From Octopus vulgaris (taxonomy: Eukaryota): DNA of 64,000 nt. The stretch spans positions 115,444,001-115,508,000 of the forward strand of contig OX597821.1 of assembly GCA_951406725.2 (NCBI GenBank). Reading direction: 5' to 3'. Made by a program: the position numbers and the translations under genes. Position 1 is the stretch's first letter, and each line of letters begins with the position of its first letter. This document shows, one piece after another, positions 1-64,000 of this stretch. Below the pieces are notes generated by a model that worked only from the letters and a program-made list of their open reading frames with translations, ran no database searches and was not told the DNA's origin.

Positions 1-1771
1 TGCAGCTGAAAAGTGCACTTATGCATGGAATTGAAAAACATTGAATACCTAGCAACGGTTAGGCAGAAATGAAATAAGTATGGTAAATTTATCATCATCA
101 TCATTTAATGTCTGCTTTCTATGTTGGCATGGGCTAGATGGTTTGACAGGAGCTGGCATGCCAGAGGATTGTGCCAATCTCTGTTGTCTGCTTTGGACTG
201 GTTTCTGTGGCTGAATGCCCTTCCTAATACCAACCATGAAACAGCACACTGGATACTTTTTTTGTGGTACTAGCACAGGCAGGGTCACCAAGTAACTTGC
301 AAGAAAAAGACTGGGAGGGGAAGTAGTTCTGAGGAAGGTGGCTTAGCACCAGTTGATGAGAGGGTAAGAGAATAATAGAGGAATAGTCTTGCTGTATTTT
401 TTTTTATCTTGTTTCAGTCATTTGACTGTAGTCATGCTGGGGCACTGCCTTGAAGGGTTCAGTTGGACAAATCAACCCCAGTACTTCTTTTTTCTTTAAC
501 CCTTTAGCATTCAAACCAGCCATATCCGGCCTAAATATTTTACCTCCTTTTTGTTCAAAACCATTCAGATCCAGCCTCTTACCCTGTCCTACAATATTAT
601 TCCCAAAGTAAAGAGTCACATCGCAGAAATCTCACAGCTATGAGATAATGCAGGATTAATTCAATGCAATGTGAATAAACAAGAATCACATTTAGGTGGA
701 ATAATTGTGAATACTAAAGGGTTAAACCTAGCACTAATTCTATCAGTCTCTTTTTTCTGAACATTTACAGCTAACCAATACCAATTGTCAAGCGGTGGGG
801 TGGGGGCACAAACACTCACCTGCACACACATACACACACACAATAGTTTGTCCATCTGTCTGATAATAGTTTAGATGCAAAAGAAAAACGAAAATAAGAG
901 GTGGTAGAAAACAGAAGATAGCTTCATTTTGTTTTGCTGTGGCTGAGTTGGTTTGTTCTGGTAGAGAGGTATTTGTTGCAGGCCACACATTATGTTCACT
1001 TGTACCGGAGTTGTTATGCTGATTTATAAGTATCCATTTTGGCTTCTGATACTGAAATTTGTAAAGATTCAAACACCTTTGAACTCCTGATGTTAGCTTC
1101 ACTCATGTAAAACCTCCAGGAAACGTCACACTATGAATTTAGATTGATTTTGCTGCCGCTCAAGGTTGCTTTTAATGCATCTATGAATTTTTTATGTGGT
1201 GTACCAACATGGTGCTCTCCATTTGTAACCTTAGAATAGAAGGTTGTCCTTGGTAGATATTCTGTTAACATGTCCAGCCCAACATACCTGGATTTGCTCA
1301 AAAGCTTAGCAAACAAACCAGGTATTTTGCCATGAGAGCCTCTGTATTGGCATTTTACCTTGCCACTTCATGCTTATAATCGTCCTTATGAAGATTCTGT
1401 GGGAGGATTGGAAATAATAAAAAAATTTTAGCATGGGTCTGGTTTGATGTCATACGGGAGATGTGGAAGGATAACAGCATTGTATATGCAGCAGTTTTCT
1501 AAAAGCTGCATTTTCCTTGCCAGTAAGTGATGGCACATCAACATCAATACAGGCGTTTTAGGAGTGCACTTCCAAGATATTTAAATTTGTCTACATTTTT
1601 CAGTATAATCTCACTTCCATTCCAGGATGTATACATTGTGCATGTTCTGGAATTGGTTGATGCAATATCTCTAGTTTTGCTTTATTGATAGAGAAGCCAG
1701 AGTTGTTGGAGACTCTTGAGATTTGTTTAACACATGGTTGCAGTGCTGGACTTATTTTGTGCAAGCAATCT

Positions 1772-2070
1772 ACATCATCATCATCGTTTAACGTTCGCTT
1801 TCCATGCTAGCATGGGTTTGACAGTTTGACTGTGGGTTAGCAAACCAGATGGCTGCACCAGGCTCCAGTCTTGATCTGACAGAGTTTCTACAACTGGATG
1901 CCCTTCCTAACGCCAACCACTCCGAGGGTGTAGTGGGTGCTTTTATGTGCCACCGGCACGGGGGCCAGACAGGCGGTACTGGCAACGACCTCGCTCGAAT
2001 TTTTTTATACATGCCAATGGCACAGGTGCCAGTAAGGGGATGCTGGTAATGATCACGCTTGTATGGTGCT
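1772..2070 (-). mobile_element. SINE-like repeat with (GAT)n tail, subfamily B
   Basis: catcatcatcgtttaacg...ccatgctagcatggg...ctggatgcccttcctaacgccaaccactcc; many near-identical copies in the window. Strand assigned by treating the (GAT)n run as the 3' tail. Confidence 0.8.
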
Positions 2071-2369
2071 CGTGTCCGTCATCATCTTCAAATAGCAGTT
2101 CAGACACTTTGATACTTTGGTTTTACTTGCAATCTGTCAAGATTAAGCAGTTTGCTGTCTTTCCTGTGCCTAATGTTAATTCCAGGTGGTGGTCTATAAA
2201 CCTCTAGCAACATGGCAGAAAACCTGATATTGAAAAGAGTAGGTGCTATGATGCAACCCTATATCATACCATAGGTGACAGAAAATGATATTGATATGTT
2301 TCCATTTCGAAATTGAACCAAATCCTATGACTGGCACCCTGCCAGTGCCACTGGACTGACTCCTGTGCA

Positions 2370-2722
2370 GGTGGCAAGTAAAGAAACACTGTTTCGACCC
2401 TGTGCTTGAGGAGACCGATTGAGTCAAGTACATTGACATCAAAAATCAATGGAAATTGTAGTTGTGATCCCTGTGCCGGTGGCACATAAAAAGCACCAAC
2501 CGATTGTAGCTGTTTTCCAGCCTCCTCTGGCCCCTGTGCTGGTGGCACGTAAAAAGCACCCACTACACTCATGGAGTGGTTGGCGTTAAGAAGGGCATCC
2601 AGCTGTAGAAACACTGCCAGATCAGACTGGAGCCTGGTGCAGCCTTCTGGCTTCCCAGACCCCGGTCGAACCATCCAACCCATGCTAGCATGGAAAATGG
2701 ACGTTAAACGATGATGATGATG
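2370..2722 (+). mobile_element. SINE-like repeat, subfamily A
   Basis: ggcgttaagaagggcatccagctgtagaaa...ttaaacgatgatgatgatg tail. Confidence 0.8.
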
Positions 2723-5700
2723 TTCCTAGCACTCACCAGTATGCCATCATGAAACTGGTGCATCTTATTCACAAACATGGACGGGCAACTATTAGCAAGG
2801 ATTTTCCACAAGCCACTACAACACACATTGTCAAAAGCCTTCATGAGATCAACAAAAGTTGGATACATGGCTTTATTCTGCCCTGTACACTTCTGGTTCT
2901 GTCTTACTGCAAAGATCATATCAATATAATGAAAATCATATTGGCTTTTTTGGTCAGAGTTTGTTGGTGGTAAGATAGTGAATGAGGGAATCATGGAGTA
3001 TTCTTGCCATGGTTTTGCTAGCTATTTATAAAAGGGAAATACCTTTATGATTACAACATGACTGCTTGTCACTTTTGTTCTTATACAGGTGAATAATTGT
3101 AGCATCCTTGAATTGTTGGGGAATGTTACCTATTGACCACATCAATGAAAATAGCTCAATTTTTCAATGAACATTTCATCACCATAAGCATATATTTCTA
3201 CAGGAATTGAATCTGTGCTTGGTTCTTTATGAAAAGACAGTAGCCTGATAGTTTCACTGGCTTCAAGAAGGGTGGGATTTTCATTAAGGTTGCATCGAAG
3301 AAAAACTACACTAGATTGTTTGTAGATTCTTCATTTACTTCCGACGGTCTGTTTAGGACATTTTGGAAGTTCAGCCCATCTTTCATGTATTGCTTCTTTG
3401 ACTGTGATACATGCATTTCAATCTGCTGTGGAGATGGGTGAAACACCCATGTGAGCTGGACCATAGATTGCACAAAGGCTTTCAAAACATTTTTGTGTAT
3501 TATTTGTCATCAGACTTCTAAGGCATTTTGAAATGATAAATATAGATTCCCTGCCTTCTGCTTGCTCTGAGGAGTATCTCCTGATTTTAAATTCCACCTC
3601 CACTGTAATAACTGTGAACCAGTGTTCAGTGCTACACTCAGTTTCAAACATAGATCTTGCTGTCTGCAGGTCACTGAGATTGTGCCTTCTCACAGTTATA
3701 TACTCCAGCATATGCTAGTATGTGGAATAAAGTTGTATCTAAGATATTTTGCATCTTGCTGGAATGCAAAAGTTTGTCTTGGCATTCTTTAAAGGAAGAG
3801 CCTGCCACATAGTGACCTGTGTCATTGAAGTCACCAAATGAAAATATATGATCTGAAATTGACATGGATGACAATGTAGATTCAAGATCATGGTCATGGT
3901 GGGAACATATTCCTCTTTGTGGAATTCTCAGTGGCGTTCTGTTATTAACTCCTTTGGGAACAAATTCCAATTAAGCAGCAAAAGAACTTTTCATAGCAAA
4001 AGCCAACACTGTTTAACTGGCTTCTGGATTTCTTTATCCTACCAGTAGAATGTATAGCTAACTTGTCTTGTTTTTTCAGTCCCTCTTTTTCAGCAAGTCA
4101 GTCTTCATTAAGTCCAGGTTCAAGAGCAATTAATGCCATTAATTTTTCTGATTGCACATGTGGCATGTCCATTGCTTGCTGTAAATCAGGCAATATGGGG
4201 TGAAGTGTGCTTTATTTAGGGCTCCTTCCTCATATGGGATGAGCAGTACCCTTAGTAGGTATCACTATAGAGCACCATAAAAGGGAGACTAGCATAGCTT
4301 GACCATGCAGAAACGCTTTTTGTTTGATTGTGTTCATGTCAAAATACATTTTTTTCTGTGGAAAATTATCATTTCAATTTTCTGGATGTGAACTTTCTTC
4401 TTATATAGTTCTGATCAAAATCTGATACTTATGTACCATGCCCAGGTCCTTTAATCATTCTGGTATCTCCACCCATTCACCAAGTTTGTCCCCTTTTTCT
4501 TTTTTCCTGACTGTTGATCTACTAGATTGCTATAACTCGATTTGTGTTGAAAATTATAGTCATGAAGGGGACTTTTTTTTGCTTTATTTTGATATAAAAA
4601 TCAATGGGGCAGAAATTGTTGTATTGAGAATGTTGGTTATTCCCTCACTGTTTTAACGTGTGTAGAGTGACATCCAAATTTTACCTAGCAGCTATTCTTG
4701 TACATGTAAATTTTGTTTGCCTTTGAGAAATATTTTGCCAATAAAAATTTTATTGTGCAATGAATATAATTTTGTAGTTAAAGTTGGCTGTTATGTTCTT
4801 TTTTTCTTCTGATTTTGAATACAATCAAACAATTTGTGGTAGTATTTACAAATTCATTTTAGGTTTTTTATTCTCTCTCTCTCTCTCTCTCTCTCCTACT
4901 AATGAGTTTGCTGTAGGTTACAGATGTTTTTAATGTCTTCAAATTATGCTTTTAAAGCTTAAGCAAGGAACAAGTTTTCAGATTTTGTTTGTTTTTTAAT
5001 CTAGGTCTACATGCAATTCTAAGAAAGGTACTAGGTTGTTGTGGGATGTACTAGAAACCACTGCTAAATCTCACTTAAATCACACACTTTTTCATTTGAA
5101 AATGTTTTCAAAATTTTTTTTCCACCAAAAAGGCTTCTCCCATTGTTTTTAAGAGTGTAGTGTAAAAAAAAAATGGCCAAAATTGGTCCAGAGAAGAGTG
5201 AAAAGGAGGGGTGTGTGAAAAAAAAATCATTTTTTTCACAAAAAAACTCTCCCCCTCTCCATAATTTCCAAGGCCATGATAGAAAAATCCCTGTCAAGAC
5301 AGAAAATCCAACTTATGTGGGTGTCCTGATTTGAAACACCATTTATAGCCATTTTTAATAGTCCATTAAAATTTTATTGAAATGGTGCCATGTCCCAAAA
5401 TCTCAGGTCCCTGTGGCTTGTACTTTTGGACTTAGCTAGTCTGAAAACATCACGAAATTGACTGTTACATGTAACAAAATAGGCTTTACATAAATATTTA
5501 AATATTTGTCAAAAACAAGTTTCCTTTCCAAGAACCTGAAAAAAAAAAAAGAAAAAGGGACAACTGCTGAACATTATTAATATGTGTAGTTTGAAGATAT
5601 GACAGCACAAATGAAGCTAATTTAGGCCAGTTAAGCAAGATTTTGACCAATCTGCTGACCATTCAAATTGTCATATTTCCTAAATATCCAAATTTCACAA

Positions 5701-5989
5701 ATGAGGTATCAGAATGTTTCTTTTTCAATGCTGTTCATGAAATACAGTAGAAATTACTTTTCAATATTTTCAAAAATTCATAGTGATACCTACTCTTAGT
5801 GGAGGTGCATGGTTAGGATGTTGGACTCGTGATCATAAGATTGTGGTTTCAATTCTTGGATTGCGCAATGCATTGCGTCCTTGAGAAAACCATTTCTTTT
5901 CATGTTGCTCCGTTCCACTCAGCTGGTAAAACTGAGTAATCCTGTGACGGATTGGCATCCCATCCAGGGAGGAATATATACGTCAGAAA

Positions 5990-6275
5990 AACCTTGTACC
6001 GCGTCTGTTGTAGGCTCCTGCTTGTGCTGCAATAATCCACTTGGTTGTTGATATTGCTATCTTTCAGATGCCAGGTGTATTTTGATAATGCTGTTGAGTT
6101 CTTCATGCATTTATCTTGAATGTATGTAAGTGTTGTGTGAAGCAGACGTTAAGTGTGTTTTGGTGGTGTTTCTGCTGTTGTATACTTTGGCTTTATAAAC
6201 AATATAAACAAGGTCTTTCAAAAGGCATTTTTTAATACAGCAGAAGTATGCACTTCTTACTGTCTTGTCCATATT
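5990..6275 (-). mobile_element. Penelope-like element GIY-YIG endonuclease remnant
   Basis: Minus-strand peptide KNSTALSKYTWHLKDSNI...KWII...AY resembles the C-terminal part of PLE GIY-YIG domains (STxLSKYIWxLK). Recognised by eye. Confidence 0.55.
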
Positions 6276-7669
6276 AGGATATCACTCTCTCTCTCTCTCT
6301 CTCTCTCCTCACACTTGCACCTACATGTTGTCATCTTTTGTTTCATCTCTCTCTTGTCTTGGAAGCTACACGACCTCACTAATGCTGGTGTGATTAGAAA
6401 ACACACTCAGTGCATTCTGTAAAGTGGTTGGCATTAGGAGGGGTATCCAACTATAGAAGCAATGCCAGCATAGACATTGGCACACAACAGTCCTCCTCCT
6501 TCCTGTTGGTTTCTATCAAACTGTCCAAACAATACCAGCATGGAAGATAGATGTATTGAGATAACGATAATGATGTGCAGCTGCAGTTTGCTGCTCCACC
6601 ACTCTTGATTTTCTTCATAACTTTCTGTAAAATGCATATTTTGTAATGAAATTTTGCAGAGGTACATTTTCAAGAGTGTTGTGTACAATTATGTCAGTAC
6701 AAATTCTTTTGTTTAAGAGTTTCAGGTTGTTGTCTTCCTACAAATTTATTTCTTTGTTGTGTCTGGGGAGATTCATTTTCTTTTTGTGCCTTATTATTTA
6801 ACATACTCACCAGTAAAATTTCCACTTATTTCTTATTTTTATTTTCTTAAAATTTTCATTGTGTCTTGCAACCTTTTCAATAAATTATTGAAAAGGTTGC
6901 AACATGCAACGAAAATTTTAGGAAATAAAAATAAGAAATTTACATGTACAAGGATAACTGCTAGGTAAAATGTGGATGTCACTCTACACACGTTAAAACA
7001 GTGAGGGAATAACCAACATTCTCACTACAACAATTCCATGCCAATTTGGGGCTCCAGAAGACCCAATTTAGTGCATTTTTTCATAGAACTGTATGTTTAC
7101 TTAGTAAGTAGTTTGTCCATTTCTTGAAAATGACTCTCCCCAGACACAACACAATATGCTTCAACACACGAACTCATATAAAGAATCTTACAAACCAAAT
7201 CCAAAAACGAAATATTTCTTTGTTATTCTCTTTAAAATGCTTGTTCTGTTACGAAATTTTGCAGAAATACATTTCCACGAATGTAGATTATGATTATGTT
7301 GACAAAATGAAGGAAAATGCTAAAATAACAGAATTTTGTGGTAATAAAATCGTATTGGGTAATGTGGTTTGAAACTCTTCTCTTAGATAATTTTAATGTC
7401 TACTTTTCCATGTTTGCATGGGTCTGACAGAATACTCTTCCAGTTGCCAACTCTCACTTGTCTGCAAGTAAGGTAATATTTCCCTTAGTCCTTGAAACAA
7501 TGAACAGATCAGTGACCAGATATGTTTACATTGATGATTGTTGACAAATTGCAAAATTTTTGCATGAATGGTGACTTTATTTGCAATCATTTGCAAATGT
7601 CCACACATGGAGATGCAAACACCCTCCACCTAATGTAAAAATATATACACAATGGGATTTTTTGAGTTT

Positions 7670-8450
7670 TGTCATTATCATCATTGTTTCGCGTCTGTCT
7701 TCCATACTGGCATGGGTTGGATGGTTTGACAGGAGCTGGCCAGGCAGAAGACTGCAACAGGCTTTTTCCTCTGTTTTGGCATGGTTTTTATGGCTGGATG
7801 CCCTTCCTAACACCAACCATCTCGCAGTGTGGACTGAGTGCTTTTTATGTGGCACCAGCACAGAAGAGGTCAGTTTGGGCATGGTTTTTACAGCTGGATG
7901 TCTTTCCAAACGCCAACCATTTTACAGTGTGGACTGGATACTTTTAATATGGCACTGGCAGGGTCACCAAGTAACTTGCAAGACAAAGAACCTTTAAGAG
8001 GGGAGGGGGCACTGGAGGAGGTGGTCTTGTGTCAGATGATGAAAAGTGTGACAGACTGAAACAGGTGTCTTGCTGTAGAGGAGGTACAAGAACCTCTGAG
8101 GGGAGAGAGGGCAGTGGAGGAGGTGATCTTATGTCAGGTGATGAAAGGTTAAAGTGTGACAGAGACAGAATCAGGTGTCTTGCTGTAGAGATGGTACATG
8201 GTTACCTGGCCAGAGAGAGAGAGAGAGAGAGAGAAAAAGAGAATGATCAAGTATGAGGACAGAAACATGTGTGCTACTGTAAAAGAGATGCATGGCTACT
8301 CAGCCAGAGAGAGAGTGGAAGACAGCAAGAGTGCAGGTGAGAGATGGTTGCAAAATGCCTGGGCATACCCATAAAGAACAAGGATCAGAATATAGATGGG
8401 AGAGGTAGATGGTAGCAAGTGCCAAGGCATACCTTCAATGTAGGGAGGTC
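7670..8450 (-). mobile_element. Older SINE-like repeat with internal duplications
   Basis: Diverged ggctggatgcccttcctaacaccaacc motif occurs twice; related copies at 90-400, 17350-17640, 37055-37400, 51870-52105 and 59461-59627. Confidence 0.6.
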
Positions 8451-8735
8451 ATATTATAAGTGGCAGGGTATTGCCAAAAAGCATGAGCAGGGTGTGGGGA
8501 ATGCAGTGACTGGTGAGAACCTGGGTATATAGAGGGAATGGGGGTAGCACAATACAGTGAGCAGGGCAGTGAAGACAGGATTGGGGAGTGGGACATAATC
8601 ATAGTGTATGAAAGAGTAAATGTGAAGAAGAGAAGAGAGACATTTTGGGAGAAGAGATGTAGTTTGGTTTGTTTGGATAGGGTGTGTGAAAGATTTGTTG
8701 TTACTTGTGGGTGAAACACACAGTGTGTCTAGAAC

Positions 8736-9510
8736 TCAGTTCTGCTGACGTGGGTGAGTCTTCTCTCGAATCTCATATCGCCAGACATCTTGGTCCATTG
8801 TCATTTCCTCCTTGAGCCCCAACATCCTGAGATTAGTCCTTGTCACTTCATCCCATGTCTTCCTGGGTTTCCCTCTACAACAGATGCTGTTCACTTTCTG
8901 TGACTGGCACTTCTTTATACAGCTGTCTTCGTTCATATGCATCACATGTCCAAACCAGCATAGTCTTCTCTCTCTTGCAGGCTGCATTTAATTCCTCTTA
9001 TGCCCAACTTCTTTCTCAACACATTTGTGCTTTGTTGTTCATGCACATCCAACAGAGCATACTGCTTTCATTTCTCTCCAGTCTATGCATGTCTTCTGCA
9101 TTCAGAGCCCATGTCACACTACCATGGAGCATAGCCGTTCGTACACAGGCATCATACAATCTACCTTTCCCTCTGAGAGAGAGTCCTTTTGTTGCCAACA
9201 GAAGTAATATCTCTCTGAACTTCCTCCACCCAGTTCTTATTCTAGAAACAATACTTTCAGAACACCCTCCACCATTGCTAATTTGTTTACCTATGTGACA
9301 GTACCTATCTACAACCTCAAGAGAGCCTCCTGGGCATTTGGGAGAACCTAAGTCCTATCTGCTCTTGTTCCTGCACATCTGCCACATACAAAGGCGACTT
9401 TATCTGTTAATTTACTTGTGATTCCACTGTACCTCTTATTGTGTCCATAGCTTACACTGGGTGCAGCAAATGGAATTACTGACGGAAAGAGAGTCTTATC
9501 TGCTTTCTTG
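8736..9510 (-). mobile_element. RTE-like LINE 3' fragment
   Basis: KGRLYDACVRTAMLHGSVTWAL...LCWFGHVMHM...RGKPRKTW. Same family at 37700-38290 (-) and 45680-45940 (+). Confidence 0.75.
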
Positions 9511-9589
9511 GTATGAAGAAGCATTGGTTGGCCTGCAGCTATAGTAGAAGACAGTTGCTGACAGTTCCATACAGTGGGACTGAACCTCA

Positions 9590-9975
9590 AACCTCCAAAG
9601 TGACAATTTAAGGCAAGCATGGATTCCATTGGAATTTTTACTTCTGGGATAACTGACAATGCAACTGCTTCTCCCATTTGAGATCTGTGGTCACACAAGT
9701 TCTGCAATGTTCTGCCCAGGGCCTCCAGAATTCTCTTATGAACCATCACATGTTCCTCTCAGACAATCACTTGGTATTTGTTGAGTTGTCTAGTCCCTGA
9801 ATTTTTGGCAATTTTCTAATCAGGTACATTACTTATGCTCAAATTCAGGAGGAGTTTCAAAGCAGAATGTGCTGTACAAACCTTAAGAAGGACAGTAGCA
9901 TTAAAACCTGAAGAAGCAACTGTAATAGATATGCCTTTACATTGACTAATTTAGGCAAGAAGTAGATTGATCTGA
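9590..9975 (-). mobile_element. Helitron Pif1-like helicase fragment
   Basis: Minus-strand AVASSGFNATVLL..CTAHSALKLLLNL and HKRILEALGRTLQNL resemble Helitron helicase motifs (ASSGIAATLL-GGRTAHS; ALEALDRTLQDL). Confidence 0.7.
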
Positions 9976-10000
9976 AATGTCTTTCCAGTTTCACTGTAAA

Positions 10001-10215
10001 CATCATCATCATCATCATCGTTTAACGTCTGTTTTCCGCGCTAGCACGGGTTGGACGGTTCGACTGGGGTCTGGGAAGCCAGGGGCTGCACCAGGCTCCA
10101 GTCTGATCTGGCAGTGTTTCTACAGCTGGATGCCCTTCCTAACGCCAACCACTCCGCGAGTGTAGTGGGTGCTTTTTACATGCCACCTGCACAGGTGTCA
10201 GGCGAGGCTGGCAAG
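10001..10215 (-). mobile_element. SINE-like repeat, subfamily A
   Basis: Same diagnostic sequence, with the (CAT)n run on the + strand. Confidence 0.8.
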
Positions 10216-11076
10216 GAAGAAAATTCCAGTTTCTTGTCAAATCCCGTCAGAAATTGCTAAATTGCTTCTGGTGTGTAGTAACTTTGAATTTTTCATCATT
10301 AGCATATGCTATTAATATGTCAACATTGTATGATGCCTCTTTCTGTTACTAGTTTATTAACTTCAGTTTAGTTACATTAAGAGAAACTGGGTTTTTGATG
10401 TTCTTATTGATTTATATCCTTGAACTTAATGATGAGGGCTGCATTATACATTTTATCTACAATGGGGTACATCTATTGGATTTGATACTTGAAATCTTTG
10501 GCAAGATCATATTTGAGCCTAAGGTGAAACACACCAGATGGTTCACAAAACTTTAAACAGCTTGGTGAAAAGAACCCTAAGACACTTGACTGCTTATAAG
10601 CATAAGCTTTTAGTTATGTTACATCTCAGTAGGCATAATTTTTCAGCAATCCAAGTAGTTTCTGGTGCAAACTTCTCCATCTACTCCTTGAAGATCATGA
10701 ACTGAATCTCGGTCTTGCACTTTATAGAGAGGAATTGCAGAAAGAAACATGTTGACTGGTGTGAACAACATACTCTCTCAAAATTATCTAGATACATGTT
10801 TTGGTAAAATGGATATTAGCATTCTCCTGTTTTTCTCTTTTTTTATTTTGCTATTGAAAATAGCCTTTTAATAGATACTAAAAAAATGTGCAACTAACTA
10901 TTAATCAGCTTTGCTTGATGAATAAAATGTTAATATAAATTTTTTTTTAAATGCTTCTGTTGGTGGCATATATATTTGCATTGCTTGGTCTGTCAGTTAC
11001 CCACAATTTGTTGAATATATCTTTATATAGTTTTTACTCTGTTATCTTGTCTTTTCTTTTTTTGACATTATTCCAG

Positions 11077-11131
11077 AGATGCGAACTTTGTCCTCAAAAA
11101 GAAGGTGCTCTCAAGAGAACTGATACTGGAG
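11077..11131 (+). CDS. MLLT10: AF10/MLLT10 coding exon (Zn-knuckle of PZP domain), first exon seen in window
   Basis: ttccag|AGA...GGA G|gtaag. Encodes RCELCPQKEGALKRTDTG, matching the AF10-family motif RCELCPHKDGALKRTD. 55 nt, phase 0 to 1. Confidence 0.93.
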
Positions 11132-12594
11132 GTAAGAAATTTTGTAGATATTTTCATTATTTAGTTTGTGGGATGAGCAGTGATTTTGGTGATGTGTGTG
11201 TTATGAAGATCAGATAGGGACAAATTTAGGAAGCTACAGAGAGTATTTCTTAGGATGATTTATAATTTGATGTTATTTGTGTCAGAAGCTTTGGAGTGTA
11301 GCTAACTCTTTGTAAACTAGTGTTATATTTTTCTTAGGAGAGTTTACAAAAAAAAAACAAAAGACGATGACAGGTGGTGTACAAAACAAACAGATGTATT
11401 AGTATAACGCTCAGGAATAGAAAAAGTCTTTTACGTTTCAAACCTACGCTCTTCTACAGAAAAGGACACAGAAAAAACAAGGAGAGAAACTTGGGTCTGA
11501 TGTGTGCTAGTGTATTGTCATGGGATTTGTCTGACATGTTTATAAATTATGTCCTATTTGTATTTTGGCACTGATGTATACAATGTCATTATGAATTGTT
11601 TTCTAGTGTTGTTATGCCATAGATTTATTTCAAGTGATTATTTATCTGTTCTCGTGAATCTGTTAGGGAGACCATAAATGTGAAGTTTTGTTTATTGATA
11701 TGTCTAGCATCCTAAGAAGTAGTTCTGCATTTTCCTTCAAGAATGTTTGAAGTAGGGATTTTTAAATTGTGAGTAGATTGTCTTCTTGGTTAGGGTAATG
11801 TGATATTTATTTTCCATTTGAAAGTCATACAATATTTATTTTGAGAGTATACAGAGATTTTGGTAGATTGGTAGAAAGAGGAACATGAGCATTTGTTACA
11901 GATGAATAGATTTGCAGAATGCTTCTTCTTGGATTTTGGTATTAGTAGACTTATTGTACCTAATTTGTGCACATAAATATATTATGTACTTTTTCTCTTT
12001 TTGTGGTACAAAAATATCAAAACAGTATTTGTCTCATTTTCAAGTGATCATTAAGCCATCAACATCAACTGTTATTTATTATGCATTAGTGAAGGGGATA
12101 ATCTGTTTTGAATTTGGGAAGGTGTTGGCAGATCAAAATTATTTTGTGTCTTTTGGATTGGTGTAGGATAGTGACTAACAGGTAATATTGCTAGTCCTTT
12201 CGTTGTCTTTTTGATTTCCTAATGTGCTTTAAAAGTACTGTTATTATTAAGGTACCAGTGGTGGGATGAGCTGTTGCACTGGTGTACACACACACACACA
12301 CACACCATTGATTTATGTTCACTTTATGTGATGGCATGAGTTGGATGGGTTGGATTGAACATATAGAGGCATTATGCATGTAAATGGGTTGAAGGACTTC
12401 ATCGTGTTTCATTTTTTTGCACGGGTGCCCTTTATTAATATTAACCACTTTACAGAGTGTACTGGGTGCTTTTGTTTTCATGATACCAATACTAGAGAAG
12501 TGTCACATTCTCAACAAGACTGAAGACACTTAACAACTCTTACATCTCTGCTTGTTTGACAGTATGTGTGTGTGTGTATATATATGTATCTGTA

Positions 12595-12951
12595 TATATA
12601 TAAGGCAGGATGTGTGTGTGTGTGTGTACATGATTGTAGTTTATGCACATCCACAAATTAGCACGCATGTCGCTCAAATTTTAGGAGGACATTTGTCATG
12701 ACCCTAGCTGTATTTTCGTCAAATTAATTTCCCCCGTGATACCCGTAAATAATTTTGAGCCATGACTTCTAAATTTTTACGGCGGAGAAACCCACCATTG
12801 TTTACAAAGCAAATATGAATTAAGTCCCCTCCTAGCTACAGTCTAAAGAGAGGGAGAGAGCAAGAGAGATAACAGATTTTTAAAATTTCGTCTTTTTACA
12901 GGCAAAAACAGACAGACAGGTGTTATGTATGTATGTGTGTATGTGTTGCTC

Positions 12952-12992
<41 letters not shown>

Positions 12993-13415
12993 ATATAAAC
13001 GATATTCTCCGTTTCTCCAAAATTAATTTCCAAATTAGCTGAATCCGTTGTTCTAATCATAGCGATATATAGCTGGTCGTGCGTGAACATGGGAGAGAGC
13101 AGAGGTTACCAGAGCAAAAGACCTACGTGTTGACTGTAGACACTCTTCTTCGCAAACGATCAGCTATTATTTTGTAAACAATGTTTCGAAACTGTTCATG
13201 TTTTCGAAAGGAGAGATATGACTTTCACATCTCTGCGGGAGAAGGCAGGCTTCTCTATTCCTGTTACAAAACTTATTTCCGGGTGCCAAATTTGCTTCAA
13301 CTGATGGTATTACTCGAGTAGGAGGTGGTGGTGGGACAGTGGCAGGGGCAAAGGTGTGCAAAAACATGTATGCAATAGGTGTATGTACATATATGTTTGT
13401 GTGTGTGTGTGATGC

Positions 13416-13454
<39 letters not shown>

Positions 13455-13774
13455 TATATATACTTAGTCGTGATCTGAACACAACCACTTCTCACACAGA
13501 GGATCGGAGGCCCTTTTGGGCATTCTATTTTCCTTGCTGGAAGGGTTATGAAAAAAAAAAAAAAACAATCCATGAGTGGACAAAATCGATAAACCGGTTC
13601 CTTATGGGATTTCCCAATCAAATTGTCTGCAAAATTGCAGCCAAAAGTTTACCAATTTCAACGGATTTCACTCAAATTTGATGTCGATGTTACTTAGTTT
13701 GCTTTGAAATAAAGAGCTTGATTAGTTTAATAATCCTAACTTAATCCTGAGCAAAGCCGGGCTATACTGCTAGT
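12595..13774 (+). mobile_element. Non-autonomous Helitron/Helentron-like repeat(s)
   Basis: Microsatellite-rich start. Ends in gagcaaagccgggctatactgCTAGt (GC-rich subterminal motif plus CTAG). Similar ends near 42930-42957 and 44066-44088. Confidence 0.45.
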
Positions 13775-14869
13775 ATATACGCACACACACACACACACAC
13801 ACAGAGGATTGCCTAACACAATATTTGAGAGCAACCTATTTAGAACGAAAAGCAGAAATGCATAGCTTTTACAAATAATTCATTGTTTATGTTCAGTAGC
13901 TGTTTCAGTAGAAAACATCATTTATATAATTGCATTATTAACATACATAATTAGTTAATTAAAAGTAATGTGTTACCTATATCATCAGGAGAAAAGAATA
14001 AAAAATTTTTTTGTTTTTCATTCTTTTCTCCTGATGATGTTGATAACACACACTTTTATATTAGTTATGTATGCAAATTTCATAATTATATAAATCAGTG
14101 GTCCCTAAACTTTATTGGAGTATTGACTCCTTGGTACCCAAGTCACATTTCTAGTGTGTGTGTGTGTGTGTGTGTGTCCCGCTGCCAACATAGACCTCTT
14201 TCTGTAGCAATTTCAAGACAACTGTATTTCACAAATAAAACTTAACCTTATTAAGCCCATTATTTGTTTATACAAGATGAAAGAGTAAATTAGCATTTCA
14301 CTTGTAACTATGTTGTTTTCATATTTTCAATGCAATGGATGTACATTGTGCATCTGGCTGAAAGGTTCTAAGAAGTAGTTTTAGATCCTAGCTTTCAATA
14401 ATTTTCAGCCTGTTTTGTTTGTTGAGAAAGAATCTGGGCAGCTGCATTGAAGCCCTGATCTACAAAATATGATGTTGGGAAGGCAGTGACGTACATCTTT
14501 ACTTTGTTCCACAGTGTAAGGTAGCAGTCTGAAATGTCCTTTTGCAATCAGAAATCCTGACATGCTTTTTTGAACTCTTCTCACATAAAGCCTCTTAATT
14601 TTCTCTGATGCACTGTCTTACAGTCTGGAATTCCTCATGCTTTTCATCCTCACATTGTTAGCAAATCCCTTTCCTACTTCTTCCTTTTACTATGTAGACC
14701 TGACAACTAGCTTCTTTCTTAACCTGGTACAATTTCCTACTGCCTCTCTTTTTCCAGTCCTTCCAAGCTTGTCTTTTCATTTTATACCTCTTTCATCCTC
14801 ACTGTTCCACCTCAGTAGGTTGTTCTCTAAGAAGTTTGTTATACATCTCTGTCTTCTTTCTTGTCAAAC

Positions 14870-15600
14870 CTTTAACTAAAGCCTCTCTAAATTTTTGATT
14901 GTTTGCTGAATCTCTAGGCTTTCATATCTACCTTTTCCAGATTGGTCTATGTCTCTGGGTCCTTGTAGCTGTAAGTCTGAAGTTACCAACTAATGTTGGG
15001 TAGTACATTCTTCACCAGGGGAAGTTTTTGCATTCACAAGATCTGTCTATCCTGTTTTCTGTTGAGAATATAGTCAGTCTGTCTTGTGTGCCAAACAGAT
15101 TGATTGGTGATCCAGGTAGCTGTCAGATTTTGTGAAGTTAGTGTTACTGATCATCAAGTCAGTTGCATTACAGAACTCCATCAGCTTTGTTCCTTCCTCA
15201 TTTCTAGAACCAAAGCTGTAACCTCTATGTATACCCTGGAATCCTTTGGAATGCTGCTGGATCTCCATTGAAGTCACCAGCCATGATAATAAGTTCATTG
15301 TCATTTGTCATTGAGGTAATCTGCAAAATGAGCTCATGAAATTGTCCTGTTTGTCTGTCAACTTAGGCAGAAATTGTTGTTTATCCAAAACTAGTTTCAT
15401 TTCAGTTATTCTATCACACTCTGACTGCCTCAATTAATTTATCTACTCATTTCTCAGCCAAAAGTATGCCTAGGCTGTCCACTCCATCACTACTGTCTAC
15501 CTAGTAGAATTTGTGCCTTTGTTCTTTGTCTGTGCGGAGTCTTGTGGAGGTCCTCTGCCATCTTACCTCTTGCACACAGCACATGTCTACGGGCCAAAAT
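14870..15600 (-). mobile_element. LINE apurinic-endonuclease region remnant
   Basis: GFQGIHRGYSFGSRNEEGTKLMEFCNATDLMISNTNFTK is typical of RTE-type APE domains. Confidence 0.7.
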
Positions 15601-16161
15601 GGATTGTAGCAGCTCTAAAGTTGTGGAGTTGGCAGGAAGAGTGGAAGGGTAGTTGGGAACTACTATCAGCAATTTAAAGGAAGATTTGTGTGAACACTTT
15701 CAAGCTGGCAGAAGGCTCTTGCAAATGCCTGCAAGAAGAAGGGAAAGGAAGAGAAGAAGAATGGGGAAAATGAGGGAGTTGGAGGAGGGGTTTCTGGTTT
15801 GTTAGGAGAGAAGATGCACAGCAAACAATGACCAAGAATGTCTGTATAACTCCCCCCCACAAATATGTTTCATATCTATATATGTAATATAATACATGCA
15901 CATACATACATACATTTATGCTCCACACATACATGTGCATATAAGTGTGGGATGGCAGAAAGAAGTAGACCCATACATCATATGTAGAGGAAAAGATCAT
16001 GAGTTGCTAGGGGAACAAATTGTATATCTTCATTAAAGATGGTGGTAAGAGTTGGGTAGGTGTTGGGAAAGTGGGTGAAAAGTGCAGACACATATGCTGT
16101 ATTCTCTACCTGAAATTTCTAATGACTGGAAAAAGTGCTCTAATGAAATAAAATTATTATT

Positions 16162-16483
16162 AAAAAGCACCAACTGATCGTGGCTGTTGCCAGCCTACCC
16201 TGGCACCTGTGCAGGTGGCATGTAAAAAGCACCATCCGTACGTGGCCAATGCCAGCGCTGCCTTGACTGGCTTCCGTGTAGGTGGCACGTAAAAACCACC
16301 AACCGATCGTGGCCGTTGCCAGCCTCCCCTGGCACGTAATAGGCACCCACTACACTCACGGAGTGGTTGGCGTTAGGAAGGGCATCCAGCTGTAGAAACA
16401 CTGCCAGATCAGACTGGAGCCTGGTCGAACCGTCCAACCCATGCTAGCATGGAAAACAGACGTTAAACGATGATGATGATGAT
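16162..16483 (+). mobile_element. SINE-like repeat, subfamily A, with tandem internal subunits
   Basis: Repeated gtggcacgtaaaaagcacc units; (GAT)n tail. Confidence 0.8.
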
Positions 16484-16562
16484 TATTGTGATATTACCTT
16501 GGTGTATGATTTACAGCAGATAGGATATTTAATTGTCATGAATGATGTGAGTTTTCTCTTTA

Positions 16563-16775
16563 AGGTGGTGAGCTGTCAAAATTCTTAACATTCCAGACAA
16601 AATGCTTAGCAGCAGTTTGTTCATCTGGACATTCTAAGTTCAAATTCCATTAAGGTCAACTTTGCCTTTCATCTTTTTGGAGTCAATAAAATAAATACCA
16701 GTCAGATACTGGGGTTGATGTAATTGACTTCCTCCTCCCCTCAAAAACCATGGCCTTGTCAATATTTGAAACCAT
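16563..16775 (+). mobile_element. tRNA-derived SINE (Nin-domain-like family), diverged
   Basis: ggtggtgagctg...gttcaaattcc B-box-like motif, then ctttgcctttcatc...ataaa...tacc. Confidence 0.6.
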
Positions 16776-19038
16776 TAGTATCATTATTATCTTCATTTTC
16801 CTGGTGTATCAGTTAAGCATGACGGTGAGGGTGGGAGTTTCAATGTTATCAACTAAACCCCTCTCCAGAATTTCAGGCCTCATGCCTTTAGTAGAAAGGA
16901 TTATTATTTCTATTACAACTTTATAATAATGATTTTAATATTTTCTTATGAATTGCAGAATATTTAATAAAGCTGATAGAAAGTATTATCATCTTTCATC
17001 ATCATCATTTAATGTCCATTTAAATACAATAATACTTTCCTTCAGCTTTATTAAATATTCTGTGATGTTAGATTCATCTCGGGTTTGTAAGAGAACATTT
17101 AAACCATTATTATGAAGTCATAATAAATATAATTAGTTTATACATTTGCAAACTGCATGACATTTGCTGTTTGGTGTGAGAAAGAGAGAGAAAATGCAAG
17201 AGAGTTGAATTTTAAGACATATTAACACAGGAAAATAGTTTGGACTTGGCTGAAATTGACAATGTTTCATGATAGATTGCTAGCACAAAAGTTGAACAGT
17301 AAGCAGTAAAATGCAACAGTATATGTATGTATGTATGTATGCTCCATACTGACACAGTTTGGATAGTTTGACAGGAACTGATGATTCTAAAGATTACATT
17401 GTGCTCTGATGTCTGTTCTGGCCCTTCTTAATGCCAACCAATTTACAGCTTCTGGGTCCTTTATTTTCATGGCACCAGCACTAGTGAGGTTGCCATATAG
17501 CCTGCAAGACTAAGATTCCCTTTGAGTGGGGCTACAATAAAGATGGAGATGGCTTTATGCTATTGAATGAGGGTTCAACGTGTGAAAGGAGCCAGAACAG
17601 AACTGGTTTCTTGTAGTTCTACCACAAGAAACCAAGAGAGAGGGTTGGTGTGGTTAGGTTGGAGCTAGAAAGATTTTATAAATAGTGGTGGTGAAGTGTC
17701 AGGGTGGACTTTCAAGATATAAGGTGAGCAGAAGTGAGTGGGGACAGAAGAACAGGAAGTGTGGGTGGGTAGGGATTACATGAATGAGAGATAGAGAAAG
17801 GGTGAGAGGGTGAATATAACAGATAACAAATGTTGAGGGATAAGTAGTGAATGTAGGGAAGAGTAGGTGACAACTGTAGAAATAAGATATGGTTGAGTGG
17901 TGGCCACTGATATATTTGAGTTAGTGGATAGGTAGAGGAGATATCTACTTTAGAGTGTGTAATTCATAATTCAAACGTAATTGCAGAGTTCTTGATGCAT
18001 AAAGTCTCTTATAGCTGTGCATATAGTGCGTAGGTCATTGAGCAAAGATTTCCATTTAACCCAACTATTCTGTCATGCTTTTACATGTACAAAAAAAAAA
18101 AATATAGGCAGTTTTCTATTGATGCTGCCTATATTGCCAGTCAGTTGGGAGTTCTGATTTAAAAACCCTGGTTTGTTTGTCTGTTCTGAGCATAGATCAT
18201 AGAAACTCCTTGCAATATCTATGTTTGCAGGGCTAAGCCGTAAACACAAAAGTGGTGCAATCTATCTAATGGTGCAGTATATAATGTTGTAATATATATT
18301 TATTGTATCTGAAAAATATACCCACATTGGATTGTATTGATCTAATATCCTCAAAATATAGCAAAAGCTTGCTTGTAATAATTAATAATAATATTGAGAA
18401 AATAAAGTTGGTATTGTTGCAGTGAAACACTCTTTTATGATTTTCATTTCGATAAAAATTTATACAATGTCAACAATTTGTTTCTCATGAAAATGGAATG
18501 ATTTAAAATGTGTTTTTTTTATTATCTTAAAATTGAAACTGCTGTTTCATTTTAAGATTCTGATTACTTTAAATTTAAAAACAAAAAAAATGAAGACCTT
18601 GAATGTTTGCTTTATAAGAGACCATTTAAGTAAAATAATGCATAATACAAAAAAAGTTAGATGTATTTTTTAAAAATCCATCCTTAAACTATAAATGCTT
18701 TGTCCTCCTGTGACATTATAGTGTGTGCTTCACTGAAAAAAACTGAATAGTAAAATTGAGTAAAAACGTATTTAAGCACTCTCACCTATCAAAATCAAAT
18801 TGATTAAAAAAAAAACATGATTGTGTGATTTCCACTGTATTGACTTTACAAATGTTACACTTTTAAGGCCTAAAACTGTAAAGTGCAAAGGTCACTTTGG
18901 AATTAACATTTTCTCCCATTTAAGAAGTATGAATTTTTCCAAAGTATTTTATACAGTAATTATAATAAATCTGACTAAACATTCCTTTTTCTATACATTG
19001 AAATACTATAGAAAGTCAGTGTGTATTGTAGTCTAGAA

Positions 19039-19241
19039 CAGTGTTCTCTCTAAGCTGTGTGCTTATGTGAATGCTCACATTTTATAGCTGGGAAAGGAGG
19101 AAAATATACACAAGGTAAGGTGAAATTGAACGTTTTTAAATTAAAAGATTTGAGTGGTTTTTACGCACATAGATGTGCAGAAATTAGCATTGTGTACAAA
19201 TTTTGGCACAAACCTACAGCAGTAAATTAGGGGAAACATTG
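19039..19241. mobile_element. Possible hAT-type MITE
   Basis: Imperfect TIRs cagtgttctctctaa / ttaggggaaacattg; flanking 8-mers gtctagaa / ctctaaaa. Confidence 0.4.
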
Positions 19242-19416
19242 CTCTAAAACTAAACTGTTTCATTTCCCAATATTTTATTGTCCATTATTATTGGTGTGTT
19301 GTATACACGAGTGCATATTACAAATAAATATGGTATTCTCTTAAGTTTTCAATCAGTTCTTATGTTACTGGCTATATTACTACTATTATTGTATTAACCA
19401 AAGTTAGGTTAATACA

Positions 19417-20586
19417 TTGTTTGGCATCTTCTTCTCGCTCTTACTTTCACATGCCTTTCAGACATCAGATGATGGAGTGTTTCTGCACAGTAGAAGTGAC
19501 GGGAAACTGTTCAATCTCTCGCGCCTGCGTGCCAAGACCAAAATCAGAAACGTCCTGATCAAAGAGATGTTATTTGCTGATGATGCCGCTCTGGTAACAC
19601 ACACAGAAGAAGCCCTCCAAAGGCTCATTAACTGTTTTGAGCAAGCATGTAACGACTTTGGCTTAGCTATCAGCCTTAAGAAGACCAAAATCATGGGCCA
19701 GGCTACATCGGACATCCCAAACATACATATTGGAGACCACAGATTACAAGAGGTGGAGAAGTTTACCTATCTGGGCTCTACCATCACCTACAACCTATCC
19801 CTTGACACTGAGCTCAATATACGCATTGGCAAGGCAGCTGCTGCGATGGCCCAACTCTCCAAATGGGCTTGGGACAACAATAAGCTGACCAAGACCATGA
19901 AAATGAAGATCTACCAGGCATTTGCACTCAGCACTCTACTGTATGGAAGCGAGACCTGGACGCTATACACACGCCAAGAGCGTCGCCTAAACATCTTTCA
20001 CCTGCGCTGCCTCCGAAAAATCCTCCGCATCAAATGGCAGAATCATATCCCCAACAAAGATGTCCTCAGGCAAGCAGGAATACCAAGCATGTTTGCACTC
20101 CTCACACAAAGACGTATGAGATGGCTTGGGCATGTTAGCCGTATGAAAGATGGCAGAATCCCCAAGGACATACTCTACGGAGAGCTTGCTAGGGGTACTA
20201 GGTCTGTGGGTAGACCGATCTTACGTTACAAGGATGTTTGCAAAAGGGATATGAAGGCCTGCAACATCAATATTAGCGGTTGGGAGGCAGTTGCCGGCAA
20301 CCGTGGAGAATGGCGACGTACAGTAAAAGAAGGAATACAAAAGAGTGACAGAGAGGGAGAGGAGAAATGGAAAGAAAGGAAGAGACATAAACAAGAGACC
20401 ATGGCACTACAACCAGCCAGGAACAGTCTTCGCTACATTTGCAGTACCTGCCAGAAGGAGTGTTTGTCCAGGATAGGACTACACAGCCACAGCAGGAAAT
20501 GTATCAGGACATGAAATATAAAAGCCGGACTAGACTACTTCATGTGCAACTCCATTGTCTCCCGAGACAGAAAGGATGCCAATACA
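19417..20586 (+). mobile_element. Young 5'-truncated RTE-clade LINE (RT C-terminal half plus 3' UTR)
   Basis: Uninterrupted 365-codon ORF with LFADDAAL, FTYLGS, LLYGSETW, RWLGHV and a C-terminal CxxC..H motif. 14-bp TSD attgtattaaccaa at 19388-19401 and 20587-20600. Confidence 0.92.
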
Positions 20587-20878
20587 ATTGTATTAACCAA
20601 TGATTATGATGTTACTGGAAGAAGTTTGGATGCAATTGTAATTTTTATTGATAAATATTTTCATAATTATTTATCAATAAAAATTACAATTGCAACTTAT
20701 TAGAATGCTCATTATTGAAAGCTTATTCCTGTTATCAGAGGAGTTTTCAATAAAGATAAATCTTCTACTGACTTTGAGTGTGTGTTTCTGTATAAATATC
20801 TATGTGTCTGTCTGTATCAGCTCATATTCCAATTTTACTTGAATTTGGTGCAATAATTCTTACTTTTCTATTTTCTAG

Positions 20879-20988
20879 GGTGGTGTCATGTTGTTTGTGC
20901 ACTATTTATTCCTGAAGCATGGTTTGCTAATGTACAAACTATGGAACCAATTGTATTAAAGAATGTACCCCAAGAAAGGTTCAATAAG
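20879..20988 (+). CDS. MLLT10: AF10/MLLT10 coding exon (PZP domain)
   Basis: ttctag|GG TGG...AAG|gttag. Encodes (G)WCHVVCALFIPEAWFANVQTMEPIVLKNVPQERFNK, close to AF10 WAHVVCALYIPEVQFANV-MEPIVL. Frame is continuous with the previous exon. Confidence 0.95.
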
Positions 20989-21493
20989 GTTAGAGACAAA
21001 GTAATAACTGTGTTTTTTATTCTCTTTACAACTCAATATTTTGTAATTTTTCCAATTTATTCTCATTTGAATTTTGTTTTAAATGCTTTTGTTTAAATTT
21101 TGGACATCATAAAATGTTTTTGTAAATTGTTTTAGCTATTTGGTTAAAACAAGGTATGTTGGTATTGAGCTTTTTTGCTTTAATTCCACATCAACATTGA
21201 CAATGTGATAATTTATCTTTACCTTCAATTCATGAAAGAATCATCCTCATGTCATTATTGAAGATGGGATTGTGTGACAACAAACACAATTTTAATGAAG
21301 TAGTGTAGAGATATAGGTGCGAGTATGGTTGTGTCATTGAGAATTTTGCTTTGCAGTTAAATGTTTCTCGGTTCAAGGCACATTAGGCAAGTTTCTTCTA
21401 ATATAGCTTTGGATTGACTAATACTTTGAGAATGGAGTTTGGTGGATGGAAACTGTTTAGAAGGCTGTCATATGTTTGTGTATGATGTATGTA

Positions 21494-21725
21494 TCATCAT
21501 TATCGTTTAATGTCTGCTTTCCATGCTAGCATGGGTTGGACGGTTCGACCGGGATCTGGGGAGCCAGGAGGTTGCACCAGGCCCGGTCTGATCTGGCAGT
21601 GTTTCTACAGCTGGATGCCCTTCCTAACACCAACCACTCCGTGAGTGTAGTGGGTGTTTTTTACGCCCACGATCAGTTGGTGCTTTTTACGTGCCACCAG
21701 AATGGAGGCCAGTCTGTATGCTGGC
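21494..21725 (-). mobile_element. SINE-like repeat, subfamily A
   Basis: Diagnostic sequence as above. Confidence 0.75.
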
Positions 21726-23483
21726 ATTTATGTGCTTGACAACATTGGTAGATAAAGATAACCAATATTGTTTCAGAATGGCAACTTAGTCAATCAATAA
21801 AATGGTTCCAGACAGAAATATATACTGGGATTGCTGTGATTAATTAAAATAAAAGGTGGTGCCTTATCATGGCTACATACAGTCCAGTGACTAAAATCAA
21901 AGAAATAATAGAATAATATATAAAACTCAGATGAAGTTAAGGTCCACTGATTTCATTACATTTGAATAAATAAATACTTGCAAGAAAAAAAATTTTTTTC
22001 TCGTTTCGTTTTCTTAGTGAACTCCTTTACCATAAGTTTATTTTGTAAGTTGGTGGTAGAGGGTATTTGGAGAAGAAGTTCATCAAATAGGACATGAGAG
22101 AAATTAATTAGTTTGATGAAGCCTTATTGTTTAACATCTACTTTCCATGTTGGCATGGGTTGAGTGGGTTGTTATGATCTGAATTAGTTCTTAATTGGTG
22201 TCATTGCCCTCATAGATGATTCAGGGGTACACATCTCATAGTATATTTCAATTTCTACAGTTCAATGTTCTTCCTACATTAACTATTTTACAATGGACAG
22301 GGGTACATTTTATCATGGCAGCTGTATTATAGAGCTTGTGGTGTCCTTAACAAAACAAGAATAAAGGCTTCTCTAAACCCTACAGCCACTGGGCTTGTTC
22401 CACAACTACTTTACAGAATGTATTTGGTGCATCTCATGGCACCAACATTAGTGAAGTTGCCTTTTATTTTCGCAATACAAAATGGTCCTCACTACTTTGT
22501 CTTGTTTTTCAAGGTGAGTAGGAAAGTAATTGCAGAAGATGAAGAAAGTGACCAGAATATGAAAGGGGAAACAGCATGGCTGGAGTGACAATATGGTAAA
22601 GGAGAGAGATGGGAGAGACAGTATTGACTGTGAATAAAGAGAGGGAAAGATGTGAATAGTTGTGGGTTGAAATTGAGGGAATATGATGGTTAATAATGAG
22701 CTGGGGAGGGGGGAGTGCTTGGGAATGGCAGCTAAAAGTGTAGGAGGATAATATTCATTAGTGAAAGAGATTGTGAGTGATAGGTAGTTAAGATAGCTAT
22801 GGAAGGGAATGTCAAATGATGTCAATGATGTGTGCATGCACACACACACACACACATGTCTATGTGAATGTTTACATTTGTACTTCTTCAAAAAAAAATC
22901 ACTAAGCTACATGTGGTGATCCTACTCTCATTTCCTTGTCAACAAATCATCTGTTAATTATGAGTCTTGGAAGCTGTGTTGAATTTCTTGAAAATCAGGT
23001 TGGGGTTAGCAACAAGAAGTACATCAGGCTGTAAAACAAGGCCTCAGTAATATATGTAACCCATGCTAGCATAAAGAAAAATGGACATAAAAATGAATGA
23101 GGTTCATGATTACTAGCAATTGTTCATATTTTCGTACCTGTTCATGTTAGCTTGAGAAAACAGGGAAAGAAAAAAGTAAAAGGCTCATGTCTATACAATG
23201 GTGTACACTGTAATATTTGACTACATTCTGCTTGTTTTGTCTGTTTTCAATTATTTTCAATTTTTTACTCTAAAATCATATTTGATCAAATTTAATTTTT
23301 CTTTTAAGTAATAAAAATTTCTGTAACCTTTTCTACTAAATATATTTACTGAAAATTTAATAAAGGTTATAAAATTATGTGTTGTTGTTTTCAAATGAGT
23401 GAGTATAATTGGATAATTAAGTATGTGATATAATTTAAAAGTAAAATATTGATTTTCTGAATATTTATATATTTGTCATTCAG

Positions 23484-23587
23484 GTGTGTTATATTTGTGA
23501 AGAACAAAGTCGTGAAAGTAAAGCTGCTACAGGGGCTTGTATGCAATGCAACAAAAATGGATGTAAACAAAATTTCCATGTCACCTG
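23484..23587 (+). CDS. MLLT10: AF10/MLLT10 coding exon (PHD2)
   Basis: attcag|GTG...TG|gtaag. Encodes VCYICEEQSRESKAATGACMQCNKNGCKQNFHVT(C). Confidence 0.95.
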
Positions 23588-23772
23588 GTAAGGTTGTGAA
23601 AGTCCATACTGTTTCTCTTTTAACTTGAAACGGTTCCATTACAGCCTAAATTGCAATACATACAATTGAAATAGTCTTGAATTAAAATAAGAATTTTGTA
23701 ACTTGATTAGTTTTCACTAACCAAAATTTTGTTTTTGATTGATTTCTATCTGAATAATTACATTTCTTTCAG

Positions 23773-23866
23773 TGCTCAAGCACAAGGTCTTTTATGTGAA
23801 GAAGCTGGAAATTATGGTGACAATGTTAAATATTGTGGATACTGTATGTATCATTATAAAAAATTG
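23773..23866 (+). CDS. MLLT10: AF10/MLLT10 coding exon (end of PHD2)
   Basis: tttcag|T GCT...TTG|gtgagt. Encodes AQAQGLLCEEAGNYGDNVKYCGYCMYHYKKL. Confidence 0.95.
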
Positions 23867-26227
23867 GTGAGTCATCTTATTTTTTATGAACATATCCAAT
23901 ATTTCTTTGAAGATTTTGTTCTATTTTTGAATGTTCAATTACTTGCTTCCTCAAATAGAAGGTTGGTTTTATCATATTTGATTTGAATAAAAATGAAGGT
24001 GGTAGCAAAGTTATTCTTAAACATTGTTTAACCCTTTTGTTACCATATTTCTGTTGAACTACATTGCATTTGTTTCAATTAATTTTGAAAATAAAGAATT
24101 TGGTAAAATGTCTTGGCCATTACTAAGCTTGTAATTGGAAGATAAATTAATAAGGAATTTTAGTGCGAAATTTTAATTTAGATCACTTTATATAAAAAGT
24201 TCATATAGAAGCAAGAGCAGCCTTGGGCTGGTAGGTATCAAAGGGGTTAATAATCATATTAAGATGTTTGAAACAATCTTGATACATACAAAAATACCTT
24301 GCAAATGAACGGAGTAAATAGCTTTATATGCATGTGATGGACTCTGTTGTTGTATTCAATGCAAAGGTACAGAAGAATTTTCCTTTCTCAGGATGATCTT
24401 GTAAAATGTAGAGTAATCAAATCTCTTGGGCAGCCCACTGAGTTACTTGTTTAAAGTGGTAACAGCTTGTATGGGACCATTCACACTTTTGGTACTGCTG
24501 ACACCGACAGTTGGTGCAAGTATGACATGAGACTGATGAACAGCAGACCTCACTCGGATAGTTGTTGACTCTTGTGAGTTCCTCTGCCCTTTGATGGGTC
24601 ATGTTTTTTACCCAACAGGGTGTCCCGTAACTATCCTCTTTAGCAAGTTTGCTTGGTGAGGTTGCCAGTTTAGTCAACAAGCCAACCATGTGACAGGCTG
24701 TATTAGGTTCTATGCATGTATATGTACATATTTGGTTTGAAATATTAATTATATACAATTATACTTGAAATTAGTGTACTTTTGTATTTTCTAAAAATTC
24801 TTTTATAATTTATTTAAAAAAGTTATAAAGATCTTTTGTTAGTTTTTAGCATTAATATTGCTTTTTCCAAAATCTTGTATTACCCTCTGCTCAGAACTGC
24901 TACAAAATTAGTTTCACTGTCATAAGAAGTTTAATTCCTGTTTTTTCATATTGGCATTGTATTGGACAGGTCTGCATATTGCCTTATGTGAGGTTCTACA
25001 TTCTGAGAACAAACTTCATTATTTCCTTAGTGTTCCTTTTTTTATAGTTATTTTCTGCTATTACTGTATAGTATTTTTTCTCTCAGCACTCCTCATTCAT
25101 TCACATCTGATTTTGGAGTAGAAAATACATGTTATACATTTTTAGCTCTCCATATACAAACAAAGCTGAAGTCAGACAATAGCAGAAAAATGGTTAATCC
25201 ACAATGATGGGAAACTCTATATGCCCAATGTGTCAGTTTTCCCTCATTTTTATCCTGTGATATATTTAATGCTATATTTGGTTATTTGCAGCTAGAGAAA
25301 GAAAGTATCATTAATTAGTGTCTGTCATCATCATCATCATCATCATCATCATGTGTGTGTACACACATAAAAAATAAAATCATCATTTAATATTTATTTT
25401 CTGTGCTAGCCTAAGTTAGATGAATCAATAGGGTTCTATGAGCCAGAGGCCTGCTCTGTGCTCTGGTGCCAGACTAATTCATATTGCATTGTCTAACACT
25501 TCACTCTATAGTGGTTAGATATCAGGCAATCTGTGAAGTTGGCCAGACATGCATTAAGTGGATTTCAGATATAAACATTTAGGGGATTAAGAGATTCCAC
25601 ACGAAACCCCAACAAACTCTAAATATTGAATTATCTTTTTCTAAAATATTTGAAGTTTCTAATTTTTATATTTATACCACTCCTGCCATAGATAGGATAT
25701 TAACAGTTTGTTAGGTGAATTTAATGTTTCGTTCAAATCAGTTTTATAAATTTATGAAACTAATACTGGAGAATATGTCAGAAATATGATGAAAGAGAAA
25801 GTTTATTCAGTATTTTTGCTATATGCAATGCTCTACTTTTTAGTTTCGGTAGAAGAATTTACCCTTCATCTTTATCACTAGTTAATCTCAGGATCTCAAG
25901 TTAATCTCTAATTGTACAAGATTACCTTTTTTTTTTAATAATTAGATTTAGAATTAACAAAAATGAAGTAGCAAACAAGTTGAAGCAGTTACTTGAATGT
26001 AAAATTAAAGTAAATAGAGAATCAATGACTGACAACCAATTTCTTGCAAATTGCAGCAATTTTTAACTAACAAACACCATCCATGTGTCCGTTATCCTCT
26101 TTCTGTATACATCATCATCATATTTAATTAATTTACAGCTATTATCTTTGGTTATGCATTTTTTTAACATGGTACATTTGTATAGATTGATGCTATATTT
26201 TTTTAGACTACTTTATCATCTTTTCAG

Positions 26228-26347
26228 AAGAAAGATGCCAACATCAAAACCATTCCAGCATTTAAACCAATTTCTTGTGAGACTAGCACACCAGAAACTA
26301 CACCAGAAAAGAATTTTCCTTCTCGGTTGGAACGAGAAAAGGCTAAG
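26228..26347 (+). CDS. MLLT10: AF10/MLLT10 coding exon (post-PZP)
   Basis: ttttcag|AAG...AAG|gtacat. Encodes KKDANIKTIPAFKPISCETSTPETTPEKNFPSRLEREKAK. 120 nt, phase 0-0, frame consistent with neighbours. Confidence 0.85.
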
Positions 26348-26844
26348 GTACATAACTTGCCATTGTTACTATTGAAAATTATTATTATTATTATTATTGT
26401 GCCTTCTTTTAATATTATACTATCTTCTAGAATAGCACCACTGTAATATATAAAATTAGGTCTGTGTTATGATTGCATTTAATAAAATTAACTATAGGTA
26501 GGATATTTAATTTCATATATAACAAGGAAATTATAAACCTATAGATTAATAATTATAGAAATAAATAATAAACCAGAAATGTAATTGAAAAATCTCAAAA
26601 AATAAATAAGAATACTCTTCTAAATTAGCAGAATAATAAGCTGGACTATAATACTAAGGAGTTCATAGGAACCCTTAAACTTGACGTATTAAGCCCAAAC
26701 CCAGCAATAAATACCTAACTGACTGAGGTCATCTCCAGGTCATGAGGAAATATAACCATTTATAGTAATACCAACACCTAAAAGATTCCTATTCAGTCAG
26801 TCTCATAGTTTTCTTCAGATGATCTTCGAACAGCAGCAAACAAT

Positions 26845-26925
26845 GACCCTGAAGAAGTTGCACCAACAATTAACCCCAAGATGCACACATAAGTGTGCAG
26901 CAGATGCAGCCAAAATGTGTAGGTC
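26845..26925 (+). ncRNA. Decayed hammerhead ribozyme
   Basis: gacc CTGAAGA agttgca...tgcagcc AAAA tgtg TA ggtc. The 3' half differs from cGAAAcgcgTA by three CpG-type transitions. Confidence 0.5.
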
Positions 26926-27291
26926 CAAGGGAAGAATACTGCAAATAACTGTATAATGAAATATGGATGTGTTAATCTTTGTTCTCCTGATCTTTATTAA
27001 TTTCATTATTTTCTCTGTGGAAACTATGCAGTCCCTTAAAGGCCATTTGGATTTACCAAGTGAGGATAATAACTGAGTCTAGTAAATTATCACTAATTCA
27101 AGTATCTCCAACATAGCATTAAGAACCGATCTAAGAGTTAACATGGTAACTGCCAGAATTAAATATCCCTTGAAACCATTTTTGGGTGTATATATCATCA
27201 TTGTTTAACGCCTGCCTTCCATGCTAGCATGGGTGTGTATATATATATTTTCTTTACTAGTTTCAGCTTCAGAACTGTGGCCATGCTGGGG

Positions 27292-27445
27292 CAGGCATGG
27301 CTGTATGGTAAGAAGCTTGCTTCCCAATTATAGGGTTCTTGGTTCAATCCTACCGTGTGGCACCTTGGGCAAGTGTCTACAACAATAGTTTCAGACTAAC
27401 CAAAGCCTCGTGATTTGGTTGATGGAAACTGAGAGAAGCCCATCA
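27292..27445 (+). mobile_element. tRNA-derived SINE with CORE-like motif
   Basis: A/B-box-like head (tggctgtatggtaag...ggttcaatcc) followed by caccttgggcaagtg. Related copies near 21316, 43575, 61213 and 62565. Confidence 0.6.
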
Positions 27446-27699
27446 CATTGTTTAATGAAAGACAGTGGTAAAATAAGTTCCAGACTTAAGAAAAAAAAAG
27501 TACTGGGGTTGATTCATTCAACTAAACATTCCTCAGGGCGATGCCTCAGCCTGGTCAGTCTAATGACTGAAACAAGTAAAAGAAAAGATTTATGTATATG
27601 TATGTATGTATGTATATATGTACATGTATGTGTGTATGTTCCTAAAAGAAAATGGCTTGCTAACAGACATGCAATGTCTTCCGTCTTGGTAGGAGCTGC

Positions 27700-28960
27700 C
27701 TAACACAGTTACTACAGCACTTCAGCTGGGTACTAAAACAACAGCTCAACCACTTAAATGTGGATGTGATATATCTCAACTTTGCCAAGGCTTTTGACAA
27801 AGCTGAGCATGGAATGGTATGTCAAATTGTATGACCTTGGTATCACTGGTAGACTGGGAGAGTGGCGCATGATTTCCTGTAAGGCAGAAGTCAGGCTGTC
27901 ACAGCAAATGGTGCTCTCCTCAAAGTGTCACCAATCCTCAGCAGAATCCCACAGGGAACAGTGCTGGGACCACTACTGTTTGTGGTAGATCTCTTGGAAA
28001 TGCCATCAGCCATAGAGTCAGCCACACTCACCAGCTACACCGATGATACAAAAGTATCACAGACAATCAAGGATCCTACCAACATCCTAAGACTGCAGAA
28101 TGTCCTGAACACTATATAAAAGTAAGCAGATGAGAATAATATGCAGTTAAATGCTTCGAAATTTCAAGCACTCTACTATCAGCCCATGAACAAACTACAG
28201 CTGAAGTACATGGGACCAGCAGGCAATGTAATCCCAGAGTTAGTCGGTGCGCAGTCTGGGAATCCACTTGAACAATGATACAACTTTCCATGTGCACACT
28301 GCTCAGATGACAACACTTTGCAGGCAGGTGGCAAGTTGGATCTTTCAATCCTTCAGGACTAGGAACAGAGACACAATGCTTCTGCTTTGGAGAACCTTTG
28401 TCCTCAGTTGTCTGGACAACTGCTCCCAATTATGGTCACCACAGAGCGTAAAACTAATTGTGGAACTAGAGGCAATCCAATGCCACTACGCAAGGAAGAT
28501 AGGCTCAGTAAAACACAAAGGTTAAAGGAACTAGGACCCTACTCCCTGGAGATGAGTCGTGAGAGATATGTAGTGCTATACATATGGAAAATAATGGAGG
28601 GTCTAGCTCCAAATTTCAGAATCGAAATCTACAACAATCCCAGCACTGCACAGTATCAAAGGTCCCATCTTCTCCACTGAGGATACGAACCTAATGTTGT
28701 AAGGGCTTGGGATTCAAGGGACCACAGCTTTTTAATGCCTTATCACAGAACATCAGGGATCTGCGAGGAAGTATACAAAAAACGTCTGGACAGTTTTTTA
28801 TCTGTAATACAGGATGAACCTACATCATGGCAGGAGATACAAAAAAGAGCAGCAATGTCCAACTCGCTACTTCGCCAGAAGCAATACTGGAAAAACCCCA
28901 GATGCAGTAAAGGCGGTACATCAGCATGGCCTCACCCTCTGGCTGCAACCAGTAAAAGAT
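27700..28960 (+). mobile_element. Degenerate CR1/Jockey-group LINE 3' part
   Basis: VDVIYLNFAKAFDK, IPQGTVLGPLLF, SYTDDTK and LDNCSQLWSP motifs spread over shifted frames. Confidence 0.8.
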
Positions 28961-29455
28961 AAAAGATAGTTGTGATAAATGTATTATTATGATAAATGAC
29001 ACTGAAGATATTAAAAATTAGGCTAACTAATTTAATGTGCCAATAATTTTAATGAATTAAGTATTATAACATTGATGTGATACGTACTTTTACACCCCCG
29101 CTGTATATAAGTATGTGTGTGTGTGTGTTTATGTATACATACATGCATGTATGCATGTGTGTATGTGTGAACATTGATGTAACTATCATTGTGCATGGAA
29201 TAAAAAATAAATCCCTCACTGACAAAAAGCAAAGACATTCTGCCATAAAATTTGGTCTCATAAGTGAGGGCTTTTATGAGCATTTGGCTTATATTGTTTG
29301 AACTCATTCTTGCATGGGACAATGGTGTTAAATGGATATATTATGATATAAGAAGTGAAGATTCAATATCTTAATTTCTGTTGTATCTGCTTTCAAAAAT
29401 AAGCATTTTCTAGATAAATAAGCAATGCTAATTAAGCTTTTCTTTCTGTTTTCAG

Positions 29456-30075
29456 CTCCGTGATATGAAAGCTGATAGTAGTTATTTCCACCCAAGTAAT
29501 TTGTCTAATCATCCCAGCTCATTAACAAGTTCTGATCGGGAACGTCTTCTTCCTAATATTGCTCATGATAGAAGCAGACCTCCTAAATTATTGTCTACTC
29601 CACCTCAAGGGTCAAATCAGACACAGTCTGATTCCTCTCTCACAGCACCTGGAGAATTCGATGGCTTTAATGAAGCTGAAAGTAAGAATCATTCTGTTCC
29701 ACCTACTACCACATCATACGACAGCTGTAGAAGTGATTCTTCAGTAACATCACAACACAGTTCTGATCTAGCTTCCAAAGGACCTGGATCTACTTTGACT
29801 GCATCAGAAAATAAGCTTATTATGGATGCTCGATTTACAGTGTTACCCGAAGCCAGTCGTTTACTTACTTCACCATCAAATGGATCCTTTACAACTACCG
29901 TTACAACTGTTCAAAATAGTATGGTTTCTTCTCAACCTCAAACGACATTTTCCAGTAACTATGACAGTTATCTTAGTGGTAACCATGTAAGTGCTTCAAC
30001 AACCGGACTTAATGGTGTAACAACAGTTGTAAATAGCAGCCTTGAGCAGACTCAGGGGAAAAGACAGCGATCAAG
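29456..30075 (+). CDS. MLLT10: AF10/MLLT10 large Ser/Thr-rich coding exon
   Basis: ttttcag|CTC CGT GAT ATG...TCA AG|gtaaaa. Coincides with the 204-aa ORF 29465-30079. 620 nt, phase 0 to 2. Confidence 0.88.
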
Positions 30076-32373
30076 GTAAAAAAATTACATGTCTCTATCA
30101 CATCTGTGTTTGTTGAAAGTAAAATGCTTTCTTATTGCTTGTCACTGTATTGGCATAGAGAATTAAACTTCACTTTTGGTAATTAACAATCCTACTTATG
30201 GTCCCATTTATTATTAAGATATTGTTAATTTATTGTTTTATATATTTGCATATGTTGATAACGTCTCCTTTAAATTTTAGTTGTAACCAAGTTATGTAAA
30301 CACATGTACACAACTCAATAGTGCTGGTTAAACGTTGCTTGGTTACCTTGCATATTTTTATATTGTGTATATAAATACACACAACATATACACATACATA
30401 GAAAAATGGCCAACATCTATTGAAGACAGAATTAAGATTAATGTATTTATATTAAATATAATAACAACATAAAAACTAGGAACAAATTATTCTATTCATA
30501 ATATTGATTACTTGCAAACAATTTTGTCATGGAAGAGTTTCGTTGGTTCGGTCATTTTTAATGCATATTTATCAACTTTTGGGAGAAAAAGAGGAAAAGT
30601 TGCTCTGATTGGATTCAAATTTAGACTATAGAAATATGAAACTAAATACTGAACTGTTCTATCTCTGTCAATATCCTGGATTTTTTTTTTATTTTTCAGA
30701 GACTAGGAATTTGAAGGGTGTATATAAAATTGTATTATTTCTAATTTGAAAATAAAGTAGATAGCAACACTTGTATCATTTTAGTGTCACACAGATATGG
30801 TTATCAAAAACTAATTTTATAACTATGATTGAGATCTTACTCAAATTAGTGACTATATTTTGGGCATAAAACATATTTGTATTATGGGAGTTCAATGAGG
30901 AAAGTTGATTGACTAGTTAATGATAATAGGTTCAACGCTTATGGGAATCATGATCATCAGTATAGCTGGAACATAAATAACTACATATAAATTCTGTGTT
31001 ATATAGGTATAAATCTGGGTATGGTACTTTGCATGTGCAAATGCTAATTGTATTAAATTGAAAGAATGAATTCTTGTCCTATGAGTAGTAGTATTACAGT
31101 GTTGGTCATATTAAATTTGTAGCAGACTGTAGTCTTTCCTGGTGACAATTTAAATGATATGAAGAATTTAAAGTTTCTATGAAATAAATTTATGTTCTTT
31201 TAACTGCTATAAAAAAAAATACAGTTTCATAATTACTGAAATAAATTTCATTAAAAAGTTGAAGCACGTGAAGAAAAAGAAAATAATTACTACATTAGTT
31301 TATTTATGTACATTTAGCATTTATAATACAATTTGAAAGTTAAGTAATTTTGTCATAGAGAATTATGGCTTAAAATTCACACTAGCTAATTCTTCATACT
31401 AACTATAATAGTTCACAACAATTCAAATAAGTCTTGTTGGATTTTTATCATAGACATAGCATAAAAAATAGCCAATGTCTCAAAGGAGTGAGTGTCATGG
31501 AGTTTAGTAGCATCCCACAAACACTAAAGTTTTCCCCAAAATCCAGGGTTTTTATAACTGCTCAACTTGACTTTAAAGAATTGAAATCATATAAAAATGT
31601 TCTTTAACTAATTTTCAGAATTCCTATATGAGCAGTTATTTCAACCAATGGGGAAAATGACAATCATATTTCTTCGGCAATACAAACATTACGTCATATT
31701 GCCAGCTACTACGAATTGGCAGCCACTATTTGAAATGGCTGCACACTACAGATGTAAAACATTGATAACGCATTGCACATGTCAAGGGAAATAACTTTAC
31801 CGAAAGTAACGTTTTCAAAGTGAAGATAAATTGTCTACTATACTGTGCCTTGCCTGGGAAACATATTAAAAATGTTGGAGTGAAAATTTAGTAATTCACT
31901 AGTTGAGAAAAGTTATTTATCTGGGTAATATAAAGTTCATTTGCAAGTTCTTTCTATAACTTTGGATAAGTGCTGAGAAAAAGGCTGAAGAATTTGTTGA
32001 AGGCAAAGTAATTTTTAGAGCATAAATTTTTAGGTATTACCTTAGTGATATAAAAATAACCTTAATTTTTCTATATAACAGACAAAAAAAATGTGGTTTT
32101 TACAGCAGGTTTGTTGTTGATAGAGAAGTTTTATTTGAGATGGACAGAATGTTTTGGGTCAAGTTATGAAGATCAAATTAAAAAAGAAAAAAAAGATTTC
32201 TGTCAAATAGTTGATTGAAAAATGAATGCATTTTATTTTTTTATTAATAAAACTAAAATATATAAAATGTGAAAATGTTAATTATCATTTCATTGGACAC
32301 AAACAAAAATATTAAAGATATGCAATCTAACTCATATAGATCATTATAGTTAGGGTAAATTATTTTTGTACAT

Positions 32374-32763
32374 CATCATCATCATCGTTTAACGCCGTTT
32401 TCCATGCTAGCATGGGTTGGACGGTTCAACCGGGGTCTGGGAAGTCAGGAGGCTGCACCAGGCTCCAGTCTGATCTGGCAGTGTTTCTAAAGCTGGATGC
32501 CCTTCCTAATGCCAACCACTCCGTGAGTGCTTTTTACTTGCCACGGCACAGGTACCAGGGGAGGCTGGCAATGACCACAATCGGTTGGTGGTTTTTATGT
32601 GCCAGGGTAGGCTGGCAACGGCCACGAACGGTTGGTGCTTCTTACATGCCACCGGCATGGAAGCCAGTAAAGGCGACGCTGGCATCGGCCACGTATGGAT
32701 GATGCTTTTTCCGTGCCACTGGCACAGGTGCCAGGGGAGGCTGGTAACGGCCACGATCAGTTG
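32374..32763 (-). mobile_element. SINE-like repeat, subfamily A, with GTACAT target duplication
   Basis: Flanked by gtacat at 32368-32373 and 32764-32769. The empty paralogous site is at 34918-34923. Confidence 0.85.
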
Positions 32764-33417
32764 GTACATTATTTGAAATTCTAGCTTATAATGAATGCAA
32801 CAAAAAAAAAAAAAGAAATATATAGTATTATTTTGGGTGTCCATTATTATTGTTTTCACTTTAGTACTAATTTAATTGTCTGCATATTTCTAATGCATCA
32901 AATGGCTGTTTTACTGTTTGTTTAAAACAAACTTAACAAATATTAGTCACAATTATAGCATTCTACAGCATGTCTTATAGTTATGAGGTGACAGGTGTCG
33001 TTAAAGTCAGTAAATGAGACTATTATCAACATAGATCAATACTTGAGAAATCCGATATGGGATGTGTTGTACAAGTAGAATAGAGAGGTTTATGATCAGG
33101 TCTGTGGCACTGCCCCCAGACCATATACCTGCTCACCGCTATTCAGGTGGAGATGGCTATCTACAAGTGCAAGTCCTGTGAGCCAGGGGCTGTTCCAGTG
33201 CATCTCCCTTGCCATCCTCCCTCGCAACACCTTTTCCATTTTATTTTGCTGGATCTATGAATGGTCTGAATTCTAGGAAATTGTATGTTCCTCACCTTAA
33301 CGTAAAGTTACCCCTTATATGTTGCTTCCATCACCATACAGATGTAACAAACTGTTACGGTATCTGAAGTATTGACTTATGACATAGTAAGAACATTCTT
33401 ACATGTGAAGTATCTGA

Positions 33418-33912
33418 TCCATCATCATCATCATCGTTTAACGTCCGCTTTCCATGCTAGCATGAGTTGGTCGAATGAGGGCTGGCAAACCAGATGGCTG
33501 CACCAGGCTTCAATCTTGATCTAGCAGAGTTTCTACAGCTGGATGCCCTTCCTAACGCCAACCACTCCGAGAGTTTAGTGGGTGCTTTTATGTGCCACTG
33601 GTACTGGCAACAACCTCGCTCGAATCTTTTACACATTCCACTGGCACAGGTGCCAGTAAGGCAATGCTGGTAACGATCACGCTCGAATGGTGTCTTTTAC
33701 GTGCCGCCGGCACAGAGGCCAGGTAGCCGCTCTGGCAACGATCACGCTCAGATGGAGCTCTTTAAGGCAACACTGGTAATGATCACACTCGAATGGTGCC
33801 TTTTAAGTGCCACTGGCACGGAAGCCGGTTAGCCTCTCTGTCAATGATCACACTCATATGGTGCTCTTTGCATCCCGCTAGTACGGATGCCAGTCATCGA
33901 ATTTGATTTTGA
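33418..33912 (-). mobile_element. SINE-like repeat, subfamily B, several internal subunits
   Basis: Repeated ...gatcacgctcgaatggtg... units. Confidence 0.8.
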
Positions 33913-34490
33913 TTATTCCCTGTTATTAATTCAACTTTTCATTGTTTTTAAGAAGTTACCTCCTCAGATTATTGTTTATATTTGGCAACTTGTTTTTCCT
34001 TTATAGCACTTTCATAAATTACAATAATCACTTTTAAAAAACTTGAGTGCAATTCAGATTTTGTTTCTCAGGGAAATCAGAAAGTCAGGAATGACTTAGT
34101 GGATGTGCTATATTTCACTTTGTTAATGACAGCAAGTTAATTACCCTTGCTACTTTCATGACAAACTACTATTTTGGTCTTGTTTTCCTGTGGGTTGACC
34201 AATAGTTCCACAAGAATTGTTGTTAATAGAAACTTTTTATTTGAAATAGACAGAATGGTTTGGGTTAAGTTATGAAGATCAAATTTTAAAAAAAAAAAGA
34301 TTTCTGTCAAATAGTTTGTAAAACATTAGTCTGATATATACTTTTAATAATGTAAGCAATGTAATAACAAAAATGTTGATTGAAAGATCAAAGAAAAATG
34401 AATGCATTTTATTTTTTTAATAATAAAACTAAAATATATAAAATGTGAAAATGTTAATTATCATTTCTTTGGACTCAAACAAAAATATTA

Positions 34491-34866
34491 TTATCACTAG
34501 CACTATGACCCGGCATTGCCTGGTCATACTGCTAGTGCATGCATATACAGCTGCATGCGTGCGCACATACACACAAGTACTGTCCAAATCTCCGACCAAT
34601 CACATACAGTTAGCTGGCATTCAATTGGCGTATCGAGTTTCGGGCATTCTGATTGGGTTTTGGATAGAAAATTCACAAAAAAGTCACTTCTATTGATTTT
34701 TTAATGGGTTTGTAGGGTGACTGGGGAAATGTAAAGATGTGCACAACCATCCTTGGACGGTTTTGAATGACCATAGAAAGTGCGAATCCTCTAACTGAAA
34801 AATTGTGGATTTGTATAAAGGACACACACACACAGACAGACATTTTGCCGTTTATATATAGAGAGA
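34491..34866 (-). mobile_element. Non-autonomous Helitron-like insertion
   Basis: Absent from the paralogous copy at about 32310. Terminal actagca...tgctagt hairpin at 34496-34546. No clear TSD. Confidence 0.55.
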
Positions 34867-37699
34867 GATATGCAATCTAACTCATATAGGCCACTATAGT
34901 TAGGGTTAATTATTTTTGTACATTATTTGAAATTCTTACTTATCTCCATTTTCTTCTCAGCTTAAACATTCTTGAAATTTAAAGTCCATATGAAATTATC
35001 ATTAAGGATATTGCTATCACGAACATCTTTATTATGAGAAGTATTTTGTTCCACATTGTAAAATGCTTAAATGTGAATTTCTTTTCTTTTAAAGTAAATT
35101 GAATTGTATATATTAGGTAGTATTGCTGGGGGAGGGGGGAGGGAAATAGTCTGTCCAAAGCAATGTTTTTATGGGGTTGGCATTTTTAGGGCAGCACACA
35201 CACTGGCTAAGCTGCTGATATATATTAAATTTTCATGTATGATAAGTTCGTATATCTTTTTGTTTTTGATTGAAATGAGCTTTGATTTTGATTATTTTAA
35301 TTCCTGTATTCAATACACACATACATACATATAAATGTATATATATTTACTCTGTTAGAGTGCTTTGACTCTCTCAGTCTTTTGACTTATTTCCACTGGT
35401 AACCATCTAAACCCAAATTACGATGTATAATAAAGCTGCCCAGACCCTGTTGCCACAAAGGTTCTTAAGACAATTTGCTAATAAACAACTCCCATAGATA
35501 AACATTTCCCAGTGCTTCAATTTTATTGAGATTTATATAAATTTCATTTATAAATACAGAATAAATGCTGATTAAGGTGCTATAATATTAATTTTATTTA
35601 CTAGACAATGTAATATGTATATTTTTTAATACTGTAAGAAATTTTAAGTAAAAAAAGTCAAAAGCAGCATAAAACATAGATTTAATCCACTGCCCAGTTT
35701 GACACCATCACTTAGTTTGTGGGTATCTTTAAGTTGACTCTGTTGCAAGCAGTTAAGGTTAGTTTGTGGATATGAGGATAACTCCCTGCCACTAATCATA
35801 GAATCATTCGTACTGTTCTCTCTTCTTTAAGACATAAGCAAAATACGACATGGTACCACTACAACCATGACAATATAGTATAGTCTTTGACATATCTTTT
35901 ATACACTATACTTTTTGTTTCACATTTTGTGGTAAGAGATATGATCTAACTGACCAAAGCTGCAGAAGTTTATAAAATGCTGATTTTAACAAGTAATAGT
36001 CATTAAGTATTGTTTTTGTCCCACTCATACTTGCATAGCTTGAACAAGTTTGCTTTACTGCTCATTGTCACCTGGTTCAATCTTTTGTCATTAGCATTCA
36101 TCTTCAAATGACATTACATGTCATTTCTTTTTTTTTTCTTCTTTCTTTTCTTTTTATTCCTTTTGTGTACATTACTTTCTAATATTCAACCACTCATTTC
36201 ACTCACTTGAGCTGTTAAATTTTATATGCAGATTAACATTGTACTTCCACTATAGGAGGAATTACAACCGTGTTTCGTGGTCTGCTACCACAACAGCTCC
36301 TTTATAGGATCCAGTTAGCTCAAGACATCATCAGGAGGAACCACGTCCAGTTTCGGCCCCTACTCCTCTACCATTTTGATGTGGCAGCCCCCCCCCCCCT
36401 TTCAGAGCTGTCTTCAGCTCTGGTGTTGGGTGCATGTCTTCTTTCTTCTGTTCCCTGGCCTCTTCGATGTAGCATCAGTGAGTGTCAGCCGGTGACTGAT
36501 TGACTTGTCAAATTTTTCCCTTTAAATACCTGTCGCATAGGCTCCAGCAGGCAGCCCCAGCAAGTTGTCACATGACACTGTCTCACCTTAACTGACCAGT
36601 GAAGGCGCGTAGTCTTAGCCCGCGCATTCTCTAAACGACCGTCACCTGTCAGTCAGTGAAGCTGATTCAGTGTCAGCTTGTCTCAACTAGTGATGTTATT
36701 TCCCGCCGGCATGTTTTGACTTTCAAGCCATTTTGGGCTTAAAAACTATACTTAAAAACTTTCTCCCCAGCCTCTACAGACATACTCAGAGTAATGACCC
36801 ACTTGATACTCTATAGCATTAAACTTCTTACGATTCATCCCAATTAATTTTCTATAGAAGAAATCTGTTGCCAGCAGTAATAACTTTTCTGTGAATTCCT
36901 TTCATTCCTTGTTTACTTGATTCAGCCATTCTAGATTAGCAACAATCAATTATATCTAGTAATTCATCTGAGGAGTTCATGGATCTCATTTTTATCTATT
37001 GCTCTTACTGTTAACTACTTGTACATAAAATGCATTTGAAGTTGTTTATGGTTGGGGTGGATTGACAGGATCTAGCAAGCCGGAGGGCTGCACCAGGCTC
37101 CAGTCATCTGTTTTGGCAAGGTTTTTATGGCTGGATGTCCTCCTTAATGCCAACCACTTTACAGAATGTACTGGGTGTTTTTTTATGCAGCACCAGCACA
37201 GGTGCTCTTCTTATGTGGAGCTTTTTACATGGCACTGGCATGGGTGCTTTCTACATGCTACCAGTCCAGGTGCTTATTACGTGGTGCTGGCACAAGTACT
37301 CATGGGGTTGCCAAGAGGCCTGCAAGACAAGAGAGTGAAAGTGGCCGTGTGCCAGACAAGAGGTTGGAATATGATAGGGGGTCAGGGATAGCTCTATTAC
37401 TACAAGGGAGATACTTGGCTACCTCAGTAGAACAAGGAAGCAGAGGGAGGTGGGACAGAGATAGAGAAAAAGAGAAAGAGACCAAGATAGGGTCTACTGA
37501 CAAAGAGCAGAGGTAGATGAGTGTAGGTAGTACAGAGGGGATAGAGGAGATGTACCATAAGTGTGTGAGGGGAAATATTTAGAGACAGCAAGTGATGTTG
37601 TACGGGGGGGGGGGGGGGCAGTGGCTGGTGGAGGTGTTGGCGAGATGGTTGTGTATGAGGTTTACCAGAGGACAGAATTTTGTAAAGGATATGATTTTA

Positions 37700-38290
37700 C
37701 TTGTGTCTTCTGTAGCACAACAAATCACCAAATGTTTGTCTCTTGTAATTTCCTCAGTGAGACTGAATAGCTGAAGATCCTTTCTCACCACTTTGTCCCA
37801 CATCTTCCTTGGTCTCCTCTTTCCACAGGCTCCCTCCACAATCAGAGATTACTTTATGCAGTCTTCTCTCTTTCAAACTACATCTCATGCCTCTTATACC
37901 CAATTTTTCTCGGAAATCATTTACACTCTGTTGTACATGCATACTGACATTATCCATCCAGCAGAGCATGCTGGTTTCATTTCCTTCAAACCTTTGCATG
38001 TGCTATGTAGTCACAGCCCATGTTTCACTGCTATGCAGCATAGCTGTTCGGACACAGGCATTATACAATCTGCCTGTCATTTTGAGGGAGAGGTCCATAT
38101 GTTACTAACAAAGGTAGCAGCTCTCTGGACTTTGCCCGGCCTATTTTTATTCTAGCAACTATGCTTTTGGAGCTTCCTCTTCCACTACTAATTTGGTTGC
38201 CTAGGTAATGGAAGCTATCTACTATTTCTAAGGATCCCCCCAGACATTGAGAGAATCTATTTTCTATATGTTCCATTGAGTGTGCAGCTT
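37700..38290 (-). mobile_element. RTE-like LINE 3' fragment
   Basis: LEIVDSFHYLG...RIKIGRAKSRELLPLL and RLYNACVRTAMLHSSETW motifs. Confidence 0.75.
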
Positions 38291-38542
38291 TTATTTCCTT
38301 CCTACTCTGGGATTTTGTGCTTACTGGTATTAACTAGTATTTTGGTATTTACCATATTGGTTTTCAGACTTTTGAACTTTATCTCATTCCATCAGGCTTG
38401 GGAAGTTTACTGCAGTTTTTGATTAATTCTGTTAAGATACCAATTCATTAGCATGTCCTGAACTTGTACTATTGTCAGAAGGGATATAAGGAATTGCTGA
38501 GGCTAAAGACAGTACTGATTCCTAATTTGTAAATTAATGGTT

Positions 38543-38853
38543 TGGCACGTAAAAAACACCATTCGAGCGTGATCGTTACCAGCATCGCCTTACTGGCACC
38601 CGCGCCGGTGGCATGTGTAAAAGATTCGAGCGAGGTCATTGCCAGTGCCGCCTGACTGGCTCCGTGCCAGTGGCACATAAAAGCACCCACTACACTCTTG
38701 GAGTGGTTGGTGTTAAGAAGGGCATCCAGCTGTAGAAACTCTGCCAGATCAAGATTGAAGCCTGGTGCAGCCATCTGGTTCGCCAGCCCTCAGTCATATG
38801 TCCAACCCATGCTAGCATGGAAAGCGGACCTTAAACGATGATGATGATGATGA
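38543..38853 (+). mobile_element. SINE-like repeat, subfamily B
   Basis: Diagnostic sequence and (GAT)n tail. Confidence 0.8.
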
Positions 38854-39068
38854 TTTTAATAAAAATGTTATTAGATATTATACACTAATTTGAGACTGAA
38901 TCCCTCACCCCAACAAGTCTACTGGTATAGCCTATTGTTCTTTCAGACTAAAATTTGTGCTTATAATGTCTAATTAGTATTTCCCTAAATATTTGTTCAT
39001 ATTTTTTTGTTTACGTTTTTTAATTTTCTATATTTACAAACTACTTATTCCTCTTCTCTGTTGTAAAG

Positions 39069-39263
39069 ATCTGCAGAAAAACAAGATAAGAAAAACAAGA
39101 AGAACAAATGTCAGCTGTCGTCTAACAATAACAAAAGCAAAAGTAATAAAGATATTTTGGCTACCACATCACCATCATCTTCTTCAGACATGTCTCCCTC
39201 TGACAGCAAGAAAACTTTGGCGCAGAAAAAATCAGATGCTCCCATCACATCTGGTCCACTTGG
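39069..39263 (+). CDS. MLLT10: AF10/MLLT10 coding exon (Lys/Ser-rich)
   Basis: ttgtaaag|A TCT GCA...CTT GG|gtaag. Encodes SAEKQDKKNKKNKCQLSSNNNKSK...PITSGPLG. 195 nt, phase 2-2, open. The CAG acceptor 8 nt downstream would frameshift into a stop. Confidence 0.8.
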
Positions 39264-39777
39264 GTAAGATTTAATTTTTTAGCATTGATGAAAGTGGTAT
39301 AATTAATATTGAGACTAGCAATAATGGGAAATGTAAAAATGTACATTTGCTTTCCTGAATTATCAAAATGGATAAAGTAGATGCTGCAAAATAGATAAAT
39401 CATGCACTCTCTTCTTCGTTTTTGTTTTTTTTTTTTTTGTTTTTTCTTCATTTATTTTTCAAAACAGTATTTGGAGATTTTAATTATACAAAAGAGAAAC
39501 GAGAACTGTTTTTTCACTCCCTTCTTACATATATGATGCTTCTTGAGAAAATATAATTTCTTGCATTATATTTTGCATAAGTGTTAGGTTTTATATGCCA
39601 CATTTATATATCTCTTTTTCATATTTGTGAAGAACTGTATTCAAATATATTTAATCTTAACATCCATTCTAAGCTGCATTACATTATGTAGAAAGAGACC
39701 AATAAACAGTACTAATACATGTATTTGTTTAGCAAGATTCCTCATGTGAAATTCTGTGTTGAAACAGATTTTGTTGG

Positions 39778-40007
39778 GGTGGTGAGCTGGCAGAAACGTT
39801 AGCATGCTGGACGAAATGCTTAGCGGTATTTCATCTGTCGTTACGTTCTGAGTTCAAATTCCGCCGAGGTCGACTTTGCCTTTCATCCTTTCGGGGTCGA
39901 TAAATTAAGTACCAGTTTTGCACTGGGGTCAATGTAATCGACTTAATCCCTTTGTCTGTCCTTGTTTGTCCCCTCTATGTTTAGCCCCTTTTGGGTAGTA
40001 AAGAAAT
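39778..40007 (+). mobile_element. tRNA-derived SINE (Nin-domain-like family), well preserved
   Basis: ggtggtgagctggcagaa...gagttcaaattccgcc...gcctttcatcctttcggggtcgataaattaagtacc. Confidence 0.75.
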
Positions 40008-42095
40008 ATATATTTGGAGATGGTCTTTTTTTCTGTGAATTAACTACATGCACTATATACTTGTTCTTCACTTCAGTTTTATTATTATTATTCTTATTTT
40101 AGTGTCCTTCATCTGAAATCTTTTGTCACACATCCTGTGACCTCTTCAGTGACTCTCAACAGGAGAAGACACATGGGATGGTAAGTTGCTGAAAAGATCA
40201 CTGGATATGTGACAAAAGATTTCAGATAAAGAACACTAAAATGGGAATAATAATAATAAAGCTGAAGTGAAGAATGAATATATAGTTTGTGGTTATTTGG
40301 CAAAAAAAAAAAAGAAAAAGAAAATGACCATCTCCAAATACAAGTACTAACACAAATTTATGTTATGATAATAAGATTTATATGATAGGATGAATAAAAA
40401 ATGTGAGCTATAACAATCTTAAAGGGAAGACAAGTAAAATCACTTTATCATGCCACAAAAATTTGATTTGAAAATGTAAGACTCACATGTTCTCTATGAA
40501 ACAAACCTTTAAAATTTTCTTAAACCTGAGGTTTTGTATAAGTCATAAGAAATTATATTTTTTCAAGACACATCATTTAGTGTGTGTGTGTGTATGTGTA
40601 TATATATATACACACACACACACACTAAATATATGGTGGTCTGTAATTTTTTTTTTTTGCATAGTTGGACTTTCTGTTTATAGCATAGAAATCTTATGAC
40701 TTTTAAAGTGGTGTGCGTAATATACCTATTCTGAAGCGCATTTATTTATTTTGTTTGAGTGGACGTTAAACAATGATGATGATGATTTGGTAATTCAAGA
40801 AAGTCTAGTCAAATTTTTACATTCCACATCATTGCAGGTCCCAGTTTTAATTATGCTGTTTCCATCCACCATTACTGATCTAATTTTTTCTTATTAGGAA
40901 AGAAAATTATTTATATGTATTTTTAGAATGATTTTGGCTAAGTTTTCATGACTAAATAACCTTTTTATATTGCCAACTACTGGTTTATTATAACATCACC
41001 ACTAGTGAAGTTAATTTATCAAACATAAGGCACAAAACTAATCTTAATAGAGTTAAATACAGTGATTGGGGAATTTTCTTAGTGGTTAGGTAATGTCATT
41101 CTCTGGTCAAACAAGCAATTTGGACAACTCTTAACATTTTAGTCTTGTTAACTATCGTCATGGCAATGTAATCTTCAGTGCTTCTTGCTAGCTACTTATT
41201 ATATAGACATGTTCTTAAAAAAGTATTGATTTTATTTCAGTCTCTATTTGTTTTGAAGTATCATCTTTACTATGATGTAGAGAGAGCTACATTTCTTTTG
41301 TGAGTGAAGCCCCCTCCCCACACCGAAAAAAAAAAAATGAAAGTAAAATAGTATTCTGTGTTTTTGTCTCAAAGGTTTTTCCTTGCTTATTTAATGACAA
41401 TAATGAAGGGTACAGAGAATGTTTTAAAAATATTCTGAAATTTTTTGTTTTGCTATCACTACAATATGAGGTACACATCCAGTGTACATTAATATGAGTG
41501 ATCACATAACCAACATTACTTATACTGCATAATTTCTAGCCCTGGCCTTAATTTACAGCTGATACCATAACCTTTCATTGAACTAAAGTTGATGAAAATA
41601 CTTAATCATTATCGAGGTTCAAATTCAGGGTTTTTAAATTGCTTACTGTCAACTGCACTGTCCAAATCTACCACTTAATTTTTACATAACTTATATTGGT
41701 TTCATTTTAAATTCAATTAATTCTGCCTGTTTTGGGACATATTATTATTAGAGCTTAAAACAATTACTATAACTTAAAACAGTGGAAATTTTTGACAGAT
41801 TTGGTTGCAGTATTAATGCATTTGAGTGTTTTATATCATGCATATACAACTGTGGGAATTAGGACCAGAGCAGGCCTCCCAAGCTCCTATGTTCATGAAA
41901 CTATTTAACTCTCCCCTATTATATTTATTTTATTGACAATTGAATGGTAACCTTCACTTGGTATTGGTTTACTAAAGTTACATGCTGGCATTTCTATTTT
42001 TTTATCATTAATCTTTTATTTCTATATTTACTTTCGTATATAGCTTTTATCAATTACAATAATAAATTTTATTTTATTTTATTTTTTTATTACAG

Positions 42096-42187
42096 GAATC
42101 CAAATTATAATGTGTTTGGTGGTAGCCCTTATTTTCAAAGCTTAAGTGCATCTGGACCTGTGTCGATTTCAGGTTTTAGCCAAACAA
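42096..42187 (+). CDS. MLLT10: AF10/MLLT10 coding exon
   Basis: Long poly-T tract, tacag|G AAT...ACA A|gtaagt. Encodes NPNYNVFGGSPYFQSLSASGPVSISGFSQT. Phase 2 to 1. Confidence 0.8.
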
Positions 42188-43537
42188 GTAAGTCCCTGTC
42201 TTTTAATGTTTATCTTTTTTAATTTTCTTATGTAAGTTCAGATAATTTTTCAAATCCAATTATTTACATTTATTGGTTTAGATATCTTTATAGCTAAATG
42301 TTTTCCCCTCATAGAAAATTAGAGAAATGAAATGAGAATGGTACATGCTTTTAGGTATCATGAATTTAAAAATAAAAAATTGAGAAAGGACATTTGAGCT
42401 GTAAAAGACTCGTGGAAATTATGGAAGTTGTAAAAATTATTGTAATGAACTATTTAAGTTTCTTCAATGGAAACTGGACAACAGATAGTATCACATCACT
42501 TTTATTCTTATCATTGTTTGGTTTATTTATTGAACTCTGTGTCAGTTATTTGGAAAATATGAAAGAGTTCACCTCTAATAAATTACAGGTATTCCATTTG
42601 CAAGTGTGATTTGAACTGAGTGACTCAGTTAATTTATCTGGACAAGTCTTGTAGTTCATTTTCTAATTCATACTGAGAGGTCTTCATCCCCAGTCACTGT
42701 CAGAAAGAACAATATATAGGCCATCGATTGGTTAAAATTCGAAAAATTAAACTACGTTAAACTTACAAATTACAATTTTCTCAAGAAAGCTAAGAGAAAA
42801 AGATGTTTTATTTTGACACATTCTACCAGTATACGAAGATTAAAAGTGTTTAGTTAACTAGAAATTGTGTTGAAAACTGCCGTCAAAAGGAAAAGATCCA
42901 AAAAGTCTAATTCTTCAAATCCATGTGACACGGGTAATGCTAGGTATCTCTGCTAGTATATAGATAGATACATACATATATATATCTCATCATCATCCAG
43001 TGTTTTAAATCCAGGTTTTATCCCTGTTAACGAGGGTGGCTGGATCTACCTCAATGCCATAGCAACTGCAGTAGGCAGGTGCAGCCACCCCAACCTTTGG
43101 GCGGACTGGCTGGTGCCCATTCTCCTTTGCTATCATGAGGCTTTTTGGAGCTGGATTTTCTGTGGGGAGCATGCCCTTGCTTACTCCCAACCTCAGTTTC
43201 TAGTCATGAGTGGTCCCTGTGACCAAGGCCTCTACTACGATTTTTAAGAAATGTAGTGAAAAGCTAGCTAAGAAAGGCAGGAACACTACTCTCTGAGGCC
43301 CTTTTGGAACCCAACCGCACCTATATATATGTGTATGCATGTATTGCCATGATTGATCTCTAACTCCACAAATCTTTTTATTCTCTCTGTTTATTTCTTC
43401 TCATTCTTTTCTGTTGAAGAGCCTAGGCTCAAAACGTAAAAGACTTTTTGACCTTCTTAAGCATCAAACTAACACACCTGCTTGTTGTTTATACACCTGT
43501 CTTCATCTTTTGTTTTTCTGTAAATTTCAACTATATA

Positions 43538-43571
<34 letters not shown>

Positions 43572-44445
43572 TGTGGGCATGGCTTTGTCATAAGAAGCTT
43601 GCTTCTCAACCACATCGTTCCTGGTTCAGTCCCAATGTGTGGTACCTTGGGCAAGTGTCTTCTACTATAGCCTTGGGCTGACCAAAGCCTTGTGAGTGGA
43701 TTTGGTTGACGGAAACTGAAAGAAGCCTGTCCTATAATATATATATACATATTTATGTGTGTGTATTTGTGTCAGGCCAACCAAAGCCTTGTGAGTGGAT
43801 TTCTTACACAAACTGAAAGAAGACTTGTATATATGTGTATATTTGTGTGTGTTTGTTTGTACCCCCACCATCGTTTGACAGCCGATGTTACTATGTTTAC
43901 GTCCTCGTAACATAGTTGTTTGGCAATGGACACTGATAGAATAAGTACTAGGCTTACAAAAAACAAATCCTGGAGTCAATTTGACTAAAGGCAGTGCTCC
44001 AGCATGGCCACAGTCACGTGACTGAAACAAGTAAAAGAATGAAAACTATACCATTTTAATCTCAAGCAGTGCTGAGTATCTTTGCTAGTATATATATATA
44101 TTGTATATAACACCAAGTAAATTAGGGGTTGTGGATCCAACTCACTAAGGGATAATATTTATCCAATATACTGTTGGTATAATACCCTGTTATTAATACA
44201 CAAGTGTTTTTAATTGCAATGCAATTAACTTACTTATTGTATTAAATGGGTGAAGGTAAAGAAATATTTTACCATTAATTTATATTGCAAATAAGAAAAT
44301 GAAGAAGCACATTAGTTGGTTCAACTTTAGGACATTAAAATGTTGACTTATTTATTTATCAAAACGACAACATACATATAGTATATTATTCAATGCATAT
44401 AAGATAAGAATACTAGTAGTTATTAAAAAACATGAATATAAATTA

Positions 44446-44581
44446 TTAAAATCACTTACAGCTGTTTCAGCCTATAGATAATAGTATCTCATTGTACATA
44501 TATTAGTCAAGTGTATTGAGGTGATAGGCAGTTGAAAACGAGGTACATATATATATCTCTAGGCCTCGTCAGAGATTTTAA
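44446..44581 (-). ncRNA. Type I hammerhead-like motif with long stem II insertion
   Basis: Minus strand reads ttaaaatct CTGACGA ggcctagaga...(~80 nt)...tctataggct GAAA cagctg TA agtgattttaa. Intact core, palindromic ACAGCTGT stem III, bulged stem I. Confidence 0.65.
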
Positions 44582-44631
44582 AGTACAATCATAAAAATAT
44601 AAATATAAAACAAAATACACACACATTTGAA

Positions 44632-44705
<74 letters not shown>

Positions 44706-45396
44706 CTTACATATATGGTTATAGACAATTAATTATATATACTGGAACATACATATACATCCATATCCATGAGTACATATATAATATTCAATTATTACTA
44801 ATATTAACATAAACCCTGTACAACAACATAGAAAGTGTAATTGTAAATATTATTGTTGAATTAATAAATAAATAGTTGGATAATTTAGTGACAATAAAAT
44901 TTTATATGGATTTCTACAGTATACACTTATTTGTATATATGTGGTTTTGATGATTCATCATTAAGCATGTATCAGAAAAACTGATGAATTTTAAAATTAG
45001 AAGACTGAATGTAATAAGAATGTAAACACATGCACATCGCTAGTATAGAAAGAATGCTTCTAATCTGAATGACCACACCATTCTTTACTCAATCTTGATT
45101 GAGTTAAGGCTTGAACCAGTAGACTCTAAACTCATCACAGCAACTGAACTTTACTTATTTTGAATCTTCCTATTGACTGATTTTACTGATGCAGACTATC
45201 ACCAATTTAAGAAAATAAAAAAAAAAAATTTTACCATAAAGTTTTGAAGTTGATCAAAATAGCGTAGACTTCAGTTGTTAATTTTCAGACCTTGCCATCT
45301 ACTTGTGGCTGGCTGTAAAATAAATGTCAATAAGTGTATATTTGTTTTTGTAATTAAAATCGTTCCCTTTCTGTTCAAATGTTGTTTCTCATTCAG

Positions 45397-45489
45397 ATTT
45401 GGAGAATAATGGTATATTGGCAACATCAGTTGTTACTGGATCCCATTTAACTTCAAATTTAGAAACATCTACATCACCAAACCTTACTC
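45397..45489 (+). CDS. MLLT10: AF10/MLLT10 coding exon
   Basis: attcag|AT TTG...ACT C|gtaagt. Encodes LENNGILATSVVTGSHLTSNLETSTSPNLT. 93 nt, phase 1-1. Confidence 0.78.
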
Positions 45490-46239
45490 GTAAGTAAACT
45501 TCCTTGTTGTGCATAAAGTATTTTATTATATAGATGTGTGCCTAGTAAATATGTGTACATGTACACATAGTTCCAGCTGTTATTGTAAGTCTTTGCCCTT
45601 GTTCTTGTATATTTTTCTGTGATTTGCTAGACTGATTATTTGCCATGCTCTAACTCAAACCAGTGCCATTTCATGAAGCATATCTATTCTATGTAGTGTA
45701 CAAGAGAGAAGACTATGCTGTTTTGGTCTTGTGGTGTGTATGGGTGAGAAAATTTGCATAAAAGAAGGGCTGATCACTCAAAGTAGCTGGAACTTGTGGA
45801 AGAGGGAAATCTAGAAAATCATGGGATGAAGTATTGAAGGCTGAACTCAAGGTGCTGAGCCTTATGGAGGAGATGACAAAGGACTGAGGTTACTGGCATC
45901 TTGCTGTGCTCAAGAAGACCCGTCTACCACAGCAGAATTGCCGGGCTCTGCTCCACCTCCATTCTATCAGCTCATCAAGCATTTTCCCCTCACATCTCAT
46001 CGCCTAACACTCATTACTTCCCTATGTATAGTACTACTGAGCAGTTCTGATCACCTGAGAGCAGAATAGGCACCATACTACATCCTTTCTTGTAAAAACT
46101 AAGCCAAATCAGACAATAGAGCTTGGCACTACCCACTGGTTTTCCTGCTCCTGTGACATCATCCAATCCATGCCAGCAGGGAAAACAGACATTAAATGGT
46201 GATGATGATGATGATATATATATTCACTGAATGTGGTAC

Positions 46240-46500
46240 CTAAGACTAGTTGCTAAATCACTATGTATCAAGGACCTCCTGAAGGAGAAAAGCCCCTCAG
46301 TCCTCTGCCAACACGCTCAATTAGAACATGTAGTTTTTGTTGACGACATGGATGCTAGGATCTTATCAACACATAAAACAGACACAACACTCAAACAGAT
46401 TGTGGAGACCACACATAATAGAAGATAGACCAACAGGAAACGTGAATGGAGTAATGACACCCCTCCACTTCACCACACTATGCAACCTGACAACTAAAAA
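46240..46500 (+). mobile_element. Possible Penelope-like GIY-YIG C-terminal remnant
   Basis: EKSPSVLCQHAQLEH...RILSTHKTDTTLKQIVET resembles the SVLxxH...H...RQIxEA tail of PLE endonucleases. Recognised by eye only. Confidence 0.4.
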
Positions 46501-46601
46501 CAGAACGAAGCAAAATAAAGGAATGACACACGCAAGACACACATACTAAAAATGGAACAAGAAAGAGAAGAAAAAATAAAACACCATTAAAATGATTTTA
46601 A

Positions 46602-47067
46602 TCAAATTCGATGACTGGCGTCCGTGCTAGCGGGGTGCAAAGAGCACCATACGAGTGTGATCATTGACAGAGCGGCTAACCGGCATCTGTGCCAGTGGCA
46701 CTTAAAAGGCACCATTCAAGCGTGATCGTTACCAGCATCACCTTACTGGCACTTGTGCTAGTAGAGTGCCAAGAGCACCATTCGAGCGTGATCATTACCA
46801 ATGTCGCCTTACTGGCACCTGTGCTGGTGGCATGTGTAAAAAATTCGAGTGAGGTCATTGCCAGTACCGCCTGACTGGCCCCCATGCCGGTGGCATGTAA
46901 AAGCACCCACTACACTCTCGGAGTGGTTGGAATTAGGAAGGGCATCCAGCTGTAGAAACTCTGCCAGATCAAGATTGAAGCCTGGTGCAGCCATTTGGTT
47001 CGCCAGCCCTCAGTCATTCATCCAACCCATACTAGCATGGAAACCGGACGTTAAACAATGATGACGA
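46602..47067 (+). mobile_element. SINE-like repeat, subfamily B
   Basis: Reverse-complement match to 33418-33912. Confidence 0.8.
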
Positions 47068-47826
47068 TACGCATACTAAATACAAACACACACACATATA
47101 CAGACATAAACACATTCATAGATAGTGATCCATACTACAGAAGGCAAAAATGGAATTAACAGGATAAGGAGAGGTGCTGATGAGTTCTTTTGTCACAGAA
47201 TTTGTGACAAAGGAACTTTGATGGACATAAACTAAAAATAATGCAAACAAAAACTAAAGTGAAGATCAAATAAATAATGTGTGTATGTTTAAGTGGCAAA
47301 AAACAAAAAAAGCCCCACCGTCTCCAAGTATAATAATACAGCATTAAATGTTTTTTCTAGAATATAACTAAATTTAACATAGGTTTAGTTAACAAATTTT
47401 TGAAAGCATTGCAATTTCTTTTTTTTTTTTATGTTTTGAATTTGTATTTTATATCTTGTGTAAAACACCATTAAAATGATTTTAACAACATAGATAATAG
47501 ACAATAAATGCTTTAATTGCTACCACTTGTTCATCTTTATACCAGTTGTTGTTAAAGCAAGACTATGACTGAAAAGTATTCCTACTTTTTTTTTTTTATT
47601 TCAAATGTATAGAACATAGCACAGTTATTTAATATCTTTTAAAGACATTTGTTTGTGACCTGGCTGCTAATTCTAGCTGGTCAAGCTTGTTAACTCCAGA
47701 AATGGGAAGATAAGTTTTAATGATAAAAAGTTGAACTGAAATACATTTCTAAAGTTGTATTATTGGAATTAGTTATAACTTTAAAAAATTTATTTATTTA
47801 CTTTTTCCACTTATTCTAAATAAATT

Positions 47827-48402
47827 TAGAGCAGTTGTATACTGTCAGCTTATCGTGACAGTCCTGTAAAGGGAATCACACCACTGCTATTTAGCCCTAG
47901 GAAGCATCGACGCTTCCTGTCGGCTTTGATACATTTCCTGTGTCCTTTTATGGGACTGTCACGATAAGTTGACAGTATACAACCACTCTATTGTTCCACC
48001 ACTGCTCATATCTCTCTGAGATATTTAGAAATTTAATATTTCTAATTTTGGGGATCAGTGAATAAACTTCACTGAAAATATATCTATTTGCGAAGGCTTT
48101 AGAAGCATCTTCAGCTAGCAGGCCATGCTACTCCAGACTGATGATGAGCAAGACTCAGAAATATGCATGTCTCTGGATGCAGGCCTAGCTGTTGGGGGTG
48201 CTCTTGTCTCCCCTTTGTAAATATAAGGACACAGGAAATGTGTCAAGGCCGACAGGAAGCGTCGATGCTTCCTAGGGCTAAATAGCAGTGAGTGTGATTC
48301 CCTTTACAGGACTGTCATGATAAGTTGACAGTATACAACCGCTCTATCATTCCACCACCGCTTATATCTCTCTCAGATATTTAGAAATTTAATATTTTTA
48401 AT
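47827..48402 (+). mobile_element. Hammerhead-containing partial-tandem element with inverted 5' segment (non-LTR retrozyme / PLE pLTR-like)
   Basis: Direct repeat 47953-48046 vs 48309-48402 (period 356 nt). 47827-47947 is the near-exact reverse complement of 48225-48346. The hammerhead lies inside the unit. Confidence 0.7.
48112..48191 (+). ncRNA. Type I hammerhead ribozyme (Penelope/retrozyme-like, palindromic stem III)
   Basis: Stem I TCCAGA/TCTGGA, extended by TGC/GCA, GGCC/GGCC and CAGCTA/TAGCTG. Core CTGATGA 48138-48144; stem II TGAG-caaga-CTCA; GAAA 48158-48161; near-palindrome ATATGCATGT; GTC cleavage triplet 48169-48171. Confidence 0.8.
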
Positions 48403-48430
48403 AAATGAAATTATTTTCTCTATTTAACAG

Positions 48431-48542
48431 CTCCACCATTAGCCAATGAAGGCACGTCTCCACTCAGTGTTGGCTGCCTTTTGGGACCACCAAAAATTTT
48501 CCCTTCGATTAACAGTGAAAAGCTACTAAATGAGAATGTAGG
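48431..48542 (+). CDS. MLLT10: AF10/MLLT10 coding exon
   Basis: taacag|CT CCA...GTA GG|gtgagt. Encodes PPLANEGTSPLSVGCLLGPPKIFPSINSEKLLNENVG. Phase 1 to 2. Confidence 0.8.
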
Positions 48543-49769
48543 GTGAGTGATTTATTTATCCATTTATTTTGCTAATTGACACTTTTCAATTATCTGTTGA
48601 GTTTCTTTCATTGTTTGCTTGATATAGAAACAAATTATTGATTCCTCAGAACTGAAATTTTATACTAAAAAAAACTTTGGCAAATAACTAGCTGTTTGCT
48701 GTAAGTGAAATATTTTAAGTGTTTCCAGAAGGATCTAAACTGTTACTTGATGCTGTTTCTACATACAGTCCTCTCGAATGATCTAATCAGTTTTCACAAA
48801 CCTTTCATCAGTCTGTCATTGTCAGTCAGGCACAGAAAATAGTCACTCTCTTTTGCATGGTTTTTCTATGACAAGGTGTTCAAGATATAATTATTTTGAG
48901 CTTAATCTGCTGTGTACATTTGTCTACATGCTGGTTGTCACATAATCCACTGACAAGTTTATTGTCTGCAATTGAGGAAGTGTTAAGAATGATGATCTAA
49001 CATTTGGGCCAATGCTTGTAACTGTTGTGATATTAGCAGTACCTATAGAAGCAAACAAGGATCTGGGCTATCTCCATGTAGAGCCAGAAACAGGTAACCA
49101 TATATCCCCCCCATCCTCCCAGGACATGGTTGGGCTGTTGCTGACCAAAGACTCCTCTCTTTGAGTATGTCTCTTTGGGAAGGGTGTGATGGGTAGCGAG
49201 AGCTACAGGCTGACTCTCCTCCATCAACCAGCAACTCTCCAACAGTGGACGAAGAAGCCAAAGAAGAACCTCTCATATTGTTATGGCTTGATGTTCCTAA
49301 CAGTTATGCTGGCAGTTAAGGGAAATGCCAGATGGAACTGGCTGTGAAGGCACAGTTCGACCATAACTTAGAATCTGTGGCAGTCTGTTGCAGTTTCATC
49401 TTTTGATCCTGTCTGTCTTCTCTTTTATGTACTGCAGAAGCTCTTGAAACCTCAGTGCACGGGTCACCCTGCAAGTTGTAATCCACCTTAATCAAACCCA
49501 CACCATCTGCTCTCTTCCTTTCCATGACTTTGGAATTTCGGTTTCTACTGTTTGTCTTACTTTCCTGCTCTTCTTCCTTCCATGCTTAAACCAAGATTTG
49601 TGAAGTCCAATAGGCAAAAGGATAAGGATAATGGGAGCAAATTTAGGTGATCTACAGGTTGGTGGGTGGCAGGTGTGTGATGTTGCCTTCCCAAGACCCA
49701 GTGACTACTCAGGATTCTTACTACCTGGTTGAGTAGCTGCACCCAGTGGGTCAGCATCCTTCTGCAACC

Positions 49770-51300
49770 AACTGAAACCCTAAGGCCAAAGTGAAACTAA
49801 CTGTAGGAACATGGAACATGAGAGCCCTTTTGGACACTGACAACTCAGACTGATCCAAAAGACAAACTGCATTTGTCTCTTATCTCCTCAGGCTCAACAT
49901 TGACATTGCTGCACTTAGTGAAACATAACTTTCAGATGGAGGAAAGCTTGAAGTGGCAGGTGCTGGAATCAAACAACTGTTTGGTCCTATAAAGTCATCA
50001 AATTGCATTCTACTTGTGGCACACAATGTTAACATCCTAGACTGCTGGGAGGAATATTTTTGTTTTGCTAAATCGCAAGTCAACAACAGCAAAAGACTTC
50101 CTGAGAAAATCCCTTTCTAACCCTTACAACTTTGGATGAATACTACTCTGTTGTATCAAGAGTTCCTGATGGCAGTGAAAAGTTTGAAAGTAAATAAAGC
50201 TCCAGGACTTGATAACATCCCATTTGAATTGCTGCAACTTGGTGGTCTACTGCTGCCAACTAAACTCTTCTAAAGATGTCTTTAATGATCTTAAAGATGC
50301 CGTCATCATTAGTATATTCTAGAAAGAAGATAGAAAATCCTGCAGAAGCTATTGTGGAATCTCCCTACTTGCTATTGTAGGAAAGTTCTTTGTTTGAATA
50401 CTCTTGAACCCTCTCCAGATCATCATAGAAAGAGTCCTTCCAGAATATCAGTGTGGTTTTCGAGCATCTCATAAAACCATAGACATAATCATCTGTCCCA
50501 GACAAACATGATTGTTGAGAGTAACAAAAATCCCATTTCCTTGTCTTCTATGATCTGGAAAATGCTTTTGACAGTGCACCGAGACCAGCCATGATGGATG
50601 GTCCTTGTTAATTTCATCTCCCTGATCCAAGCTCTCCATGATGGTATGACTGTGTCTTTTATCATGATCTCCTCTCAGAAGAACTCCCAATTACACGCGG
50701 ATTGAAACAAGGTTGCGTATTTGCTCCTATGCTTTCCTTCTTATACCTTACTGTGATGATCTGTGAACTATCTTTGGATCAGCCAGGTGTGGATATCAGA
50801 TATTGTTTTCATGGAGAACCCTTCAACCTGGTGAATTTTCGGTCAAAGAAAGTCACCAGTACCAAGTGAATCTCAGAACTCCAGTATGTTGATGGCAACA
50901 TGGTACTCAACCACTCATGTTTAGAACTGTATCAAGCTGTCGATAATTTCACCAATGCATATCAACATTTTGGGCTCACTGTAAATACTAAAAATATTCA
51001 AATTCCCACCCAACTAAATCTGAATTCTACCCTTTCAGACTTTGACATCATCATTTGAGGCACACTACTGGAGCAAGTTACCTTGGAAGTGTGCTCTCTG
51101 CCTAATGCATCTCTGAGCAAAATGTGGAACAAAGAATCAGAACAGTTTACTCAGCTCATGGTACACTAGCCAAACGTGTATTCAAAAACAAAGATTATAG
51201 TTTACCAAGCTTGTTGTTATATCCCATGCTTCTGTATGGTTGGGAAACTTGGGCTTTGTATCATTGCATCAAAAAACGTGTGTTCTAGGTGAAGATTGTC
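49770..51300 (+). mobile_element. Degenerate, internally deleted RTE-clade LINE
   Basis: TVGTWNMRAL (APE start), KAPGLDNI, GISLLAIVGK, GLKQGCVFAP, LQYVDG and LLYGWETW in broken frames. Confidence 0.75.
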
Positions 51301-51438
51301 CTCATTAGCCATGTTCACCACTAGCATTAATGGTCTGAATATTCGTCCAGGAGGAGAAATCAATCCTTGGATTCAAGGGATGAGCTGCTACCACCAACAG
51401 CAGATCCTCAATGTTCACCATATTTTTTTTGTGTGTGC

Positions 51439-51479
<41 letters not shown>

Positions 51480-51481
<2 letters not shown>

Positions 51482-51855
51482 TCGCAGGATGGCCTGCTGT
51501 GCTAGCCTTGGATCGTAGAGTGACCTGCTGTTCTTGAGGAGACCTATTGAGTCAAGTACATCAAAATAAAAATTCAAATGGAAATTGCAGTTAAGACACC
51601 CATGCCGGTGACACGTAAAAAGCACCGTCTGAATGTGGCAGATGCCAGCGCCGCCTGCACTGGCCCCTGTGCCAGTGGCACGTAAAAAACACCTACTACA
51701 CTCACGGAGTGGTTGGCGTTAGGAAGGGCATCCAGCTGTAAAAGCACTGCCCAATCAGGCTGGAGCCTGGTGCAGTCTCCATGGCTTACCAGACCCCAGT
51801 CAGACCGTCCAACCCATGCTAGAATGGAAAACGGACGTTAAATGATGATAATGAC
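51480..51855 (+). mobile_element. SINE-like repeat, subfamily A
   Basis: Shares its upstream extension (ttgaggagacc.attgagtcaagtacat) with the 2370-2722 copy. Confidence 0.75.
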
Positions 51856-52405
51856 TCACATACATACACCATCATCATCATTTAATGTCCATCTTCCATG
51901 CATGCATGGGACAATTGACAGGAGCCAGCCAGGTAGAAAAACTACCCTAGGCTACTGTTTCTGTTTTGGCAGGGATTTTATGGCTGTATGCACTTCCTAA
52001 CACCAACCAATCCACAGAGTGGATTCAGTGCTTTATACATGCCACTAGCACAGGTGAGGTTAGTTTAGGCATGATTGTTACAGTTGGATGCCCTTCTAAA
52101 TGGCAAGCATCTGATTTTGGTCTGTCAGCATCAGTTGCAGTTTATTGAAATACATGCAAATATAAAAGTATTTGAAATTTTAAAAGTAGCATAGGATTAG
52201 TAATCTAGAATTTTATCTTTTGGAATTTGCTCACTATTTTCTCAATTTAAAAAATAAAGGCTTTCAAAATTAAGTGTTTGAAATTTTTTTTACTTTTCCA
52301 AAAATGTGTCATCTTTAATTATTCTGTTAAATATTTCATTAGTTTTTTGGTTTTTTTTGTATTTTAATATTTATATTATTTTGTATTTTATATTTATCAA
52401 ATAAT

Positions 52406-52620
52406 AAGGCGGTAAGCTGGCAGAATTGTTAGCATGCCATGTAAAATGTTTAGCAGCAGTTTGTCCATCTTTATATTCTGAGTTCAAATTCCACCTAGTT
52501 AGACTTTGTTTTTCATCCTTTCAGGGCCGATAAAATAAGTACCAGTTGAGTACTGAAGTCAATGTAATCCACTTATCCTCAGCAATTGCTGGCCTTGTGC
52601 CAAAATTTGAAACCAATATT
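52406..52620 (+). mobile_element. tRNA-derived SINE (Nin-domain-like) abutting the octapeptide exon
   Basis: Similar to 39778-40007 and 16563-16775; ends about 25 nt before the acceptor. Confidence 0.65.
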
Positions 52621-52643
52621 TATCAGATAATGTTTCATTTCAG

Positions 52644-52735
52644 AAATGGGCTTGTTCAGTCTATGGAACAATTATTGGAACACCAATGGGACTTGGGGTC
52701 TCAGTTTTTGATGGAACAGGGTCAGCATTTCGATA
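52644..52735 (+). CDS. MLLT10: AF10/MLLT10 octapeptide-motif exon
   Basis: tttcag|A AAT...GAT A|gtaag. Encodes NGLVQSMEQLLEHQWDLGSQFLMEQGQHFD; the AF10-family octapeptide is EQLLERQW. Confidence 0.93.
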
Positions 52736-54200
52736 GTAAGTTGTAACTTTGTTTTAGTAAAACTTCAAGCAAAATGTTTTAAAATATTTTTCTTAAAAAA
52801 TCCAGAAATTGCTGAAAAAGGAAGATACCACTTATGTTCTATTCTATAGGCATGAAAAGAAATATTTCCATATCTGAATCATATAGGAGTTGTGCATCAA
52901 GCATACACCTGACCAGGAGAACACCTTCTCCATCAATATATCGGACACAAATTGTGTTGTTAACCAGCTGGAGAAGGTGTTCTTCTGGGGTTAAAAATAT
53001 TGTAGTAACATCGTTCCGTATGGAACAGCCATGTTGAAGTGACAACAAACATGCCTTTTCAGGAATTTATAGAGATTTTAGAACTAGCTACTTTGCCAGT
53101 TTACAAATTATTTTTGTTTTGTAGAGATAGTCCAAATTTTAATTATCTATTACTATTACATTTTCATTAACTTAAATGAACATATAAATTTTCTGCCATT
53201 AAATTTTGTATTACAACCACTGCACCAAGGCACTTTTAAAGGCTTCTTATTTATGGTGAACTTTTAACAAAACTTTTAAAATTACAACAGGAAGAAAAAC
53301 TGTATCATTATTGCAACACATTGGAAAATTTAGATGAGAAATATATTCCAAAACATTAATGCACCTTGGGCTGAACTTAGTACTGGCAATATGTTCTATG
53401 TGGCAGTATGTTGTGCTGACTTTGACAAATGATTCTTCTGGTTTTGAATCATTGATTTAAAATTTTGCAGAAGGCATTGTTCAGAATGAGGAAAAGCCAT
53501 GGATTTAAAACTTCTTATACATCTAATGGCTGTGAGTGATTAACTCTCATTCAAAAGATCTTGATAATGAGACACTTTTTCAAATTGTCAAATAATGTTT
53601 ATGAAGAAGAGGAAGAAAATTTAAATGCAAATCTCATGGAAGAAACAACTCCATGAAATAGTTGGGGTTTTTTTTCCTGTGATTTAGCTTTTGCAAGAAA
53701 ATTTTAAATACTAATTTAAACATTGAAAAAAATATGGAATTTTAGCAAGCCTTGCAAACTTCACTTACATTTTACAAACACTATAAGAAGAGAAAGGAAA
53801 AATATTTTTTCCAGACTATGTTATTTAAATATGTAACATGCATCCTGTGCAGTTTGCCACAATGTGGCAGGGTGGTGGACTGCATTAAGCATGCTCTCTG
53901 AGGTATTGTATATTTATATATCCACACATTTTTGTATGTGTATTTAGATTTGAAGCTTTATCCTCTTGTCATGCTGAGTTTTCTTGTCTATGTCACCTCA
54001 TCCAAAAATAGGTTAAGGGATTTGATTAGAAGGTTAAGGAGCAATGAGGGAATAAAGTACTTGTTTTAAATGAACTAAATTTAACTAATAATATACCTTT
54101 AGAGTATGAAGCTGTAATTTTGAATTGTTATTCCATCTGTGGAGCTGTAATATTTGAATTGTTATTTCATTCTTCCTTACAAAATCTTGTTCTGTTGCAG

Positions 54201-54436
54201 TTGCTTCTCTTCTGAGTTTCTTGCATCAATTAAAAACAGAAAATCGACGACTTGAAGACTGTATTAAATCATTAACAGCTCGTCGAGACCATCTGCTTGC
54301 TTTGAATGCCCGACTTGCATTACCATTGAGTGCTCTCAACACATCACAGCTACTAGCAAAAGCTACTGGTTCTCCATGTGCTTTATTACAACAGCCCTAT
54401 CAGAATCCAGGCTGCACTGAAACAAACCTAGCTCAG
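54201..54436 (+). CDS. MLLT10: AF10/MLLT10 leucine-zipper exon
   Basis: ttgcag|TT GCT...CAG|gtaatt. Encodes ASLLSFLHQLKTENRRLEDCIKSLTARRDHLLALNARLALPL..., matching the AF10 zipper LHQLQVENRRLEEQIKNLTAKKERLQLLNAQL. Confidence 0.93.
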
Positions 54437-54548
54437 GTAATTGCACCCAGTTCTTTATATCTTTAAATGTGATATATTGTAATGTATTATGGATTTTGTT
54501 TACAATTCAAGCTTGTCTCTATCTTCTCTGTGAATTCTTCTTTTCCAG

Positions 54549-54642
54549 GATAGCGTCAGTAATAGTCATACTCCATCTCATCATAGTCCTGCTCAACAGC
54601 AATCATCCACCCCAGGACGAACGCACATTTCAAGTCCAAATG
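54549..54642 (+). CDS. MLLT10: AF10/MLLT10 coding exon
   Basis: ttccag|GAT AGC...AAT G|gtaatc. Encodes DSVSNSHTPSHHSPAQQQSSTPGRTHISSPN. Phase 0 to 1. Confidence 0.8.
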
Positions 54643-54707
54643 GTAATCCGATTAAGATTCCGTACTCATATTTTTAAAAATATTTCTTCATTAAATTATT
54701 AAATATT

Positions 54708-55015
54708 TAGTTGTGATCCCTGTGCCAGTGGCACATAAAAAGCACCATCCGAATGTGGCCGATGCCAGCTCCGCCTTGACTGGCTTCTGTGCCGGTGGCA
54801 TGTAAAAAGCACCAACCAATCGTGGCCGTTGCCAGCCTCGCCTGGCATGTAAAAAGCACCCACTACACTCATGGAGTGGTTGGCGTTAGGAAGGGCATCC
54901 AGCTGTAGAAACACTGCCAGATCAGACTGGAGCCTGGTGCAGCCTTCTGGCTTCCCTGATCCTGGTCAAACCGTCCAACCCATGCTAGCATGGAAAACAG
55001 GCGTTAAACGATGAT
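54708..55015 (+). mobile_element. SINE-like repeat, subfamily A
   Basis: Diagnostic sequence and ttaaacgatgat tail. Confidence 0.8.
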
Positions 55016-55374
55016 TATTTAATAAAACTGGTAATTATGACAGTTCTACTACTCTTTAGTCGCTATTTGCCTATAGTTTCTATTTTTTCCAAAAGTAGTT
55101 AAAACAAATACAGTTATCTTCTGTATTGCATTTTCTAGAATTATTGCAGTGTATCTTTGAATGTTTTTGAAAGTAAAACCAATTGTAAAGCTTTATTTAG
55201 TATTTTAGTATTGAATGCTGAAAGATGTTGAATGGATTTGATATCTGGTTATCTTGAAAATATTTTAACTATTACATCAGCTACAAGAAATCAGTTCATC
55301 TCTGTTTCAGTTTCCTGTTCTGAATTGTATTGAAAGCGTCATGATTAACTCGTGTGTATATTTATACATTGTAG

Positions 55375-55514
55375 GTTCATATCAAGGAAGTAGCCACAGT
55401 CTTCAGCAGTCAGGTTGTAGTCCTATACAAACTTCACTTAGTCGGTCTTCAAGTGTGCTAGTAGGATCAACTTTGGACTCCTCTCGACTTCAACATGACT
55501 TATCCAGTACTCCA
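55375..55514 (+). CDS. MLLT10: AF10/MLLT10 coding exon
   Basis: ttgtag|GT TCA...CCA|gttagt. Encodes SYQGSSHSLQQSGCSPIQTSLSRSSSVLVGSTLDSSRLQHDLSSTP. Phase 1 to 0. Confidence 0.75.
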
Positions 55515-56531
55515 GTTAGTCATTGATATTTTTAATTTTTTTGCATATCAGTTTGGTATTTATTTTTGTGTTATTTCATGTTGGAAATGTTTAATGTTTA
55601 TATATTTGTATTTTCTGCAACAACTAACCTTTATTTGGTCTTAGAAATTTACCTTGTTTGTTTTAGACTTTAATTCGTTCTACAGAGCAGCTATTGCCAC
55701 ACGCACATTTTAAAATTAGCAAAATTTACCTAAAAACAAAAAGACAAGATCCACTTCTGTGTGTGTTGACTTAATTTTTAAAATAAATTCTGATTAGTTG
55801 ATATTATTGGAGTTATCTCCTTAGGTTTTTGTTTCCAGATTTTAAACACTCTTAGAGGAAGTTACTGTCTACTAATTGCCTGGATAATCTCAATTAATGA
55901 AACTTATTCAAGTCTTTATATTACTGGCGAAATGGAACCAGATATTTTTAAAATGCTTCTAATGGAAGTTACAATTTGGCTAGAAGTTATTTTGTAATTC
56001 AGTGTCAGATTTGTCCTTTCACCTCCTGTCAGTGTATGGAAACATTTCAGTTTTATTTATTTAAAATTTCAAGCAGAAAAGTGATATATAAAATGAATAA
56101 CTTTTTTTCTTTTAAATTGTTTTATTTAATGGGTTTTAGCTTAAGTTATTAACATTATAGCTGAAAACTATTATACAAATATCTACTCCATGGTGATGTA
56201 TTTAGATTTCCATCCATTTGCAATATTACCATTCCTTTAAACTGGCAGGAAAAAATTTTTAAACTATCTTGGATAACACTATACTATAATTAAAAATTTT
56301 TTTGACTGTTACTATTAATTTTCCAGTTAAAGGATTTAGAAATTTTAGAGGTTAGGGGTTCTTTTTCACTTACAAGGCTTCTCTTTTAAAAAAGGCTAAA
56401 ATGCTACTGTTGTATTTATTGACTAGTCCACTTATCTGAATTTCAGTTAGGTTTTTTTTAATGATTTCGACATGTAAAGCTATTTTATATATAATATTTT
56501 AATATTTTTTCATTTTATTTCTGTTTCCTAG

Positions 56532-56729
56532 GACCAGCATTCCCTCGTAGTGTACCCAGTACTGCAACAGTCACAAGCATCGCTCTCACAGGGACCAATT
56601 CAAAGTTCTAAATCAACCAACTCTCCAAGCAATCTAATACCACCCACATCATCTGCACCATTCAATAGTACAGAGGCTCAAATTTCCAATAAAACAAGTC
56701 ATGACACAAAAATTAAAGAAAAGTCCTGA
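56532..56729 (+). CDS. MLLT10: AF10/MLLT10 terminal coding exon
   Basis: ttcctag|GAC CAG...AAG TCC TGA. 65 codons plus stop, open in phase 0 (DQHSLVVYPVLQQSQ...KIKEKS*). Confidence 0.75.
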   Translation, partial: DQHSLVVYPVLQQSQASLSQGPIQSSKSTNSPSNLIPPTSSAPFNSTEAQISNKTSHDTKIKEKS

Positions 56730-58070
56730 CATTATATTTTTTAGGTTGATCTCTTATCTGGTAAACAACATAGCACCGAGTTTCAAAGGGTTCTGATGTT
56801 GCAGGACCCAGGTGGTTATACTGATTAGTCACTATCCCTCTGTAGTGGATTCTAATCTCATCTCATCTATGTTATACATTGTTTCTACTTTGACATTATG
56901 GTGATTGCTTTGTGCTTGACACATCAGTTTTTACCAACGTTTCATCATGGGCCATACTAGTCACTATTGTTGGTCTCTGTCAAAGAAAATAGAACAAGGT
57001 ATTGTTTCAAGTTCGTTTCTGAACTGGGAAAAAAATTTCATCATATCGAAACTGTGCGATATGAGTTTCTACCTCCAACTTGGATTTTGTGAAATGGATA
57101 TTTCTAACCTGGATCTCATGTGATTTCTTTTTGTAGCCTGGCTCATTAGAGCAAAGCGATTACATTTATTTGCAACTGGTTGTTGTCTAGGAATGTGCAT
57201 CATTTCAATTTACTGGTTGGTTAAAGAGGCATCTGTGCATGATATAGTCACTTACCTTGCATATTATCCATCTAACAACTACATCTTCCCTTTCGGTAGA
57301 AAACTTCATCCCACCTTTTTTTTTTTTTTTTTGTCCCTTTTAGTCATAATATTGAGGATTTATTAAGGAAGAATCATGACTTAAATCTTTAGGATTTTAA
57401 ATTTATAAATTTAAAATATATGCAACAAAATATTGATACGGCTTATGAAGTCTGAAAAGTAAAGTTAGTCTCTCATTGGAAAATGCATTAGAATATTGGC
57501 CCAGATTCAGTGGATTTACGTTCAACTCAACTGTTCAGCTAATTTTACACCTTTGTGACATCCATGTGACTAATTACTTGTTCACATTTGACAACAGAGT
57601 ACCTCCTGTAAATAACTGTTGTAATGTGGCTAATGTCATCTCACCATTGGCATTGTTAATAACAGTTAGCATAATAACAGTTTCCAATTCATGTGTTGTT
57701 TTTTTAATCTATCACATTATTAAAATCTGCTTACTTATAGTTGATTTTGAGAAATTTTTTTTGTCATGCTGCTAGTCATTAGCAGTTATAACGAATTAAC
57801 ACCTAACGAAATACAGATATGTATTATATTGTTAAACAGTGTTCATCAACTGCCAGGTCCAATCTCTTTAGGGTGTTTTAATTCCCTTGTTGATAACAGT
57901 TGCTTCAAACATAGGAAAATACACTTAAAATAGCCAGATTTAGTTGAAATATTTCTTTATGCTAACTCACAGCCTGGTGTAATAAAAGCTGTAACTTCTG
58001 AAGTTTAATAATCATCATTGTATCATTGTTACCTGAAATGCAAATGGTGTACTCTTCCCTCCATATTAAT
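56730..58070 (+). other. Probable 3' UTR of MLLT10
   Basis: About 1.3 kb after the stop with no recognisable SINE or LINE. U-rich tract near 57316. AATAAA at 57981-57986. The end point is a guess. Confidence 0.45.
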
Positions 58071-58121
58071 ATTTTTGTTTTATTTTCATTCAATAATTTT
58101 ATGAATGTTTGTTTGCCTTTA

Positions 58122-58241
58122 TGTATATATATATATATATATGCATATCTATATGTATATATGCATATATATATGTGTATATATATGTATATATATATAT
58201 ATGTGTGTATATATGTATATATATATGTATATATATATGTG

Positions 58242-58314
<73 letters not shown>

Positions 58315-58400
58315 GCGCATGTGTGTCTGCATATATACATATAACACACATATACATAAAGTATATGTATGTGTTTGTGTGTTTTATGCATACATATAAT
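58122..58400. repeat. (TA)n/(TATG)n compound microsatellite
   Basis: Seen directly. Confidence 0.95.
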
Positions 58401-58619
58401 GTATATATTTTTACTCTCTTAACTGCTCCACTCCATTAGCTGTGGCACCTTTGTTAGTGGTACTTTTAATTTATTCATTTCTGTGGCCCGCTCTATGTTT
58501 GGTTTTGGTGAATGAGGGAGTTAGATATCACAACCCTCTTGCCATGATGTAGGTTGATCAGAGATCTCAGATGAAAGAATGTCTAAGTGTTTTTGCAATA
58601 AATCCACATATACTCCTTG

Positions 58620-58796
58620 TTGATCTCTTAGGTTTTTGGCAAAACATTGAGAAGTTGTGAACCTTTGAACTGTTAAACTATTGGGTCATTACTCTAGATA
58701 GAGGCCAGGGAATTCACTACTCTGCAGTGGCACCAAGTTTGAAGATTGATATAGCTTTCAGTTCCAAAGTTTAGCACTAGACCTTCCAGGATCTTC

Positions 58797-58837
<41 letters not shown>

Positions 58838-59260
58838 CACTACATATCTTTCATATCTTTGATCCAGGGAGTAAAGCTCTAGTACATTCAACTTCTCCCA
58901 GTGGCTCATCTCTTACACTGAATAATCTTGGTGGGGCAGTGCTGCCCCAAGTTACACTGTTAGTTATACCCTAATGGGTAACCATAATTGAAAGCAGTAG
59001 TTCAAGCAGCTGTGAACAAATGTTCCCCACAGCACCAACGTGGTTTCCTGTTTTCTTGTTCTAAACAAACTCAGAATCTAGCTAACTAGTTGCAAGCACA
59101 TTATTTCTGTCTTAGCAATATGTGCCTGAAGTCATCAATTTGAACTACATGTTGCTTTCTTCACCTTAGTTGCATATTGTGCTTAGGTCTTGGTGTAATT
59201 TTGCATTATCATCAGGGTGCATGATACATCTGATTATTTCATATCATCAGCATAGCTGGA
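58620..59260 (-). mobile_element. CR1-like LINE remnant (same family as 27700-28960)
   Basis: Minus-strand YADD and LELYSLDQRYERYVVI...WKILEGL, interrupted by (TA)n. Confidence 0.6.
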
Positions 59261-59897
59261 GAGAAAAGTTGACTGTATGACTGAGAGCATGTCTGAAAGA
59301 GCCACCACAAATAAGTGATCCCAGTAGAGTTCCTGAAGGAACTCTCATTAGAATTAAGAATGTTGTGTGTGTGCGTGCACATGCACGTACATATGTGCAT
59401 GTATATATTGTACAAAGTACATGTGTTTGAGTTTATATACACACACACACATATATATACACCATCATCATTTAATGTCTGTTTTCCATGTTGACAGGGA
59501 ATGGCAAGGCCAGGAACCGCACCAGGTTCCATTGTCTGTTTTGGTATGGTTTCTACAGCTGATGCCCTTCCTAACACCAACCCCTTTACAGAGTGTACTG
59601 GCTGCTTTTTATATGGCACCAGCACTTGTGCATGTGTGTGTCTATGTGTATCTGTTATTGCTATAAACCACAGCTTAAGAATATTTATTTAAAACCTCCG
59701 TATGGTCTGTTACACTCCTGTACATATACCCATGAGATGTACTGTTGTTACTATGTAACATAATCTACATAATCATATGATGCAGGTGCACAAGTTGTCA
59801 GTCATAGTGTACACTTGCTGTGTTTACATATATGGATATAAGTATGATATAGATGTATATCATATATAGAAAGTGTGTGTGTGTGTGTGTGTGTCTA

Positions 59898-60183
59898 TCA
59901 TTATCGTTTAACGTTCGTATTCCTTGCTAGCATGGGTTGGACAGTTCGACTAGGGTCTGTGAAGCCAGAAGGCCGCACCAGGCTCCAGTCTGATCTGGCA
60001 GTGTTTCTACAGCTGGATGCCCTTCCTAGTGCCAACCACTCCATGAATGTAGTGGGTGCCTTTTACGTGCCACCGGCACAGGTGCCAGGAGAGGCTGGCA
60101 ACGACCACGATCGGTTAGTGGTTGTTACGTGCCAACGACACGGCAGCCAGTCAAGGCGGCACTGGCATTGGCTACATACGGAT
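59898..60183 (-). mobile_element. SINE-like repeat, subfamily A
   Basis: Diagnostic sequence. Confidence 0.8.
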
Positions 60184-60404
60184 AAGATGTATACATATAT
60201 ATTTATACATACACTTGCACACACAAACACCACAGGCTTCCACAGAGTTGCTGTCTGATAAATTCATTCAGAAGCCATTGTAGCTACAATTGAAGACTCT
60301 TCCTTAAATTGTTGTCCAGTGGGACTAAACCTGAAACCGCATGGTTGTAATTTAAACTTTGTCACACTATATATATATGCATAAATTGAGTGTGTGTGTG
60401 TGTG

Positions 60405-60450
<46 letters not shown>

Positions 60451-63400
60451 ATTTTAAATGAGGGTGAGAAATTAGATATTAATTTAATTAACATCGATTT
60501 CACACCAGCAATCTAGCATATAAAATTACTGAAAGTTCAGTAAAATTGTATTATATACATATTAGAGGGAAACCACTATGTGGACACCCTTATGCTAGAA
60601 ATGGATCCGCTCCAAGCAAAACTCTAAGGAAGCTGACTTTTTTTTTAATATAAACATATGTTTGTATACTTGTACATACATAATACATATATATATATGT
60701 ATGTATGTACAAGTATACAAATATATGTTTTATATTAAAAAAAAAGTCAGCTTCCTTAGTGTTTTGCTTGGAGCTGGGCAATTCTTAACTGATGCCGAAT
60801 ATGTTTTTAGTTTATACTAGGGAGTGTTGACCTTGGAATGGTGTGTTTTAGTGAGGTATGTGTTTTTGAAAGCTAATTTAATGATTGCAATGGAAAAATA
60901 CTGTTAATGTATCTGTACGTATAAACGGATTGGCACTATCCTTAACTGGGCTCATGTTTACATTATCCATAGAGTTGATTGAAATTCTTATAGTGAAATG
61001 AGGAGATGATCTTTGTACTGTCTTTGTGGACAGGATTTAACTGATATTGTTAGAGATAGGTTAAAGTTTGGAAATAAATTGTTCTAATTTGTAAGTCAAA
61101 TTTCTGAAAATCTAAGGTTAGATATTGTGGATTAGAAATATATGGAAATTTAGAGACAAAAACTAATGCATGTACCTATGCACATTATATATGTGTGTGT
61201 ATGTGTGTAAGCCCAGGCAAGGCTGTGTTTAAGAAGTTCCCTTCTCAACCACATGGCTTTAGGTTCAGTCCCACTTTGTGGCACCTTAGATGTGTCTTCT
61301 ACTATAGCTCCAGGGTGAACTGAAAGAAAGCTATTGTATGGTGTGTGACATGGTATCATAATTGTGAGTCACTACCATATAAGTATCGTCCTTTGTTTTC
61401 AGTCTTCAGTGTAAACAGGAAAGGCATCAAGCAAGCTCTTCAACAGCCTACAGTCCTTCCTGTTGTCAAACCATAGCCAAGACTGGAAGCAAATAAGATC
61501 ACTTGTACGATGTGATGCTTGTTCATATGAAGTTAAAAAAAGGGCGAAAGAAGTTTTAATGAGAATCAGTTCTGACGAGAGTGATGTTGATTAAAATTTG
61601 GTTTGATATGAATATAATGCTAAAAGATTATGTAAATGTGTGTGTGTATATATATATATACGTGCACACACACACACATATTGGCATTAGAAAGGGTATC
61701 CAGCAATAGAAACCATGCCCAGACAGTAGGCCTTGACGCAGTCTTCTGACTTGCCAGCTCCTGTCAAATGCTACAGGCAGTTTCATGTGGAAAATGCTGC
61801 AATTTTTCAAGTCTTCCTCTTAAGAATGTAGGATGAGGCTATGTGAGAGAGACTACACAATATTTACAAGACTTCAAAATGTTTTGGTTATTTTCTTGAC
61901 TTGGCCTTGGTGATTTTGCAAATATTGATAAAAATAAGTCCATACATGAGTTGCTTCCCCTCTGCTGTGTATAATAATCTGTACACGGGCTTTTTTTTTT
62001 TTTTTTGAAGCCTCATAAAAGTTTACGTAATCTCATCTAGTTACATCCAGCATGGAGGCTAGTTATCAACAGTTTTAAGTGGTATGCTTAAATGAGTTTT
62101 CCACATGAAACCATTGGTAGCATTGTTTACTAATGCACAATAAAATAAAATATAGGGAGATGTACATGCCTAGCAAGTGGCCTGATCTGAGATCATGTGC
62201 TGAAACAAAAACAATTGCAGTGTAGAAGGTGTTTATAAGCCATTTAAAAGCACAAAAAAAACTTAGATTCACTTCAACATTTTAAAGTTGTCAAAGTTTT
62301 TTTTCCGTGCAGCAGGTCGCGGTCTCAAAGCAACGAAGATATTTTGACAAATTAAATTTAAATGTTGAAGTGAATCCAACGGTTTTTGTGTGTTTTTAAA
62401 TGGCTTATAAACACCTTCCACAATGCAAAAAAATATATATTTATTCACTAAATGTGGTGTTGAGTACTTATTGGCCACTTTCGTGTGTGTGTGTGTGCAC
62501 ACACATATATATATATACACACATAGATACTTACATAGAAGTATATGAGGTAAAGCAAACATTCAGGAGTGGCTATGTGGATGAGGAGTTTTGAGTTCAG
62601 TTTCACTGTGTCATACCTACGAGTGCGACACAAGGCTTGTGAGTGGTTTTGGTAGAAAGAAATTGAAAGAAGCTCGTCATATATGATTTATATACATGTG
62701 TGTGTGTGTTTGTGCAAGTGAGTTCATATTTCTCTTTGTGGTCATGTGTTTATGGTTATAAGCAGTGACGGCATCATTTGCCTGTATGACACCATAAAAG
62801 CACATCTGGGCTTCGACGCGTTGCTCATTCAAATGGTATCATTTGTTTCCAGTTCTCTGTGTATTTATGTCTGAGGTGTTTGTTATTTGATAGACTGAGA
62901 GATTACTACCTCATTTGGAAACTGGTGGCAGTTGGTATCAGGGAGGGCATCTGGCTATAAAAAAAAATTTGCTTCAGCATATTGTCTGGCCTGTGCAAGA
63001 ATTGGAAAATAGACTTTAAAACACAGTGATGTTGATAACGATTATGTGTGTGTGTGTGTATGCATGCATAAATGCAGCAATATAAATTTCTTAATAGTTC
63101 TATTTTATAAACCTTGGCTCAGATGAAATCAAAAGAAGAGCAAACGAAATGAGTTTTACTGAGAAGCTGGAACTAGTATGAACGAACAGTAATGTTGGTA
63201 TAAATTTGGTTAAAATTTAGTTTAATTTGAGAATGACAACACACTAATTAAGAATTAAATTATGTAATATTGTGTTATTGACCTTTAAGCCACTGTTACT
63301 CAGCATAAATAAAATAAATACCCAATATTGATATTTTTAAATACTCATCTAGATACAGTTACTATGTAAATATTTACCTGGATGCCTCATTGTACAAAAA

Positions 63401-63519
63401 TTCAACATGACGATTGCTTCCCAATATTATGAAAGTACTTGTGTATATACAAAAATAAAAGAAATAAATCATGAAAATCCTATGAAATTGGTATTTAATT
63501 GACTTATATGTGTATATAT

Positions 63520-63950
<431 letters not shown>

Positions 63951-64000
63951 AACAATAATGATGATATAAGGTCATTACATATTTTTTCTTTATTGTAGTA

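What the first reader, a model, noticed from the sequence alone, without database searches (positions are those of the whole stretch)
44446..44581. Second hammerhead family on the minus strand with an ~80-nt insertion in stem II
Seen on the minus strand: ttaaaatct-CTGACGA-ggcctagaga(ta)...(ta)tctataggct-GAAA-cagctg-TA-agtgattttaa. The core is perfect, stem II has about 11 bp with one mismatch, stem III is the exact palindrome ACAGCTGT, and the GUA cleavage triplet is at 44459-44457. It shares no evident sequence with the 48112 ribozyme, so it is an independent family. The very long loop II would be missed by short-pattern searches. It is antisense to AF10, so it would not cut the pre-mRNA.
Basis: partly seen in the sequence, partly recalled or inferred. 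Interest (0 to 1): 0.72.

Follow-up and report, generated by a model that had tools for sequence, protein, structure and literature searches.

The report
Long-armed hammerhead of Penelope retrotransposon
This is the clipped end of a dead jumping-gene copy in a host intron, carrying a self-cutting-RNA motif whose side arm has grown into a conserved folded rod several times the usual length; the element type is known, the long arm is the new detail, and cutting is untested.

Summary
The motif is real: the only hammerhead-descriptor hit in the window, 0 in 100 control windows. It is a type I hammerhead with a minimal palindromic helix III in the terminal repeat (pLTR) of a 5'-truncated, 5'-inverted Hydra-clade Penelope-like element. 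It sits in (TA)n, antisense in an AF10 intron. The 97-nt 'insertion' is neither private to this copy nor a loose loop. It is an irregular rod-like helix II shared by the lineage (82-110 nt; 1,910 intact-core pattern matches genome-wide) and kept by compensatory changes. Intact sister elements carry it in both pLTRs around a 954-aa RT/GIY-YIG ORF. Relatives outside this genome have 10-26 nt there, so the long arm looks derived. Other families here have 21, 52-63 and 124-135 nt, so it is one step in a series. Likely mechanism: dimer-dependent cleavage of the element's tandem transcript. No cleavage evidence was obtained, and this copy is decaying. I found no paper on such long helix II arms, but this scan has noted long-armed Hydra hammerheads on other DNA of this genome. 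New variant of a known kind; interest 0.4.

The parts
44106..44810 (-). 3' fragment of a Hydra-clade Penelope-like element (end of 3' UTR and pLTR, 5'-truncated, no ORF)
   Evidence: 83% identical over 744 nt to the 3' end of RT-bearing copy L062; 84% over 330 nt to the pLTR upstream of the ORF in L095, ending at 44106; shared 3' end among copies
44089..44105 (.). (TA)n target stretch at the element's 3' end
   Evidence: copies end in (TA)n at the same point
44573..44581 (-). helix I, 5' strand
   Evidence: only the 2 core-proximal pairs are kept across subfamilies
44566..44572 (-). catalytic core CUGACGA
44469..44565 (-). 97-nt extended rod-like helix II (base 6 bp + mismatch + 5 bp, internal loop, middle helix, inner helix partly broken in this copy)
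   Evidence: fold; covariation; copy-specific changes at 44498 and 44496 in the inner helix
44457..44468 (-). GAAA core, palindromic helix III ACAGCUGU (44465-44458) and A17; predicted cut between 44457 and 44456
   Evidence: dimer duplex -11.1 versus monomer hairpin +2.4 kcal/mol
44446..44456 (-). helix I, 3' strand with a 2-nt bulge
44633..44716 (.). TA microsatellite inside the element's 3' UTR, variable among copies
44847..44929 (+). inverted 83-bp piece of the element's upstream 3' UTR (5' inversion)
   Evidence: 96% to L062 and 92% to the sense strand of L262, about 1.5 kb upstream of its hammerhead
23768..23869 (+). host gene AF10 exon upstream of the insertion
   Evidence: PDB AF-10, E 3.9e-10
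54200..54370 (+). host gene AF10 exon downstream of the insertion
   Evidence: PDB AF-10, E 1.5e-8

Best explanation
This is the hammerhead motif in the terminal repeat of a truncated Hydra-clade Penelope-like retrotransposon copy; its 97-nt helix II is a lineage-wide paired rod, and in intact elements two such motifs likely pair through the ACAGCUGU palindrome and would cut the element's tandem transcript. Shown: element identity, pLTR-ORF-pLTR layout with the motif in both repeats about 5.6 kb apart, and a conserved rod. Inferred: a transcript spanning two pLTRs forms an 8-bp dimeric helix III and cleaves after GUA/GUC. That would give a ~5.6-kb unit RNA starting about 520 nt before the ATG and ending 12 nt after the rod. 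Genomic 3' ends lie 350-390 nt beyond the cut site, so the template for integration must be uncut at its 3' copy or re-ligated (inferred). The rod most likely grew in a length-tolerant arm and is selected to stay paired so that the core still folds. The window copy is solo, antisense to AF10 and decaying, so it likely does nothing to the host gene.
For: Dispersed repeat: 40 of 930 candidates scored, 88-95% identical, nearly all spanning the long arm. L062 links this subfamily to a PLE RT. L103 and L105 have the motif in both pLTRs, 5,604 and 5,593 nt apart; L102 has a 954-aa ORF with Hydra motifs. Rod: 65 of 69 distinct copies have folding z<-2 versus 5 of 69 downstream controls. After hand-moving gaps, 8 of 9 doubly variable pairs compensate across 6 subfamilies versus 38 of 327 background column pairs. 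On the unedited alignment 91.4% of cells pair versus 29-41% in slid registers. Core positions vary 5/390 versus 182/2905 in helix II and 102/1436 in the flank among 30 BLAST-chosen copies; 27 of 30 cores are intact. Dimer activity of PLE hammerheads: PMC4209133, PMC6765202.
Against: No cleavage or RNA-end data. RNAalifold on the raw alignment recovered only 8 pairs, 1 with a double change. On the unedited alignment the count of double-change pairs (5) is reached by 56 of 500 shuffles. The test is fitted by hand and not corrected for phylogeny. Distal helix I shows no preference for its own partner across subfamilies. Pair 10.1-11.1 is G-U in three of six subfamilies including this one, where G-C is the highly conserved form (PMC4209133). 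The core-competent fold lies 4-8 kcal/mol above the MFE in monomers. The window copy folds weakly (z -1.3 to -1.7). In the anole PLE the hammerhead needed protein and was dispensable for insertion in vitro (PMC11167929).
Confidence: 0.72

Rival explanations
1. The rod is a functional module in its own right, such as a binding site for the element's RT/endonuclease protein that gates cleavage or marks the RNA for retrotransposition.
For: About 22 pairs are kept with compensatory changes across subfamilies whose RTs differ by about 30%. After cleavage the rod would sit at the RNA's 3' end. The anole PLE hammerhead is protein-assisted (PMC11167929, passages).
Against: Length varies 82-110 nt in the lineage, the inner helix shifts register, the middle helix is rebuilt in one subfamily, and loops and bulge positions are not conserved. 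The sister family amplifies with a 16-nt arm. Other families have 21, 52-63 and 124-135 nt.
Confidence: 0.18
2. The motif is conserved as structure but catalytically negligible in vivo, serving as a protein-recognition or dimerisation signal only.
For: PLE hammerheads cleave poorly even as dimers (PMC4209133). Insertions end 350-390 nt past the cut site. Contigs from possible RNA runs bridge the cut site. No reads ended at the site in anole RNA-seq (PMC11167929).
Against: All catalytic nucleotides and the UH triplet are invariant across subfamilies at 71% mean column identity, though these copies were found by requiring the core (up to one 5'-core mismatch allowed).
Confidence: 0.08
3. A host-domesticated intronic ribozyme regulating AF10.
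For: It lies in an AF10 intron with an intact core.
Against: It is antisense to the gene, one of many dispersed copies, and carries private changes that weaken the rod.
Confidence: 0.02

Closest known systems
Hydra-clade C-terminal-endonuclease Penelope-like elements, incl. Hydra-1_Obim (Craig et al. 2021, PMC8557442; seen: passages, section 11, supplement part 2 of 59 and two supplement searches)
   Same: RWK-type, DKT and CxCX5C motifs, C-terminal GIY-YIG without CCHH, (TA)n targets, partial-tandem and inverted insertions, type I hammerhead in the pLTR.
   Different: Listed Hydra hammerheads have about 12-26 nt between the core strands (my count from File S2) versus 82-110 here. Listed elements are mostly <3 kb versus a ~5.6-kb unit with a ~2.1-kb 3' UTR and Asn-rich ORF insertions here.
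Minimal type I hammerheads of metazoan PLEs (Cervera and de la Pena 2014, PMC4209133; seen: parts 1-2 of 4 and passages; supplements not opened)
   Same: Type I topology, short palindromic helix III predicted to need a dimer, weak helix I, no evident tertiary loop contact, mostly solo copies.
   Different: Helix II there is 6-8 bp; here it is a rod of about 30 bp with internal loops.
PLE-X1_sMoe and PLE-X1_sTam hammerheads (Craig et al. File S2)
   Same: PLE hammerheads with enlarged helix/loop II (about 50-54 nt).
   Different: Plant, endonuclease-less rDNA-targeting elements; arm about half the length.
Discontinuous Clec2 hammerhead and CChMVd minus hammerhead (PMC6155905, PMC3705267; passages of reviews)
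   Same: Natural hammerheads that tolerate a very long peripheral arm (helix I 150-1500 nt in Clec2; 'unusually long helix II' in CChMVd).
   Different: Clec2 is type III with the expansion in helix I of an mRNA 3' UTR; CChMVd is a viroid. Neither is a PLE pLTR.
Animal non-LTR retrozymes (bioRxiv 10.64898/2026.07.22.740005, part 1 of 5 read; PMC7229834, listing only)
   Same: Type I hammerhead related to PLE pLTRs.
   Different: Retrozymes are short non-coding tandem units; this is the truncated end of a coding element with no short tandem unit.

Membership tests
Type I hammerhead ribozyme | CUGANGA, GAAA and UH in type I order | tested here: met
   27 of 30 subfamily copies intact
Type I hammerhead ribozyme | Helix II closing next to the core (R10.1-Y11.1) | tested here: met
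   G-U here, G-C in sister subfamilies, 25 of 25 paired; base of helix II forms with P>0.5 in 55 of 69 copies, 0.77 here
Type I hammerhead ribozyme | Stable helix I | tested here: inconclusive
   2 proximal pairs kept (25/25, 22/25); distal part AT-rich with no cognate preference
Type I hammerhead ribozyme | Site-specific self-cleavage | not testable with these tools
   only contigs were available
Minimal dimeric PLE hammerhead | Short palindromic helix III | tested here: met
   ACAGCUGU; 25 of 30 copies palindromic; duplex -11.1 kcal/mol
Minimal dimeric PLE hammerhead | Located in both pLTRs of the element | tested here: met
   L103 and L105; the window subfamily's own pLTR seen 3' of RT in L062 and its close relatives 5' of the ORF in L095, L096
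Hydra clade of PLEs | RWK motif and DKT in place of DKG | tested here: met
   RWR and DKT in L102; definition. Tested on the intact sister family; L062 is truncated before these motifs
Hydra clade of PLEs | C-terminal GIY-YIG with CxCX5C linker, no CCHH, CxxC and CxH flanking E and N | tested here: met
   L102; endonuclease remnants in nearest relatives L094, L095, L096, L098; deleted in L062
Hydra clade of PLEs | Insertion into (TA)n | tested here: met
Hydra clade of PLEs | Phylogenetic placement among the reference Hydra proteins | not tested
   the tree used own-genome, metagenome and database relatives, not the published Hydra set
Non-LTR retrozyme | Short non-coding tandem units each with a hammerhead | tested here: not met
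   single motif in the window copy; tandem spacing in intact relatives is 5.6 kb around an ORF
Naiad clade | N-terminal GIY-YIG, no canonical hammerhead | tested here: not met
   endonuclease is C-terminal

The most novel reading that the evidence does not exclude
The rod is a selected protein-docking module grafted onto helix II, making these natural protein-gated hammerheads in which the element's own RT/endonuclease binds the arm to switch on cleavage and capture the RNA 3' end; thousands of such long-armed ribozymes are invisible to standard searches.
Probability: 0.18. Interest if true: 0.72.

Novelty: new variant of a known kind. Interest (0 to 1): 0.4.

Why it matters
Rfam misses the motif, and the relaxed core search of Craig et al. 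allowed only 7-17 nt between core strands. Long-armed hammerheads may therefore be undercounted, and some PLEs reported without one deserve a re-scan. The genome holds a natural length series (16, 21, 52-63, 82-110, 124-135 nt) and young intact elements. That makes the open question of what PLE hammerheads do testable by arm swaps. The single copy in the window has no evident importance.

Tried and rejected
Rfam: nothing at gathering score; at E<=10 only microsatellite-driven miRNA and snoRNA noise. The coding PLE next to copy L028 first looked like the parent but has a different, shorter hammerhead and only 34-44% protein identity to this lineage, so it is a neighbour. A Naiad or endonuclease-less parent, suggested by L062, was rejected: L062 has an internal deletion and its nearest relatives keep a C-terminal endonuclease. 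Pfam did not name the RT. ADAR footprints in the rod: none; rare A>G 9/971 versus T>C 9/912 in this subfamily. Kissing-loop dimerisation through the arm: apical loops are not palindromic (inspection). Expression: no RNA holder listed; runs were contigs only, RNA status a guess, and no common end at the cut site. Two folds (L010, L012) were off-register by my coordinate error and were redone. Of 42 loci from the 50-80 and 104-134 nt pattern classes only 10 had z<-2 and 24 had at least 6 of 8 terminal pairs, so those counts include old copies and chance pairings. No Hydra-like ORF was found beside 7 of 7 copies of the 124-135 nt family or 2 of 2 loci of the 21-nt family. Lunse et al. (PMC5785218) was not held.

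Full report
Observation. The minus strand reads helix I 5' strand, CUGACGA (44572-44566), 97 nt, GAAA, palindrome ACAGCUGU, A (44468-44457), helix I 3' strand. It is the only descriptor hit in the window; a similar descriptor found 0 hits in 100 Markov-1 control windows. Rfam misses it. AF10 exons flank it on the + strand, so it is intronic and antisense. It is unrelated to the element at 47.8-48.4 kb.

It is a repeat. A DNA search of the 2.8-Gb own genome gave 930 candidates, of which 40 were scored at 88-95% identity, nearly all across the long arm. The 30 fetched copies all have a 93-101 nt arm (L021 seen only). Copies share a 3' end followed by (TA)n, with a second common end about 180 nt earlier, and vary at the 5' end. 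The narrow subfamily is small: 24 exact matches to a tight pattern. The organism is probably an octopus; this is inferred from the nearest named protein hits (Argonauta) and earlier scan notes.

The parent element. Extending copy L003 gave L062, a decayed PLE RT upstream of the same pLTR with an inverted 3' copy at its 5' end. Searching with that RT gave 143 matches from 142 scored of 11,915 candidates, in several families. Of 20 loci fetched, L102 has an intact 954-aa ORF, and L103 and L105 show pLTR-ORF-pLTR with a long-armed hammerhead in both repeats, 5,604 and 5,593 nt apart. [quoted passage not shown] These are the features that define the Hydra clade in PMC8557442 section 11. L062 lacks the endonuclease through an internal deletion; its nearest relatives L094, L095, L096 and L098 keep remnants of it. 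The window copy is the last ~700 bp of such an element (44810-44106) plus an inverted 83-bp piece of upstream 3' UTR at 44847-44929.

The arm is a conserved rod. A pattern for the lineage gave 1,910 exact matches, control 0, mostly a young 85-nt family among the rows shown. Sixty-nine distinct copies fell into six clusters. The arm folds with z<-2 in 65 of 69 versus 5 of 69 equal-length downstream controls. Raw RNAalifold on 25 copies recovered only 8 pairs. With a named structure on the same unedited alignment, 91.4% of cells pair versus 29-41% in slid registers; 30 cells show double changes (0 of 500 shuffles) but only 5 pairs do (56 of 500). After moving gaps by hand, 8 of 9 doubly variable pairs compensate across six subfamilies versus 38 of 327 background pairs; this is fitted and not phylogeny-corrected. 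Loops, bulge positions and the inner helix register are not conserved. Among 30 BLAST-chosen copies, core positions differ at 5 of 390 cells versus 182 of 2,905 in the arm; part of the excess is subfamily polymorphism. The window copy has six differences from the majority; two break the inner helix and one improves helix I. Its arm folds weakly (z -1.3 to -1.7).

The long arm looks derived and is part of a series. Published Hydra hammerheads have about 12-26 nt between the core strands (my count). Of 55 metagenome relatives 22 had a sense-strand hit, at 10-25 nt; two longer alternative readings in loci that also have a short one were set aside as chance. In an RT tree of 39 rows, 15 own-genome rows form a clade (99/97). 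Eight carry 85-110 nt arms, one has a deleted arm and six had no motif assigned. The sister group (86/79) is a family with a 16-nt arm (midpoint root, published Hydra proteins not included). With the same helix III, the genome has 453 matches at 9-39 nt, 1,338 at 51-81 and 392 at 105-135, controls 1-2 each; these classes overlap the 1,910 in part and include chance pairings. Two of 20 further loci put 52- and 63-nt arms downstream of Hydra-like ORF remnants, so arm growth is not confined to this clade.

Mechanism. Shown: the anatomy above. Established for the class: PLE hammerheads with short palindromic helix III are inactive as monomers and weakly active as dimers (PMC4209133 parts 1-2; PMC6765202 passages). 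The anole PLE hammerhead needed the element's protein and was not required for insertion in vitro (PMC11167929 passages). Computed: monomer helix III +2.4 kcal/mol versus an 8-bp dimer duplex at -11.1; the core-competent monomer fold is 4-8 kcal/mol above the MFE. Inferred: two pLTR motifs dimerise and cut, giving a ~5.6-kb unit RNA starting about 520 nt before the ATG (L105) and ending 12 nt after the rod. Insertions end 350-390 nt past the cut, so the integrated template is uncut there or re-ligated. The rod most likely reflects growth in a tolerant arm under selection to stay paired (about 0.7); a protein-docking role is the main rival (about 0.18). Sequencing runs were contigs only and said nothing on cleavage.

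Novelty. Seven library searches found no description of PLE hammerheads with an 80-110 nt helix II or of cephalopod ones beyond Craig et al. The library lacks most subscription papers. Lunse et al. was not available, and the supplements of PMC4209133 were not opened; either could hold long-arm variants. Precedents for long arms exist (Clec2, CChMVd; PLE-X1 at about 54 nt). Earlier scan notes e1-8670224 and e1-8669291 report long-armed Hydra hammerheads elsewhere in this genome; I saw them after reaching the same reading. Verdict: new variant of a known kind, interest 0.4.

Noticed in passing
window 47828-48407 (+): A separate hammerhead (core near 48139-48173) with short helix II and a long helix I, between two ~180-bp direct repeats; already followed up as e1-9582922.
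   Followed up: partly
L255, L256, L258, L259, L260, L268, L269: An old family (70-80% identity) with a 124-135 nt helix II and the same ACAGCUGU helix III; ends of the arm are complementary, and no Hydra-like ORF was found within about 7.5 kb upstream.
   Followed up: partly
L257:1437 and 5951; rows: A family with a 21-nt helix II; two same-strand copies 4.5 kb apart with no recognisable PLE ORF between them.
   Followed up: partly
L102:1817-4681, L109:1810-4332: Own-genome Hydra-like ORFs carry long Asn-rich insertions after the RT thumb and before the linker, and units of 5.6-6.3 kb, about twice the published Hydra size.
   Followed up: no
rows, e.g. C1:28740911/28742579 and C1:56336477/56337127: Many motif pairs lie on opposite strands 0.3-2 kb apart, the inverted two-armed insertion pattern.
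   Followed up: no
L028:250-1470 (-): A different truncated PLE with C-terminal GIY-YIG and a hammerhead resembling Hydra-1_oBim in layout, directly abutting a copy of this element across a TA run.
   Followed up: partly
young 85-nt family: Rare transitions are scarcer in helix II (1 of 2,106 cells) than in the 3' flank (27 of 8,979) among 30 distinct rows; small numbers.
   Followed up: no
L036:2355-2830: An ORF fragment with histone H3 K27-K36-like words (RKARDRS is not H3; unassigned) was printed in the cut output and not examined.
   Followed up: no

Follow-up and report, generated by a model that had tools for sequence, protein, structure and literature searches.

A retrozyme-like hammerhead repeat in an AF10 intron of Octopus vulgaris with the insertion geometry of Penelope-like elements

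Introduction

Which enzyme moves animal retrozymes, and whether the more-than-unit copies of Penelope-like elements (PLEs) come from circles, are two open questions that have so far been argued from co-occurrence and sequence similarity. A hammerhead-bearing insertion in the AF10/MLLT10 gene of Octopus vulgaris raises both of them at a single locus: what kind of element is it, and how was it copied? The insertion lies in a stretch of 64,000 nt (contig OX597821.1, 115,444,001 to 115,508,000, forward strand), called the window below, to which all coordinates refer.

Non-LTR retrozymes are GC-poor tandem repeats of 150-450 bp with type I hammerheads (Cervera & de la Pena 2020, PMC7229834); this and the other published sources are drawn on here in part. 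Retrozyme circles are expressed in coral, mussel (350-390 nt) and axolotl (330/350 bp units), and PLEs were proposed as retrozyme mobilisers (PMC7229834). Circular RNA had been proposed for hammerhead repeats (PMC4209133, PMC7229834). The same retrozyme-PLE link is noted in a curation guide (PMC8969392), and Li, Clavereau and Pollet tied retrozymes to PLE pseudo-LTRs (pLTRs) via co-occurrence and trees in 35 genomes (10.64898/2026.07.22.740005). In their scheme, monomers count as family members, while the term 'active' needs two hammerhead units; in Xenopus, about 43% of the retrozyme monomer copies lie in introns (10.64898/2026.07.22.740005). The retrozyme class and its PLE link are thus already published.

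A PLE typically inserts as a partial tandem, in many cases accompanied by an inverted 5'-truncated copy and by a tail of 30-40 bp at one end (PMC8557442). In the anole PLE, the one studied in vitro, both strands of AT-rich sites are cut and extended by the enzyme, and reverse transcription starts at two internal sites bounding the tail (PMC11167929). Uncleaved RNA was the dominant template in that system, and hammerhead mutants still inserted (PMC11167929).

We propose that the AF10 locus is, quite probably, a non-autonomous hammerhead-bearing retroelement of ~350 nt that inserted long ago and would have been copied by the reverse transcriptase (RT)/GIY-YIG enzyme of an autonomous PLE.

Results

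Anatomy of the insertion

As listed in Table 1, the insertion consists of an inverted arm, a partial copy of a terminal segment and one full unit ending in the same segment. The two direct copies are spaced by 356 nt and identical at 93 of 104 positions (89%), and 7 of the 11 differences are at CpG-type sites; counted from 47953, there are 8 differences in 94. The preliminary description had reported a direct repeat of about 94 nt with a period of 356, which was right within 10 nt, the fuller extent being 104 nt. The inverted leading segment was found again as well, 4 nt longer than claimed. It matches the reverse complement of 48221-48346 with 94.4% identity over 126 columns and one 1-nt gap (E 5e-51 within the window), and it reaches 47951, overlapping the first direct copy by 9 nt. 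The palindrome aggaagc-gtcgat-gcttcct is present at 48254-48273. Partial tandem, inverted 5'-truncated copy and a one-sided tail of 56 nt together make up the geometry of PLE insertions, and the insertion as a whole amounts to 1.3 units with one hammerhead.

The candidate target-site duplication AATAAAT brackets the whole composite insertion. It is weak and no more than suggestive, since 2.9% of 9077 AT-rich control flanks gave a match of at least 7 (p about 0.03). No second copy of the element was found elsewhere in the 64-kb window, and the element is absent from the output of Tandem Repeats Finder. The AF10 intron contains an old, decayed member of a non-coding mobile repeat that is abundant.

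Table 1. Features of the insertion, its hammerhead and the host gene (window coordinates).
Feature	Coordinates	Strand	Basis or remark
Inverted arm, 5'-truncated copy of 48221-48346, without the 56-nt tail	47827-47951	-	alignment
Microhomology, 9 nt, at head-to-head junction	47943-47951		fits inverted arm and forward copy
First, partial copy of terminal segment, pseudo-LTR equivalent	47943-48046	+	repeat finder
Second copy of terminal segment, 3' end of insertion	48299-48402	+	repeat finder
One full non-coding unit, 356 nt, GC 0.42, strongly self-pairing	48047-48402	+	folding
Tail, 56 nt, right end only	48347-48402	+	limits are putative RT start sites, by analogy with PMC11167929
Palindrome/hairpin, 7-bp arms, 6-nt spacer	48254-48273	+	mirrored at 47899-47918
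Candidate target-site duplication AATAAAT, left copy	47819-47825		suggestive only
Candidate target-site duplication, right copy	48400-48406		overlaps element end by 3 nt
Canonical type I hammerhead	48132-48177	+	structural scan
Hammerhead helix I	48132-37/48172-77		6 bp
Hammerhead core CUGAUGA	48138-44
Hammerhead helix II	48145-48/48154-57		4 bp
Hammerhead core GAAA	48158-61
Hammerhead helix III insert	48162-69
Predicted hammerhead cleavage site	after C48171
Imperfect long rod extending helix I	48086-48222	+	fold prediction only
Host intron of AF10/MLLT10	45489-48430	+	element in sense orientation at its 3' end
112-nt coding exon of AF10, preceding the octapeptide-motif exon	48431-48542	+	residues about 567-606 of Octopus AF10

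A canonical hammerhead in a non-coding unit

The structural hammerhead scan gave one match across both strands of the 64 kb, at CTGATGA 48138. Under the strict rule (helix I at least 6, helix II at least 4), matches occurred in 0 of 200 block-wise dinucleotide shuffles; under the loose rule, in 26 of 200. Taken alone, the core letters do not exceed chance (8 matches, a number reached by 22 of 100 shuffles), and the Rfam hammerhead models gave no match, either at the gathering score or at E<=10. The hammerhead had been placed within the unit, and the structural match there has the CUGANGA, GAAA and UH core, a helix I of 6 bp and a helix II of 4 bp. Canonical metazoan hammerheads have 6- and 4-pair helices with a short palindromic helix III, and the minimal hammerheads of metazoan PLEs have a helix II of 7-8 bp and a helix I of 4-5 bp (PMC4209133).

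The predicted pair probability is 0.96 for helix I, 0.43 for helix II and 0.00 for helix III, the same in four contexts up to the whole insertion, and the active fold of helices I and II is predicted to cost just 2.1 kcal/mol. According to the fold model, the long rod would keep the cleaved ends together. Helix III of the AF10 copy reads TATGCATG, one base away from a palindrome. T48162, where the family has C, leaves a U-G pair and a broken palindrome, and thereby weakens helix III in this copy.

The absence of coding capacity was borne out: the longest stop-free frames in the element are 45 aa on the + strand and 62 aa on the - strand, and a circular reading of the unit gives the same values. 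No PLE open reading frame (telomerase-like RT and GIY-YIG) occurs in the element, nor any ORF of at least 100 aa between 44045 and 51305. With 356 nt, a GC content of 0.42, no coding sequence and a type I hammerhead, the unit falls within the retrozyme ranges (150-450 bp, GC <50%). It is also predicted to be a highly self-paired monomer. As a circle, the unit 48047-48402 has a predicted minimum free energy of -115.8 (z -5.9; 0 of 200 shuffles as low) and the register 47953-48308 one of -124.1 (z -6.7), compared with z -7.0 for the linear fold; the 25 of 45 control windows used ranged from z -2.7 to +2.1. The predicted folding is equally strong as a line or a circle, so it does not favour a circle.

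Two family variants, 48090 (G>A) and 48218 (T>C), concern one predicted pair of the long stem, within 48086-48097 / 48212-48222. Each of them gives a standard pair; they are unphased and hence are not demonstrated covariation.

A high-copy family in the sequencing runs

Parts of the stretch occur in 20 listed runs from 11 studies with five organism labels, none of them on record as RNA, of which the DNA runs X1, X4 and X16 (three organism labels) and the run X8, labelled 'RNA?', were examined. Flanking single-copy contigs have a depth of 44-61. Meanwhile, the summed contig depth reached 147,600 (X1), 104,572 (X4) and 55,644 (X16) at 48145, and 380,000-602,000 in these runs at 48222. The ratio to single-copy depth is about 950-3200 at 48145 and 8700-13,000 at 48222 in all three DNA runs; because summed contig depth is not a copy count, these ratios are rough and read only as thousands. 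Very roughly, the family thus numbers thousands of copies. In agreement with the preliminary description, a high-copy family rather than a single-copy sequence was found in 3/3 DNA runs, with the hammerhead kept in homologues.

The AF10 insertion itself was recovered too. Contigs of X1 and X4 cross its left junction, and a contig of X1 its right junction, in each case with 0 differences; X1 may be close to the source of the window and is not independent support for the junctions. Among the listed contigs, none covers the flanks in X16 and none covers the right flank in X4, and no empty site was seen.

At 48162, C accounts for 91% (X1) and 75% (X4) of the family depth, which restores GAAAC and the palindrome CATGCATG. 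In a family form with 4 letters missing at 48162, the helix III palindrome is CATG. Among the loose ends listed (24 of 830), the one at 48151 reads GAAACTAGTC, the CTAG form, in 4/4 runs (21, 31, 4 and 29 contigs). Helix III is therefore palindromic at the family level in three variants: CTAG, CATG and CATGCATG. That a single site carries three distinct palindromes suggests selection for dimeric cleavage, as judged from the sequences.

At 48052, the link from the tail to the unit start (48046/48047) is spanned by 35, 51 and 12 contigs in the three DNA runs. All links round the unit have cover, which is thin at 48084-48102: about 40-55 times single-copy in X1 and X4 and about 4-5 times in X16. 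No contig with two hammerheads was seen among contigs that are too short to reveal multimers. In X4, record 18 starts at 48044, and its 518 nt upstream do not align to the terminal segment; other family copies may have a different 5' part. Depth drops about sevenfold from 48016 to 48052 in X1 and X4; X16 lacks this drop, and similar dips result from divergence.

The depth of 48205-48346 exceeds that of the hammerhead about 4-9 times in each of the DNA runs X1, X4 and X16. The family may thus consist mostly of short 3' ends that lack the ribozyme, or 48205-48346 may be common to other families.

In run X8, represented by contigs only, the flanks and the exon have no depth. The profile of X8 resembles those of the DNA runs (Spearman 0.90 and 0.96 over 17 bins) at a median of 1.4% of X1; this run could be shallow DNA and speaks neither for nor against RNA. 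The hammerhead-element pattern had 0 matches in metagenome contigs and 0 in viral contigs.

These profiles bear on the first rival explanation, namely that the locus is a remnant of an autonomous PLE, with two or three 5'-truncated pLTR ends in partial tandem, an accidental 356-nt period and no small unit at all. We regard this as rather unlikely. A PLE remnant would have the identical geometry, 5' truncation predicts just such a depth, higher at 48222 than at the hammerhead by ~4-9 times and lowest upstream, and record 18 of X4 does differ upstream of 48044; moreover, Penelope elements are abundant in coleoids (PMC8967140). However, the hammerhead is canonical rather than minimal (PMC4209133), each of the three DNA runs covers the 48046/48047 link with hundreds of copy-equivalents (at 48052), an ORF remnant is absent from the element, and unit size and self-pairing match mussel retrozymes of 350-390 nt (PMC7229834). 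The reading as a small non-autonomous unit is thus preferred.

One template and recurring inversions

At the position equivalent to 48320 (47964, 48320 and the complement of 47853), each of the three local copies has A, whereas the family base there is T in 99.6% (X1), 98.9% (X4) and 85% (X16) of the depth. As this private A is common to the three copies, they derive from one template and not from separate insertions; the sequences point to one template copied over more than a unit.

Head-to-head inversions also occur in other family copies. Among the 15 joints listed of 52, 11 imply inversions, all with breakpoints other than those of the AF10 locus, while 2 link the unit into the terminal segment and 2 are double mapping. 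Six of these 15 are inversions with a side of at least 30. The joints 47861>48206 and 47900>48136 were both seen in X1 and X4, and 48020/48111 and 48223/48292 belong to the same group, as do two that carry caveats: 47889>47947 might instead reflect a deletion allele of the AF10 locus, and 48095/48221 lies at complementary stem arms. Record 29 of X8 is one more inverted contig. Five joints of inversion type whose sides measure 18-25 lie at the palindrome or close to it and were left out of this count. The PLE-type insertion geometry that had been suggested is therefore present at the AF10 locus, with inversions at further breakpoints elsewhere.

Two sets of joints were set aside. The joints 47871/47952 and 47914/48258 map doubly onto the locus's own repeats, and two 'goes back' joints, considered as circle evidence, show only a link into the terminal segment.

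The same data were weighed against a second rival, in which a SINE-like monomer inserted once and its duplicates arose later at the DNA level via template switching or palindrome fold-back. The private bases shared by the three copies fit this scenario as well, and so do the junction microhomology, the hairpin-rich unit and the clustering of several short-sided joints at the palindrome. On the other hand, the candidate target-site duplication brackets the whole composite, other copies show inversions with different breakpoints, and both outer ends are unit 3' ends, as in PLE insertions. Later duplication is therefore considered improbable, and insertion of the composite in one event by a PLE enzyme is retained as the preferred reading.

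The host intron

The exon at 29456 is 98% identical to AF-10 of Octopus bimaculoides, and tblastn of the AF-10 protein placed 15 stretches along the window, including 48424-48543. Among the neighbours of the exon 48431-48542, one AF10 exon ends at 45488, between the exon 42096-42187 and the element's intron, and another starts at 52645. The element end at 48402 lies 28 nt from the exon, as had been described, and this exon is real AF10 coding sequence. The "120-bp duplex" described at the acceptor had to be corrected: the inverted arms form a predicted duplex of 125 bp (-233 kcal/mol) that ends at 48346, 84 nt before the acceptor. Branch-point-like TTAAT motifs have their A at 48392 and 48401 (consensus matches only).

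Both TTAAT motifs at usable acceptor distance lie in the last 14 nt of the element (48389-48402), and one overlaps the candidate target-site duplication.

No effect on the AF10 acceptor was seen: the exon is present in 17/17 AF10 proteins (15 of 21 cluster members and two other clusters), whose source genomes may or may not carry the insertion. The AF10 copy is probably a passenger in its intron, and the locus looks like a decayed one.

Co-option for AF10 regulation, either by self-cleavage of the pre-mRNA or by a 125-bp duplex that is A-to-I edited or shifts acceptor use, is accordingly very improbable. The hammerhead does lie on the transcribed strand with its low predicted cost of activation (just 2.1 kcal/mol for helices I and II), the arms could form the -233 kcal/mol duplex, one or both branch-point-like motifs are within the element's end, and the left junction is common to two organism labels. 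Against it stand CpG decay like that of a neutral copy, T at 48162 in place of the family C with its U-G pair and broken palindrome, the lack of a second hammerhead as dimer partner in the 64 kb, the exon in 17/17 proteins, and cleavage of Xenopus genomic dimers in 1/9 (10.64898/2026.07.22.740005). A MITE was rejected, as only one of the inverted arms could count as terminal and the arms repeat a stretch from inside the unit.

Two other repeats lie in AF10 introns. A 25-nt exact direct repeat at 46577-46601 and 47461-47485, 884 nt apart and in the same intron as the element, looks like a long target-site duplication, and it brackets a repeat that we take to be a common octopus-type one, with 63-66 nt internal units at 46614-46898. 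The 368-aa open frame 19408-20514 (+), with a Pfam RVT_1 match (E 2.4e-8), is the 3' part of a non-LTR retrotransposon, presumably resembling RTE-type elements and not PLEs.

Discussion

How, then, would a PLE enzyme have produced this insertion? We infer the enzyme, the priming sites, the form of the template and any cleavage from the footprint. A PLE enzyme would cut both strands of the AT-rich intron site. One end would prime at unit position 48402 and copy 451-460 nt (~1.3 units), so that the forward product would pass through the hammerhead and cross the cleavage site once, while the other end would prime at 48346 and copy 125 nt. Both priming sites, 48402 and 48346, would be internal and 56 nt apart, and the two products would be joined head to head at the 9-nt microhomology.

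The template would have comprised more than one unit. We lean towards an uncleaved tandem transcript; a re-ligated circle is a credible but less favoured template, and the two predict identical DNA. A 1.3-unit copy does not require a circle, because uncleaved RNA is the main template and hammerhead mutants insert in the anole system (PMC11167929). In the source copies, the hammerhead probably cleaves multimeric transcripts, which would be aided by dimer pairing of the palindromic helix III.

It was initially put forward that a circular RNA is copied by rolling. The bolder version of this idea, in which a PLE RT starts at two fixed internal sites and goes more than once round a circular retrozyme RNA, seems doubtful to us. 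If it were true, octopus insertions would connect retrozyme circles with PLE enzymes through a direct footprint for the first time, reading round a circle would explain the origin of PLE partial tandems and tails, and sense-strand intronic copies would add cleavable or editable duplexes to octopus pre-mRNAs.

As for classification, the proposal of a cephalopod retrozyme family stood in part. The Octopus host, the high copy number and the retrozyme-like size and folding agree with it; the two-unit test failed at the locus, where two or more hammerhead units were sought and 1.3 units with one hammerhead were found. The AF10 copy can only be a monomer-type member, of a candidate retrozyme family. 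As the locus lacks both the second hammerhead unit and a PLE ORF, we class the element as a non-autonomous derivative of PLEs that resembles retrozymes, in effect a Penelope derivative reduced to its pLTR.

The octopus element is a further member of a known animal element class. In the literature searched, no cephalopod retrozyme family is described, although the supplements of PMC7229834 and 10.64898/2026.07.22.740005 may list cephalopods, and the octopus family may already be entered in Repbase/Dfam. No description of inverted heads on retrozymes was found in that literature either, most subscription papers being outside its scope, and a term search of PMC5680766 gave no mention of molluscs or inversions. 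The present family would extend the retrozyme class to cephalopods, for which the literature searched held only a count of 235 Rfam hammerhead matches in the giant squid (PMC6962438). A high-copy family that combines a canonical hammerhead with PLE-type inverted heads and tails makes both questions raised at the outset testable, and the AF10 insertion is useful as a test case for retrozyme mobility.

Compared with EN+ PLEs (Penelope/Poseidon, Neptune), the octopus element shares the partial tandem, the inverted 5'-truncated copy, the one-sided tail, the AT-rich target and a hammerhead upstream of the 3' ends (PMC8557442, PMC11167929). Unlike them, it has no RT or GIY-YIG ORF, and its hammerhead is canonical, not minimal. 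The tail measures 56 nt versus 30-40 bp in the literature (PMC8557442), and the ends lie 175 and 231 nt past the cleavage site versus about 85-92 nt in the anole PLE (PMC11167929). The octopus Naiad PLEs (Naiad_Obim and Naiad_Ovul) come from the same genus and show tandem and inverted insertions (PMC8557442 supplement), but they are 4-kb coding elements with (TA)n targets, lack a canonical hammerhead and are described as long inactive in cephalopods (PMC8557442). Judged from these descriptions rather than from sequence, Naiad is unlikely to be the partner PLE.

Metazoan non-LTR retrozymes are alike in being non-coding and 150-450 bp long with a GC content under 50% and a canonical type I hammerhead, and likewise in their short palindromic helix III, strong predicted self-pairing, thousands of copies and lack of LTR features (PMC7229834). 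The octopus locus differs in having 1.3 units with a single hammerhead and in being known from DNA alone; its inverted head and tail are not among the retrozyme features described in the part of PMC7229834 used here. As far as it was covered, the main text of Li et al. mentions neither molluscs nor octopus and does not analyse inverted ends; it agrees with our reading in treating retrozymes as non-autonomous PLE derivatives and in reporting scattered monomers (10.64898/2026.07.22.740005). The two studies differ in their evidence, which is co-occurrence and pLTR similarity in the preprint and an insertion footprint in the octopus.
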